56,282 bases of DNA. It comes from Nitrospirota bacterium (GTDB lineage Bacteria; Nitrospirota; UBA9217). The notes below the pieces were generated by a model that saw only the letters and a program-made list of their open reading frames with translations, was not told the DNA's origin and did not search any database. A program made the position numbers and the translations under genes. How positions within the stretch are numbered: the first letter of the stretch is position 1; every line of letters begins with the position of its first letter. This document shows positions 1 through 56,282 of this stretch, one piece after another. Location: positions 1 through 56,282 of the forward strand of contig JAOUEV010000015.1 in NCBI GenBank assembly GCA_029858565.1. Reading direction: 5' to 3'.

Positions 1-1272
1 TCCCGCCGCGACCAGCGCTCCCTTGCCGATCGTGACCGGCGCCACGAGCTGAGCATCGCTCCCCACGAAAACGCCGTCTTCAATGACGGTCTGGTGCTTT
101 TGGTAACCGTCATAATTACAGGTAATGACCCCGGCTCCGATGTTCACATCCCTGCCCACGGTCGCATCACCGATGTAGGATAGATGGTTCGCCTTGCTTC
201 GCTCACCGATCACCGATTTCTTGATCTCCACGAAATTGCCGACCTTCGCGCCCTCGCCGAGGACCGTCCCCGGCCGCAGATGGGCAAAGGGGCCGACCGA
301 CGATTCCCGGCTGACCGTGCTTTGTTCGATAACGCAATGGTCCTTGATCACGACACGGTCGCCCAGCGTGCTGTTGACGATGCGGCTGCCGGGCAGGAGC
401 GTGCACCCCTCGCCGATGACCGTGTTCCCTTCAAGACGCACACCAGCGTAAAGCAGGGTATCTTTGCCGATCACGACGCCATCGCCGATGAATACCGTTT
501 CGGGATCGGTCATGGTCACGCCGCGCAGCATCCAATCCCGGTTCCTCTGATCACGCACAATACGCTCCGCCCGGCACAGATCGAACCGAGAATTGATCCC
601 CATGACCTCATCGGCATCCTGACAGACCACCGCGGTCACTACCCGCCGTTTCTTGCGTGCCAGTCCGATCACGTCGGGCAGATAATACTCTCCCTGGGCG
701 TTCTTGTTGTCAATGCTGTGGAGCGCCGATAGAAGGAAGGTTTTGTCGAAACAGTAGATACCCGTGTTCACTTCACGGATCTTCTTCTGTGCCGAGGAAG
801 CGTCCTTTTCCTCCACAATCTTCATCACGCCCGATTTGCCCCGAACGATCCTTCCATAGCCGGTCGGATCCCCCACCTTCGCGGTGAGAAGCGTGACCGC
901 GGACCGGGCAGTACGGTGCTTTTCGATGACCGCTGCAAGGGTTTCCTTTTTGAGGAGCGGCGTGTCCCCGCACAGGACCAGGATCGGTCCGGTCGCACGC
1001 TCTATCACTTTCGCAGCCTGCCGCACCGCATGCCCCGTTCCCAGCTGCTGTTCCTGTATCACGATCTCCGGCTGATAGTCCTCGATGGACCGGCGGATCT
1101 CATCCGCCTGATACCCGAGCACCGTCGCAATCGTTTCCGGCTGGATTCCGGACACCGTGTCCAGCACATGACGGATCATCGGTTTTCCGGCGAGATCATG
1201 GAGCACCTTCGGCAGGCTGGACCGCATGCGCGTACCCAGTCCCGCAGCCAGAATGACGACGGTCGGCCTCAT
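1..1272 (-). CDS. glmU: Bifunctional UDP-N-acetylglucosamine pyrophosphorylase / glucosamine-1-phosphate acetyltransferase (runs off the window start)
   Basis: Not in the ORF track because no stop lies in the window. Manual translation from ATG at 1272 gives MRPTVVILAAGLGTRMRSSLPKVLH; the end near position 1 has hexapeptide-repeat sequence (HLSYIGDATVG..NIGAGVITCNYDG..KHQTVI). ATGA overlap with the DUF502 stop. Confidence 0.95.
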   Translation of the reverse strand, partial: MRPTVVILAAGLGTRMRSSLPKVLHDLAGKPMIRHVLDTVSGIQPETIATVLGYQADEIRRSIEDYQPEIVIQEQQLGTGHAVRQAAKVIERATGPILVLCGDTPLLKKETLAAVIEKHRTARSAVTLLTAKVGDPTGYGRIVRGKSGVMKIVEEKDASSAQKKIREVNTGIYCFDKTFLLSALHSIDNKNAQGEYYLPDVIGLARKKRRVVTAVVCQDADEVMGINSRFDLCRAERIVRDQRNRDWMLRGVTMTDPETVFIGDGVVIGKDTLLYAGVRLEGNTVIGEGCTLLPGSRIVNSTLGDRVVIKDHCVIEQSTVSRESSVGPFAHLRPGTVLGEGAKVGNFVEIKKSVIGERSKANHLSYIGDATVGRDVNIGAGVITCNYDGYQKHQTVIEDGVFVGSDAQLVAPVTIGKGALVAAG

Positions 1273-1892
1273 GGGGCGCCCCTCTGTACGAGGCGCAAGG
1301 CTTCCCGGTCGCTCAGGGATACAAGCCCGAGGGAAATGATGAACTTCATCCCCTGCTCGACCGTCATGTCAAGATGACGAACCTCCTGAGCGGGCAGGAG
1401 GAGAAGAAAACCGGCCGTGGGATTCGGCGTGGTCGGCACGAAGACCGTTTCATGCGCGCCGTCAAGTCCCATCTGACTTCCGTTCAGTGATCCGGTTACG
1501 AATCCGATGCTCCAGCAGCCCTTCCGGGGATACTCCACAAGTGCGACGCCGCTGAAGTTATGCTTCACCGAAAAGGTCTCCATCACCTGTTTGACCGTAG
1601 AGTATACGCCCCGCACCAGCGGCAGACGGTGCATCAGGCGGTCCCAGGAGCGCAGCAGACGGTTGCCCAGATAGTTTGCCGAGATAACACCTATCAGGAG
1701 AATGAGCAGGAAGAGCGTGATGATGCCGAGGCCGGGGAAATCGTAGACAAAGACCTTTCTGAGCTGCTGCGGGAGAATACTGTCTATCCAGTTGAAGATC
1801 CCCTTCAGCACAAAGATGGTCGCGCTGACCGGGACCACCACAAGCAGGCCGGTGATGAAGTATTTTTGCAGAGAATTCTTCAGATTTTTCAC
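1269..1892 (-). CDS. DUF502 family membrane protein
   Basis: YFITGLLVVVP N-terminus, RLPLVRGVYSTVKQ, LVEYPRKG, VFVPTTPNPTAGFL and GMKFIISLG motifs; GTG start. Confidence 0.9.
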   Translation of the reverse strand: MKNLKNSLQKYFITGLLVVVPVSATIFVLKGIFNWIDSILPQQLRKVFVYDFPGLGIITLFLLILLIGVISANYLGNRLLRSWDRLMHRLPLVRGVYSTVKQVMETFSVKHNFSGVALVEYPRKGCWSIGFVTGSLNGSQMGLDGAHETVFVPTTPNPTAGFLLLLPAQEVRHLDMTVEQGMKFIISLGLVSLSDREALRLVQRGAP

Positions 1893-1898
1893 GCTGTA

Positions 1899-1927
1899 AT
1901 ATTACTGATTTTACCGGGGGGTTGCAA
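1899..1927 (-). promoter_or_regulatory. Putative sigma70 promoter for DUF502-glmU
   Basis: Minus strand TTGCAA-N17-TAATAT, ending 7 nt before the GTG start. Confidence 0.5.
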
Positions 1928-1972
1928 GTTTTTTTTCAAAGAACCCGTGAAAAATCGATGAGATGCGGGCTT

Positions 1973-2428
1973 TCACCAGCTGTTGTAGGGAGTGCCGTCC
2001 GCGGCGACCAGGGGACTCGCGCTGTGAACGTCAAAAACACCGCCGTCCTCGGAATCCAGGTTTACCGTGATCCAGTCCGGTGCGCCGGTAAAGGGGTCCT
2101 TGGGCAGTGCGCGCAGATAGCTTTTGGATTTCTCAGTGCTGTTCACCAGGTCCGCCAGCATCGAAGGATACTTGCCGTGATCAGCGTAGTATTGGTCCAG
2201 CGCTTCACGGATCTGGAACAGGTCCTCTTTGAGCACCGCTTCCCGGGCGCGGACGATCGAGCTTTTGAGACTCGGCTGGGCGATCGCGAGCAGGATCCCC
2301 ATGATGGACAGCACGATCATCAGCTCAAGCAACGTGAAGCCCTTTGAATCTGAAACTCGGAATGGGGCATTTGGTCTTGCCGCTGCAAAGTCCACTGGCC
2401 GTCCGGATCTGTTCATATGTTCGCTCAT
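1973..2428 (-). CDS. Type II secretion pseudopilin (GspG/OxpG-like)
   Basis: Prepilin cleavage/methylation site KG|FTLLELMIVLSI, AREAVLKEDL..IREALDQYYADHGKYP, YLRALPKDPFTG, GTPYNSW. Start placed at ATG 2428, after the upstream gene's stop. Confidence 0.85.
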   Translation of the reverse strand: MSEHMNRSGRPVDFAAARPNAPFRVSDSKGFTLLELMIVLSIMGILLAIAQPSLKSSIVRAREAVLKEDLFQIREALDQYYADHGKYPSMLADLVNSTEKSKSYLRALPKDPFTGAPDWITVNLDSEDGGVFDVHSASPLVAADGTPYNSW

Positions 2429-2453
2429 AGTGAGATCGCCGTTCGCAGACACC

Positions 2454-2969
2454 CTACCAGGCGCTGTATTTTGTGTCGTCCAGCGCGGTCGCATCGCTCT
2501 TCGAATACACGTCATAGACGTTCTCGCCGCCCCACTGGGTCGAATCGGGCTGGTCGCTCGTGGAACGCATTCCCCAGTTGTTCATGTTTTCCGATGACTC
2601 CGTGGGGACCAGAGGATCGCGAGGGATCCTGCGGAGATACTTCCTCGTCTTGTCACCCGTGCCCGTGAGTTTGAGCGGCTCGGTCAACTGCTCAAGGGAT
2701 TCGGGATAATTGTCCTTCGTGCAATTGTCCGAAGCCAGTCGTTTCGCGACACAGTCCCGGTTGAACGCGTCAATGGCATTGCGAAGCGTACGCAAACCGC
2801 TCCGGAGTTCGGCTTCCCGCATGCGCTGCATGGTCATGCGGGACAGTGGCATGACTGCGCCCGCGAGAATACCGACAATGGCGATGACCACAAGAAGCTC
2901 GATCAGGGTCAGCCCCCGGCTGTCACCCCTTCTGCCGGCTCCGGGATGCGGCGGTACGATCGTTCGCAT
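2454..2969 (-). CDS. Type II secretion pseudopilin (GspG/PulG-like)
   Basis: RG|LTLIELLVVIAIVGILA prepilin motif, REAELRSGLRTLRNAID, KYLRRIPRDP, VYDVYSKS. Confidence 0.85.
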   Translation of the reverse strand: MRTIVPPHPGAGRRGDSRGLTLIELLVVIAIVGILAGAVMPLSRMTMQRMREAELRSGLRTLRNAIDAFNRDCVAKRLASDNCTKDNYPESLEQLTEPLKLTGTGDKTRKYLRRIPRDPLVPTESSENMNNWGMRSTSDQPDSTQWGGENVYDVYSKSDATALDDTKYSAW

Positions 2970-5294
2970 TTATTTAATGGTGACCCGGCCGTCCCGGGTG
3001 TCCGCTTTCAGCTGCTCGCGATTGACGTTCGTCAATTTGATCGCCCGGACGCCGATGTCCGCGGCGCCGCCGGACTTGGCCTGGAACACCAGCGTGCCCA
3101 GTATGCCCTCGCCGCTCCTGCCGCCCACGTCACCGATCCTGGTGAGATAGACGTCGACCGTCCCGGCTTTCGCGTTGTTCGAGAACAGGAACGACGTCTG
3201 CTGTCCGTCGCCCTTCAGGAACGGGCCTTCCGTGGCGATCTTCAGGTCGATGATGCGGGGATCATAGCCCACGGTCACGATCGCGCCGTACAGATCCACC
3301 GCCTTCGCCGCAACAATGTCAAGGCGCACTTCCTGCCCGATGGCAGCCTGGGCCTCGGCCGGTCTGAACTCGATGTTCATGGTGCCGGTCCCGGCGGCTT
3401 CCGGCGCTGCCGGCCGGGTTGACGTCGGTGCAGATGACGGGGCACCCTCCCGCCCGGCCATCGAGTCAAGAACTGCCGCTTTGTCCGCGACCTTGTCCGT
3501 TTGCCGGGAACTCTTTGCGGCCGAGGTCACGAACAGCGGACGCACATCGTACGATTCCTCGGTGCCGGACCAGAAGGACTGGATATCCTTGTCCGGAAGT
3601 TCCATGGGCCGCACGATGTTCGGCGTAATGCTCATGAGGATGTCGGTCTTGATCGTGCCATCGTCAGACGAAGAGAACAGCTTGCCGAGGATCGGTATGT
3701 CGCCGAGCAACGGGATCTTGTTCCGCGTCTTGCGCTCCTCGTCCTTGATCAGGCCGCCGATGATCACGGTCTCGCCGTCGCGAAGATTGATCGACGTGTC
3801 GGTGTTCCGCGTGCCGAACTTATACTGCTTCTGATTATTGCCAAAATCCAACGCATCGCCCAGCGTGCTGATCTCCAGGTTCATCTTCATCGTCACCGTA
3901 TTGTTCAGGTGGATATTCGGTTCGATCGTGAGCTTGATACCCACGTCCTTGTACTCGAACGTCGAGGTCGTTGCCTGGACGGCCGTAGACTGAACCGTCG
4001 AGGTCTGGATCGGGATCCGGTCGCCGATATGGAACTTGGCCTGTTTGTTGTTCAGCACACGGACCCGGGGATTCGCCAGCGTTTGCGCGTCCGAATCGGT
4101 CTTGATCAGGTTCAGCACAATACCGGGAAGGCCTAGGATGATATTATCGCGTGACACGTTGGATAATTCGCTCATCTTGAGCTGTCCCTGGGTTAAAGTG
4201 TTGTCCGCGCTTTTCACATTTGCGGTAGCTGACAAACCGTTGGTGAAATTCCAGCCGTACTTCAGGGCATTGGAGCGCGAGATCTCGAGGATCTCGACGT
4301 CCAGAATGACCTCCGCCTCTTTCAGGTCATTGGCCGCGATCACCTTTTCGACAAGCTTGATCTTTTCCGGGGAATCACGCACGGTCAATGCGTTCAGCAC
4401 CTCGTTCACGTACACTTTCTTTGTGTCAAGCATGGACCGGAGCAGGTTCACTATATCCTTTGCCTTCGCGTTGTTGAGGTAGAAAGTTTTCATGACAAGG
4501 TCCTGATACTGGTCCATCTTTTGTTTTGTCTTCGGGATGATGATGATCGTATCCGCGCTGATCTTCTTCATGAACAGTTTGTTGGTGGACAGCAGGAGGT
4601 TCAGCGCGTACTGGAACGAGACGTCCTTCACAAAGACCGTCACCGGCTGGGCCCGGACCTCCTCGTCGAACATGATATTGATGCCTGATAGCTTGGCAAG
4701 CAGCTCGAAAACTTCTTTTATATTGGTGTTCTTGAAATTCAGGGTGATAGGCTTGTCCGATGCGAGCGTCAGCGCCTCATCGGGCTCCACTTCGCTTTTT
4801 CGCTTCTGCAGTTTGTCGAGCGCGTCTACGTATTTCACATTCTCGGGATCGAGCTCCACCGCCCGGTTCAGTTCGTTCGACGCCTCGCTCAGGCGGTTCA
4901 GCTCCATGAAGGTCAGGTAGGCGCGGTAGTGCTCCTCCGCCTGCTTCATGTTCAGCACTGACTTGAGGGCGCTCTGGATCGCCGCGTTGGTCGGGTTCAG
5001 GTACAGGGCCTGCTGGAGCTCCACGATCGCCTGGTCCAGTTTGCGCTCTTTCAGAAAATTCCTGGCCTGCTTGTAATGCTGGTTCGCCGCGGTCTCCTCG
5101 GCGCGCAGCAGAGCCGACCGGTATTCTATGTCCTCGGGACTCCGCTTGTTCGCGTCCCGATATTCCTTGACCGCCAGGTCCCATTCACCTCGCTGCGCGT
5201 ATCGCTCGCCCCGCTGGAACGCCCGGGAACCCGCACACCCGGCAAGCGCTGTTACCACCAGCACCGCCAAGACCGCTATCGAGACCTTTTTCAT
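2970..5294 (-). CDS. Secretin (GspD/PulQ-like) lipoprotein with N-terminal TPRs and C-terminal cohesin-like domain
   Basis: Lipobox LAGC after MKKVSIA (RBS GGAGGG), TPR-like helices, secretin signatures LANPRVRVLNN..GDRIP and GETVIIGGLI..KIPLLGDIPILGKLF, C-terminal beta-rich domain. Confidence 0.9.
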   Translation of the reverse strand: MKKVSIAVLAVLVVTALAGCAGSRAFQRGERYAQRGEWDLAVKEYRDANKRSPEDIEYRSALLRAEETAANQHYKQARNFLKERKLDQAIVELQQALYLNPTNAAIQSALKSVLNMKQAEEHYRAYLTFMELNRLSEASNELNRAVELDPENVKYVDALDKLQKRKSEVEPDEALTLASDKPITLNFKNTNIKEVFELLAKLSGINIMFDEEVRAQPVTVFVKDVSFQYALNLLLSTNKLFMKKISADTIIIIPKTKQKMDQYQDLVMKTFYLNNAKAKDIVNLLRSMLDTKKVYVNEVLNALTVRDSPEKIKLVEKVIAANDLKEAEVILDVEILEISRSNALKYGWNFTNGLSATANVKSADNTLTQGQLKMSELSNVSRDNIILGLPGIVLNLIKTDSDAQTLANPRVRVLNNKQAKFHIGDRIPIQTSTVQSTAVQATTSTFEYKDVGIKLTIEPNIHLNNTVTMKMNLEISTLGDALDFGNNQKQYKFGTRNTDTSINLRDGETVIIGGLIKDEERKTRNKIPLLGDIPILGKLFSSSDDGTIKTDILMSITPNIVRPMELPDKDIQSFWSGTEESYDVRPLFVTSAAKSSRQTDKVADKAAVLDSMAGREGAPSSAPTSTRPAAPEAAGTGTMNIEFRPAEAQAAIGQEVRLDIVAAKAVDLYGAIVTVGYDPRIIDLKIATEGPFLKGDGQQTSFLFSNNAKAGTVDVYLTRIGDVGGRSGEGILGTLVFQAKSGGAADIGVRAIKLTNVNREQLKADTRDGRVTIK

Positions 5295-5413
5295 CCCACC
5301 CTCCCTTGTTTCGCACCGGCCCGAGGACCGGATTCCCTTGTCCATCTTCCGCTGTCTGTTCCGTGGCGACGTCCTGAAGCCTGCTGATAGCAGGCCTCCA
5401 CCTACCCCGGCCG

Positions 5414-6025
5414 TCAACGCCCTTTGCTGTCTCCGCTTCCTGTCAGCTCAACACGGACCTCCACTTTCGTGACCGCGTCCTGGAGCACGACATAATCCCT
5501 GCCCACATCCTTGATGCGGTAGGTCTCGAGAAGATTATCTCCGCTCTTCGCAATGAACAATTCGCCGTCCTTGGACAGGAACAGGGAACTTCCCTTGTCC
5601 GTGACGACTACCCCCAGGAACCTGAATGACAGAAGGTCAATGCGCGCCTTTTCCCGGGCGATCTCCTCGGGCGTCTTTTCCAGCACCGTGGGCGTCACCG
5701 CCGTCTGCACTGTCACGACGGGCTTCGTCACAAGCACCGGTTTCGGACGCCGGTCGTCTCCGGAAGCCCGGGCATGAAACAGGTCCCGCTCCACTCCCGG
5801 ATACTTCTCAACGCTGCGGGCAAGGAACCGTGACAGCGGGTCCCGCGCGAGACCGGCCGGGGACACTCCTTCCCTGACCGGCGCGGAGACCTTCGTGCCC
5901 CGCGGGTAGAGCAGCGGCTGGGTCCGGGGCATCTCAGGCGTCATCAACCGGTAAGCCCACAGGGCCGCCATGACCGTCATCAGGACTGCGAGCAACCGTT
6001 TCTTTCGGTCCTTTTTTACCACCAT
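5414..6025 (-). CDS. T2SS/T4P accessory protein (PilP/PulP-like)
   Basis: Single N-terminal TM helix, RDLF motif, C-terminal FRFLGVV...LFIAKSGD beta domain; lies between the PilO-like gene and the secretin. Confidence 0.6.
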   Translation of the reverse strand: MVVKKDRKKRLLAVLMTVMAALWAYRLMTPEMPRTQPLLYPRGTKVSAPVREGVSPAGLARDPLSRFLARSVEKYPGVERDLFHARASGDDRRPKPVLVTKPVVTVQTAVTPTVLEKTPEEIAREKARIDLLSFRFLGVVVTDKGSSLFLSKDGELFIAKSGDNLLETYRIKDVGRDYVVLQDAVTKVEVRVELTGSGDSKGR

Positions 6026-6067
6026 GATGTGCCTTATTCCGTCCCTGTCCAGTATGCCGTCGATGCG

Positions 6068-6628
6068 CTACTCGCCCTTGATATAGGTCAGAAGCTTCAT
6101 CTCGAGCTTCACCGCGTTCTTGTCGGCCTTCAGATCGAGCCCCTGGACACCGACGAACCGGTCGGTGGTCTCGATATCGTAGATGAAGCGCTTGATATCG
6201 GGATAGGCCCCGGTGACCGGCACCGTGAACGTCAGCAGGGCCACTCCGGCGCGTCCTGCTGTGGGTATGTCCGAGTTGATCGCGCCCACCGTCAGGTTCC
6301 TGCGGCGTGCGGTCTGCACGATCTCCTTGATCAGAAGCGGGACATCCTTCTGCGACGGGATACCCGTCGCGATCCCGGCAATGGCCTTTTTCTGCTTCTG
6401 GAACAGCAGGGCATCGGCGTTCTGCCGTTTGAGCTCTCCCTGCGCTGTCTGCGCCTTTTCGAGCCGTGCGGCAGCCGGACGCACAACGAACGCAAGGAGC
6501 AGAAGGTTCAACGCGAGCACAGCGGCGCACAGGGCCGCAACAGGCCAGAGCTTTCGCCTAGCGCCCGGTCCGAGAAAGCTCCTGATGCCGTCCGCCTGCA
6601 GGAGCGTTGTGATAGATGACCGCCACAT
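6068..6628 (-). CDS. PilO/GspM-like protein
   Basis: TM helix, coiled coil, then ferredoxin-like VTGAYPDIKRFIYDIE motif; synteny. Confidence 0.8.
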   Translation of the reverse strand: MWRSSITTLLQADGIRSFLGPGARRKLWPVAALCAAVLALNLLLLAFVVRPAAARLEKAQTAQGELKRQNADALLFQKQKKAIAGIATGIPSQKDVPLLIKEIVQTARRRNLTVGAINSDIPTAGRAGVALLTFTVPVTGAYPDIKRFIYDIETTDRFVGVQGLDLKADKNAVKLEMKLLTYIKGE

Positions 6629-7133
6629 GAAATTCTATGATCCCCTTGTCCAAGGATTGACGTTTGAGCTGCGGGCTTCGGAAAAAAACCGATTTTTCCA
6701 GTCCGATCATGAGACCGCTCAAGGCCTCGGGAGATCCTGCCTTGCCCTCGAGGTCAACGAGATGGTCCTTTGCATTGAATGACAGTCCGCTCAGAGCGAC
6801 ACCGGAAGGAAAGGCCTGTTCAAGGGCCGACAGGAGCTTTACCCAGGAAAAGTCACGGGCATCAAGAAGAGCGTTCATGGCCCCCAGGTTCTGCGTCAGA
6901 CGTTGCCGCTCTTCCAGCGCAGGCTTGTTCTTCGCCATGGATTCAGCAAGCGCTGCAAGCCCCTTTTCCGCAGCCAGGTACTGCGCGCGGTACGCCCGCG
7001 CCTGCAGGACCAATGCTCCCGCGATGATCGTGAGCACCACGGATATAACCGCAAGCGCGGCGAACGACCTGGCCAGGAGGCGATGGTCCGTGGAGGCAAA
7101 ATCGATGGTGATAGAACGCGGTGCCTCCTTCAT
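6558..7133 (-). CDS. PilN-like protein
   Basis: TM + coiled coil + FSWVKLLSALEQAFPSGVAL...LEGKA...LEKSVFF PilN motif. Confidence 0.8.
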   Translation of the reverse strand: MKEAPRSITIDFASTDHRLLARSFAALAVISVVLTIIAGALVLQARAYRAQYLAAEKGLAALAESMAKNKPALEERQRLTQNLGAMNALLDARDFSWVKLLSALEQAFPSGVALSGLSFNAKDHLVDLEGKAGSPEALSGLMIGLEKSVFFRSPQLKRQSLDKGIIEFHVAVIYHNAPAGGRHQELSRTGR

Positions 7134-8056
7134 GCAATGCCTCCGCCGAAGACCGGGGCCAGGGGACCATCGGCCGCGCCAAGCGACGCAAAAACCGATG
7201 AGGGATCAAGCGCCTCGACCTCGACAGGCGCGGTTCCCCGCAAGGATGCGGAAAGCTCGCCGGTCAGCACCGGGTCCCCGGAAACGTACAAACGGCCGAT
7301 CTGCGACTGCTGCTGCCGGTCCCGATGGGTATAGAAATGGAGCGAATCGTCGATCTCCCGGGTCATGCGGCCCACCAAGGCTCCCGGCTGGCCGGATTTG
7401 ATCTCCCGGAACCGGTAGAAACGCGGCACGTCCCCTTCCATGATGATCGTAGTGTAGGAATCCGGGGAGATCCAGGCAAGTGCATAGTTCCCGCCGCTGT
7501 GGCTGGAAAGGACCGGAGCATAGAAGTTCACCGCGTGAAAGGAGGACAGGCCCAGCGACCAGACATCGTAGCCCAGAGAGAACAGCATCTCCTCCACCTG
7601 GGAGATCAAAGCGCGCTGGGCAACAGAGGCAAGCACAATGGAACCGCGCTCGGGCCGCTCCTGCACCTGATAGCGAAGTACCGTATCGGCAAGATCAAAG
7701 GCCGCGCTCTTTTCAAGCCTCCAGCGGATCAGCTTTTCCCGGTCCCGGGCGTTCGCCGGCAGTTCATCGAACTCCAGGGTCTGCACGCGGAACATTCCGT
7801 CGGGAAGACTGATCGCTATCCTGCGGGTCTTGAAAGCCGCGAACTCCACAAGTCCTTCGCGCAGGGCAATCGCAAGCCCGTCCCTGTCCAGTATGGCCTG
7901 GGGACCAAAGGTTTCCGAAAGCGTCCCTGCAGGGAGTTCCCGGGTCCTTGCCAGCGGTACCGACAACGTTCCTCTGCGGGACGAGACAATTCCAAAGCGA
8001 ATGACCCTTGCGGTTATCTCGATCCCGATGTTCATCGGAGCTAAATTTCTCAGCAT
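7130..8056 (-). CDS. PilM-like actin-fold assembly protein
   Basis: IGIEIT N-terminal strand, AISLPD..FRVQTLEFDELP, REIDDSLHFY, LYVSGD. The track's TTG at 8092 falls in the -35 box; ATG 8056 or 8035 is more likely. Confidence 0.75.
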   Translation of the reverse strand: MLRNLAPMNIGIEITARVIRFGIVSSRRGTLSVPLARTRELPAGTLSETFGPQAILDRDGLAIALREGLVEFAAFKTRRIAISLPDGMFRVQTLEFDELPANARDREKLIRWRLEKSAAFDLADTVLRYQVQERPERGSIVLASVAQRALISQVEEMLFSLGYDVWSLGLSSFHAVNFYAPVLSSHSGGNYALAWISPDSYTTIIMEGDVPRFYRFREIKSGQPGALVGRMTREIDDSLHFYTHRDRQQQSQIGRLYVSGDPVLTGELSASLRGTAPVEVEALDPSSVFASLGAADGPLAPVFGGGIA

Positions 8057-8063
8057 TGTCAGC

Positions 8064-8092
8064 ATATTAGCAATGTTGACACGGGATGTCAA
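8064..8092 (-). promoter_or_regulatory. Putative sigma70 promoter of the T2SS operon with overlapping inverted repeat
   Basis: Minus strand TTGACA-N17-TAATAT with TGn extension; TTGACA-N5-TGTCAA palindrome at 8076-8092. Confidence 0.55.
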
Positions 8093-8186
8093 TTAATTAA
8101 TGTACAAGGTTTATATTGAACTGTACTGAGGAAAAATGCTATAGTGACGACGTTTTCTTCAGCAGAAATGAGGCCTCAGGAACAGA

Positions 8187-9605
8187 ATGATGCAAAAACC
8201 AGTCATAGCCATTGTCGGACGGCCCAATGTGGGAAAGTCCACCCTTTTCAACCGGATCGTCGGCAGGTATCTTGCCATCGTCGAGGACATGCCCGGCGTC
8301 ACCAGGGACCGGAATTACGCTGACTGCCAGTGGGAGGGAAAGCAGTTCCTCTTGGTGGACACCGGTGGATTCGAGCCCGAGACCGTAGATCCAATGTACC
8401 TGAAGATGCGCGAACAGACCACCCTTGCTGTCGAGGAAGCGGATTACATCATTTTTCTCATGGACGGACAGGACGGGCTGCTGCCGGCAGACCTCGAGGT
8501 TGCCCAGCGCCTGCGGGCATCGGGTAAGACCGTGTTCTATGCCGTGAACAAGGTCGATGGTGAACGCCACGAAGAGATGCTCACCGATTTTTTCCGTCTC
8601 GGCGTTGAACGGTTCCATTCTCTTTCCGCGAAACACGGCAGCGGTTTTTCGGACCTTCTGGACGAGGTCGCGGCCCTGCTGCCGGAACCGCCTGCCGAAT
8701 CCGCGGGAACGGCTGCTGAAGGAGCGCCCGAGCGGTCCGTGCCGCGCATCGCGATCATCGGCAGGCCCAACGTGGGAAAATCATCCTTTGTAAATTCCCT
8801 GCTCGGCGAAGACCGCATGATCGTGAGCCCGGTCTCCGGGACCACCCGCGATGCCATAGATAGTTTGTACACCTATTACGGGAAACAATACCTTCTCGTG
8901 GATACCGCGGGCATCAGGAGCCGCGGCAGGATCAGCCAGGGCGTGGAAAAGTACAGCGTCATGCGCGCCATGAAGAGCGTGGGACGGTGCGATGTGGCGC
9001 TCGTGCTGCTCGACGCGTCCGAAGGGATCACGGAGCAGGACGAGCGTATCGTGGGCCTTGCCCATGAAGAGGGCAAGGGCATTATCATCATACTGAACAA
9101 GTGGGACCTGGTCGAGGACAAGGAACAGGCCTACAAGAAGTTCATGGACGACGTGCGATTGCGGCTCAAGTTCGCTGACTATGCGCCGGTTCTGACCATC
9201 TCCGCGGTCACGCGCCAGCGTGTCACCAAGGTCTTTGATGAGATCGACCGTATTGTCGAGAGCCGCAACAGACATATTCCCACCGCCGAGCTGAACCGGC
9301 TGTTCGAACGCATCACGGCCCATCACGAGCCGCCCATCTACCGCGGCAAGCGGGTGAAATACTATTACGTCACCCAGGCAGGGGTCCGGCCGCCGACCTT
9401 CGCTCTTTTCGTGAACTATCCTGCGGGAGTCCACTTCTCCTACACGCGGTACATCGAGAACCACCTGCGCGAAGCTTTCGACTTTTACGGCACCCCGCTC
9501 CGCATCCGTGCCCGGCAGCGCAGGGCGGAGCAAACAGCGGAAGAGCGCACCGAGGGAGCAAAGAAGAAGAAACGCACACCTTCGGGCCGGAAAAAGACCC
9601 GCTGA
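8187..9605 (+). CDS. der: Ribosome biogenesis GTPase Der (EngA)
   Basis: Two GRPNVGKS P-loops, DTGG/DTAG and NKVD/NKWD motifs, C-terminal KH-like domain. Confidence 0.97.
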   Translation: MMQKPVIAIVGRPNVGKSTLFNRIVGRYLAIVEDMPGVTRDRNYADCQWEGKQFLLVDTGGFEPETVDPMYLKMREQTTLAVEEADYIIFLMDGQDGLLPADLEVAQRLRASGKTVFYAVNKVDGERHEEMLTDFFRLGVERFHSLSAKHGSGFSDLLDEVAALLPEPPAESAGTAAEGAPERSVPRIAIIGRPNVGKSSFVNSLLGEDRMIVSPVSGTTRDAIDSLYTYYGKQYLLVDTAGIRSRGRISQGVEKYSVMRAMKSVGRCDVALVLLDASEGITEQDERIVGLAHEEGKGIIIILNKWDLVEDKEQAYKKFMDDVRLRLKFADYAPVLTISAVTRQRVTKVFDEIDRIVESRNRHIPTAELNRLFERITAHHEPPIYRGKRVKYYYVTQAGVRPPTFALFVNYPAGVHFSYTRYIENHLREAFDFYGTPLRIRARQRRAEQTAEERTEGAKKKKRTPSGRKKTR

Positions 9606-10076
9606 TCACCCTGCTTCTGCGCCGCCGCCTCAACAAGATAACATAAGCGCGGCTGGGCAGTTCAGAACGACGAAGCCGTCCCGACCTGCCCGCCGCGCTT
9701 GGATGTTCCCTGCTATTCCTTCGGTTTCGTCCAGACCAGATAGGGACAGAGCTTGCACATGTTGAATCCCGGATAGGTCTCTCCGGTCCGCGGGTACGAT
9801 GCTCCCCCGGCCCCGTCTTCCCCACCGTACAACTACAGATGCACATGTGCGTGATGTTCGGTATTTTCGCCAGGAACAGGGTGCCTACGCCGTGACACGC
9901 TGAACTGTTCATGGTCATCTCAAATGAAGAACATCCAATATCCAATCATTTCCAGTGGCTTATCAGGATTTCCCCAGCGAACAAAAACAATATACCGATT
10001 GGCTTTCGAAGGCCCGGAGCGATGATGCGTCCCCCGAACTATGGCGATCTCTTGCTAATGAGGGACTGCACCGACG

Positions 10077-11426
10077 CTACCGTTCCCGGGGAATGCCCCA
10101 CTTCTTTCGTTTTTCCCACAGGGACTTGCGCGTAATGCCGAGTTTCTCTGCCAACTGTTGTTCATTGAACTGTTTCTGGTAACGAACGATGAACGCTTTG
10201 GTATAATCCTCGATCGTGAGCTTTTGATCGAACACTTCCTCCTGAAAGGAACCGTCGCCCTTGATCCCCTCGGGAAGGCACTCCGGGGTAATGAGATCGT
10301 TGTCGGCGATGATGATCGCGCGCTCAATGACGTTCTGCAGTTCCCGTACGTTCCCGGGCCAGGGATACCGCGTCAGCATCTCCAGGGCCTGTGCGGAAAC
10401 CTCCTTCACCGGTTTGTTGAGGTCGTGGCCGTAGCGTTCCAGATAATGCTTGACCAGCGATCGTATGTCGTCCACCCGTTCACGCAGCGGCGGGATCTGG
10501 AGCGATATGACGTTGATCCGGTAATAGAGGTCCTCGCGGAACGCGCTCTCCCGCACTGCGGCGCGCAGGTCGCGGTTCGTGGCAGTGATGAACCGGATGT
10601 CAACCTTGGTCCCCTTCGTGCTCCCGACCGGCCGGATCACCTGGTCCTCGATCACGCGAAGCAGTTTGGCCTGCAGGGGAAGGCTCATGTCGCCGATCTC
10701 ATCGAGAAAGACCGTGCCTCCGTCCGCCTCCTCGAGCAGGCCCTTCTTGTTGGCGACCGCGCCGGTGAAAGCGCCGCGCAGATGCCCGAAGAGCTCGGTC
10801 TCGAGCAGGTTCTCGGGGATCGCCGAGCAGTTGATCGGCACAAAGGGCATATCGCGGCGGCCGCTGTTGTGATGGATCACCCGCGCGAACAGCTCCTTGC
10901 CCGTGCCGGTCTCTCCCAGGAGGAGCACGTTGCTCCGCGCGTCGGTCACCTTCCGCACTTCCGCGAGTATGGACAGGATCGCCGGGCTCTCGCCGATGAT
11001 GCTGCTGAAATCATGCTCCTTCGCGATCTCCCGCTTAAGCAGGACGTTCTCCGTCTGAAGGCTCTTCTGTTTCAGCGCGTTCCTGACGACCTGCTTGATC
11101 TCCTCGTGGATGATCGGCTTCATGATATAGTCGTACGCGCCCGCGCGGAGCGCCTTGACCGACGTGTCCAGTGACGCGTAGGCAGTGACGACGATGAACA
11201 ACTGGTCGGGGATCTGCTCGCGCACCTTGGTCAGCATCTCGATGCCGTCCATGCCCGGCAGGATGATATCGGATATAATGACGTCGTAGGAACCCGCTTC
11301 CAGGAGCGCAAGCCCCTTCTCGGCCGAATCAACGGCTTCCACCGAGTAGCCTTCCTTGGTGAATATCCGCTTGATGGAATCGCGCAGTGTTTCCTCGTCC
11401 TCAACGATCAGAATGCTCTTTGACAT
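10077..11426 (-). CDS. Sigma54-dependent response regulator (NtrC family, CbrB-like)
   Basis: REC domain, GETGTGKE Walker A, ELFGHLRGAFTGA, FLDEIG, WPGNVREL, C-terminal LAEKLGITRKSLWEKRKKWGI HTH resembling CbrB. Confidence 0.92.
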   Translation of the reverse strand: MSKSILIVEDEETLRDSIKRIFTKEGYSVEAVDSAEKGLALLEAGSYDVIISDIILPGMDGIEMLTKVREQIPDQLFIVVTAYASLDTSVKALRAGAYDYIMKPIIHEEIKQVVRNALKQKSLQTENVLLKREIAKEHDFSSIIGESPAILSILAEVRKVTDARSNVLLLGETGTGKELFARVIHHNSGRRDMPFVPINCSAIPENLLETELFGHLRGAFTGAVANKKGLLEEADGGTVFLDEIGDMSLPLQAKLLRVIEDQVIRPVGSTKGTKVDIRFITATNRDLRAAVRESAFREDLYYRINVISLQIPPLRERVDDIRSLVKHYLERYGHDLNKPVKEVSAQALEMLTRYPWPGNVRELQNVIERAIIIADNDLITPECLPEGIKGDGSFQEEVFDQKLTIEDYTKAFIVRYQKQFNEQQLAEKLGITRKSLWEKRKKWGIPRER

Positions 11427-11428
11427 GC

Positions 11429-14371
11429 CTACTCCTCAACAGGTAGAGTGATGATGAATGTCGTGCCCTTGCTCTTCTCGGACAGGACCTCAATGGTCCC
11501 GCCGTGGTCCTTGACGATGCTGTAACAGATGCTCAGGCCCAGCCCGGTGCCGCCCCGCGGACCCTTGGTCGTGAAAAAAGGATCGAAGATCTTGTCCCTG
11601 ACCGACCCGTCGATCCCCGCGCCGCTGTCGGCAAAGACCATGCGAACATGTCCATTCGCTTCGGCGATCGAGATGTCCAGCTTCCCGCCGGACGGCATTG
11701 CATCACGGGCGTTGAGCAGAAGGTTCAGGAAGACCTGCTGCATCTGATCGGGATCGATCTTGACCGGTCGCGTATTTTTCACCTCGGTACCCACAACGAT
11801 CTTCTTGAAGTTCTTGTCGAACCGCACCAGATCGATGGTATTCTGCAGGATGTCCTGCAGGCTCGTGGGAACGCGCTGGCGGGGATAGAGCCGCGCGAAG
11901 TCGCCCAGGTTCCGGACAATGCGGGCGATCCTGTTCACATGCTGATTGATCGTTGCGAGAGAACCCTTCAGGAATTCCGATCCGTCCTCGGTCATCAGTT
12001 CCTGCACCAGCGAAGAGATGGAGGCCAGGGGGTTCCCGATCTCATGGGACACGCCCGCGGCAAGCCTGCCCACGCTCGCGTGCTTGGTGGCTCGGAACAG
12101 CTCTTCCTCGATCTTTTTCTTCTCGGTGATATCCTCGAGAACGATCACGTACCCCTTCTGCGCGCCGGTCAGCCGGCTGACCAGGCCCTTGAGGATGATC
12201 TGCGGATCAAAGTTCCGTCTGCAGGTGAGTTCTCCCTCCTTGATCGCCGGGTCGAACAATTGCGGCTCCAGGCACTGAAGCAGCCTTTGCGCGGGCTTGC
12301 CCAGTGCGTCGGACTTCTCAACGCCGGTGATCATCTCCATGGAGGTGTTCCAGTAGGTCACCCGGTGCGCCTCGTCAAGCGTTGCCACGCCGAGCGGAAG
12401 ACTTTCGATGATGCTCTCGCTGAACTCCTTGAGACCAGCGAGCTGGCGGTTCGCCTCGGCCAGTTCCTGTCGCGACAGGCGCAGGCTGCGGGACATCTGC
12501 CGGATGGAATCGGAGATCCGGTGCGACTCGTCTCCGGCAGGGACCGTCTGTTCCTGGAATACCAGCGTACTGATGGAAGGTCCCAACGCCCCGGAGAGGA
12601 TCCGCTCCGCCTCTTCCCGCAGTTTCAGCAGCCATTCTCCGGACAGGGTCTCCCGCGCAAGACCGTTCCTGCGCAGGAATCCGTTGATCGCGTCCTTCGC
12701 CTCGGACGGTCCCAGATACTGCACCAGGATGTCCTCGAGCTCGCCAAGCGTGGTCGGTCGGTGGCTCGACGGGAAATGACGCGGCGAGAAGGACTCGACG
12801 AAGATCATCGCCTGGCGGGTCTCCTCGTCGGACTGCCGGGTAAAGAGCGACACGGAAACGAAGAAGAACAGGTTCAGCAGCATTCCCCAGAAAAGCGAAT
12901 GGGTCCATCGGTCAAGTCCCGTGAGACCGAACAGCGCCGTCGGGTTCAGGAGCGTGGAGTTAAAGAGCGAGCCCAGCGGTCCGCCGGGCTCGATGATGCC
13001 GGCGCGCATGAAGGCGGGTATGAGCAGCGTGTAGATCCAGACCGAAAAACCCGCGACAATGCCTGCTATCGCGCCTTTTCCGTTTGCCCCTTTCCAGTAC
13101 AGGCCGATGAGGATCGATGGAGCGAAGATCGTCACCGCCTCAAAGGACTTGAGGCCGATATCCACGAGGCTGTAGAACTCGCCCACGTACACGGCGAATA
13201 TATATCCGAGGAACACCAGCCCGACAATGACTATCCGCTTGATGTTCAGGATCACCGTGTGCAGGTTCCGGATGCTGATGCCGAAGAGCGTGGGAAGCAC
13301 AAAGCTGTTCATCACCATGGTCGAGAGCGCCAGGGACTCCACGATGACCATGGCGGTCGCGGCCGAGAATCCGCCGATGAACACGATGACCGCCAGCAGC
13401 GGGTTCCCGTGGGTGAGCGGGATGCTCAGGACAAAGTAGTCAGCGCTGTCCGGAGAACCTCCAAGCATCAGTCCGCCGTAGGCGATCGGCAGCACGAAGA
13501 TGTTTATCAGGAAAAGGTAGAGCGGAAACAGCCAGACGGCTTTGCGAATATGATCGGGCGAGTAGTTCTCCACTACGGCAACATGGAACTGCCGGGGCAG
13601 GAACAGGATCGCCATCATGGACAGGAAGGTGAGCGACGTCCACTCGAGATAGCTCTCGCCCGAGCCTTCGCCAACGGTCATAAGAAAGGAGTAGGAGCTT
13701 TCGCGCATTTTGTGCCAGATGTCGCTGAACCCGTCGAAGAGGCCATAGGTGACGAAGAAGCCCACGAGAAGGAACGCGACCAACTTGATCGCGGACTCGA
13801 AAGCCACGGCAAAGACCAGCCCGCCGTGGCGTTCGGAAGCATCGAGCCTCCTGGCTCCGAAAATGACCGCGAACACGCCCAGGAGCAGCGATATCGCCCA
13901 GCCCGCGAAGTGGCTCCCCTCGGGACGGCCGGAGAGAAGCGAGAAGGTGGTCATGATGGCCTTGAGCTGCAGACCCAGATAGGGCGTGATACCCACCACG
14001 GCGACCAGGGTCACGAGAACCGATAGCGCCAGGGACTTTCCGTACCGCGCGGCAATGAAGTCCGATATGGTGGTTATGCGGTTCTCCTTGGAGAGGTAGA
14101 CGATCTTCCGGAGGACCATCCACATGAGCGCTGCCATGAGCGTGGGACCGATATAGGTCGTCAGGAAAGTAAGACCGGAATTGGCAGCCCTTCCCACGCT
14201 GCCATAAAAGGTCCAGGACGTACAGTAGACAGCAAGGGAAAGCGAGTAAACATAGGGATTGGATGTGAGGCTCCTGCCCCGCTGCTCCATGCGGTCGGCC
14301 ACATAGGCCACGCAGAACAGCAGCAGCAGGTACCCGAGGATGATGGTGAGAAGAAGCCAGGGCGAGAACAC
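11429..14371 (-). CDS. SLC5 (sodium:solute symporter)-STAC-PAS histidine kinase, CbrA/CrbS-like
   Basis: N-terminal multi-TM symporter region (YSLSLAVYCTSWTFYGSVG, PRQFHVAVVEN), STAC-like helical region, PAS, H-box SHEIGNPL, N box, G boxes (FDPFFTTK..GTGLGL). Confidence 0.92.
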   Translation of the reverse strand: MFSPWLLLTIILGYLLLLFCVAYVADRMEQRGRSLTSNPYVYSLSLAVYCTSWTFYGSVGRAANSGLTFLTTYIGPTLMAALMWMVLRKIVYLSKENRITTISDFIAARYGKSLALSVLVTLVAVVGITPYLGLQLKAIMTTFSLLSGRPEGSHFAGWAISLLLGVFAVIFGARRLDASERHGGLVFAVAFESAIKLVAFLLVGFFVTYGLFDGFSDIWHKMRESSYSFLMTVGEGSGESYLEWTSLTFLSMMAILFLPRQFHVAVVENYSPDHIRKAVWLFPLYLFLINIFVLPIAYGGLMLGGSPDSADYFVLSIPLTHGNPLLAVIVFIGGFSAATAMVIVESLALSTMVMNSFVLPTLFGISIRNLHTVILNIKRIVIVGLVFLGYIFAVYVGEFYSLVDIGLKSFEAVTIFAPSILIGLYWKGANGKGAIAGIVAGFSVWIYTLLIPAFMRAGIIEPGGPLGSLFNSTLLNPTALFGLTGLDRWTHSLFWGMLLNLFFFVSVSLFTRQSDEETRQAMIFVESFSPRHFPSSHRPTTLGELEDILVQYLGPSEAKDAINGFLRRNGLARETLSGEWLLKLREEAERILSGALGPSISTLVFQEQTVPAGDESHRISDSIRQMSRSLRLSRQELAEANRQLAGLKEFSESIIESLPLGVATLDEAHRVTYWNTSMEMITGVEKSDALGKPAQRLLQCLEPQLFDPAIKEGELTCRRNFDPQIILKGLVSRLTGAQKGYVIVLEDITEKKKIEEELFRATKHASVGRLAAGVSHEIGNPLASISSLVQELMTEDGSEFLKGSLATINQHVNRIARIVRNLGDFARLYPRQRVPTSLQDILQNTIDLVRFDKNFKKIVVGTEVKNTRPVKIDPDQMQQVFLNLLLNARDAMPSGGKLDISIAEANGHVRMVFADSGAGIDGSVRDKIFDPFFTTKGPRGGTGLGLSICYSIVKDHGGTIEVLSEKSKGTTFIITLPVEE

Positions 14372-14548
14372 TCAGTTCCCTCCGCCTTCGCGGTCGCCGA
14401 ACACCGTCGCTGCAAGGATCATGGCAATGAACAGTATCCAGACCACGAAAAGATAGGTTGTGAGGCTTTCGTGAAAGATATTGATGAACGGCCAGCTGAA
14501 CAGGAGAAGGCCCAGGAAAAAAAGAAATATGGAAATATCTTTTTTCAT
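14372..14548 (-). CDS. 58-aa two-TM peptide, CbrX-like
   Basis: Manual translation MKKDISIFLFFLGLLLFSWPFINIFHESLTTYLFVVWILFIAMILAATVFGDREGGGN; TGA directly abuts the GTG of the kinase. Below the ORF-track cutoff. Confidence 0.8.
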   Translation of the reverse strand: MKKDISIFLFFLGLLLFSWPFINIFHESLTTYLFVVWILFIAMILAATVFGDREGGGN

Positions 14549-14864
14549 GATCTCTTTATGGTTTCGTAACCTTTCTGCACAAAAAGAACAAATGAGACCT
14601 TTCTACACGCTCAATAAATCATTAGATATCACAAGGTTATCACACTCACCATTGTAATTTTTTCATGTTACCACAAACTGTAACTTTTATCCACGCTGTT
14701 TTTTCAGCTTCCATGACTCAAAGAATTGCATATCAAGTGTTCCTTTTCCACACAGCACGATGCGACATCTTTGTAATGATGGTGGTATGATGTATGATTG
14801 ATTTTGCCGTCTGACTTTGCTACCCTGTCATGTGCACGATCGAACCGGCAAGGAGGATCGCTTG

Positions 14865-15392
14865 ATGAATAGATTGACCGGGAAAAAGGTCCTGATGGTC
14901 ATTGCCAAATCCAAGTTCCGCGACGAGGAATACCTGGAGCCGCGAAAGGCACTGGAGAGCGAAGGTGCTGCGATCACCGTTGCCTCATCCAGCCTGGAGG
15001 TCGCAGAGGGAATGCTGGGCCTGAAAGTAAAACCCGACAGGCTGATCACCGGTGTGAAGGAAGAGGACTTTGACGGAGTGGTCTTCGTGGGCGGAGGCGG
15101 GTCAAAGGAGTATTTCGACAGCCCGGTCGCGCACGACCTGGCAAGGAATTTCTACGATCACGACAAACTTACCTCGGCTATCTGCATTGCTCCTGCAGTG
15201 CTCGCCAACGCCGGACTGTTGAAGGGGAAAAAAGCTACTTCCTTCCCCTCCTCCGAGGCAACGCTCAAATCACGGGGAGCCGTGATCACCGGAGAGGACG
15301 TCTCAATGGACGGAAAGATCGTGACCGCGGTGGGTCCCGAAGCGGCGAAGAAGTTCGGTCAAAAGCTGGTCGATGTACTTAGCGGGAAGTAG
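14865..15392 (+). CDS. DJ-1/PfpI family protein
   Basis: KKVLMVIA..FRDEE, FDGVVFVGGGG, catalytic AICIAP, GKKAT; RBS AAGGAGG at 14850-14856. Confidence 0.9.
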   Translation: MNRLTGKKVLMVIAKSKFRDEEYLEPRKALESEGAAITVASSSLEVAEGMLGLKVKPDRLITGVKEEDFDGVVFVGGGGSKEYFDSPVAHDLARNFYDHDKLTSAICIAPAVLANAGLLKGKKATSFPSSEATLKSRGAVITGEDVSMDGKIVTAVGPEAAKKFGQKLVDVLSGK

Positions 15393-15494
15393 ATGCGGTG
15401 AACCTGTCCTACGTGACCCCGCTCGCACTTTGATACCTGAGCGATCGGATGCTTACTATTTTTCAATTTATTACCTGAGAGGCACTGCGAACGA

Positions 15495-15842
15495 ATGGAC
15501 GACACAGAGATCGAGCAGTACCGGGCCAAACTGGTCATACAAAAAGCGGAGTTGGAGGCTCTTGAAGCTTCTGCCGAAGGAACAACCGGCCAGATGGACC
15601 TGGAAAACGCTATCGGCGGCCGTTCTTCCGTGCGCGAAGCCATGCAGGCGCACCTTGCTGCCAATGAGGCATCCAGGCGCCGCCAACGCCGGATCCAGAA
15701 GATCGGAGGTGCCTTACGTCGCATCGAATCAGGCGCATATGGTAATTGTTTTATATGCGGCGCGGCGCTTGAGGCGGACCGGCTCGACCAGGATCAGACG
15801 ATCACGCGCTGCGTGAACTGCATAGAGGATCTGAGCGAGTAA
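15495..15842 (+). CDS. TraR/DksA C4-type zinc finger protein
   Basis: Coiled coil, then ALRRIESGAYGNCFICG...RL...TRCVNC. Confidence 0.85.
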   Translation: MDDTEIEQYRAKLVIQKAELEALEASAEGTTGQMDLENAIGGRSSVREAMQAHLAANEASRRRQRRIQKIGGALRRIESGAYGNCFICGAALEADRLDQDQTITRCVNCIEDLSE

Positions 15843-15905
15843 ACTATGCGTTCCCGGGCGCAGGCGCACCGGGGTAACGAAACTCCCTGCGAAAGGAATG
15901 CCAGC

Positions 15906-16820
15906 ATGCGATCGAACTTTGTGATTTCCCTCCTGTCGTTGTTCCTTGCCATCATCCCATCCCTTTCCTCTGCCACCCCGGACTATGCCAAGCAAACCGG
16001 GTTCGAATGCGGAACATGCCATGTCGATGCCATCGGCGGAGGAAAGCTTACAACGGCTGGTGAGCAGTTTATCAGCGACCTTAAAGCCAAAGGACAGTAT
16101 CGCCAACTGTCCATGACCCAGCACATGGTGAGGCTCGTTGTTGGATACCTCCACATGCTGGCCGCGGTTGTCTGGTTCGGCACGATCCTGTATGTCCACC
16201 TTCTGCTGAAGCCGGCCTACGCCTCGAAGGGCCTCCCCAGGGGCGAACTCCGTCTCGGTATGCTGTCCATGGTCGTGATCGCCGCGACCGGCACGCTGCT
16301 CACCATCGCGCGCATGCCGAACCTCGACGCCTTCATTTCCACCCGTTTCGGAGTCCTCCTCTCCATCAAGATCGTATTATTCCTCGTGATGGTCACAAGC
16401 GCTGTTATTACCATCACCTACATCGGCCCGCGGCTCCGGAAGAAGCTGAAAAGCCCGGTCGCGGCCCTGATCTCCCGCGATATCACCGCAGAACAGCTGT
16501 CACACTTCGATGGCAAGGACGGCCATCCCGCCTACATCGCCTACAAGGGCATGGTCTACGACATAACGAACAGCCGCCTCTGGAAGAACGGGGCGCATAT
16601 GGTAAAGCACCATGCGGGAACTGACCTGACCGAGGCGCTCGGCCAGGCGCCGCACAAGGAGGACAAGGTGCTCGCCATGCCGCAGGTCGGCATGCTGGTC
16701 GCTGCGGACCGGAAGCCGGAGCGACCATTCCATGAGCGGCTCTTCTATTTCTTCGCTTACATGAACCTAGCGCTGGTATTCGTGATCATCTTTGTCATAT
16801 CCCTGTGGAGGTGGTGGTAG
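15906..16820 (+). CDS. Monoheme cytochrome c + CopD-like membrane domain + cytochrome b5-like domain fusion
   Basis: Signal peptide, CGTCH heme motif, TM helices (YLHMLAAVVWFG; FGVLLSIKIVLF), b5-like motif EQLSHFDGKDGHPAYIAYKGMVYDIT..W..G.H...HHAGTDLT...APH. Confidence 0.8.
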   Translation: MRSNFVISLLSLFLAIIPSLSSATPDYAKQTGFECGTCHVDAIGGGKLTTAGEQFISDLKAKGQYRQLSMTQHMVRLVVGYLHMLAAVVWFGTILYVHLLLKPAYASKGLPRGELRLGMLSMVVIAATGTLLTIARMPNLDAFISTRFGVLLSIKIVLFLVMVTSAVITITYIGPRLRKKLKSPVAALISRDITAEQLSHFDGKDGHPAYIAYKGMVYDITNSRLWKNGAHMVKHHAGTDLTEALGQAPHKEDKVLAMPQVGMLVAADRKPERPFHERLFYFFAYMNLALVFVIIFVISLWRWW

Positions 16821-16833
16821 AAGGAAAAAACCC

Positions 16834-16862
16834 TTGCCTTTTCAGCTGTCTTCTGATATAAA
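16834..16862 (+). promoter_or_regulatory. Putative sigma70 promoter of the rpsF operon
   Basis: TTGCCT-N17-TATAAA with TGn extension. Confidence 0.55.
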
Positions 16863-16924
16863 TAGCATTCCTAAAAACGAGTAAGGTCGATTCCCCGGGC
16901 ATGATGTTCCGGCCCGCAGGGATT

Positions 16925-16970
16925 ACTCCTTGCTCCCCGCCAGGACGGGGGGCTATAACCCATAGGGAGG
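16925..16970 (+). ncRNA. S6:S18 ribosomal protein leader (autoregulatory cis element)
   Basis: CTCCTT can pair with the SD AGGGAG; inner hairpin GCTCCCC/GGGGGGC; unpaired CCC just 5' of the SD strand; located immediately upstream of rpsF. Confidence 0.7.
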
Positions 16971-16976
16971 TTGCAG

Positions 16977-17357
16977 ATGCAGATTTACGAGTCCATTTTC
17001 ATCATCAACCCCAATCTTTCCGACGAGGAAACGAACAACGTCATCAAGAAGATGCAGGACGTGGTCGCCAAGCAGGGCGGCGAGATGACCAAGTTCGAGG
17101 ACTGGGGCAAGAAGAAACTCGCCTACGAAGTGAAGAAGCAGAAGCGCGGCCATTACGTGTTCTTCCAGTTCAAAGGAACACCGGCCGCGATCGCGGAGCT
17201 CGAGCGTACCTTCAAGCTCACGGACGCGGTCATCAAGTTCCTGTCCGTAAAGCTCGAAAAAGAACTGCGCGTCAAGGCGCCGCCGAAGCCGAAGAAGGAA
17301 AAACCGGCCGCGGCAGCACCGTCGACAAGGCCGATGAGCGACCAGCGCCGTTCGTAA
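16977..17357 (+). CDS. rpsF: 30S ribosomal protein S6
   Basis: YESIFIINPNL, DWGKKKLAYEVKK..RGHY; ATG 6 nt after GGGAGG. Confidence 0.97.
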   Translation: MQIYESIFIINPNLSDEETNNVIKKMQDVVAKQGGEMTKFEDWGKKKLAYEVKKQKRGHYVFFQFKGTPAAIAELERTFKLTDAVIKFLSVKLEKELRVKAPPKPKKEKPAAAAPSTRPMSDQRRS

Positions 17358-17399
17358 TCCCCGCGCGTTCCTGCGCGGCAATCACCAGGAAGGAGCGGC

Positions 17400-17813
17400 A
17401 TGATCAGCTTCAATAAAGTCATCCTCCTCGGCAACCTCACCCGTGACCCCGAGGTCCGGTACCTGCCCAGCGGCACCGCCGTGGCGAGCTTCGCCATCGC
17501 CGTGAACCGCCGGTACAAGCAGGGAGACGAGACCAAGGACGAGGTGAGCTACATCGACATTGTCGTGTTCGGCAAGACCGCGGAGAACTGCGGCCAGTAC
17601 CTGAACAAGGGCGATGCCATCCTGGTGGACGGCCGGCTGCAGCAGCGCCGGTGGGACGACAAGGAGTCCGGTCAAAAGCGCAGCAAGGTGGAAGTGGTTG
17701 CGCAGACCGTCAATTTCATGCCGAAACGTTCCGGCCAGACGCCCCGCGGGGGCGACAGCCAGTCGGAACCCATGCCCGAGCCGCCGGTGGACGAAGGGGA
17801 TATTCCCTTTTGA
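17400..17813 (+). CDS. ssb: Single-stranded DNA-binding protein
   Basis: NKVILLGNLTRDPEVRY, VDGRLQQRRW, C-terminal DIPF. Confidence 0.97.
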   Translation: MISFNKVILLGNLTRDPEVRYLPSGTAVASFAIAVNRRYKQGDETKDEVSYIDIVVFGKTAENCGQYLNKGDAILVDGRLQQRRWDDKESGQKRSKVEVVAQTVNFMPKRSGQTPRGGDSQSEPMPEPPVDEGDIPF

Positions 17814-17866
17814 CGTGATCCATCAGCCCGCGGCCCGGCACCAGAACAATTAAGGAGCCAACAATC

Positions 17867-18205
17867 ATGGCAGAAACAACTGAAAGCAGGCCGGCATCAT
17901 CCCCCCGGCCGGAAGGCAGGCCCTCGGGGCCCCGTCCTCCTCATCGTGAGGGCGGCAGACCCGGCGGCGACCGCAAGCGCCGGTTCCAGGTCCGGAAAAA
18001 GGTTTGCCGGTTCTGCGTCGACAAGTCGCCGTTCATCGACTACAAGGACCTCAAGACCCTGAAGTTCTTCATCACCGAGCGGGGCAAGATCCTCCCCCGC
18101 CGCATTTCCGGCAATTGCGCCCGTCATCAGCGCGAGATCACCGTGGCGATCCAGCGCAGCAGGAACATCGCGCTGCTGCCGTTCTCCGGCGACAAGAGCA
18201 ACTAG
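17867..18205 (+). CDS. rpsR: 30S ribosomal protein S18 (Zn-binding form, N-terminal extension)
   Basis: [32 protein letters not shown]. Confidence 0.97.
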
Positions 18206-18244
18206 ACCCGGAGCATCATCACACCTTCAAGGGAAACCCGTCGT

Positions 18245-18334
18245 ATTGCGGATTTCGGATTGCGGATTTCGGATTTAACATCTTCGGACTTTTCCAAAGC
18301 TGTTATTCCGCAATCAACAATCTACGATCCGCAA
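18245..18334. repeat. Heptamer tandem repeat (ATTGCGG/ATTTCGG x4) with degenerate inverted copy
   Basis: ATTGCGG ATTTCGG ATTGCGG ATTTCGG at 18245-18272 and TTCCGCAATC..ATCCGCAA at 18306-18334. Confidence 0.75.
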
Positions 18335-18374
18335 CCGATTGGGTTTCCTTTTTTTTGATAGAAGCGGAGATACC

Positions 18375-19310
18375 ATGAACGTTCGACCGACCATCATTGC
18401 CGCGCTCCAGGCGGCGGGACTGTCCCTTGCCGGTTTTCTTATTCCCGTTCTTGGGCAGATAGCAGTTCTGTTCGTTCCTGTCCCGCTGATCACGGCCACG
18501 GTCCTCCATGGACGCAGGGCAGGCGTATCCGCTATGGTCATAGCCGCGGCACTGGTGGCAGTGATCGTTTCCCTCCATGCCGCTGTTGTCCTTTTCGTGC
18601 TCGCCCTCGGCTGCATGGCCCTTGCCATCGCAGGCGGGATGCTCAGGAACCTGCGCCACGAGACCATCGTGCTCCTGGGCGGACTGGTACCGCTTGTGCT
18701 CCTTGTGATCGTTCTGGCACCGGTGTTCATGGAAGCGGGAAAACCACCTGTTGCGGTCGCAGAGGAGTATCTCCGGACAAGCCTGGCGGAATCCCGCGAA
18801 CTGTACACCAAGATGGGGCTCACCGAGATCGTGCAGTCCCTTGATTCCTTTGGCGAGAACGTCATCTTTTACGCCGCGCGGCTCATCCCCGGGATCATCA
18901 TCACCACCACCCTGATGCAGGCCCTGTTCTGCTACGGCATCGCACGTGCGATCGTACTCCGAAGGCGTCCGGACCTGCCCCTTGCAGCCCGGCCTCCGCT
19001 GGCCTTGTGGCACCTTCCTGACCAGTGGGTATGGGGCCTGATCATCACCCTGCTCTTAGTGGCACTTCCCGATCCCGCGGCACGATTCACCGGACTGAAC
19101 CTGCTCTGCCTCTGCCTTCTCGCGTACACGGTCCAGGGCACCGCGCTGGTGGACCATTTCCTGCGCAAGGTCCGGATCCCGACGCTCATGCGGAGCGTTC
19201 TGCACGCCATCATCCTGACACTCCCCTCGGTCGTAGCAGTCATCGCGCTCGGGGTCGTGGACATATGGGCTGATTTCCGCAAAGTCAGAACGCCTTTGGT
19301 AAAAAGTTGA
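18375..19310 (+). CDS. DUF2232 (YybS-like) membrane protein
   Basis: Multi-TM protein with PVPL, W.LPDQWVWGLI, QGTALV..F and LGVVDIWADFRK; usual position after rpsR. Confidence 0.85.
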   Translation: MNVRPTIIAALQAAGLSLAGFLIPVLGQIAVLFVPVPLITATVLHGRRAGVSAMVIAAALVAVIVSLHAAVVLFVLALGCMALAIAGGMLRNLRHETIVLLGGLVPLVLLVIVLAPVFMEAGKPPVAVAEEYLRTSLAESRELYTKMGLTEIVQSLDSFGENVIFYAARLIPGIIITTTLMQALFCYGIARAIVLRRRPDLPLAARPPLALWHLPDQWVWGLIITLLLVALPDPAARFTGLNLLCLCLLAYTVQGTALVDHFLRKVRIPTLMRSVLHAIILTLPSVVAVIALGVVDIWADFRKVRTPLVKS

Positions 19311-19498
19311 AAACCACCGCATAAGGTCCTTTTCGCGCCTTCACTCCTGGCCATGCGTTTTGTGTCATATATCTTCTCCGCGTGCTTTAATTCTCTGCGC
19401 GAAGCAGACCCTTGTCATTGTTGTTTCCCCACATTCTTTCTTTTTCCTTTTGCCCCGTCCGAATTCTGGTATAATGCACCGCAAGGCGGGGGCACTCC

Positions 19499-19780
19499 AT
19501 GCGACTGACAAAAGACATGATCCAGCATATTTCCGAGGCCATTGCGACGAACCTTGTTTCCAAGCATGTCGCGACAATGAACACCGCCCGTCCGGAGCTC
19601 GTCGCCAGGATCGCCGAGACCATCACGGCAGATCTCCTGGCAGAGGACAAGCTGAACAAGGAAGTGGAAAAGTTGCTCTCCGCCCATGAAGCGGAGATAT
19701 CCAGGGGCGGCATGGACTATCGCAAGGTCTTTGAACTGACCAAGCAGAAGCTCGCAAAGGAACGGGGTATCGTACTATGA
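19499..19780 (+). CDS. DUF507 family protein
   Basis: MRLTKDMIQHIS...EDKLNKEVEKLL...DYRKVFELTKQKLAKERGIVL; extended -10 TGGTATAAT upstream. Confidence 0.8.
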   Translation: MRLTKDMIQHISEAIATNLVSKHVATMNTARPELVARIAETITADLLAEDKLNKEVEKLLSAHEAEISRGGMDYRKVFELTKQKLAKERGIVL

Positions 19781-20055
19781 GGCTTTCTGAAGACCGGATA
19801 TCCCATATCTCCCACCTGGTCCAGGACGCGATCATCAAGACCAAGCTCATCACCTCCACCCACGGCGATGACAAGGTGCTGCGGGAGATCAAGCACACCA
19901 TCACCGATGAGCTCAAGTTCGACGACGAGGTGGACACCCTGGTCCGCCGCACGATCCAGTCCCTTTCCCGCCGGGTCCCGGAAGGCAGTCCTGAATGGGA
20001 AGTGCTGTACCGGAAATACCGGGAGGAAGAGCTCCGGAGGAAGAACAAGCTTTGA
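19777..20055 (+). CDS. DUF507 family protein (second paralog)
   Basis: MRLSEDRISHISH...VPEGSPEWEVLYRKYREEE; ATGA overlap. Confidence 0.8.
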   Translation: MRLSEDRISHISHLVQDAIIKTKLITSTHGDDKVLREIKHTITDELKFDDEVDTLVRRTIQSLSRRVPEGSPEWEVLYRKYREEELRRKNKL

Positions 20056-22223
20056 GCACGGTCACGGTTACCGGTCTCATTGTGTACTGCGCTGTTGCGG
20101 GCGCTGGACTTTTCATTAACCGGGGCCTGTCCCAGCCCCTCTTTGTCTATCTCTGGCTGGCCGGCTACCTCTACCTTCTGTTCCGCGTTGCCTACGATGC
20201 CTATATTTCCCGGGAGAACTTCCGCCCCTTTCCCCTGATCGTCCTCGGCATCATCCTGCTCAATTTCCTTGTCCAGATCAGCGGGGGCCTTGGTTCCTAC
20301 CTGTGGCCGTTCTATTTCCTTTATGCCGTGGTCATAGCCGCGTTCTCGCCGCCCCGACGGACCTATGGCATGATCGCGGTCATGATCGCAATCGAATCGG
20401 CCAATCTGCTCCAGACCCTGTCCCGTGCCGATCTATCCGCCCGCTGGCACGTCTACGCCGGTTTCGGCCTGACGCTTGCCGGAGTCTCTGCAGTTGCTTC
20501 CCATATCATGCAGCGGTCCCGCCAGGAAGTCGTACAGGTCCGCGACGCCCATGACCGGATGCTGGCGCAAGCTGAATCGCTCGATCCCCTCACCCAGCCG
20601 GCACGTCTCGAATCCCTTGCGCCGGAAAACCGGACGGCATCCCATCTGCGGACCGTTCGTTTGCGGCAGAACGACTTCAACAGTCTTATCGACATGATCT
20701 TCGGGTTCGTTCCCGCGCACACCTACGCACTTTTCCTGCGGGAGCCCCGCGAAGGAGATTCTTTCGCGCTGCAGGCGATCCGGTCCGAGAGCGGCAGCGC
20801 TGTCCTTCCGGTCGGGACGGTCCTGGACCCGCAAAAGAGAGGCCTCATCGATGTCTGCGCCGAGCAGCGTCAGCCGCAATACCTCTCCGATCTCGCCGCC
20901 ATGAGCATGCCCCTGCATACCCTGGGCTACTACCGGGAGGATCTCCGTGAGTTCGCGGTTCGATCGTACCTTGTGCTTCCTATCGTAAAGGACGGACGGA
21001 CCATCGCGGTGCTTGCCGTGGACAGCCGGGAGCCCGGCGCCTTTTCCCTGGAGACCCAGGACATGCTGGAAAAGTTCGCCCCTTTTTTCCTCCAGATCAT
21101 CGACAACATCGACATGTCCCTCCTGCTCAAGACCCGTGCGGACCATTTCGGCGTCCTGCATGTAATGAGCACGGAACTGAGCAAAAGCCTTTGGTTCGGC
21201 GACACAATGCGTGCGATCATCCCGCAGCTTCGCGGCATCGTGCCCTTCGATCTCTGCGCCTGCGTGCTGGCAGGAGAGCAGGATGGCGGACAGACGCTCA
21301 CGCTGGCCGCCCTGTCGGGATACGACGCAACGCTCCTGGGATCATCATTCCCGCTGAGCGACAGCACGGTCGTCGGCAGCATGTGGAAGCACTGGCAGAG
21401 CCAGAACGACCAGAAGAACCTTGCCTACTATTCCGCGGACCTCGGGGACCGGGGACGCGAAATATCCTTGTTCCCCTTCAAGGAGCTTCAAAAACCGATC
21501 CGGTCGCTCTACGGACGCCTCCTTGTCGCCAAGGACCCTCTGCGGGCGGAATCCTACATCCTCCGGGGCGCCGTATTCCTTGCGTCGTTCCGCCCGAACG
21601 CGTTCACCGAGTACCACCGTGAAATCCTGCTGGACACGCTGATGAACCAGGTCTCCCAGGTTGCGCACAACTCCCTGCTCTATCAACAGATCGAGAACAT
21701 GGCCCGCACCGACGGATTGACCGGTCTGCTGAACCACCGGACCTTCATGGAGAAGCTGCAGGAAAAGAAACGCGAAATGGAACGGCGGCCCCACCCCTTC
21801 TCGATCCTGCTGATGGACATCGACAAGTTCAAGAACGTCAACGACACCTATGGGCACCCCGTAGGCGATCTGGCCATCAAGGCCGTGGCACGGGTGCTTC
21901 GCGAGACGGTCAGGACCACGGACTTCGTTGCCCGGTACGGCGGCGAGGAGTTCGCCGTCGGCATGATCGAGACCGACATCAAGGGCGCAGAATTGATGGC
22001 CGAGCGGGTGCGCAAGATCATGGAGCAGACCGTTGCAGCGCGCATCCCAGGAGGAGAGCTCAAGGTCACGCTCAGCATCGGCGTAGCTTCATTCCCCGAG
22101 GACACGAAGAACACAGCAGACCTGGTGTCCATGGCCGATGAAGCGCTCTATCACGCGAAACGCTCCGGCCGGAATCGTGTCTGTCTCCATCGCGACGCAG
22201 CGAAAACGCCTTCCAATTCCTGA
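20052..22223 (+). CDS. Membrane-anchored diguanylate cyclase (TM region + two GAF + GGDEF)
   Basis: N-terminal TMs, two GAF-like regions, DGLTGLLNHR, DIDKFKNVNDTYGHPVGD, RTTD I-site, ARYGGEEF. TTG start overlaps the DUF507 stop. Confidence 0.92.
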   Translation: MSTVTVTGLIVYCAVAGAGLFINRGLSQPLFVYLWLAGYLYLLFRVAYDAYISRENFRPFPLIVLGIILLNFLVQISGGLGSYLWPFYFLYAVVIAAFSPPRRTYGMIAVMIAIESANLLQTLSRADLSARWHVYAGFGLTLAGVSAVASHIMQRSRQEVVQVRDAHDRMLAQAESLDPLTQPARLESLAPENRTASHLRTVRLRQNDFNSLIDMIFGFVPAHTYALFLREPREGDSFALQAIRSESGSAVLPVGTVLDPQKRGLIDVCAEQRQPQYLSDLAAMSMPLHTLGYYREDLREFAVRSYLVLPIVKDGRTIAVLAVDSREPGAFSLETQDMLEKFAPFFLQIIDNIDMSLLLKTRADHFGVLHVMSTELSKSLWFGDTMRAIIPQLRGIVPFDLCACVLAGEQDGGQTLTLAALSGYDATLLGSSFPLSDSTVVGSMWKHWQSQNDQKNLAYYSADLGDRGREISLFPFKELQKPIRSLYGRLLVAKDPLRAESYILRGAVFLASFRPNAFTEYHREILLDTLMNQVSQVAHNSLLYQQIENMARTDGLTGLLNHRTFMEKLQEKKREMERRPHPFSILLMDIDKFKNVNDTYGHPVGDLAIKAVARVLRETVRTTDFVARYGGEEFAVGMIETDIKGAELMAERVRKIMEQTVAARIPGGELKVTLSIGVASFPEDTKNTADLVSMADEALYHAKRSGRNRVCLHRDAAKTPSNS

Positions 22224-22330
22224 TCTCAAGGGCAATAAAGCGATATGCCCGTCGGACCAACCGGAGAAGAGCACTTTTCAATGACCTGCTTTTCTCCGCG
22301 CCTCGGCGGCAAATAGCCAAGAGTCTGCCA

Positions 22331-22445
22331 TTGACGCTCCCTGCAGCAAGCTGCAGGGAATCTAGATCCTCAAGGTGGGCTCATTATCCTATTCGCTCGC
22401 TAACCCCGCAGCAAGCTACGGGGAATGCGCTCGCTGCTGGATTCA
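22331..22445. mobile_element. Non-autonomous palindromic element (REP/IS200-IS605-end-like MITE)
   Basis: Two related palindromes TCCCTGCAGC-AA-GCTGCAGGGA (22338-22359) and CCCCGCAGC-AA-GCTACGGGG (22404-22423), each followed by AAT; a degenerate third copy at 39991-40016. Confidence 0.55.
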
Positions 22446-22474
22446 ACCTTTATCGCCCCTCCGGGTCTCATCCA

Positions 22475-23047
22475 ATGAAGAACGGCACCCTTATGGAAGA
22501 GGACATCAACCTGCTAGACCGGTTCGCCGCCGGCGACCGTGAGGCGTTCAACGACCTCGTCCGGAAGTATCAGAAACCGTTATATTCCCTGCTGTTCCGG
22601 ATGGTCAGCGACCACGATGACGCCGCGGACCTTCTCCAGAAGACCCTGGTGAAGGCATTCACGGGCGCGGGGGGATTCGAGCGCCGTTCGAGCTTCAAGA
22701 CCTGGCTTTATCAGATCGCCATCAACCTGGCAAAGAACCTGTATCGCGACCGCGCGCGGCTGGCCCAGGTGCCGATCGATGATGTGGTGATCAGCCGGGA
22801 CCCCGGGACCGTGGACGCGCTCATCAGAAAGCAGGCCCGGCAGCGGCTGCACCAGGCAATGGTGGACCTGCCGGAAAAACAGCGGCTCACGGTTATGCTT
22901 CGGGTTCAGCAGCAGAAGTCCTTTGCAGAGATCTCGGCAATCCTGGGCTGTTCGCTGGGGACCGCAAAAGCCAATTATCACCACGGGGTCCGGAAATTGA
23001 AGGTCTCGCTGGCGGACGCTGTCGCGGTTCCTGAAAAAGAGGAGTGA
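22475..23047 (+). CDS. ECF sigma factor
   Basis: GDREAFNDLVRKYQ, FERRSSFKTWLYQIAIN (region 2), LPEKQR...SFAEISAILGCSLGTAK (region 4). The track's longer N-terminus reads through the repeat element. Confidence 0.92.
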   Translation: MKNGTLMEEDINLLDRFAAGDREAFNDLVRKYQKPLYSLLFRMVSDHDDAADLLQKTLVKAFTGAGGFERRSSFKTWLYQIAINLAKNLYRDRARLAQVPIDDVVISRDPGTVDALIRKQARQRLHQAMVDLPEKQRLTVMLRVQQQKSFAEISAILGCSLGTAKANYHHGVRKLKVSLADAVAVPEKEE

Positions 23048-23051
23048 TCCC

Positions 23052-23672
23052 ATGACCTGCACAAATACCCACCTACGGGAAATGCTGCCGTCCTTCCTTG
23101 AAGGATCTCTTGACGCAGAAGGGATGGCGCTGGTCCGCGGTCATATCGCCCGTTGCAGCGAATGTTCCGATGAGCTGGAACTGCTCGGGATGATGTCGGA
23201 TGAGCAGGTCCCGGACCCGGGTGAGGCCTTCTGGGCAGCCCTCCCCGACCGGGTCTACCGTGAAACACAGCGCACCCTCGCGGAGAAGCGGACCCGCAGC
23301 GGCTGGCTGCGGGAATGGTGGTCCGGTATGCCGGTCCGCGGAGCGATCGCTTTTGCCATGATCGTGCTCGTTTCCCTGGTCCTGCTGCGACCGGCGCACC
23401 GGATTCAGCCGGAGACAACCGGGAGAATCGGCGATACCACGCTCGAGGATCTCTACGACGGGCCTGCGGCTGTCGCGGACCTGGGACCATCGGATATCAC
23501 CCTGCTCAACGACTGGCTTGAACGGGAGATCACGGTGCTCCGACAGGATCTCGGCCGCACGGCGATCAGCGCCAACGGTTTCGGCCGAACCCTGGATGAG
23601 GACCTGTCGACAATGGACCGCGAGGAGCTTGACGACCTCGTCGCCGAGCTCTCCCGAAAACAGGAGGTATGA
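23052..23672 (+). CDS. Zinc-finger (zf-HC2) anti-sigma factor
   Basis: HIARCSEC (HxxxCxxC) motif, single TM helix, follows the ECF sigma gene. Confidence 0.85.
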   Translation: MTCTNTHLREMLPSFLEGSLDAEGMALVRGHIARCSECSDELELLGMMSDEQVPDPGEAFWAALPDRVYRETQRTLAEKRTRSGWLREWWSGMPVRGAIAFAMIVLVSLVLLRPAHRIQPETTGRIGDTTLEDLYDGPAAVADLGPSDITLLNDWLEREITVLRQDLGRTAISANGFGRTLDEDLSTMDREELDDLVAELSRKQEV

Positions 23673-24292
23673 CCATGAAAAGAAGCACGCAACGGATTCT
23701 CGCGCTCACGGCGGTACTGGCCCTTTCGGCTTCGGCCGTGATGGCGGAGCAGCGCCCGCCCGCGGGCCCGCCGCCGTCCGTGGAAGAGGACCCGGGTCCG
23801 GATTCCGGGCCAGGCGCCCGACAGCGCGAGGAGGCCCGGAAGAAGATCGAGGTGATCAGGATCGCCCGGCTGACCGAGGCGCTCAAACTTGACGAGAAGA
23901 CCGCATCCCGCTTCATCCCGGCGATCACGGCACTGGACCTGAAGCGGCGGTCATCCATGATGGACCATCGCCTGCTCATAATGGAACTGCGGAAACAGCT
24001 CAGGACATCGCCGGTGGACACGGCCAAGCTCAAGGAAACCATCGACCGCTACACCAGCAGCCAGCGGGACATGATGAAGCTCCGCGACAAGGAGCTTGAT
24101 ACGGCCCGGGAGCACCTCACCACGGAGCAGCTTGCCCGCTACTTGCTGTTCCAGCAGGACTTCATGCGCGAGGTCCGGGAGATCATCTCAGGAACGCGCG
24201 GCCACGGTATGGGGATGGGCATAGGCCCTGGTCGCGGTCAGGGCCGCGGTCCAGGCATGAACCGGCAATCGCCCGCCGCGCCCGCAGATTGA
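23669..24292 (+). CDS. Periplasmic Spy/CpxP-like helical protein
   Basis: Signal peptide, helical body, LTTEQ motif, Gly/Met/Arg-rich tail. Confidence 0.65.
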   Translation: MTMKRSTQRILALTAVLALSASAVMAEQRPPAGPPPSVEEDPGPDSGPGARQREEARKKIEVIRIARLTEALKLDEKTASRFIPAITALDLKRRSSMMDHRLLIMELRKQLRTSPVDTAKLKETIDRYTSSQRDMMKLRDKELDTAREHLTTEQLARYLLFQQDFMREVREIISGTRGHGMGMGIGPGRGQGRGPGMNRQSPAAPAD

Positions 24293-24318
24293 CTGTGAAC
24301 GCGAAAAAGTGCTACCCC

Positions 24319-24353
24319 GAAGCCGGGCCAGGCCTCCTGTCCCGGCTTCTTTG
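24319..24353 (+). terminator. Putative intrinsic terminator
   Basis: GAAGCCGGG...CCCGGCTTC stem followed by TTTG. Confidence 0.5.
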
Positions 24354-24424
24354 TCCCCGGTCCCGACATCTGCAGACCTTCAATTCCAGACACTCTCCGC
24401 ACCGGCCGGCCGTCCTCTCGGTTA

Positions 24425-24454
24425 TTGACTTCATTACCGGGAAATCCGTATAAT
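24425..24454 (+). promoter_or_regulatory. Putative sigma70 promoter
   Basis: TTGACT-N18-TATAAT, 42 nt upstream of the YkgJ start. Confidence 0.6.
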
Positions 24455-24496
24455 CCTTCACCGTTCATCACGACAGGAAGAGGACAGCACGGACGC

Positions 24497-25111
24497 ATGA
24501 AAAAGATCATAAGGAACTACTCACGGTTTCTCAAGCTCACATCGGACCAATACGCATCGGCATCGCAGAAGAACAAGGTAAAATGCAAACGGGGCTGCTA
24601 TGAATGCTGCACGGTGGGCTTTTTCGACATCACGCTGCTCGACGCCCTCCACCTCAGGGAAAGCCTGAAACAGGTGCCGCCGCACATCCGGAAGAGGGTT
24701 CTGGACAAGGCGAACGAACAGCTTGACCTGCTGGAAAAAAAGGGCGCCTTCTCACGGGAAGATCCCCTTCTCAAGTCCCTCAAGGCGATCGATTCCATCT
24801 CCCGCCGCTCGGCCAAGATGAGCTGCCCCGCGCTGAACGAGACCGGCGGATGCCTTATCTACGAGCATCGCCCCCATATCTGCAGGATCTTCGGCCCCAC
24901 GATCCGCGGCAAGCGACGGGCAGTGCATCTTGAAGGATGCGGGTATTTCACCCGGGACATTCCCGAAGCAGACTTCCCGATCCTGAGCAACTATAAGGAT
25001 GAGGAGGTCCTTCTCAAGGCCATGTTCACCAAGGCCGGAAAGAAGCGCAAGCGGGAGGTGGACACCATCATCCCGGCCGCTTTGACGCTCGACCTGAAGA
25101 AGTGGCTGTAG
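24497..25111 (+). CDS. YkgJ family cysteine-cluster (zinc/iron-chelating) protein
   Basis: CKRGCYECC and CPAL...GCLIYEHRPHICR motifs. Confidence 0.88.
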   Translation: MKKIIRNYSRFLKLTSDQYASASQKNKVKCKRGCYECCTVGFFDITLLDALHLRESLKQVPPHIRKRVLDKANEQLDLLEKKGAFSREDPLLKSLKAIDSISRRSAKMSCPALNETGGCLIYEHRPHICRIFGPTIRGKRRAVHLEGCGYFTRDIPEADFPILSNYKDEEVLLKAMFTKAGKKRKREVDTIIPAALTLDLKKWL

Positions 25112-25668
25112 TTCACCCCATGGAGATCGTCGATAAAATCGTCCGCTGGCAAGGCACGTTCATGCGTGCCGTCGAGATACACTACCGGGACGCTCATGGA
25201 GCGATGCGGACCTGGGAGGCGGTCGAGCGGGTCGGCATCGGCGGCATTGTCGTCATGGTCGCCGTGACTCCGGACGGCTCGGTGCTCCTGGAAAAACAGT
25301 TCCGGCCTCCACTCGGCCGGGATGTCATAGAACTGCCCGCCGGACTCGTGGATCCCGGCGAGACCATGGAAGCCGCGGCACTTCGGGAATTGATCGAGGA
25401 AACAGGATGGTCGGCGCGTGAGATACGGTTCCTGGCCGAGGGTCCGGTCTCATCGGGCGCATCGGCCGAGGTCCTGCGCTCCTATCTCTGCACCGGCCTC
25501 GAACAGATCGGAAAACAGGGCGGTGACGATAACGAGATCATCGAGGTCATCCAGCAGCCGCTGCAATCGGTCCATGACTATCTCATGAGCGAGCAGCGGT
25601 CCGGGACACTCGTCGATCTCAAGGTATACGGACTCCTGGAGCTTGCTCGAAAGATCCTTGCCCGGTGA
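25102..25668 (+). CDS. Nudix hydrolase (ADP-ribose pyrophosphatase-like)
   Basis: QFRPP..IELPAGLVDPGETMEAAALRELIEETG Nudix box. Confidence 0.9.
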   Translation: MAVVHPMEIVDKIVRWQGTFMRAVEIHYRDAHGAMRTWEAVERVGIGGIVVMVAVTPDGSVLLEKQFRPPLGRDVIELPAGLVDPGETMEAAALRELIEETGWSAREIRFLAEGPVSSGASAEVLRSYLCTGLEQIGKQGGDDNEIIEVIQQPLQSVHDYLMSEQRSGTLVDLKVYGLLELARKILAR

Positions 25669-25807
25669 CCCGAACATGCCCGGACCGAAGGTCCGCCCGG
25701 GTCATCCCGGTCACCATGGTCCTCTTCCCCACACCTGCCTGTGTTGAAAAAACGGGCCGCATCTGCTATTCTTTTACGAGATAATTGCTTCAGAATCGGG
25801 GTCTTGC

Positions 25808-27526
25808 ATGAACAACGGTCTTCAGGATTTTATCACGGAACCCATGATCGCCTATTTCTCCATGGAGATCGGGGTAAAGAACGATATTCCCACCTATAGC
25901 GGCGGCCTGGGCATTCTGGCGGGCGACACTATCAAATCAGCGGCTGATCTCAAGCTCCCCATGGTCGCAGTGACCCTGATCAGCCGCAAAGGCTACTTTA
26001 CCCAGGAGATCGATGAACGGGGATGGCAGCGGGAAAAGCCCGTTGCCTGGGACCCGTCACAACACATGCAACTGCTGCCCACCCGGGTCAAGGTCCAGAT
26101 CGAGGGCCGTGACGTCCAGGTCCAGGCGTGGGTCTATCTGGTGAAAAGTCCCACCGGCGGCAGGATCCCCATCCTGTTCCTGGACACCGATCTCGCGGAG
26201 AACACGTCCGCCGACCGGGGGATCACCGACCATCTCTACGGCGGTGACAGCGCCTACCGGATCAAGCAGGAGGTCGTTCTCGGCATGGGCGGCGTCCGCA
26301 TGCTCCATGCGCTGGATTTTCACATCAAGAAGTATCATATGAACGAAGGCCACGCGAGCTTCCTTTCCCTGGAACTGCTGCTTCACTTCAAACGGGACAT
26401 CGAAAGCGTCTGGGACGAACGATCCATCTGGGACATTGCCCGGGTCCGGGATCTCTGCGTATTCACGACACACACGCCGGTCGAGGCGGGCCATGACAAA
26501 TTCCCCTACCCGCTGGTCAAGCAGGTCCTCGGGGAGATCATCCCTTTTGATGTCCTCAAGGACCTTGCAGGCAAGGACAGCCTGAACATGACGCTCCTTG
26601 CTCTCAATCTGAGCAAATATATAAACGGCGTCGCGAAGAAACACGGCGAGGTCTCCCAGCACATGTTCCCGGGGTACCACATCAACGCCATTACGAACGG
26701 CGTCCACACCTTCACCTGGACCTGTCCCGAGATCGCCGCATTGTTCAACAAATACATCCCGGGATGGGCCAACGAACCAGAGCTTTTTGTCCGGTCCGGC
26801 AATATCCCGGAGCTGGAGCTCTGGGAAGCGCACCGGGAGGCCAAGCGCAAGCTGCTCGATTACGTGAAGGAGACCACCGGGGTGTCGCTGGACCTGAATG
26901 TGCTCACGATCGGATTCGCGCGCCGCGCAACAGCGTACAAACGGCCGCATCTGCTGTTCCATGATCTGGACCGGCTCCGCGCCATAGCCCGGACAGGAAA
27001 GGTCCAGGTCATATACGCGGGCAAGGCTCACCCGCATGACGACAACGGGAAAAAGCTGATCCAGGGCATCTATGGCTATGGCGAGAAGCTGAGCGATACG
27101 CTGCCCATCGTGTTCCTTCCCGGGTATAACATGGACACGGCACTCAAGCTGGTTTCCGGCGTCGACGTGTGGCTCAACACTCCCCTCCGGCCGCTGGAAG
27201 CGTCGGGCACGAGCGGCATGAAGGCAGCGCATAACGGAGTGGTCAATTTCAGCGTCCTGGACGGATGGTGGATCGAGGGCCACATCGAGGGGTTCACCGG
27301 CTGGTCCATCGGCTGCCAGTCATCGGCCAAGGACCTGTCGGTCACCGATGCCGAGGACGCGGCGGATCTCTATGACAAACTGCAGAATACCATAATCCCC
27401 AAGTACTACAGCGCGGACAAGTCCCCCTGGACCCGCATGATGAAGAACGCGATCAGCAAGAACGCCTATTACTTTAACAGCCATCGCATGATGAGACGCT
27501 ACGTTACCGAAGCGTACATCCGATAA
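25808..27526 (+). CDS. glgP: Alpha-glucan (glycogen) phosphorylase, short form
   Basis: YFSMEIG..YSGGLGILAGD, HMNEGH, FTTHTPV, GKAHP, PLP site EASGTSGMKAA. Promoter-like TTGAAA-N17-TATTCT at 25744-25772. Confidence 0.95.
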   Translation: MNNGLQDFITEPMIAYFSMEIGVKNDIPTYSGGLGILAGDTIKSAADLKLPMVAVTLISRKGYFTQEIDERGWQREKPVAWDPSQHMQLLPTRVKVQIEGRDVQVQAWVYLVKSPTGGRIPILFLDTDLAENTSADRGITDHLYGGDSAYRIKQEVVLGMGGVRMLHALDFHIKKYHMNEGHASFLSLELLLHFKRDIESVWDERSIWDIARVRDLCVFTTHTPVEAGHDKFPYPLVKQVLGEIIPFDVLKDLAGKDSLNMTLLALNLSKYINGVAKKHGEVSQHMFPGYHINAITNGVHTFTWTCPEIAALFNKYIPGWANEPELFVRSGNIPELELWEAHREAKRKLLDYVKETTGVSLDLNVLTIGFARRATAYKRPHLLFHDLDRLRAIARTGKVQVIYAGKAHPHDDNGKKLIQGIYGYGEKLSDTLPIVFLPGYNMDTALKLVSGVDVWLNTPLRPLEASGTSGMKAAHNGVVNFSVLDGWWIEGHIEGFTGWSIGCQSSAKDLSVTDAEDAADLYDKLQNTIIPKYYSADKSPWTRMMKNAISKNAYYFNSHRMMRRYVTEAYIR

Positions 27527-27586
27527 CGCTCTCAGGCCACAAGCTGTTAGCTCGGCCGGCCGTAACAACGGGAAAGGCGCTACTGT

Positions 27587-28657
27587 ATGGACAACCCTCG
27601 CAATGCCATTCTGGTAGTTGATGACGATCCCTACGTGCTCGAATCCATTTCGACGCTCCTCCGTGCGTTCGGGTTCAACGTCATCACGAGCAGCAATGCC
27701 AATGACGCCATGCAGAGCATTCAGCGGGAGAAGGTCGACGTGGTACTGACGGACATAAAGATGCCGGGCATCACCGGTGTCGAGCTTCTCGGCATGGCGC
27801 ATCGCTATGATCCTCAGGTCCCGGTGATACTCATGACCGCCTACGCGGAGCTTGATGTGGCCGTCGACGCCATTAAAAAAGGCGCGTTCGATTTCATCAC
27901 CAAACCCTACAACGCCGATTATCTTGTCCATACCATCGAGAAGGCGGTGAAATACGCCGACCTGATCCAGATGGAACGGGACTATAAGAAGGACCTCGAA
28001 GACACGGTCCGCAAGAGAACCCAGGAACTGTCCGACGCCCTGGTCATGGTAAAGAATATGAGCAAGGAGCTCATCAGCCGGCTCACCGTCGTAGCTGAAT
28101 ATCGTGATATGACGACCGGCGAGCACATCTCACGCATCGGCCTTTACTCCAACAAGATTGCCGAGGAGCTCTCCATGCCGTCGGATTTCATTGAGACCCT
28201 CACGTTCGCGAGCTCGATGCACGATCTGGGCAAGATCGGGATTCCTGACCATATCCTGCTGAAACCGGGCCCGCTGACGTCCGAAGAGTACGAGATCATG
28301 AAGACCCATACGACCATGGGTGACAAGATCCTTTCCGGTTCCGGCTATCCTACGATCCAGCTCGCAGCCTCGGTCGCCCTGAACCACCACGAACGCTACG
28401 ATGGCGGAGGATATCCCCGCGGCATCTCGGGAACCCAGATCCCGATCGAGGGAAGGATCGTCATGCTCGCCGACCAGTATGATGCCTTGCGCAGCCCTCG
28501 TCCGTATAAGGACGGCTATTCGCATAAAGAGACGTTCGACATCATCACCAAGGGCGACAGCCGTACCATGCCAAGCCATTTCGATCCTGATATCCTGGAA
28601 GCGTTCCGTCATATTGCCCCCCTGTTCGAGGAGATATACGAACAGCATCGGGGTTAG
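27587..28657 (+). CDS. Response regulator with HD-GYP phosphodiesterase domain (RpfG-like)
   Basis: REC domain, [35 protein letters not shown]. Confidence 0.93.
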
Positions 28658-28701
28658 CCGGCAGACTGACGAAAGACACCCAAAAAGGTGAACATCCACT
28701 C

Positions 28702-29898
28702 ATGAACATCCCCTACGTCGCGATCAGAAACCTCCAGAGAAAGCTGACCAGGACCTGGCTGCTGCTGGCAATTGTCGCCATAGTTTCCTGCACGCTCTTT
28801 GCGTCGACACTTTTTCTGCGCAGCATTGCCACTGCCCTCCGGATAGGGACCTCCCGGCTCGGCGCGGACATCCTCGTAGTGCCGGAAAACGCAGAAACAA
28901 AAGCCCGGACCGCGCTCCTCTCGGGAGAACCAACCCACTTTCTCATGGCCAAGGACATGCTGGGCCGGGTCCGTGCTGTCGACGGTGTCAAGGCGGCCAC
29001 GCCCCAGCTTTTTATCAAACCGACCAGCTTCACCTGTTGTTACAATGTCGACGTCTTTCTCATTGCCTACGATCCAGCCACCGACTTTACCGTTAAACCC
29101 TGGCTCGAGCAGAATCTGAAACGCGTACCGGGCGATACAGAGATCATCACCGGCAGGGAAGTGCCGGTCGTGGAAGGCGATGCGATCCCCTTCTTTGGGA
29201 CCAACTTCTCCGTGGTCGGCACCATGGAGCCCACGGGAATGGATTTTTTCGATCGATCCGTATTCATGAGCATGGAATCGGCCTATCGCATGGCTGAGAA
29301 CTCGATCGCCCTTTCGCCGCAGCCCATCACGATCGGCCGTGACAAAATATCGACCGTCCTCGTACAGGTGCAGGACAACCTGTCGCCTGACCGGGTAGCG
29401 ATCCGCATAGAACACGACATTCCCGGCGTGAAAGCCATCAGCTCCGACACCGTTATCAGCACGGTACGAAAACAACTGTCAGGCCTTATCCATATCGTCT
29501 TCATCATCAGCATCGTGCTCTGGATCATCGTGCTCCTGATCATGGCCTTTGCCTTCACCATGATCGTGAACGAACGGAGAAGAGAGCTCGGCTTGCTTCG
29601 CGCCATGGGCGCGACCAGAACGCATGTTTTCGCGTTGATCTTGATGGAAGCCGCGACCCTTTCCGCCGCAGGCGGGGCGATCGGCATGTCCCTCGGTTTC
29701 ATGCTCCTGCTGACCTTCAAGAACCTGCTCCTGCACTATCTCAAGCTTCCGTACTTGTTTCCTTCGCTGCCGGACCTGATTATGCTGATCGCTGTCGCGC
29801 TCGTTGTGGCGGTCCTTACAGGGATCATCGCCGCTTTCCTGCCGGCGCGGTCCCTGTCCCGAAAAGAGCCTTATGAAGCGATACGGAGCTCAGAATAA
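28702..29898 (+). CDS. MacB/FtsX-type ABC transporter permease
   Basis: RLGADILVVP, large periplasmic domain with TCC, NERRRELGLLRAMGA, three C-terminal TMs. Confidence 0.9.
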   Translation: MNIPYVAIRNLQRKLTRTWLLLAIVAIVSCTLFASTLFLRSIATALRIGTSRLGADILVVPENAETKARTALLSGEPTHFLMAKDMLGRVRAVDGVKAATPQLFIKPTSFTCCYNVDVFLIAYDPATDFTVKPWLEQNLKRVPGDTEIITGREVPVVEGDAIPFFGTNFSVVGTMEPTGMDFFDRSVFMSMESAYRMAENSIALSPQPITIGRDKISTVLVQVQDNLSPDRVAIRIEHDIPGVKAISSDTVISTVRKQLSGLIHIVFIISIVLWIIVLLIMAFAFTMIVNERRRELGLLRAMGATRTHVFALILMEAATLSAAGGAIGMSLGFMLLLTFKNLLLHYLKLPYLFPSLPDLIMLIAVALVVAVLTGIIAAFLPARSLSRKEPYEAIRSSE

Positions 29899-30023
29899 CC
29901 AAAGCTACTGCATCTTTTTGATTGACCGCCCGATAGGTTGCGGCCTATGACCAGGCCCCTGGATCGGTTAGCAACTGGTGAGCGCTGTTTACGACGCGCG
30001 CCTTTACGACAAGGAGAGAATAC

Positions 30024-30431
30024 ATGGTCCGACAGCCAATGAGCATTCCGTTTCTTGCGGTATTCCTGCTTTTTTGGGCTTCCTTTGCCGCCGCGGCTGA
30101 CAAACCCCGCTGTGTTGAGTGCGGTATGATGGTAGATGAAGCATCGCGGTTCAGTGCCCGCATTGTCGAGGGCGCTTCGACGCTTCACTTTTGCGACATT
30201 GGGGATCTTTTGACCTATCTCAAGGATAAGAAGCGTACCGCCTCAGGAGCACAGGTAAAGGATTACGTCACCGGGGACTGGATCGAAGCTTCATCGGCCT
30301 ATTACGTTGTCGCTCCCAAACGTTTTTCCACTCCCATGGGATGGGATATCGGCGCATTCCGAGACCAGGATAAAGCGCTTGCATTTGGTACGCCCTTGGA
30401 TTTTGACGGCATGAAGGCGGCCCTGAAATGA
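30024..30431 (+). CDS. NosL family exported protein
   Basis: Signal peptide, CVECGM, FCDIGDL, VKDYVTGDWIEA..AYYV, TPMG. Confidence 0.85.
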   Translation: MVRQPMSIPFLAVFLLFWASFAAAADKPRCVECGMMVDEASRFSARIVEGASTLHFCDIGDLLTYLKDKKRTASGAQVKDYVTGDWIEASSAYYVVAPKRFSTPMGWDIGAFRDQDKALAFGTPLDFDGMKAALK

Positions 30432-30832
30432 AGCGCGCTGCGGGCATACTCGCGGTCATCGGGGGGATTCTGCTGATCCTGGCGCCCAGGTTCATCCTTC
30501 CGGTATGTGAATATTCCGGGTACCAGCCCATGCACTGTTCCGACACCGCCCGGGCGGAATTGTACGCCGGGATAGCGATTATCTGCGCCGGGACAGCGGT
30601 CCTGGCGCTTCACCGCCATTCCCTGGTCGTCATGGCATTGCTGGCGGTCATCGGAGTATCATCTGCGGCATTAGCACTACCCCAGATATATGGATATTGC
30701 AAAAGTCCCAAAATGCCGTGCAACTACGGGACCGTCCCTGCCATCAGGTTGACTGCGGTCATAATTGCGGCCTTTGCGATAATTGCATTGCTAAGTTACG
30801 TGAAACAACTGCTGCGCAAGGAAAAAGCATGA
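30428..30832 (+). CDS. DUF4418 family membrane protein
   Basis: Four TMs with loop cysteines PVC..PMHC and GYC...KMPC. Confidence 0.75.
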   Translation: MKRAAGILAVIGGILLILAPRFILPVCEYSGYQPMHCSDTARAELYAGIAIICAGTAVLALHRHSLVVMALLAVIGVSSAALALPQIYGYCKSPKMPCNYGTVPAIRLTAVIIAAFAIIALLSYVKQLLRKEKA

Positions 30833-31491
30833 TAGATATCAAAGACGTTACGAAGACCTACCACGGCACCGGCCAGCCTGTCACGGCCGTCCGGAACGCT
30901 CGATTTTCCCTTTCTTCGGGCGAGTTCGCATCCATTGTCGGCCACTCGGGAAGCGGCAAGAGCACCCTGATCAGCATGATAGGCGGCATCCTCAGACCGG
31001 ATTCCGGTACGGTCACCGTGGACGGAGAGAACATCTGGACCTATCCCGATGACCGGCTGGCAAACCTCCGAAATTCCCGATTCGCTTTTGTGTATCAGTT
31101 CGCGAGCCTCATTCCCACGCTCACCATCGAGGAGAATGTCCTTCTTCCCACGATTTTCGGCGGCACAGCAGTGCTCGCTGACGCTGAGCGGCTTCTTGAG
31201 ATGGTCGGATTGAAGGATAAGATCAAACGTTACCCATCGGAGCTGAGCGGTGGCGAGCAGCAGCGTGTCGCCATTGCTCGGGCGTTCATCAATGACCCGG
31301 CTATCGTCCTTGCCGACGAACCGACCGGAGACCTGGATGAGGAGACCGAAGCCGATATCATAAGGTTCTTCGAGCGTTTTAACAGCGACAAGCGCACGAC
31401 GATCATCATGGTCACCCACAACAGCGACCTGGCTGCGCGGGCATCGCGCAGATTCAGGATGAAGGCCGGCATCATCGAGGAGCGTAGCTGA
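30829..31491 (+). CDS. ABC transporter ATP-binding protein (LolD/MacB type)
   Basis: GHSGSGKS, LSGGEQQRVAIARA, LADEPTGDLD, VTH; ATG 30829 overlaps the DUF4418 stop. Confidence 0.93.
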   Translation: MIDIKDVTKTYHGTGQPVTAVRNARFSLSSGEFASIVGHSGSGKSTLISMIGGILRPDSGTVTVDGENIWTYPDDRLANLRNSRFAFVYQFASLIPTLTIEENVLLPTIFGGTAVLADAERLLEMVGLKDKIKRYPSELSGGEQQRVAIARAFINDPAIVLADEPTGDLDEETEADIIRFFERFNSDKRTTIIMVTHNSDLAARASRRFRMKAGIIEERS

Positions 31492-31493
31492 TC

Positions 31494-32111
31494 GTGGCCT
31501 GTCTATCCTGCGGGACCGGCTACGGATACTGGCTCCCTATCGCTCCGGTCCTTATTCTTGCCTGTTTTACGTTTTCCTGCGCTTCAGCACCTCGGACGCA
31601 GCTTCCGCCTTACCCTGCTGTACAGAAGAAAAAGCCTGATGTCCGCGTGCAGGATCTCGAAAAACGTATCCATCGCATCATCAACGCAGAACGGTCAAAA
31701 CAAGGGCTCAACGAGCTTTCCTGGAACAACAACCTGGCAGGGATAGCCCGAGCGCATAGCCGCGACATGGGGAAAAGGAACTATTTCAGCCACAATTCTC
31801 CTGAGGGGCGCGATTTCTTTCACCGTTATCAGCAAGCGGGCTACTCCTGCGCCATTCGCGTCAACAAGGTGATCCACCAGGGCGCGGAGAATATCGCCCT
31901 GAACAACCTGTATGATTCGGTGACCACGGTAAACGGCAGGGCTTTCTACGACTGGAACTCCGGGGAACATATCGCGGAAACAACGGTCCGGGGCTGGATG
32001 CACAGCCCCGGACATAAAAAGAATATCCTGACGCCTCACTGGAAAAGCGAAGGTATTGGCATCTTCATCTCTCCTGATGACAAGATCTATATAACCCAGA
32101 ACTTCTGCTAG
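31494..32111 (+). CDS. CAP (SCP) domain protein, probable lipoprotein
   Basis: INAERSKQGL, ARAHSRDM...YFSH, ENIA, GWMHSPGHKKNIL, TQNF; start uncertain. Confidence 0.88.
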   Translation: MACLSCGTGYGYWLPIAPVLILACFTFSCASAPRTQLPPYPAVQKKKPDVRVQDLEKRIHRIINAERSKQGLNELSWNNNLAGIARAHSRDMGKRNYFSHNSPEGRDFFHRYQQAGYSCAIRVNKVIHQGAENIALNNLYDSVTTVNGRAFYDWNSGEHIAETTVRGWMHSPGHKKNILTPHWKSEGIGIFISPDDKIYITQNFC

Positions 32112-32129
32112 GTCATCCGGGTATGGTCC

Positions 32130-32597
32130 TCATCGCACTGTGGCGTTCAGAACATACTCTTCGCCGGAAATATAGTTTTCCAGCTGATGGATCGTTGCTT
32201 CCTGGTCCTTTATGATAGTTGCAACCACGTCGCCGATGCTCACAACACCGGCCACGGTCCCTCCATCCAGAACCGGCAGGTGTCGCACATGGTGGGCCGT
32301 CATCAGGACCATGCATTCATTCATTGTCATCTGCGGCCGGGCGCAGATAGGAGGACTGCTCATCAGGTCCTCCACTGTCGTGGACTTGGATGATTTCCCC
32401 TTGAGGATGACCTTTCTGGCGTAATCCCTTTCCGAAAATACGCCGACCAGCCTTCCCTCGTCAACGACCATCAGGGCACCGACATTCTTCTGCGCCATGA
32501 GCTCAAGCGCGTCATATGCCATGGCCTTTGGGCCGATTCCAAGATACCCCTGCCCTTTTTTTCTCAGCACGTCGCTCACCCGGATAGAATCATACAT
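32130..32597 (-). CDS. CBS domain protein
   Basis: NVGALMVV..LVGVFSERDYARKV, HVRHLPV..GVVSIGDVV; RBS AAAGGAGG. Confidence 0.92.
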   Translation of the reverse strand: MYDSIRVSDVLRKKGQGYLGIGPKAMAYDALELMAQKNVGALMVVDEGRLVGVFSERDYARKVILKGKSSKSTTVEDLMSSPPICARPQMTMNECMVLMTAHHVRHLPVLDGGTVAGVVSIGDVVATIIKDQEATIHQLENYISGEEYVLNATVR

Positions 32598-32644
32598 AGC
32601 CGTACCTCCTTTCACGTAAACAGTGACGAATGGACGTTAGAAGC

Positions 32645-32686
32645 AAAAAACCGGGCATGCCAAAGGTCCTTCCTTCGGCAGCCCGG
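32645..32686 (-). terminator. Riboswitch expression-platform terminator
   Basis: CCGGGCUGCC...GGCAUGCCCGG stem followed by UUUUUU; its 5' arm is the aptamer 3' strand. Confidence 0.75.
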
Positions 32687-32755
32687 TTGTCTTATGCAAG
32701 ATCCGCTGGCTTTCCACGCACCTTCTTGCGAAGGGCTTGGCTTTATCGGGAATAT
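32670..32755 (-). ncRNA. c-di-GMP-I (GEMM-I) riboswitch aptamer
   Basis: Minus strand CGAUAAAGCCAAGCC-CUUC(GCAA)GAAG-GUGCGUGGAAAGCC...GACAACCGGGCUGCCG aligns by eye to the GEMM-I architecture (GNRA loop, AAAG junction, GCCG 3' end). Confidence 0.85.
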
Positions 32756-32778
32756 TTAGTACTTATTTCTATGATCTA

Positions 32779-32807
32779 TTGATAACATCCCTGCGCAAGC
32801 CTGTCAA
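32779..32807 (-). promoter_or_regulatory. Putative sigma70 promoter of the riboswitch-CBS transcript
   Basis: TTGACA-N17-TATCAA with TGn extension. Confidence 0.55.
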
Positions 32808-32895
32808 TTTGCTTTTATAACCATCAACTCTTGTTCATTCACTTGTTGAGAATATCGTAACAGAAAGTAACCTCACAACTGAACCATACTTACCG

Positions 32896-33942
32896 CTATT
32901 GATACCACTTGAGTAGAAAGAACTCACCAATATACATCAGTAGGAGCACGAACCATCCTGCAAGTATGACGAATTCGATCGTTGCGCGGTAGGATACGCT
33001 GAAGTTCTCCGCTGCCATGGCGTACACATCCTCCAAGGTCTGCAGTTTTTCCTTTATGTCCTTGTTCCAATCATCTATATGGAACTTTCTGGTGATCAGT
33101 GAATACAGTCTTGCCGAGTACCAGTTGCCGATCAGCCTGATATTGTGGTCCACAGCCTCGGATTCAAGAATTGACTGGGTCCGGATCTCCACGATCTCCT
33201 TGAGCACTCTTCGCACGTCCCGGGATCTGAAGAAAGGCAGTTTTTTCGGCGATCGAAGGAGTGTGAGCGTCTTCTCCAGCCGTTTATCCAGTCCGTCTGC
33301 CAGGATCCTTGATTTCAGCAGCTGCACATTGGCTATCTCAAAGAGTTCGATATCGCTCTGAAAGTCACCTGCAGCATCGAAGATGAACGCCCCGTCCCAG
33401 TCAACGATCGTGATATCGTCCTTGCCATACTTGAGCGATGACGACAAGGTTAGCCGAACTTCTTCTTCATCCAGCAGACCATCCTCGTTCTTTAAAAAGG
33501 CAGCGATGGTATCTCCATGCAGGGATAAATAGACCTCCGGATCACCGCTGTAACCAGCTATGCAGTAAACGCTGTACTCTTCATCGAAATCCTTGCCGCA
33601 GGAGTATTCTGAAAGGATCTTTCTGCATTCGCTCAACAGGTGCCGCTTGAACGTCAGCGTCAGACTGCCGAGCACATTCTCCAGCTCAGTTGATGCCTCG
33701 ACAACAACCATATTGGGAGAATAAGCCTTTACAAGGAACCGGATATCGTTCCCATTGCTCCTGCGATGTTCTACCTTGATGATCCTCTGCTTCGGGATGA
33801 CGTCAGGATAGCTTGGAGCGCTTTTCATCGTGCGAACTTCGACTATATCGGTAGACTCGAGATCCAGGCATGTCTGGCCGATGATGAATACCACGAGCGT
33901 TCCGGGAACAGGGCCGGCTGAAAGAGTAGTCGATTCGGTCAT
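32896..33942 (-). CDS. Conserved hypothetical protein with C-terminal TM helix (RMD1/DUF155- or CorA-like fold suspected)
   Basis: 348-aa ORF with DDITIVDWDGAFIFD, IELFEIANVQLL, W.SARLY..I...FH...W and a terminal TM helix. Confidence 0.6.
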   Translation of the reverse strand: MTESTTLSAGPVPGTLVVFIIGQTCLDLESTDIVEVRTMKSAPSYPDVIPKQRIIKVEHRRSNGNDIRFLVKAYSPNMVVVEASTELENVLGSLTLTFKRHLLSECRKILSEYSCGKDFDEEYSVYCIAGYSGDPEVYLSLHGDTIAAFLKNEDGLLDEEEVRLTLSSSLKYGKDDITIVDWDGAFIFDAAGDFQSDIELFEIANVQLLKSRILADGLDKRLEKTLTLLRSPKKLPFFRSRDVRRVLKEIVEIRTQSILESEAVDHNIRLIGNWYSARLYSLITRKFHIDDWNKDIKEKLQTLEDVYAMAAENFSVSYRATIEFVILAGWFVLLLMYIGEFFLLKWYQ

Positions 33943-33945
33943 GGA

Positions 33946-34482
33946 TTAGACACCTTCCTCGGGGACCTCGGGAGAATAAGGATAGTGACCCCCTCCCCAC
34001 GCCTTGATACTGAATATGAATAGCGACACGATGCCCCAGATCAGCCCGACAACGACACCTGCATCAATGATACCACGCCAGGGCTGCGCTATGAAACTTA
34101 CCAGAACGACCAGCACGATGATCCCCAGCGTAAGAGAGATGGAAGCCGTCATCCGGCGCTTTGTTGCGTGAAAGTAGCCCATGCAAAAGAACGGTGCGAG
34201 GAGTATATTTCTCATACTGGGATGGTGGCGCAGATACTTCGCCCGGGCCGCTGTTCGGGGAGAGAACGACTGCTGGAAACCCTTATAGCCCTCCATGTAG
34301 GCCATACCGAGCACGATTATGACCAGTGAGACCCAGTGCTCCCACGTAAAAGGATGGGAAAAAGCGTCTATCGCTTTTGACCAGAGGCGGATCGCAGCGC
34401 TCAAGAGCAGCATAAGAACGCCTGCGACACCCCAGATCATGCCGGCGGAGCCAAGCATTGTTGATCTATCCTGAGTTGTCAT
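33946..34482 (-). CDS. Hypothetical membrane protein
   Basis: Four TM helices with MAYMEGYKGFQQSFSPR, LAPFFCMGYFHAT, QPWRGIIDAGVVVGL; start uncertain. Confidence 0.7.
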   Translation of the reverse strand: MTTQDRSTMLGSAGMIWGVAGVLMLLLSAAIRLWSKAIDAFSHPFTWEHWVSLVIIVLGMAYMEGYKGFQQSFSPRTAARAKYLRHHPSMRNILLAPFFCMGYFHATKRRMTASISLTLGIIVLVVLVSFIAQPWRGIIDAGVVVGLIWGIVSLFIFSIKAWGGGHYPYSPEVPEEGV

Positions 34483-34530
34483 ACTTCTTTCATCGCCTTT
34501 CCCGGCAGAGGTAACCTGCACTGAATTTGA

Positions 34531-35844
34531 TCATTTTCCCAATAGAATAGAGCCGCCGGTGTAGAAGGTTCCCGCGACCGCAGCGATCATGAGGCATGCC
34601 AGCGTGGCCGCGGCAAAGGCCCGGAAACCGATCTTTGCGAGATCCTTTGTTCTCGACGGCGCCAGCGCCGCGGTCCCTCCCACAAAGATCGCCACGGACG
34701 GAACATGGGCGAACCCGCAGAGCGCGTAGGTCGCGATCACCGCGGACCGGGGATCAGTGATGGAATGGGCCGCCAGGGCGGCCGCCAGGTCCTGATACGC
34801 CTTTACTTCGGTTACTATTGCTCGCTCACCGATCAGCCGGGCAACAGCAGCCGCGTCAGCCGGAGGAACGCCGATCACGAGGGTAAAGGGATAGAAAAGA
34901 TATCCCAGGAGACCTTTCAAGGACCAGTCCACGCTCCAGCCCACGGCCTGGTTCAGCCAGCCACCCGCCCCGGTCATAAGGAGATCGAGCAGTGCGACCA
35001 GACCGATCAGGGCCAATAGCAGCGTCACGATGCCGATCACCAGCTTGAAACCCGCGTCAGCGCCGTTGATGACCGCCTCCATAAGCGTTGATTCTCTATC
35101 ATAGTGGGGATGCACGTCAACACCCAGGGTTTTTGGCTTTTCTGCCTCAGGGACAAGCAGTTTGGACATTACAATTGCAGCAGGCGCACCCAGGATCGAG
35201 GCTGACACCAGATGTCCGGCAATGGTCGGGAATTCTCGCTGCAGGATGAAGACATAGAGCGCCATGACGCTTGATGCAATGGTCGCCATGCCGCCGGTCA
35301 GGATCGTGCACAGTTCCGATTTTGTCATCTTCTCCAGGAACGGCCGGATGACCGTGGCGGACTCCACGCCCACGAAGATATTCGCTGCTGTTGAGAGCGA
35401 CTCTGCGCCGCTGATGCGCATGAGTTTAGTGAAGGTTTTGGAAAAGATCCTGATGAGCCAGGGCATGATACCGACGTAATAGAGAACACCCATGAGGCTG
35501 GCGAAGAATATGACCGTGGGCAATGCCTGGAACGCGAGGTTGAATCCCAGTGATTCCTCCCCCATTTCGTTCCGCTCGCCCGGCGCAAGTGCGAGCCTCC
35601 CGAATACGAATTTTGTTCCCGCTGTCGCACTGTCCAGAACCTTCACCACCGCGTCGTTGATCACCATGAAGGTTTTAGAACCAGCCGGGATCACGAAAAT
35701 GAACAGTGCAAAGAGCAATTGCAAACCCACTCCCCATCCGACGACCCGCCAGTTAACTACCTTCCGGTTCGTTGAGAGCGACCAGGCTACGGCCATGAGG
35801 ATGAAAATGCCGAGGAAACTGATAAGGTTGTACATCAACTGCAT
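34531..35844 (-). CDS. nupC: Concentrative nucleoside transporter (NupC/CNT family)
   Basis: VNWRVVGWGVGLQ, ALPTVIFFASL..LYY, SGAESLS.AANIFVG, GGMATIA, YALCGFAH; RBS GGAGG. Confidence 0.92.
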   Translation of the reverse strand: MQLMYNLISFLGIFILMAVAWSLSTNRKVVNWRVVGWGVGLQLLFALFIFVIPAGSKTFMVINDAVVKVLDSATAGTKFVFGRLALAPGERNEMGEESLGFNLAFQALPTVIFFASLMGVLYYVGIMPWLIRIFSKTFTKLMRISGAESLSTAANIFVGVESATVIRPFLEKMTKSELCTILTGGMATIASSVMALYVFILQREFPTIAGHLVSASILGAPAAIVMSKLLVPEAEKPKTLGVDVHPHYDRESTLMEAVINGADAGFKLVIGIVTLLLALIGLVALLDLLMTGAGGWLNQAVGWSVDWSLKGLLGYLFYPFTLVIGVPPADAAAVARLIGERAIVTEVKAYQDLAAALAAHSITDPRSAVIATYALCGFAHVPSVAIFVGGTAALAPSRTKDLAKIGFRAFAAATLACLMIAAVAGTFYTGGSILLGK

Positions 35845-35862
35845 TACCTCCGAAGCAGCATA

Positions 35863-35985
35863 TTAGTGATGAGATTTCTCATCATCTTCCGACCACTCCG
35901 CTGCGATACCCTTCACCTCGTCGATCAAACGAGGGATGTCGCGGAGTGGCTCAATAGTTCCCTGTGCGAATATTGTTATACTCAT
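35863..35985 (-). pseudogene. 40-aa ORF, possible truncated gene remnant or uORF
   Basis: Manual translation MSITIFAQGTIEPLRDIPRLIDEVKGIAAEWSEDDEKSHH; lies between the REP doublet and nupC. Confidence 0.35.
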
Positions 35986-35994
35986 TTCTTTGCT

Positions 35995-36090
35995 GTCAGG
36001 TCGGGTAGAGCGCAGCGAAACCCGACATCTTCGGTTCCCTGCACTTCAGCAAATAAGCGTCGGGTTTCACAATAAACGTTCTACCCGACA
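35995..36090. repeat. REP doublet (REPIN-like inverted pair)
   Basis: GTCAGGTCGGGTAGAGCGCAGCGAAACCCGACA (35995-36027) and inverted GTCGGGTTTC...TTCTACCCGACA (36059-36090). Confidence 0.7.
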
Positions 36091-36349
36091 TCCCCTGCTC
36101 CATTTTTTGCAGGTCAGATCGTCACCCACAAGATACACATAATTCCTAATACTGATCAATCATCGAATACACCTACAAGTGTTCACTCAACGAGGAGTCA
36201 TCAGTACAACAATTACAGATGCAAACATAAACACGCGGGTCAGGCGTCATATTTTGCTGTATCTCTGCGAAACTGTTATTTGGGTCGCACTATTTATAAT
36301 TCAAAGATTCTAACATAAGACAGGTTGCTTCTCAGAGTTCGAATTTCGC

Positions 36350-37357
36350 CTATTCTTTATAACAATTCTCATATCGCCACTGATCATTGGTACACTTATC
36401 CAAGTGTAATTCAAGTCGGTTTCCTATTTTGTTCCATGCATCAACGATGGACCTGTAATTTCTATCGAAATTCCAAACCCAGTAACCGAATTTGTAGGCT
36501 TCTATGGAGGGTGCATTTACAAAAAAAGGTGCAGTTATTGTAATGAAAGCCTCGCCTCTTGCATCTGTTAATGTCCCGCACGGCTTTGAATGCGACTTGC
36601 GGCAACCAGTAGAATCAATTATTGCACCTTTTATTGGCTTTCCATTTTTCGAATCACTTACCTTACACTTAATTTTTGTACTAATTATAATTTTCTTCTC
36701 GGCCTCTGCAAGAGGGCGCTCCCAATCAACAGCAGCTCTAATTTTTTTCCCAGACCTCCACGTATAAGTTTCGATAAGACCTAGTTGGTGAGAATGAGTG
36801 TATAGCAGATCGAGAGGAAACGTTCCATCCCACTTATAGTATTTACCCCCGCTAACCACATTTGTATTGGATTGTCGATCTGGCGTCAGCTTGCTATAAG
36901 GTGGATTGAATTTATCCAAGCGAATCGTAGTGCCCTGAACCAACATCGGCCCATATTCTTCCCTTCTTTCGCCGCTCGGAAATAGAGTGTCATTAATCCA
37001 CACCTCGTAGCCCTTTCGGTAAATTACAACATTGGGTGAATCTACGAGACAATTCATCGGGCCTGCAATAGCAAAATTGCCATTCTTATCGGATAATGTT
37101 TCGGTTGCTTTGTGTACCGACGAAGAAGAGTGTCCCACGCTAACCGATATATTCCACTCGGCAAATATGACAGCTCCCTCTATTGGCTTGCCAGTCTCAG
37201 CATCGACGATCTTGCCCGAAACTCTCGCAGCATACATATGCCCCAGAAGTATGAACACTATTAGCGCGACAAGAATTGACAATAATGGCCGTCGCGACAT
37301 GAAATTTCCAATTGTCTGATAAATAGAACGAAAGATTGTTAAGTTAGTCTGCGTCAT
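36350..37357 (-). CDS. AT-rich hypothetical exported protein with two carboxypeptidase-regulatory-like domains
   Basis: N-terminal TM; repeated motifs GKIVDAETGKPIEGA..SDKNGNF..YRKGY and KVSDSKNGKPIKGA..TDARGEA..YKFGY. Confidence 0.7.
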   Translation of the reverse strand: MTQTNLTIFRSIYQTIGNFMSRRPLLSILVALIVFILLGHMYAARVSGKIVDAETGKPIEGAVIFAEWNISVSVGHSSSSVHKATETLSDKNGNFAIAGPMNCLVDSPNVVIYRKGYEVWINDTLFPSGERREEYGPMLVQGTTIRLDKFNPPYSKLTPDRQSNTNVVSGGKYYKWDGTFPLDLLYTHSHQLGLIETYTWRSGKKIRAAVDWERPLAEAEKKIIISTKIKCKVSDSKNGKPIKGAIIDSTGCRKSHSKPCGTLTDARGEAFITITAPFFVNAPSIEAYKFGYWVWNFDRNYRSIVDAWNKIGNRLELHLDKCTNDQWRYENCYKE

Positions 37358-37626
37358 ATAGGATTAGGATCCATTACCAAACTTATCGGGACACACTGGG
37401 ATTTTGATGCGTTTGATATTTTTCTTCTCGAATTGCGAAATGTAATCTGCATACACTATCTCGTCCATTTGTCGTGTATTTCAGGAAGAACCAACCAAAT
37501 AACGGATCACCTACTATTCTGTAATTGCAGCAATACGAAACTATCATTAAATACTGATTGAAACATACAGTTTGATGACATGGAATAGGAGCGACCCTCT
37601 AAATTCAAATGGCATGAGCTTTAATG

Positions 37627-38100
37627 TTAACTATAGAATGCTTTCTTTGTTGATTTCCGAGTCAGTATCAATATTAATAAACCACTAACGATACCGTAAA
37701 TGTACGAGTACCACATACTAATAGGAAAAACAGCAATCGCCCCTGCGGGGATGTGTGGACTTAGATTATTCCCCGCCATGTAAACGGCAAATGCATAATT
37801 CACCGCTCCGATAAGCTTTATGACTAAGGTAATCGAACAGACTGTTATTGCCAGCCTCCAACCCCACCTTCTCATTTTGATTATGCCAATGCCTGCTGAA
37901 AGAATAGCAAGTGGAAGGATAATAAGAAAAAACAGAAATGCAATATTGAATATTAAATAACCAAGAAGCGAGGGATATGCATTTAGACGAAATAATAAGA
38001 ACAATGACAACCAGATGCCCTTCGCTTCCGAGATTAGCTGAAGCAATCCTACAACAATAAATAGAAAACCCATAAGCTTAATCATTTTATTTTTTCTCAT
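37627..38100 (-). CDS. AT-rich hypothetical 4-TM membrane protein
   Basis: Hydrophobic 157-aa ORF with GIGIIKMRRWGW motif; starts 45 nt after the attC-like site. Confidence 0.7.
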   Translation of the reverse strand: MRKNKMIKLMGFLFIVVGLLQLISEAKGIWLSLFLLFRLNAYPSLLGYLIFNIAFLFFLIILPLAILSAGIGIIKMRRWGWRLAITVCSITLVIKLIGAVNYAFAVYMAGNNLSPHIPAGAIAVFPISMWYSYIYGIVSGLLILILTRKSTKKAFYS

Positions 38101-38144
38101 ATGAATAACGGCGATCGAACATCAAAGACTATTAGCCATTAAAT

Positions 38145-38204
38145 AGACAACCCGCGCCTCACGCGCCGCCTTCTGGCGCGTCGCTGTGGATGCGCTTGTT
38201 AGTT
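38145..38204 (-). mobile_element. Integron attC-like recombination site (60 bp, degenerate)
   Basis: Minus strand AACTAAC-AAGCG-CATCCACA-GCGACGCGCCAGAAGGCGGCG-CGTGAGG-CGCGG-GTTGTCT: AAC/GTT ends, the R'' box overlaps the creD TAA, extra-helical C in the L'' box, GC-rich terminal hairpin. Confidence 0.6.
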
Positions 38205-39545
38205 CTCATTCTCTGGTTGCTCCGTTTCCACCTCATACCAGTTGATCTTTCGCGTCATATACATCACTACGGCAAGGATGATCAAGAGCCCGATACTACC
38301 CATGATGAGCGCGTAATCTTCGAGCTGGAGAACTATAAACAGGTAGGAATACAAAATTGTCAGAATCCCAAAGATCGTATAGGCAAACCTTGAATTAGAT
38401 ACTATGGCCTTCGCGTACCCAGAGATCATGAAGGTAACAGCTACGGCAGACAGGACGTAGGCAAAATTAAAATGCATATACTCGGATAATGACAATACTA
38501 GTGTGTAAAATATCAGGATTGCCATTCCAATGAGAATGTACTGTATTGGATGAACTCTCCGTTTGTTGATTATTTCAGAAAAGAAGAAAGCTGCAAACGT
38601 GAAAACGAGGAACATTATCGAGTATTTTGCTAGTCTTGTCGATTTCTGGTAAATATCTGCCGTTAGGATCAACTGTACGCCGTATGCCGACGGTGTGACC
38701 TTGTATTGAGCGCCTTCCCAGAATTGCGGGTAGTTCCTGTTCAGATGCAGTATCTTCCAGTTTGCGGAGAACCCGTCTTTTTTCACCTCGCGAGTAGTCG
38801 GCAGGAAGGCGCCATTAAAGCTTGGCGAAGGCCAGCTCGAATTGATCCTGACGGTATTGGATTCGCCAACAGGTATAAAGCTTATTTGCTCGCTGCCATT
38901 CAGGTTAAGAGCAAATGTGAATTTATTGGGTTCGTTCTGCGTTAGTGGTCGGATCAGTGTTCCAACACCGGCTTCTGCAAGATCAGTGGTCTTGAGCCCT
39001 GGGCTTGCACTATAGGCCGCACCATTAAAGTTGATGACGATCTTGTCCTGTATCCCACGCATATCGGTAATACCGAGCGACAGATAAGCCTTGTCCCAAA
39101 GGATGTTCGTTTGATCGATGTTCAACTGGCTCTTAGGCGGTAGCTTGAAGTTTCCGCTGAATTGGAGCTTGATATTATAGAGAACCGCCTCAAAGAGGCT
39201 TCTATAACGAACTTCGGGTTTTATCTCGCCGGTGACATCCAATAATTCAGGCATGATGTGCAGGTAATTCAAATTGAATTGCGTTTTCCCTTTGTCGTCC
39301 TTAAAAAATGTCTTAAAGGGAACCGTAATGAACGGGCCGGTTATCGTTTGATTGTTACCCCATTTTTCACTTATTTCATTCACCACGGAATCGCGTCGAG
39401 ACTGTCTTTCGTGTATCAGATTCTGTATCATTCCGGCCGGGATTAGCAGCAGCAAGATCAAAATGCCGATAGAAGCTATCTTCAACGTAATGGATCTCTT
39501 AATATAATTCGATGTTTTCTTGACAGCTTCTTGATTGTTTATCAT
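38199..39545 (-). CDS. creD: Cell envelope integrity inner membrane protein CreD
   Basis: LLLIP..MI..LI.ER, W...QTITGP, SWPSPSFNGAFLP, YQKSTRLAKY, VHPIQYILIG, LEDYALIMGS, MYMTRKINWY; RBS GAGGAG before ATG 39545. Confidence 0.93.
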   Translation of the reverse strand: MINNQEAVKKTSNYIKRSITLKIASIGILILLLLIPAGMIQNLIHERQSRRDSVVNEISEKWGNNQTITGPFITVPFKTFFKDDKGKTQFNLNYLHIMPELLDVTGEIKPEVRYRSLFEAVLYNIKLQFSGNFKLPPKSQLNIDQTNILWDKAYLSLGITDMRGIQDKIVINFNGAAYSASPGLKTTDLAEAGVGTLIRPLTQNEPNKFTFALNLNGSEQISFIPVGESNTVRINSSWPSPSFNGAFLPTTREVKKDGFSANWKILHLNRNYPQFWEGAQYKVTPSAYGVQLILTADIYQKSTRLAKYSIMFLVFTFAAFFFSEIINKRRVHPIQYILIGMAILIFYTLVLSLSEYMHFNFAYVLSAVAVTFMISGYAKAIVSNSRFAYTIFGILTILYSYLFIVLQLEDYALIMGSIGLLIILAVVMYMTRKINWYEVETEQPENEN

Positions 39546-39619
39546 TTGTCTCCTCTCAACCAGCGTTATCAATCCGTAGTCCGTATTGCTAAGTACGAAC
39601 TTCTGTTCTTAGCGATTTT

Positions 39620-39635
39620 AGCAAGAATAGTGCCT
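39620..39635 (-). promoter_or_regulatory. Putative sigma54 promoter of creD
   Basis: Minus strand AGGCAC-TATTC-TTGCT (GG-N10-GC spacing), 75 nt upstream of the start. Confidence 0.55.
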
Positions 39636-39725
39636 ACGATTCTTTTGACCATGCCAATTTTAACAAAATTAGCCTTTGTAACCTACAATCCGTAATACCG
39701 TTCTTGGAATCTCAACTACAGGAAG

Positions 39726-39941
39726 TTATCTTCCGCCGACATTACCTATTTCAGGATGACGCAGCTCCTCGGCTGTCATATCGAATTTCACCGCGCCCTT
39801 TTGTTGTTTGATTTTCTCGATCTTCTTCTGCTTAAGATAGTGCGTGATAGCCCCACGCAGGGCTGATGACTTGGTTTTCCGGCAACTTTCCGCCATCAGA
39901 TCTTGAAGCATCTTCTTCTCAATTATTATAGTTGTTCGCAT
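39726..39941 (-). CDS. VapB-like (RHH) antitoxin, no cognate toxin adjacent
   Basis: MRTTIIIEKKMLQDLM...KTKSSALRGAITHYLKQKKIEKI...G; RBS AGGAG. Confidence 0.7.
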   Translation of the reverse strand: MRTTIIIEKKMLQDLMAESCRKTKSSALRGAITHYLKQKKIEKIKQQKGAVKFDMTAEELRHPEIGNVGGR

Positions 39942-39990
39942 GACACCGTTCTCCTGACAGAAGATACCATAACAATGCGCAAAAATAAAC

Positions 39991-40016
39991 CTCCCCGCAG
40001 CAATCTGAGGGGTATC
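39991..40016. repeat. Degenerate single copy of the CCCCGCAGCAAGCTGCGGGG palindrome family
   Basis: CTCCCCGCAGCAATCTGAGGGGTATC resembles 22404-22426. Confidence 0.5.
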
Positions 40017-40111
40017 TTTAGTTACCTCTCTTTGAACGTTACCTATTAATGCTTTCAAGCTATATATGAAAGCAAACCCGCTAACATACCAGCCAGCAAT
40101 AACTTGTCAGG

Positions 40112-41356
40112 TTACTGCTGTATTCGCCCTTCTTTGGTCCTGAGATCCAGGATAGGAAGGACAGCACCCGTTGACAAATCCGGTTTCCCTTTATTGACGA
40201 TGATATCACCACGGTTTACGCGGATAGTGACCTTTTTCAGTTTCTCACGCGGCAGCTCTATCCTCGCAACTCCTTCAATATCAGGGAACCAGCCTCGCTG
40301 GATAACACGGAATTGGAGCGTCGGAGCAGGCTGCTCCCAGTAGTCCCAGAGAGCGTTCACCCTATTGGACGGCAGGCCGAAACCATGTATGTATCCTGAA
40401 CAACGTATTTCGTCTGTCTTTTCATCGGTCAATACCAGTTCCACATCCACCCGGTCCACACGTATGTCAATGTTCTCCGGCCTGACGCGATAATTGTCCA
40501 GGTACGTTCTATGCGACAGGTCGATGAAATGGGGACTGGCCACGATCCCGGCGATAACGATCCCGGTCCCGAGCAAGGCGGCCCCGGAGATCGCCGCGAT
40601 CCTGTACCTGCGGTCCTTCTCAATGAGCGGATAGAGTGTGGCTACGGAATCTTCCCGCGCAGGTATCCGGAGCACGTAATAGTAGAGCACATGAGCAATG
40701 CCGAGCGCTATCAGGCCGGACCAGAGGTTGTCGGACAGAAAATGGCCTCCGGCGGCAAGGCATCCGAATCCCAGAAGCGTGCCGAGCGTGAGTCCGGTGA
40801 TGAGCGATAGTACGGCGATCTTCGGGTATCGTCTTCTCCAGAGCCACCACCCTGCCCCGTACAGATAGCCCACTGAACAATGACCGCAGGGGAATGATTT
40901 ACCGTGCGCATCAGCCGGCGCCAGCGGCTGCGTGTACTGATGTTTTCCGCCGAATTCGACGATCTGGCGAGGCCGGGCCCGGCCCCAGTGGTCCTTCAAT
41001 ATGCCGTTCACGATCAACCCGGGTCCGAGCGCAACGCACAGGAGGATGAACAGGCCATGGATCCGGAACTTCCGCGCATCTTTCCGAATTAATCCCGCAA
41101 TAAGCGCCGCAGTGCCCGCGATTGCGAGCGAGCCGGTGACCCAGGGCGCTGAGTTGTAAAAAAGGAGCCAGACAGGCTGGCTTGCCACAGGCCAGGGGTT
41201 TTTCTCCCCGGGATGGAAGAACCAGCGGGCGGAGGTTATGTCCAGATCAGTGATCGCAAATGCGAGGATCGTGACGATGATCAGAACGAGTAAAACGATG
41301 GCTTCAGGAAACCAGTAGCGGCGATACGCGGCGATCGGAGCGGCGGATAAGGGCAT
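40112..41356 (-). CDS. PAP2-family membrane phosphatase (lipid A phosphatase-like) with C-terminal extracytoplasmic domain
   Basis: C1 KDHWGRARP, C2 SFPCGH, C3-like GCLAAGGHFLSD. Confidence 0.85.
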   Translation of the reverse strand: MPLSAAPIAAYRRYWFPEAIVLLVLIIVTILAFAITDLDITSARWFFHPGEKNPWPVASQPVWLLFYNSAPWVTGSLAIAGTAALIAGLIRKDARKFRIHGLFILLCVALGPGLIVNGILKDHWGRARPRQIVEFGGKHQYTQPLAPADAHGKSFPCGHCSVGYLYGAGWWLWRRRYPKIAVLSLITGLTLGTLLGFGCLAAGGHFLSDNLWSGLIALGIAHVLYYYVLRIPAREDSVATLYPLIEKDRRYRIAAISGAALLGTGIVIAGIVASPHFIDLSHRTYLDNYRVRPENIDIRVDRVDVELVLTDEKTDEIRCSGYIHGFGLPSNRVNALWDYWEQPAPTLQFRVIQRGWFPDIEGVARIELPREKLKKVTIRVNRGDIIVNKGKPDLSTGAVLPILDLRTKEGRIQQ

Positions 41357-41400
41357 GGCGCGGTTCCTTGTACAGGAGGATGAGTCGACCGTTCGAACGT

Positions 41401-42396
41401 TCAGCAGATCCGCGGCAGCATTTCTCCTGGAAGCATATCCACGATGCGGCTGCCGCCGACAGCGGTTTCGAGCAATACCATGCCGTTCGGACTTGCCTGC
41501 ACCTCTCCGATCAGATGCGCATTTCTTCCAAAAGGATGTGACTTCATTGCTTCAAGCACGTCACCAGCCTTGTCAGCTTCCACAATCGCAATCAAGATGC
41601 CTTCATTTGCCACATACAGAGGATCGAGCCCCAGAAGGTCGCAGGCGCCTTTCACCGGGGGAGGGATCGGGAGGTCCTGCTCGCGGATCTTGATGCACAT
41701 CCCGGACTCCAGAGCCGCCTCCTTCAGGGTCGTGGCCATGCCCCCGCGGGTCGGATCGCGCATGAAATGGATGTCCGGGGCCGTATTCAGCATTGCCTTG
41801 ACCAAGCCGTTCAACGGCCGGGAGTCGGTCTTTACCGGCGGATCAAAGGAAAGGCCGTTCCGCTCAGCAAGGATCGCAATGCCGTGGTTCCCGATCTCGC
41901 CGCTCACGATCACCCTGTCCCCCGCCTTGATCCTCGATGCCGCGATATCCACCCCGTCCCTGAGCGCGCCGACGCCCGAGGTATTGATGAATATCCCGTC
42001 CGCCTTGCCCTTGTTCACCACCTTGGTATCGCCGGCCACGATGCGCACACCGGCCTGGCGGGCGGCTTCAGCCATTGATGCAACGATCGTCTTGAGGTCC
42101 GCGAAAGGAAAGCCCTCTTCTATAATGAATCCCACGGACAGATAGAGCGGCTCGGCTCCTGCAACTGCAAGGTCGTTCACGGTCCCGCATACCGCAAGGT
42201 CCCCGATATTGCCGCCCGGGAAAAAGAGCGGCGTTACCACATAGGAATCGGTGGTATAGGCAAGCCGTCCCGTTGGAACGCTCACAATGGCCGAGTCGCC
42301 GGAGCCCTTGATCCCAAAGGCAGGGCTGAAGTGCTCGCGTATCAACGCGTGCATCAGCTTGCCGCCGCTGCCGTGGCCTAAGAGAATTTTATCCAT
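41401..42396 (-). CDS. hypE: Hydrogenase maturation carbamoyl dehydratase HypE
   Basis: HGSGGK, TTDSYVVTPLFFPGG, GDTKVV, RDPTRGG, C-terminal PRIC. Confidence 0.97.
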   Translation of the reverse strand: MDKILLGHGSGGKLMHALIREHFSPAFGIKGSGDSAIVSVPTGRLAYTTDSYVVTPLFFPGGNIGDLAVCGTVNDLAVAGAEPLYLSVGFIIEEGFPFADLKTIVASMAEAARQAGVRIVAGDTKVVNKGKADGIFINTSGVGALRDGVDIAASRIKAGDRVIVSGEIGNHGIAILAERNGLSFDPPVKTDSRPLNGLVKAMLNTAPDIHFMRDPTRGGMATTLKEAALESGMCIKIREQDLPIPPPVKGACDLLGLDPLYVANEGILIAIVEADKAGDVLEAMKSHPFGRNAHLIGEVQASPNGMVLLETAVGGSRIVDMLPGEMLPRIC

Positions 42397-42413
42397 GAAA
42401 AAGTCTCATACTT

Positions 42414-43469
42414 TTATTGTCCGTACTTGAAGTACGCCGCGCAGCTTCCCTCAGTGCTGACCATGCAGGGCCCCACCGGATTATCCGGAGTGCATCCGGT
42501 CCCAAAAAGAGCGCATTCCGTAGGGATCTTGACACCCCGCAGGATGTCTCCGCAGGAGCAGAGCTCCGGCTCAGGCACGCCGGTGGTCTCAGGATGGAAC
42601 CGCGCGTCCGCGTCCACGGAACTGTATTTCTCTCGCAGCTTCAAGCCCGTACCCGGCAGAACCCCGATCCCCCGCCAGTATGCGTCCTCAGGTTCGAATA
42701 TCTCATTCAGCAAGGCAACAGCTTTGGGATTTCCGTCCTCTTTCACTACCGAGGGGTACCCATTCTCCACCTTGGCTTCTTTTCGCGCGATCTGGCGCAG
42801 GATCATCAGAATGCCGAGAAGGATCTCCGGTGCTTCGAATCCCGTCACCGCGCAGGGTTTCTGATAATCCGAAGCAACGAACTCATAAGGCCGGGTTCCG
42901 ATGATCGTGCTCACATGTCCGGGAAGGATGAATCCGTCGACTCTCACGTCCGCAGAATCGAGCAGCGCCTTGAGAGCGAGCGGAACGGTCTTGTGCGATG
43001 AGAAGACCGAGAAGTTCTTCACCTTTTTCCGAACAGCATCAAATGCCGTGGCCGCGATCAGCGGCGAGGTGGTCTCGAAACCGGTGCCGAAGAATACGAC
43101 TTCCTTCTGCGGATCGCTCTGCGCCAGCTTGAGCGCGTCCATGGGTGAATACATGACGCGCACATCCGCGCCCTCGGACCGCGCTTCAAGCAAGGACTGC
43201 CTGCCTCCCGGCACCCGCATCATGTCCCCGAAGGTTATCAGCGCCGTGTTGGGGCGTTTCGCGATCGATATAGCTGCGTCTACATCAGCGATGGAAGTTA
43301 CGCAAACCGGGCACCCCGGTCCGCTCAGGAGCGAGATGGACGAAGGAAGCAGGCTCCGGATGCCGTGACGGAAGATGGCGACTGTATGCGTCCCGCAGAC
43401 CTCCATGAGCTTGATGGGCCTGTTGATGCTGCCCATGAGTGATTGTATCTCGTCGATCATTTGATTCAT
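42414..43469 (-). CDS. hypD: Hydrogenase maturation protein HypD
   Basis: MEVCGTH, GPGCPVC, GFETT, PGHVS, GPCMVSTEGSCAAY. Confidence 0.97.
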   Translation of the reverse strand: MNQMIDEIQSLMGSINRPIKLMEVCGTHTVAIFRHGIRSLLPSSISLLSGPGCPVCVTSIADVDAAISIAKRPNTALITFGDMMRVPGGRQSLLEARSEGADVRVMYSPMDALKLAQSDPQKEVVFFGTGFETTSPLIAATAFDAVRKKVKNFSVFSSHKTVPLALKALLDSADVRVDGFILPGHVSTIIGTRPYEFVASDYQKPCAVTGFEAPEILLGILMILRQIARKEAKVENGYPSVVKEDGNPKAVALLNEIFEPEDAYWRGIGVLPGTGLKLREKYSSVDADARFHPETTGVPEPELCSCGDILRGVKIPTECALFGTGCTPDNPVGPCMVSTEGSCAAYFKYGQ

Positions 43470-43507
43470 GAATATCTTTCTTTCCTCTCCCCTTGGGGAA
43501 GAGGATG

Positions 43508-45919
43508 TTATTGCCCGTATTTTTTCAATCTTTCCCGCACAAGATATGCCTGTCCGAGTGATATGCATGCATCATTCGGCGGCATCGCCCGGTTCAGGTA
43601 AACATTCATTCCTTCCGCAACCAGCGATTCCTGAGATCTTGCCGCAAGATATCTATTCTGGAATGTCCCGCCGGAAAGAGCAGCATCCTTGATACCTGTC
43701 TTCTGTTGAAGTCTCTTGACCATGGACGTTATCGCGAAAAGGATCGTATTATGAAATCTCGCAGCAATGAGAGAACGATCGATTCCCCCGTTCAGATCAT
43801 TAATGATCATCTTGATCGTTGCTCCGAAGTCCACGATAGTATACGTATTTTCCTCTCTGAAAACAACCGGGTACTGTTCGTCAATCCCCTCTCGCACGAG
43901 CGATTCAAGGGCAATGGCAGCCTCGCCCTCGAAGGTGTTCCTGTCGCAAATACCGATCAACGCTGCTACCGCATCGAACAGCCTGCCTGCGCCGGACGAA
44001 AGCGGGGACACTTCCCTGATCCCGGTTATCTTAAGCACCTGGTCGATCGATTCTTTGCCGTATCGCGCAAAGAACCCGATCTTGTCGAATACAGCGGAAG
44101 AATCCGCTCCAACAGCCGCCGACACAAGGCTTACAGCGGTCCTCCAGGGCTCCCGTATAGCAGCTTCCCCGCCGGGCAGCGGGATATACTTGAAATGGCC
44201 GACCCTCTCAAAATCATCTATTCCCGCGATCAGGAATTCCCCGCCCCAGAGGTTCCCGTCCGTCCCATACCCGGTCCCGTCAAAGGCCACACCGATGACC
44301 GGGCCATTGAGCCCATGCTCAGCCATGACCGAGCCGATGTGCGCGTAATGATGTTGTATGGCGTACGACGTTATTTCATTTCGCACTCCGCACTCCGCTC
44401 TCCGCACTTGTCCCATTGCCCATTGAGTTGACAAATAGCCGGGATGGAGATCATGCACAAGAGCAACCGGTTTGACCCGATAGACCTGCTTAAGGTTATT
44501 CAGCGCCTCCTCATAGAACAGCAGGGTTTCGTAGTTCTCCATATCACCGATATGCTGGCTCGGGATAGCATATGCGCCCTTCGTAAGCGTGAAGGTGTTC
44601 TTCAGGTCCGCTCCGCAGCCCATTACCTCCGGCCCGTCGTCAGACAGACAGATCGGTTCCGGTGCATAGCCCCGGGAACGACGAAGGAACATGATTTCGG
44701 TATTCCGCGTTCCGTGTTCAGTAATTAAAATATTCCGCACTCCGCATTCCGCACTCCGCACTCGCATTACCGTATCGTCCACCCGCATAAAGATATCCCG
44801 GTTATGCAAGAGGAAGGCATCAACAATACCTGACAGCTTTTGAATCGCTTCTTCATTGTCCCGCACGATGGGTTCTTCCGACAGATTGCCGCTGGTCATT
44901 ACCAGCGCCCGGAGCTCCGCCATTTCAGATGTGTTTTGCCGATGGAATAACAGATAATGCATCGGCGTGTAGGGCAGCATGCAACCAATAGAGTTGTTCT
45001 TTGGAGATACCGCTTCGGATAAAGGAGCCGAGGGTCCCTGCTTTTTCCTGAGAAGCACGATCGGCCTTGCATGTGATTCCAGCTGATGCTGTTCCTGATC
45101 GTTCACTTCACAGAAACTCCGAATTTCATCGATTGACGGCGCCATGACCGCGAAAGGCTTGTTGCTCCTACGTTTCCGATCGCGCAACCGTCTTACAGCT
45201 TCGTCATTCGCTGCATCACAGGCGATATGAAATCCGCCAAGCCCTTTTATCGCAACGATGCCGCCGTCGCGTAAATGCTCAACACAAGCCTTGAGCGCGT
45301 CCCCCCTCACCTTAGTCCCCTCCTCCATGGGGAGAGGGCCGGGGTGAGAGGCGAATCGGAACTCAACCTGCGGCCCACACACAAGACATGCATTCGGCTG
45401 TGCGTGAAATCTCCGGTCCAGGGGATCGCGGTATTCCTTTTCGCAGGCCGGACACATGGCAAAGGGCGCCATAGTCGTGTTCGGCCGGTCGTAGGGCACG
45501 CGCAGGGTGATCGAGTACCGAGGGCCGCAGTTCGTGCAATTGATGAACGGATACAGATGCCTGCGGTCCTGGGGGCTCATAAGCTCGCGCAAACAGTCTG
45601 GACAGATCGACACATCAGGAGAAAGGAGAGTAAAGGCCTTTTCGGTATTTATACTGGGAAGGATCTTGAAGAACGCAGAGCCGTCAGCAGGCAGGTATGC
45701 TACATGCACCGTCGAGATACGCGAGAGCGGCGGCGCTTCCTTCGGGAGACGGTCCAGAAACTCAGCTAGTCTCCCCCCTTCCGCCTCTATCAATACACCA
45801 TTCGCCGTATTGGTGACATGTCCCCCGATGCCCAGTGCAGTGGCAAGCGAGTAAACATAGGGCCGGAAACCGACGCCCTGGACAACGCCGGTTATTGTGA
45901 TCTGAGCCCGTTCAGCCAT
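43508..45919 (-). CDS. hypF: Carbamoyltransferase HypF
   Basis: Acylphosphatase GVVQGVGFRP, two CxxC-x18-CxxC zinc fingers, KGLGGFH, SQHIGD, QHHYAH, DGTGYG, PPND. Confidence 0.97.
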   Translation of the reverse strand: MAERAQITITGVVQGVGFRPYVYSLATALGIGGHVTNTANGVLIEAEGGRLAEFLDRLPKEAPPLSRISTVHVAYLPADGSAFFKILPSINTEKAFTLLSPDVSICPDCLRELMSPQDRRHLYPFINCTNCGPRYSITLRVPYDRPNTTMAPFAMCPACEKEYRDPLDRRFHAQPNACLVCGPQVEFRFASHPGPLPMEEGTKVRGDALKACVEHLRDGGIVAIKGLGGFHIACDAANDEAVRRLRDRKRRSNKPFAVMAPSIDEIRSFCEVNDQEQHQLESHARPIVLLRKKQGPSAPLSEAVSPKNNSIGCMLPYTPMHYLLFHRQNTSEMAELRALVMTSGNLSEEPIVRDNEEAIQKLSGIVDAFLLHNRDIFMRVDDTVMRVRSAECGVRNILITEHGTRNTEIMFLRRSRGYAPEPICLSDDGPEVMGCGADLKNTFTLTKGAYAIPSQHIGDMENYETLLFYEEALNNLKQVYRVKPVALVHDLHPGYLSTQWAMGQVRRAECGVRNEITSYAIQHHYAHIGSVMAEHGLNGPVIGVAFDGTGYGTDGNLWGGEFLIAGIDDFERVGHFKYIPLPGGEAAIREPWRTAVSLVSAAVGADSSAVFDKIGFFARYGKESIDQVLKITGIREVSPLSSGAGRLFDAVAALIGICDRNTFEGEAAIALESLVREGIDEQYPVVFREENTYTIVDFGATIKMIINDLNGGIDRSLIAARFHNTILFAITSMVKRLQQKTGIKDAALSGGTFQNRYLAARSQESLVAEGMNVYLNRAMPPNDACISLGQAYLVRERLKKYGQ

Positions 45920-46548
45920 TGAGCCCACGCGTCGATGCCCTGGCCGGTGGCGCAGGACACCTCGAATACCTGGAGCTTCGGATTAAGAGCACGGGAATCG
46001 TTCCTGATCTTGTTCATGTCCACGTTCATCATGTGCGGCAGCAGATCGATCTTGTTCAGGACCAGTGCCGATGATTCCTGGAACATGAGTGGGTATTTAA
46101 GGGGTTTGTCATGCCCCTCTGCAATGGAAAGGACCATCATCTTAATGTCCTCGCCCACCTTGAACTCCGCCGGGCAGACAAGGTTCCCCACGTTCTCGAT
46201 GATGACCATATCCAGGTCCTTCAGGGGCAGATCGTCGAGAACCGAATTGATCATGTTCGCGTCCAGGTGGCAGGCGCCGCCCGTATTGATCTGCACCACG
46301 GGAATATCAAGAGCGCCGATGCGTTCTGCGTCGTCGGATCCCACGATGTCCCCTTCGATGACGCCTATTTTGAGATGCGGTTTCAGCTCCTTGATGGTCT
46401 TTTCCAGGAGCGTGGTCTTCCCCGCTCCCGGAGCGCCCATGAGGTTCGCGACGAATACCCCGGCTTCCTTGAATTTCTTTCTGTTTTCCTCTGCGATCCG
46501 GTCATTCGCTTCGAGGATCCGTGAGACCACTTTGACCTTCATATTCAA
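45892..46548 (-). CDS. hypB: Hydrogenase nickel insertion GTPase HypB
   Basis: GAPGAGKTT, GGACHLDA, ENVGNLVCPA, KPLKYP, NKID. Confidence 0.97.
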   Translation of the reverse strand: MNMKVKVVSRILEANDRIAEENRKKFKEAGVFVANLMGAPGAGKTTLLEKTIKELKPHLKIGVIEGDIVGSDDAERIGALDIPVVQINTGGACHLDANMINSVLDDLPLKDLDMVIIENVGNLVCPAEFKVGEDIKMMVLSIAEGHDKPLKYPLMFQESSALVLNKIDLLPHMMNVDMNKIRNDSRALNPKLQVFEVSCATGQGIDAWAQWLNGLRSQ

Positions 46549-47084
46549 TGCACTTCCATGTCAACGATCTCCATCTCCCTGCCCCGGGTGATCTCGAAGT
46601 CCGCGGAATTGCAATGGGGACAGGAAAAAACATACTGTACATCCGGAACGTCGAATTCCCTGCTGCAGGCCTTGCAGGTCCCGCCGATCGGTACGATCTC
46701 GATGGTCATCTTGGCGTTCTTTGCTTTGGTAGGTTCCTTGAGCGCATCAAAGGCGAACTGGAGCGACTCCGGCATGACGCCGGTAGCTTTTCCCAGCCTT
46801 ACCGTCAGGCCGTCCACCTCGGAGCAGCCTTTTTCCACGCACTGTTCCTCAATGATCTCAAGGATACTGTGGGCGATCGATGATTCGTGCATGATCTCAC
46901 CTGTCTGAAATGCCTCGGCCTTGATGGTCTGGATGGCGAAACCGGCATGGACGAGCACAAAATCGCCGATCTTCGGCGTCTCGGGAAGAAGCATGATGCT
47001 GACTTCCTTCCGGGCCCCGTACACATCGATCATGGCCAGGTCATTGTCAATGGATATCACTTTTGAGGGGACCGCAAGGCACAT
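46545..47084 (-). CDS. hypC-hypA: HypC-HypA fusion protein
   Basis: MCLAVP...GDFVLVHAGFAI (HypC, 64 aa) in frame with MHESSIA...CKAC...CPHC...GREM (HypA); no stop between them. Confidence 0.9.
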   Translation of the reverse strand: MCLAVPSKVISIDNDLAMIDVYGARKEVSIMLLPETPKIGDFVLVHAGFAIQTIKAEAFQTGEIMHESSIAHSILEIIEEQCVEKGCSEVDGLTVRLGKATGVMPESLQFAFDALKEPTKAKNAKMTIEIVPIGGTCKACSREFDVPDVQYVFSCPHCNSADFEITRGREMEIVDMEVH

Positions 47085-47554
47085 GGTATCTTCCACTCAT
47101 TCAGCTTTTCGGCAATACGCTCGATAAGCGATTCTTTCTTATCCCATATCTCCCTGGTCATGTCAAGGCCGAGCTCCAGGCTCTTGGGCTGGATCCCGAT
47201 GATGCATATTTCCTTCGGGTAGTTGCCTGACAGTTTGACAATGGAAAGTACGTCCATCAGTCCAAGATGATGCATTGATGCCTTCGTGGCCAGCTTGACA
47301 GGAATGGCTTCGTTCTCGAGGGTATCGATATATCCCGGCTCCTGATCGAAGTTCACCGCATCCACCATCAGGACCTTTTCCCTGCCCTCGATGAACGGAA
47401 GCAGGTCAAGACCTGCTGCACCGCCGTCGATGATCTCGACATAATCCGGAACTTCGTAACGCTTATCGAACTCATTTACCGTATGAACTCCCACGCCCTC
47501 GTCGGTCATCAGGATGTTCCCCAAGCCGAGGATCGTGATGGTCGGTTCCTGCAT
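47057..47554 (-). CDS. hybD: Hydrogenase maturation endopeptidase (HyaD/HybD family)
   Basis: ILGLGNILMTDEGVG, IDGG, VDAV, SMHH, IGIQP; RBS GGAGG. Confidence 0.93.
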   Translation of the reverse strand: MQEPTITILGLGNILMTDEGVGVHTVNEFDKRYEVPDYVEIIDGGAAGLDLLPFIEGREKVLMVDAVNFDQEPGYIDTLENEAIPVKLATKASMHHLGLMDVLSIVKLSGNYPKEICIIGIQPKSLELGLDMTREIWDKKESLIERIAEKLNEWKIPCALRSPQK

Positions 47555-47577
47555 CAAAGTGCCTACCTCCGATAAAT

Positions 47578-47621
47578 AAAAAAGCCCTCCGCCTCCGGAA
47601 GAAGGGGGCATGAGGGCTTTT
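47578..47621 (-). terminator. Putative intrinsic terminator between structural and maturation genes
   Basis: AAAAGCCCTC...GAGGGCTTTTT stem with U-tract on the minus strand. Confidence 0.6.
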
Positions 47622-47642
47622 CAGATTGTTACTGCAAGATCG

Positions 47643-49343
47643 CTAGAGGGCCTTCACCTTCACGATCTCCCCGCCCTTGGCATCGACCATGTGAATGGCG
47701 CAGGCCAGGCAGGGATCGAACGAATGGACCGTCCTGAGGACCTCCAGCGGTTTCTCCGGATCAGCAAGCGGCGTTCCCACAAGTGATGCTTCATAAGGTC
47801 CGGGCGCATCGCTCGCGTTACGCGGAGCTGCGTTCCATGTTGACGGAACAACGCACTGGTAATTCTTGATCTTTCCGCTGTCTATGACCGCCCAGTGCGA
47901 CAGGATGCCGCGCGGCGCTTCATGGAAGCCCACTCCCCGTATCTCACCGCTCGGGAAGTTAGGTGCGTTGAAGGTCTTCACATCGCCCTTTCCGATATTC
48001 GCGATCAGCGCATTCCACTGGTTCGTGCATTCATCGAGCAGCACTGCGCAGCGCACGGCACGGGCACCGATGCGGCCGATGGTGGAGTGCAGCGCAGCAG
48101 GACCGACCTTGGTCTTGGCGACCGCGCTGATCGTGTTCAGCATTTCGGTAACATACTTCTTGGTTCCGGCATGACCTGCAGCATACATGCACAGTACATT
48201 TGCCAGCGGTCCGACCTGCGCGGGCTTGCCGTTGAAAGTAGGCGCCTTGACCCAGGAATACTTCCCGTCGTACTGCATGCCCGTATGGTTCGGGTCCGTG
48301 GATTCTTCCCAGGGATGCTTGTTCCAGTCGCCTTTATACCAGGAATGCTTGATGCTTTCCTTGACGCCATTCTTGAAGTATTCGTCGTTAAAGCTCTTGA
48401 TGGGCTTGAAGGTGCCGAGGTCGCCGTTCTCGATATATCCGCCCGGAAGCGCAAAGGCGGTCCCCTTCGTGTCCATGGGCATATCAGGCGCGGAAAGATA
48501 GTTTGTGACGCCTTTGCCGTAGCCGGTCCATTCGGCATACAGTGCCGCCACAGCTGCGACATCGACCAGCATGGCATTCCTCACAAAGCCCTGCACCTCG
48601 TCGATGAGCGTTTTGATGTAGTACAGCCGCTCCATATTCAGCGCGGACTGGTTGTCCGGATTGATCGGGTTTGCCACGCCGCCAACAGCCAGGTTCTGGA
48701 TGTTCGGCGTCTTGGAACCGAGGATCGAAACGACCATGTTGATCCTTCGCTGGAAATGGAGCGCCTGGAGGTAGTGAGCCGAGGCAAGGAGGTTCACTTC
48801 CGGCGGCAGCTTCATTGCCTTATGGCCCCAGTAGCCGTTCGCGTAAATACCAAGCTGGCCGCTGGATACGAAGGTCTTGAGACGGTCCTGGACCTCTTTC
48901 ATGTGCTTGGCGCTGTTCTGGTCCCAGTTCGAAAGGCTCTCACCAAGCTGGGACGCTTTCTTGGGATCGGCCTTGAGAGCCGAGACAATATCTACCCAGT
49001 CAAGCGCGGCCAGGTGGTAAAAATGCACGATATGGTCATGAACGCCATGGGCGGCCATGATCAGGTTCCTGATGAACTGCGCGTTCAGCGGTATGTCGAG
49101 CTGCAGGGCGTTCTCTACCGACCTCACCGAGGTCAGTGCGTGTACGGACGTTCAAACCCCGCAGATGCGTTGGGTGAAGAGCCAGACCTCCCGGGCATCC
49201 CTGCCTTTCACGATATTCTCGATCCCGCGCCACATCTGGCCAGACGACCACGCCTTGGTCACCTTGCCGCCATCGGTCTCGCACTCGATGCGGAGATGGC
49301 CTTCGATCCTGGTGATAGGATCAATGACGATTCGTTTCGACAT
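47643..49343 (-). CDS. hybC: [NiFe]-hydrogenase large subunit, Hyd-2 type, 566 aa with in-frame UGA at codon 64 (predicted selenocysteine)
   Basis: Track ORFs 49152..49343 and 47643..49127 share one frame separated only by TGA: DPITRIEGH...TQRICGV-UGA-TSVHAL...; C-terminal DPCLACAIH plus a 15-aa cleavable tail. Confidence 0.9.
49117..49137 (-). promoter_or_regulatory. Putative bacterial SECIS element
   Basis: mRNA UGA-ACGUCCGUACACGC-ACUGACCUC-GGU-GAGGUCGGU: 9-bp stem (one G-U), G-initiated 3-nt loop starting 23 nt after the UGA. Confidence 0.75.
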
Positions 49344-49367
49344 GGGTTTCTGTCTCCTTCCGAAAAG

Positions 49368-50549
49368 TTATGCGTGCTCCGCCTTCGGCAGCACGGGGAA
49401 TTTCTTTACAATGTACAGGTACGCCATGATCTCGAAGGAGATCATGCCCAGGGTGATCACGGTCTCGGAGAACGACGGAAAGTAGCTCCAGTTTGCCCCC
49501 GGATTAAATCCTACCAGGAAGGTATTGAACCGGTAGACCGTCCCTGCCATGAGCATGAAGAATGCCGAAAGGAACAGCGGCTTGGGCTTTGTCCGGTTCG
49601 CCACGGGCGCGGCGTAGACCAGTGCGGCCACGTACAGGGCATTCTCGACCCAGAACATCAGGCTTTGGATATTGATCTGGAACGCGACCCCGACCGCACC
49701 CCTGACAACCAGGTCAATGATCCGGATGGCCAGATAAACGCCGATAAGACCGGGCATGACGCCTGATATTTTTGTCAGTAACGGCATCTCGATTGGCCGT
49801 TTGAATCCTACTGCCGCGTAGATCCCCTCAAAGATCACAATTGCATATCCCATGGTAATGGCCGAGATCAGGAACAGAAGCGGCAGCAACCCGGTCTGCC
49901 AGAGCGGCGAAAGCTTCTTACCGGCGATCAGCATGAGCGATCCCAGCGATGACTGGTGCATGGTCGGCAGCAGCACGCCCACGGCGATAAAGACGAACAT
50001 GAACTTGTTCAATGTTTTCCGCAGCCCCTCGACGTTCCAGTTCCGGACGAATTCAGGCAGATGCTCTTTGTACTTGCTTACCCCCTCCAGAAAAGCCGGC
50101 ATGAACTCGATCCAGAGCACGCCGATATAGAGCGACACACAGAAAGCGACTTCGAACATGATCGAGTTCGGGTTGGCGTACCACGGTGTAAAAAGCTTGT
50201 AGGCATTCCAGTAACGACCGATATCCACAAAGATCGACGCGCCGGCAAGGGTGTAGCCGAACACGCTGGCCAGGAGCGCCGGACGCACCAGAGCGTGATA
50301 CTCTCCCTTGTTCATCACATAGACCATGAGCGCCAGGGCGTAGCCGCCGCAGGCGATCGCAGTACCCGCCACAACGTCATAGGCGATCCAGATGCCCCAG
50401 GGGTATCCGTCGTTCAGGTTCGATACCGCTCCGATGCCGAAGACATAGCGGATCGCGATCAAGAGCAGAGCAAAACCGAATATCCCCGCCAGCACCTTGA
50501 AGGGCTTGGTAAGGACCTCTCCACCTAATGGTCTGCTTTCCTCTGACAT
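49368..50549 (-). CDS. hybB: NrfD/PsrC-family membrane subunit HybB
   Basis: NLNDGYPWGIWIAYDV, ACGGYA, DIGRYWN, MFEVAFC, LPTMHQSSLGSL. Confidence 0.93.
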   Translation of the reverse strand: MSEESRPLGGEVLTKPFKVLAGIFGFALLLIAIRYVFGIGAVSNLNDGYPWGIWIAYDVVAGTAIACGGYALALMVYVMNKGEYHALVRPALLASVFGYTLAGASIFVDIGRYWNAYKLFTPWYANPNSIMFEVAFCVSLYIGVLWIEFMPAFLEGVSKYKEHLPEFVRNWNVEGLRKTLNKFMFVFIAVGVLLPTMHQSSLGSLMLIAGKKLSPLWQTGLLPLLFLISAITMGYAIVIFEGIYAAVGFKRPIEMPLLTKISGVMPGLIGVYLAIRIIDLVVRGAVGVAFQINIQSLMFWVENALYVAALVYAAPVANRTKPKPLFLSAFFMLMAGTVYRFNTFLVGFNPGANWSYFPSFSETVITLGMISFEIMAYLYIVKKFPVLPKAEHA

Positions 50550-50564
50550 AGTCCTCTCCTTGGG

Positions 50565-51521
50565 TTATTTATGGTCCTTTGTGTTCTTGTGCACTACATA
50601 GAGCAGCCCTCCCAGGAATATGATGGGAGCGACCATTCCCTTGTAAATAGCATGCTGGATGGTCTCCGACCGCTGCGCATCCGAACGTTCCCCGAGCATT
50701 GGCATACCAAGCTTGTCAAAAGGCACACCGGCAAGATACAGTATCTGGGTGCCCCCGCCTTCCTTTTCCCCGTAAACCTGCGGGATATAGGGGGTAACCT
50801 CGCGCTCGGCAACGGCCTTTCCGTTCAATCGTTCAACAGGATAGACCTGCTTTGAACCTGGCTTGTACTGAAGCCTTTTCCTTGCTTCCGCAAGCAGGTC
50901 CTCGACCTTGCCGAACACCGTGGCGCCGGTGGGGCAGAACTCGGCGCATGCCGGGATCTCCCCCTTTTCCAGGCGGTGCGAGCACAGCTGGCACTTTCTG
51001 ATCTGCGGGAAAGTTTTTTCGAACTCGAACTTCGGGATGTTGTAGGGACAGGCGAGTTGACAATACCGGCAGCCGATGCAGGCGCTCTTATTGTAGCTCA
51101 CGACCCCATTCTTCGGATCCTTGGTGAGTGCGCTCACCGGACAGGCGGAAACGCAGGCGGGGTCCACGCAATGCATGCATTGCCGCTTTACATAGGCATG
51201 ACCGTCCTGCTCCCTGTCCTTGATCTCTCCAGTGCCGTTTTTGTACAGCTTGATGATGTTGTAGGTCTTGGAATCCGTGTCGAGCGGATTATCCCACAAG
51301 GGATCTTGTGGAGATGAGGAGCTTTGCGGCATTTCATTGTACTGTTTGCAGGCTGACACGCAGGCCTTGCAGCCGGTGCAGACAGTTGAGTCGTACAGGA
51401 AGCCGAGGGCATCCTTGCTGCGGGTCTTGGGATCACGCGCAAGGGCAGGATGGGCGTTGGATGCCACCAGAAGGCCGCCGGCTGCTGCAACTTTCAGGAA
51501 ATCTCTTCGCTTAATTTCCAT
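50565..51521 (-). CDS. hybA: Tat-exported 4x[4Fe-4S] subunit HybA
   Basis: KRRDFLK Tat motif, CTGCKACVSAC, CMHCVDPACVSACP, CIGCRYCQLACP, CQLC...PACAEFCP, C-terminal TM. Confidence 0.95.
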   Translation of the reverse strand: MEIKRRDFLKVAAAGGLLVASNAHPALARDPKTRSKDALGFLYDSTVCTGCKACVSACKQYNEMPQSSSSPQDPLWDNPLDTDSKTYNIIKLYKNGTGEIKDREQDGHAYVKRQCMHCVDPACVSACPVSALTKDPKNGVVSYNKSACIGCRYCQLACPYNIPKFEFEKTFPQIRKCQLCSHRLEKGEIPACAEFCPTGATVFGKVEDLLAEARKRLQYKPGSKQVYPVERLNGKAVAEREVTPYIPQVYGEKEGGGTQILYLAGVPFDKLGMPMLGERSDAQRSETIQHAIYKGMVAPIIFLGGLLYVVHKNTKDHK

Positions 51522-51541
51522 GGTTCGGTTCTCCCGTGGCC

Positions 51542-52666
51542 TTATTTTTTACCTTTCTCGTCCTCTCCCAGCTTGCCGGCAACCTTGTTCACCGCGGCAA
51601 ATGCGGCTCCCGCAGCTGCCGCTGCAACAACAACACCGGCGATCGTTGCGCCCTTGCCCTGCTGTTCCTGGGTATGCGGATAGGTATCGGGCGGAGTGAC
51701 CATGTGCAGACTTGCCCTGCTGAAGAGCGGCTTGTGAAAACCGATCCCCTTCTCAGTGCATCCGAAACAGGGGTGCCCCGTCCCGACGGGCCAGGTCCCG
51801 GCGCCCGTATCGCCGAAAAGGATCGACGGGCAGTTCGCGTGGGTCTCCGGGCCCTTGCAGCCCAGTTTATACAAGCAATAGCCCTTGCGATGGTTCTCAT
51901 CGCCGAATTCAGTCGCGAATCTTCCCGCATCAAAGTGCGGTCTGCGCTCACAGTTCTCATGAATGAGCCTGCCGTAGGCGAACATCGGCCTGGCTAGTTT
52001 GTCCAGTTCGGGAAGTTTCTTGAAGGTCACATAATAGAGGACCGTGGAAAGGAAATTGTACGGGTTGGGAGGACATCCAGGGATATTTATCACCGGCGTC
52101 TTAATACCTGCGTCTGCCAGCACCTTGTGCACAGGTGTTGCGCCTGTAGGATTAGGATCAGCCGACGGCACGCCGCCCCATGATGAGCAGGACCCGATAG
52201 CGATGATGGCCGCTGCGTCCTTGGCCGTGTCTTTCAGGATGTCGAGGGCGGTCCGTCCCGCGATCATGCAGTAGATCCCGTTGTCCTTGACGGGTATGGC
52301 GCCGTCGACCACGAGGATGAACTTGCCCTTGTTGGCCTTGATCGAGGCGGCCCGCGCTTCTTCGGCCTGATGGCCTGAAGGAGTGCTGAGCGTTTCGTGG
52401 TAATCTAGTGAGATGAGATCAAGGATGAGATGTTCCAGGGTGGGATGGGTGGCCCGTAACAGCGACTCTGTGCAACCGGTGCACTCCTGTGCCGACAACC
52501 AGATGACCGGCGGCCTCTTTGGATTGACAACTGCCTCGGCGATCTGCGCTCCAGCTCCGAGCGGCAGCCCCATGCCTGCGGCCACAATACTGCAGTATTT
52601 CAAAAAATCCCTGCGAGAAACACCGCCCAAATGCTGACTAAGGACCTTGAAATCTTTGTTCTTCAT
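51542..52666 (-). CDS. hybO: [NiFe]-hydrogenase small subunit HybO
   Basis: SRRDFLK Tat motif, ECTGCTES, GSCSSWGG, PGCPPNP, IHENCERR, CLYKLGCKGP, WPVGTGHPCFGC (Pro-type [3Fe-4S] medial site), C-terminal anchor. Confidence 0.95.
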   Translation of the reverse strand: MKNKDFKVLSQHLGGVSRRDFLKYCSIVAAGMGLPLGAGAQIAEAVVNPKRPPVIWLSAQECTGCTESLLRATHPTLEHLILDLISLDYHETLSTPSGHQAEEARAASIKANKGKFILVVDGAIPVKDNGIYCMIAGRTALDILKDTAKDAAAIIAIGSCSSWGGVPSADPNPTGATPVHKVLADAGIKTPVINIPGCPPNPYNFLSTVLYYVTFKKLPELDKLARPMFAYGRLIHENCERRPHFDAGRFATEFGDENHRKGYCLYKLGCKGPETHANCPSILFGDTGAGTWPVGTGHPCFGCTEKGIGFHKPLFSRASLHMVTPPDTYPHTQEQQGKGATIAGVVVAAAAAGAAFAAVNKVAGKLGEDEKGKK

Positions 52667-52793
52667 GCTTCCCCCTCTGCTGAAAAGGAATAAGAAAGAA
52701 TCTTATGCTCTAGATTTCTGAAATATGTCGGATGTTTACGCAGAAACAGTTAGCGCTATTGTTAACTATATAATTTCTCCTTATGTATTAATA

Positions 52794-52809
52794 AGCATTT
52801 TTCATGCCA
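52794..52809 (-). promoter_or_regulatory. Putative sigma54 promoter of the hyb operon
   Basis: Minus strand TGGCATG-AAAA-ATGCT (GG-N10-GC) within an AT-rich intergenic region, about 128 nt upstream of hybO. Confidence 0.65.
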
Positions 52810-52919
52810 CAATATTAATCTCATTATTCAATATATTGCAAATATTGAACAAGCTTTATGATGGATTTAGCTCAACTTGTTGTAACCATTTGTAACGTTT
52901 ATTAATATATTCCTGTTGT

Positions 52920-53258
52920 CTATTTATTAAACGTCTTGAGCATGTACTTAGCAATTGCCTTGGCATCATGATCTGACAGCGTCTTTTCATCGAATTTCGG
53001 CATACCAGGACCAGGATTCCGCATCAGCTTAATGATATCAGCTTCTGTCTTGATGTTATTGGCCTGGAGGTCCTTTTTATGAAGTGTTTTCTTGGGATTC
53101 ACGATATTCCCGCCGTCCTGATGGCAGACGTCACAATGCTCCTTGAACAGCACTTCTCCTGATTTAGCTGCACCGAAGCTTACCCCCACAGCTCCCGCGA
53201 TAACTCCAAAACCCAGCAATACCATGGCTAGTGACGTGATAGAAGTTCTCATATTCAT
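52920..53258 (-). CDS. Class I monoheme cytochrome c (c6/c553-like)
   Basis: Signal peptide, GEVLFKEHCDVCHQDGGNIVNPKKTL, axial Met in GPGMPKF. Confidence 0.9.
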   Translation of the reverse strand: MNMRTSITSLAMVLLGFGVIAGAVGVSFGAAKSGEVLFKEHCDVCHQDGGNIVNPKKTLHKKDLQANNIKTEADIIKLMRNPGPGMPKFDEKTLSDHDAKAIAKYMLKTFNK

Positions 53259-53439
53259 GCTATTTCGATCCTTTCTGGCCCGTAATCGCACTGCTTTTGG
53301 CTCTTCCTATTATTGACTCCATTTCAGCAATAGATAGATAGTCAGACATCTAGTCGATCAAGAAAACATTGGCATACTTTTTTAGTATAGCTGAAAAAAA
53401 GGAAATTTCAAGGAAGGCTGAACATTATGAATATATTTG

Positions 53440-54300
53440 TCAGTCGAGCTTACCTGAGGCGGAACGAATCACGAAATATCCGGAGAATACGATAAGCAGG
53501 CCACCGGCAAGGATGAGTAACGGCGGTGTTTCTGAAAAGAACACAAAAGCAAGGGGAATCGCTGCAAGTGGCTCGATGTAACCGAGGATCGCGGCGTGCT
53601 GCGCGATCACTTTTCTGAGAGCGCTGTAGTACAGGAGCGGTGCGATCGTGGAATGCAGAAGCCCTCCAACCAGCAATAGACCGATCGCAAGCGGAGTAAG
53701 CAAGTAATTGGAACCCAGGGCAAATGGGGCCGTTGCGATCGTTGTTATCCAGAGAATGAAAATGACCGCCTTATGATGCATCAGCATGCGGCTGAGTTTT
53801 CTTGATAAAAGTATCAAAAAGGCATAGGCGACACCCGATGCGGTCCCTGCAAGGATGCCCGGCATATGCTCGCTGCCGAAGTTGAGCCCTCCGTTCGCAT
53901 AGATGATCAGCGCCATACCCCCTACTGCCAGTGGCAACGACAGGATCGTTGACCGGTGAATCGGTTCATTGATCAGCAAAGGCGCCAGAACCGCCACAAA
54001 GATCGGCGCGGTATAATGGGTGAACACGGCATTAGAAACGGTCGTATGGCCGAGCGCGTAGAAATAGGTGATATTGTTCGCGATAGAGGCCGCTGCCAGG
54101 ACAGCAAAGTAGGGCCAGGTTCCGGCAATCCCTGACAGGGAGAATTCACCGCGGATATTGAGAACCAGAGGCACGGAGACGCCGGCTATGAGTGAAATAT
54201 AGAAAAGAATCACGACCGGCGGAAGTTCCATCCATCGGATCATGACGCCCCATGTGCTCCAAATGAGCATGGAAAGGACTATTTTGAGGTAGGAATTCAT
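53440..54300 (-). CDS. DMT/EamA family transporter
   Basis: About 10 TMs in two repeats, HYTAPIFVAVLAPLL.NE, GYIEPLAA. Confidence 0.9.
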   Translation of the reverse strand: MNSYLKIVLSMLIWSTWGVMIRWMELPPVVILFYISLIAGVSVPLVLNIRGEFSLSGIAGTWPYFAVLAAASIANNITYFYALGHTTVSNAVFTHYTAPIFVAVLAPLLINEPIHRSTILSLPLAVGGMALIIYANGGLNFGSEHMPGILAGTASGVAYAFLILLSRKLSRMLMHHKAVIFILWITTIATAPFALGSNYLLTPLAIGLLLVGGLLHSTIAPLLYYSALRKVIAQHAAILGYIEPLAAIPLAFVFFSETPPLLILAGGLLIVFSGYFVIRSASGKLD

Positions 54301-54304
54301 GCCG

Positions 54305-54407
54305 ATTGAGGACCGCGGAATTTGGATTGCGGATTACACCGTAATAATTAAAAACGCGGAAAATGGTCTTATGCAAATCCGCATTTCGCGCTCAGCAATC
54401 CGAAATT
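54305..54407. repeat. Degenerate heptamer inverted repeat (GGATTGC/AATCCGC family)
   Basis: CGCGGAATTTGGATTGCGGATT ... AATCCGCATTTCGCGCTCAGCAATCCGAAAT; same family as 18245-18334. Confidence 0.6.
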
Positions 54408-54409
54408 GC

Positions 54410-55675
<1,266 letters not shown>

Positions 55676-55686
55676 TTAACAACCAA

Positions 55687-55722
55687 TAAAACAAGCGGGG
55701 ATGGAAATATTCCACCCCCGCC
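55687..55722 (-). terminator. Putative terminator/attenuator hairpin between the two ahcY genes
   Basis: GCGGGGGTGGAA-TAT-TTCCATCCCCGC stem followed by TTGTTTTATT on the minus strand. Confidence 0.5.
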
Positions 55723-55748
55723 GCAAGATTACGCCTATAGCAGACCGT

Positions 55749-56282
55749 CTAGTAACGGTAGTGCTCGGTCTTGTACGGTCCGTTCACGGGCACGCCTATG
55801 TAGGCCGCCTGCGCCTCGGTAAGCGTTGTCAGCTGCGCGTTCAGCTTCTTCAGCTGCAGGCGCGCCACCTTTTCGTCAAGGTGTTTGGGCAGCGTATACA
55901 CGCCGACGGGATACTTGCTGGAGCCCTTCTGCGCTTCCGACCACAGCTCGATCTGCGCGATGGTCTGGTTGGCAAACGACGAGGACATCACATAGGACGG
56001 ATGGCCGGTGGCGCAACCGAGGTTCACGAGACGGCCCTTGGCAAGCAGGATGATGCGGTTGCCGCTGGGCATGGTCACATGGTCGACCTGCGGCTTGATC
56101 TCCTCCCAGGGATACTTCTCGATCGAGGCGACGTTGATCTCGGAATCAAAGTGGCCGATGTTGCAGACAATGGCCTGGTCCTTCATCTTCACCAGGTGCT
56201 GGTGGTCGATGACATGGTAGTTGCCCGTGGCAGTGACGAAGATATCAGCCTTGTCGCAGGCATAGTCCATGGTTACGACGCG
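55749..56282 (-). CDS. ahcY: Adenosylhomocysteinase, second copy (5' part outside the window)
   Basis: [49 protein letters not shown]-terminal [10 protein letters not shown]. Confidence 0.95.

Follow-up and report, generated by a model that had tools for sequence, protein, structure and literature searches.

The hybC-like gene described here, from an uncultured Nitrospirota bacterium, very probably (at a probability of about 0.87, as judged from sequence) encodes one full-length large subunit of a Hyd-2-type hydrogenase (HybOABC, membrane-bound, periplasmic, H2-uptake), in which a single in-frame UGA, codon 64, would be decoded as selenocysteine (Sec). The gene lies in a window of 56,282 nucleotides (the whole stretch of DNA that was analysed; contig JAOUEV010000015.1 of assembly GCA_029858565.1). 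The gene and the elements within it are as follows:

47643-49343, minus strand: hybC-like [NiFe]-hydrogenase large subunit, 566 codons and a stop, with a single in-frame UGA
49152-49154, minus strand: the in-frame UGA (codon 64), a proposed selenocysteine, which aligns with the cysteine that bridges Ni and Fe
49140-49169, minus strand: L1 N-terminal Ni-binding motif, R59-I-C61-G-V-U64-T-S-V-H68
49117-49137, minus strand: SECIS-like hairpin with a 9-bp helix and a GGU apical loop, 14-nt spacer after the UGA
47691-47717, minus strand: L2 C-terminal motif, D543-P-C545-L-A-C548-A-I-H551, both cysteines present

Re-reading of the minus strand from 49343 to 47643 gives the same 566-codon frame with one TGA as in the preliminary description of this DNA, the TGA standing in the context RICGV*TSVH. 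That description had placed the TGA on residue 64, the second cysteine of L1, and this is borne out by the full-length alignment with Escherichia coli HybC (PDB entry: 6EN9, chain L; 798 bits), in which UGA64 falls 1:1 on Cys64, the second cysteine of the RxCGxC motif. The first N-terminal cysteine is kept, and the CXXU pattern is formed by C61-G-V-U64. The L2 motif, read in frame as DPCLACAIH, has both its cysteines, as had been noted, and is followed by a C-terminal extension of 15 residues. The second cysteine of the N-terminal motif is the one that bridges Ni and Fe (PMC13582414; PMC8020662; both papers are cited here and below from excerpts). In the mature site, selenium would then replace the sulfur of this cysteine, bridging Ni and Fe, and the other three ligands (Cys61, Cys545 and Cys548) would remain cysteines, as suggested by the 1:1 alignment with E. 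coli HybC.

The partner genes, which had been described as intact, are found on the same strand:

51542-52666, minus strand: hybO-like small subunit with the twin-arginine motif SRRDFLKY (NF007779, 516.8 bits; cut-off 659)
50565-51521, minus strand: hybA-like Fe-S subunit (NF008134, 449.9 bits; cut-off 263)
49368-50549, minus strand: hybB-like integral membrane subunit (NF008133, 518.9 bits; cut-off 450)
47057-47611, minus strand: hybD-like maturation endopeptidase (TIGR00140, 158.4 bits; cut-off 151.8)
41401-47096, minus strand: hyp maturation genes, whole block
46545-47096, minus strand: hypC-like plus hypA frame
45892-46548, minus strand: hypB
43508-45928, minus strand: hypF
42414-43568, minus strand: hypD
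41401-42396, minus strand: hypE

The starts of the hyp genes are the first possible start codons in the list of open reading frames. The best family for the large subunit is NF007778, 'hydrogenase 2 large subunit' (888.7 bits over residues 1-566, below the curated cut-off of 969), and its best PDB match is Hyd-2. The hybO-like small subunit scores 473 bits against TIGR00391 (cut-off 179.5), and when aligned to E. coli HybO (425 bits) it keeps the ...WPV...HPC..C... stretch, which we take to mark a [3Fe-4S] medial cluster. By its large subunit, HybA/HybB and the Tat-type HybO, the locus qualifies as a predicted Hyd-2-type (group 1c, HybOABC) uptake [NiFe] hydrogenase. Apart from the selenium, the enzyme would be an ordinary Hyd-2, with a Tat-exported HybO, HybA, HybB, the HybD protease and Hyp maturation. 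With E. coli hydrogenase 2 (HybOABC; PDB entries: 6EN9, 6EHQ), the locus has in common the collinear large and small subunits and the partners HybA, HybB, HybD and Hyp; the differences are the replacement of Cys64 by UGA/Sec and the host, which is an uncultured Nitrospirota bacterium.

The classical [NiFeSe] hydrogenases (Desulfomicrobium baculatum and Desulfovibrio vulgaris Hys; Methanococcus Vhu and Fru) have the same single UGA-encoded Sec as a Ni ligand, but there the Sec stands at the first of the two cysteine positions in the C-terminal motif and is a terminal ligand, whereas the C-terminal motif is DPCLAC here. An assignment to this classical type (Hys, Vhu, Fru) is rejected, because DPCLACAIH has two Cys codons and the NiFeSe family models stay under their cut-offs. 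For the large subunit the scores are 457.2 versus 600 (NF033181) and 329.9 versus 780 (NF045518); the small subunit reaches 242.2 with the NiFeSe small-subunit model NF045520 (cut-off 470) and resembles HybO instead.

The machinery for Sec insertion, which the preliminary description had proposed to look for, is found in the source genome (144 contigs, rated 100% complete by marker genes), where selA, selB, selC and selD are all above their family cut-offs. The tRNA-Sec scores 64 bits against RF01852 (cut-off 47) and is called SeC(tca) by ARAGORN, and selB (389 bits) adjoins selA (604 bits) on contig C101. There are two selD genes, each with an in-frame TGA followed by a helix of 7-8 bp, whose loop (AGGUC or GACC) starts 19-21 nt past the UGA. 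These selD hairpins are the same kind of element as the hairpin of the hybC-like gene. In the proposed mechanism, SelB with Sec-tRNA(Sec) would bind the 9-bp/GGU hairpin 14 nt past the UGA and deliver Sec at codon 64.

The same SECIS could also serve to recode UGA64 as cysteine, by a SelC*-type tRNA(ReC) carried by SelB, which would leave an ordinary all-Cys Hyd-2. This is considered very unlikely. ARAGORN finds 45 tRNAs, including one tRNA-SeC(tca) and one canonical 76-nt tRNA-Cys(gca), and the sub-threshold RF01852 matches all coincide with ordinary Ser, Leu, Tyr, Gly, Trp or Arg tRNAs. With RF01852 and ARAGORN, no tRNA(ReC) or second tRNA-Sec-like gene was found in the 144-contig assembly, and the recoding tRNA raised in the preliminary description has no candidate there. 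In the drawing of this tRNA-Sec a G precedes the CCA end, which presumably fits a Ser/Sec identity and not a Cys identity. The single tRNA-Sec-like gene, the completeness of the genome by markers and this G all count against recoding as cysteine, although in an assembly of 144 contigs a recoding tRNA could be unassembled. As reported in excerpts of the Group 4 survey, tRNA(ReC) decodes UGA as Cys given a downstream SECIS (PMC13582414, citing Vargas-Rodriguez 2018), and it is present in ~17% of the genomes of Sec-type and ~56% of those of UXXU-type enzymes in the Group 4 set (PMC13582414).

The UGA recurs in relatives of the source organism. In a sample of 401 Nitrospirota genomes there are 35 matches with at least 72% identity that cover residue 64; 29 of these close orthologues have one in-frame TGA, and in all of those whose DNA was read (27 of 27) the TGA is at codon 64. 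The Cys-form orthologues have TGC or TGT at this codon. Among named public-record contig loci, 28 of 80 are CxxU, of which 12 have Nitrospirota-type titles and 16 have Desulfobacterales, delta-proteobacterial or Nitrospinaceae titles. The comparison at codon 64 that had been suggested earlier therefore bears out the recurrence, both in the 27 read orthologues and in the 28 public records. The TGA is one base from a Cys codon, and nothing else specific points to a sequencing or assembly error for TGC or TGT; with the same TGA in 27 independently assembled genomes and 28 named public records, such an error is extremely improbable. In addition, codon 64 is bridged by contigs from one independent DNA run and from RNA libraries (three runs from two studies, whose contigs may include some DNA), and among the 40 listed rows of differences for the DNA and RNA runs, with 77 further rows outside this listing, there is no difference at 49152-49154 and no TGC/TGT variant, in answer to the read check that had been proposed for these positions. 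Parts of the stretch are without read cover in X13 and X17, which is not counted as a finding.

If the TGA were a true stop, the gene would either be a pseudogene or be split into a peptide of 63 residues and an N-truncated protein of 494 residues that restarts at GTG 49127. A GTG-started ORF (47643-49127) does exist downstream of the UGA, and the 10 database proteins with at least 84% identity are all modelled at 485-495 aa. These are N-terminally truncated models, as anticipated in the preliminary description, according to which pipelines would miscall this gene. A true stop is very unlikely, as it would give a truncated protein without both N-terminal Ni ligands, and as the codon sits exactly on a metal ligand, is always TGA and is kept in the 29 of 35 close orthologues. 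In related clades, too, the TGA is confined to one or both ligand cysteines and is found nowhere else in the gene, and the whole hyb/hyp operon is intact. There is purifying selection on both sides of UGA64: in comparisons with nine comparable TGA-bearing orthologues, dN/dS lies at 0.04-0.17 before it (codons 1-63) and at 0.04-0.16 after it (codons 65-566; the C-terminal part of L016, where an indel shifted the register of the ungapped comparison, is left out, and no N-terminal ratio is given for L051 and L054, for which dS is saturated).

The selA gene is above its cut-off in 28 of the 29 TGA-bearing genomes versus 191 of 401 in the whole sample, the sole exception (G218) being 86% complete. 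The co-occurrence of selA is nevertheless rejected as a discriminator between Sec and Cys forms, because the six Cys-form genomes of the close clade also all have selA, so that the presence of the machinery does not discriminate.

The 9-bp hairpin with a GGU loop, as first described, is indeed present at 49117-49137. Its letters are ACUGACCUC-GGU-GAGGUCGGU, and its loop starts 23 nt past the UGA; the distance rule of bSECISearch is 16-37 nt. The hairpin satisfies the bacterial SECIS consensus, which is a stem-loop soon after the UGA with a G in the apical loop, at position 1 or 2 (PMC13582414). The geometry of this hairpin is exceptional, its folding energy is not. A helix of at least 9 bp (unbroken, its loop of 3-6 nt having a G at position 1 or 2 and starting 15-30 nt downstream) occurs in only 122 of 20000 synonymous re-encodings of the peptide. 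In a set of 400 such re-encodings, 47 give an equally stable hairpin. The 63-nt stretch after the UGA has a folding energy z of 0.86 versus shuffles, with 160 of 200 dinucleotide shuffles matching the hairpin energy, and the median energy of the best hairpin is -11.6 kcal/mol for the Sec forms versus -12.2 kcal/mol for the Cys forms. Hairpin stability is therefore rejected as evidence for Sec, as the Sec and Cys forms are alike in energy and shuffles and re-encodings are equally stable; some Cys orthologues keep a foldable region, and for this reason, too, stability alone proves nothing.

When the geometry is considered, a SECIS-like helix (at least 7 unbroken bp, its loop of 3-6 nt having a G at position 1 or 2 and starting 15-30 nt downstream) is found in 40 of 42 distinct CxxU sequences versus 9 of 55 distinct CxxC sequences, where the helix criteria were picked after the sequences had been seen and the related sequences among the 42 and 55 are not independent. 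Retention of the hairpin in Cys relatives had been named in the preliminary description as a point that would speak against Sec, and this is the case in part: some Cys orthologues fold, but the SECIS-like helix tracks the UGA. Covariation of the UGA with the hairpin, which had also been suggested, is similarly divided. The association of helix and UGA across clades stands, whereas the covariation inside the hairpin design of the window is thin and weakly informative: 98.4% of 126 cells pair, one pair is changed on both sides, and the covariation score is reached by 23 of 500 shuffles. The Sec clades differ in hairpin design on nearly the same peptide, the designs being CUGRCCUCG/GGU with Arg encoded as AGG, ACGCACUG/GCUU with Arg encoded as CGU, and CUCGGUC/CGGGC. 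No single structure common to all clades could be fitted, since their hairpins vary in both register and design. The machinery, the recurrence and the helix association together support what had been proposed at the outset, a probable Sec codon, accompanied by a SECIS of its own, in place of the bridging cysteine of a Hyd-2-type enzyme.

In a related Nitrospirota clade both N-terminal cysteines are encoded as UGA (UxxU), the two UGAs being 9 nt apart. Matches with two TGAs number 51 in the 401 genomes, and those that were read are all UxxU (13 of 13). The N-terminal motifs make up a series, CxxC, CxxU and UxxU. One hairpin appears to serve both UGAs of the UxxU genes, in the enzymes of which both a terminal and the bridging ligand would be selenium. 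Three UxxU genomes, all from a single genus (G005, G022 and G212; 89, 86 and 77% complete), gave no selA match at E <= 1e-60, which is read as possible incompleteness of these genomes. A tree of the orthologues has six state changes, and its starred branches force at least four for CxxU; this is a quick tree made with FastTree, and the read-through tails past true TGA stops fell in dropped columns.

A review by Baltazar et al. from 2011 in Eur J Inorg Chem is said to describe N-terminal CXXU-type enzymes in Groups 1 and 3. A design with N-terminal Sec has thus been noted before, in 2011: Takano et al. 2026 credit Baltazar et al. with two sequences from Group 1 that have the N-terminal CXXU (PMC13582414), and these Group 1 cases are termed 'purported examples' by Evans et al. 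2021 (PMC8020662). In the main texts searched, these two papers are the only ones that mention the Baltazar cases. The reported Group 1 CXXU cases have the same predicted Sec at the bridging second N-terminal cysteine and are known from sequence alone. Compared with that pair, which may itself belong to this Hyd-2-like clade, CXXU is here the majority state in a Nitrospirota clade (29 of 35) and is also found in Desulfobacterales MAGs. In the main texts covered by the literature search, no Hyd-2/group 1c enzyme with an N-terminal Sec and no Group 1 UXXU was found; the Geobacter papers and PMC7463578 held nothing relevant. How common the N-terminal CxxU is in Group 1, as well as the Nitrospirota UxxU clade, was found in no paper of this search. 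In excerpts of a 2026 selenoproteome review, the hydrogenase alpha subunits (FrhA, MvhA/VhuA/VhuU) are only UxxC, and CxxU is given only for the delta subunit.

In Group 4 the N-terminal CXXU is an accepted Sec motif, and in the [NiFeSe] enzymes of this group with CXXU, UXXC or UXXU the Sec is likewise confined to the N-terminal motif (PMC13582414). As here, several independent origins of Sec from Cys ancestors are described for Group 4, the Cys relatives also fold, and a G in one of the first two positions of the apical loop is found in 100% of the Sec types and ~26% of the Cys types, which is comparable with the helix counts given above (40/42 versus 9/55); for the UXXU forms one SECIS is proposed for both UGAs (PMC13582414). 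The Group 4 enzymes are energy-converting and membrane-bound, whereas the enzyme described here is of the periplasmic uptake Hyd-2 type with HybOAB, and the survey of Takano et al. 2026 excluded Groups 1-3 (PMC13582414).

In the engineered Group 1 variant C79U of E. coli Hyd-1, Sec is at the equivalent bridging N-terminal position (PMC8020662). This variant has 13% of the native activity, the best of four Sec variants, and a lower apparent KM for H2, and its activity indicates that the bridging position tolerates selenium; it is an artificial, UAG-programmed variant of an O2-tolerant group 1d scaffold and not a natural enzyme tuned around selenium (PMC8020662). By analogy with the engineered Hyd-1 Sec variants, the catalytic effect of the bridging selenium may be a higher affinity for H2.

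To our knowledge, the [NiFeSe] hydrogenases whose structure and mechanism have been studied all carry their selenium at a single terminal ligand, in the C-terminal motif. An enzyme from nature in which selenium bridges Ni and Fe would test ideas that have so far been probed by the engineered Hyd-1 variant only, on the role of the chalcogen in H2 affinity, hydride binding and oxidative damage. As gene callers truncate CxxU genes, metagenomic surveys of hydrogenases and counts of selenoproteins in Nitrospirota and Desulfobacterales probably carry a bias, and if Group 1 were surveyed as Group 4 was in 2026, a sizeable body of new data would probably emerge, with UxxU forms among them. The chances are about even that, among uptake hydrogenases of the Hyd-2 type, selenium at the N-terminal Ni ligands prevails in anaerobic Nitrospirota and recurs in Desulfobacterales. 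This reading draws on the changes of state (four or more) with a SECIS design particular to each Sec clade, on the series CxxC, CxxU and UxxU and on the 51 matches with two TGAs. If it is true, N-terminal selenium would be expected to give uptake hydrogenases a catalytic advantage under selection, one that differs from that of the classical C-terminal Sec.

The frame, the TGA codon, the hairpin and the C-terminal cysteines listed in the preliminary description, together with their coordinates, are all correct on re-reading of the sequence. Two of these features are the following.

49343..47643, minus strand: hybC-like hydrogenase large subunit, a 566-codon frame with a TGA at 49152-49154 as its single interruption
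49117-49137, minus strand: candidate SECIS hairpin, ACUGACCUC-GGU-GAGGUCGGU, a 9-bp helix with a GGU loop, beginning 14 nt past the UGA

The TGA is found in the context Q-R-I-C-G-V-TGA-T-S-V-H and aligns with Cys64 of HybC, the second cysteine of the N-terminal RxCGxC motif, when compared with E. coli hydrogenase-2 (PDB entry: 6EN9_L; 798 bits; residues 1-566 on 1-567). This second cysteine bridges Ni and Fe (PMC13582414, PMC8020662). In the classical [NiFeSe] enzymes the selenocysteine (Sec) is the first cysteine of the C-terminal motif, whereas the window protein lacks it there and keeps both cysteines of this motif (DPCLACAIH), which is followed by a 15-residue extension. The preliminary description proposed that UGA64 is read as Sec at the bridging N-terminal cysteine of a Hyd-2-type enzyme, and this reading, to which we give a probability of roughly 0.87, is supported by the codon position, the Sec machinery, the recurrence of the UGA, the selection acting on the gene and the association with a type of helix.

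The genes are arranged as hybO-hybA-hybB-hybC-hybD, followed by a frame with hypC-like and hypA parts and by hypB, hypF, hypD and hypE. HybA, HybB, the protease and HypA, HypB, HypD, HypE and HypF each exceed the curated cut-off for one or more family models, and HybO, which has the twin-arginine motif SRRDFLKY and can be aligned with E. coli HybO across the cluster-binding region, scores above that of a small-subunit subfamily model. Among the families, the large subunit matches 'hydrogenase 2 large subunit' best (888.7 bits, with the strict equivalog cut-off of 969 not reached), and the classical NiFeSe family models score far under their cut-offs on this protein; on these matches, the hydrogenase is therefore classified as a Hyd-2-type uptake enzyme and not as a Hys-type [NiFeSe] enzyme. 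The 183-codon open frame at 46545-47096 (minus strand) matches HypC/HybG at residues 5-63 and HypA at residues 69-183, and is a HypC-HypA fusion or else a pair of genes without an intervening stop in frame. Directly upstream of hybO there is a small cytochrome c6/PetJ-like ORF (52920-53291, minus strand; 66.9 bits versus a cut-off of 135).

The genome of the window (3.9 Mb, 144 contigs, completeness rated 100%) encodes the Sec machinery. It has one tRNA-Sec gene (64 bits; SeC(tca) according to ARAGORN), adjacent selB and selA genes, and two selD genes that both contain an in-frame TGA. The public records closest to the window (88-94% identity) are titled Nitrospirae or Nitrospirota MAGs. With RF01852 and ARAGORN, no second tRNA-Sec-like gene is found in the 144-contig assembly, all weaker RF01852 matches being ordinary tRNAs. 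The selD genes, both selenoprotein genes themselves, are the following.

Contig C3 of the window's genome, 2376-3290: selD (L012), TGA in UxxK context, with its own compact SECIS hairpin
Contig C14 of the same genome, 90529-91446: selD (L013), TGA in UxxK context, with its own compact SECIS hairpin

Helices of 7 and 8 bp come after these two UGAs; their loops, AGGUC and GACC, begin 19 and 21 nt downstream. These helices exemplify the SECIS elements of this organism; the hydrogenase hairpin fits this pattern. Of the 29 TGA-bearing genomes in the 401-genome Nitrospirota sample, 28 have selA, and the one in which it is not found is 86% complete; the gene also occurs in each of the six Cys-form genomes and, over the whole sample, in 191 genomes.

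The UGA recurs in relatives. Among the close orthologues in this sample (matches of at least 72% identity covering residue 64), 29 of 35 have a single in-frame TGA, which is codon 64 in all 27 that were read at the DNA level; five of the six TGA-less orthologues were read, and these have TGC or TGT at codon 64. In the collection of species-representative genomes, 80 named loci divide into 28 CxxU sequences (second cysteine encoded by UGA) and 52 CxxC sequences. Twelve of the CxxU records are of the Nitrospirota type, and the remaining 16 bear the title Desulfobacterales, Desulfobacteraceae, Ca. Desulfatibia, delta-proteobacterium or Nitrospinaceae; all five records of named isolates (Hydrosulfovibrio, three Sedimenticola and Sulfurisoma) are CxxC. 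The dN/dS values of the window gene against nine comparable TGA-bearing orthologues are 0.04-0.17 upstream of the codon and 0.04-0.16 downstream, which argues that both parts are maintained as coding sequence. Six state changes are required on a FastTree tree built from 119 distinct proteins; for CxxU, a minimum of four is forced by its well-supported branches. Two genome-contig loci look like Sec-to-Cys reversions: L076 is a Cys form nested within the Desulfobacterales CxxU clade, and L077 is a Cys form in which the ACGCACUG/GCUU hairpin persists in degraded form.

In the hairpin region, the type of helix tracks the UGA and the folding energy does not: the Cys orthologues fold as strongly as the Sec orthologues. 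The hairpin energy is no argument for Sec at the window gene, because of the high GC content of the region and because HAL(T/A)SVRSV, a conserved peptide, is prone to fold under any encoding; 47 of 400 synonymous re-encodings equal the real hairpin in stability. A helix of at least 7 unbroken bp, with a 3-6 nt loop, a G as first or second loop nucleotide and a loop start 15-30 nt past the codon, is present in 40 of 42 distinct CxxU and 9 of 55 distinct CxxC sequences, these limits having been chosen with the data already in view and approximating the published consensus. The version with at least 9 bp occurs in 122 of 20000 synonymous re-encodings of the window peptide. The same pattern is described for Group 4 enzymes, where the loop G is present in 100% of the Sec types versus about 26% of the Cys types, and the Cys types fold too (Takano et al., PMC13582414). 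Judged from the sequences, the Sec clades differ in their hairpin solution on a near-identical peptide: CUGRCCUC pairs with GAGGUCRG in the window's clade (Arg codon AGG or AGA), ACGCACUG with CAGUGCGU around GCUU in the Nitrospirota clade at 73-75% identity (Arg codon CGU), and CUCGGUC with GAUCGAG around CGGGC in the Desulfobacterales clade. Covariation is slight in the window's hairpin design (98.4% of 126 cells pair, with one C-G to U-A double change; 23 of 500 shuffles are equal).

Contigs that bridge the codon come from three RNA-library runs (two studies) and from a single independent DNA run; one of them, from an RNA library, is 375 nt long and spans 49009-49383. None of the 40 differences listed, out of 117 between read contigs and window, falls at 49152-49154. 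Metatranscriptome-library contigs of runs X9, X13 and X17 (sediment, soil and wetland; two studies) cover the gene or close relatives within 48700-49400, including the UGA region. RNA libraries can contain DNA, so that the RNA-library contigs are only a hint of expression. Mis-calling by annotation pipelines, as had been predicted, is observed: in a collection of 5.8 billion proteins, all ten matches of at least 84% identity are models of 485-495 residues that start past the TGA, covering 86-87% of the query, and, where named, they are plain 'hydrogenase large subunit'.

A Hyd-2-like clade with 48-55% identity to the window protein is found in other Nitrospirota families, and with the window protein as query no member is found in the window's own genome. 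Its 95 matches in the 401 genomes comprise 51 with two TGAs, 12 with one, 30 with none and two with a TAG. All 13 two-TGA loci that were read (L024-L028, L158-L165) are UxxU, RI-TGA-GV-TGA-TTVH, in which both N-terminal Ni-ligand cysteines are TGA; the UGAs are 9 nt apart and are followed by a single hairpin, often with a bulged A. Three UxxU-bearing genomes of one genus (G005, G022 and G212; 89, 86 and 77% complete) have no selA at E <= 1e-60, and selA is present in a fourth genome of this genus. The 12 one-TGA loci (L146-L157) are all CxxU, with SRICGV*TTVHSTSSVR and the hairpin CAGCUC/CGUGA/GAGCUG, and by these motifs form an additional CxxU lineage. The TAG matches, in a small-genome genus (G113:C11:14046-15719 and G289:C1:1856024-1857709), are probably alignments overrunning a natural stop, given that query residue 556 is where their relatives end.

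Going beyond the codon and its context, we infer, as the most likely reading, that SelB with Sec-tRNA(Sec) would act on the hairpin in decoding UGA64, that the large subunit would be matured by the Hyp system and HybD, and that the active site would have a selenolate at the place of the Hyd-2 Cys64 thiolate. The engineered C79U variant of E. coli Hyd-1, with Sec at the equivalent position, has 13% of the native activity, the best of four Sec variants, and a lowered apparent KM for H2; at 10% O2 it is almost inactive, whereas native Hyd-1 keeps about 35% activity (PMC8020662). By analogy with this lowered KM, it may reasonably be guessed that the natural enzymes, in sediments and groundwater poor in H2, gain in H2 affinity.

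N-terminal Sec is described in Group 4 for 47 sequences (27 with CXXU, 4 with UXXC, 16 with UXXU), of which UXXC and UXXU are termed previously unrecognised (Takano et al. 2026, PMC13582414). The same paper credits N-terminal CXXU in three sequences, two of Group 1 and one of Group 3, to Baltazar et al. 2011, and bridging-Sec cases are labelled 'purported' by Evans et al. 2021 (PMC8020662). As cited there, the Group 1 CXXU sequences of Baltazar et al. 2011 share the N-terminal motif with the window gene, and they may belong to its clade. In the paper texts searched, no Hyd-2 or group 1c enzyme with Sec in the N-terminal motif is described, nor how frequent such enzymes are, nor UXXU in Group 1; UXXU is reported there for Group 4 only. 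The N-terminal-Sec Group 1 hydrogenases are a barely described kind, of which the window gene is a member. From the sequences compared, N-terminal selenium in Hyd-2-type hydrogenases appears to be both frequent and recurrent and to be mis-annotated systematically, and it is this frequency, recurrence and mis-annotation, more than the single gene of the window, that makes the finding of interest.
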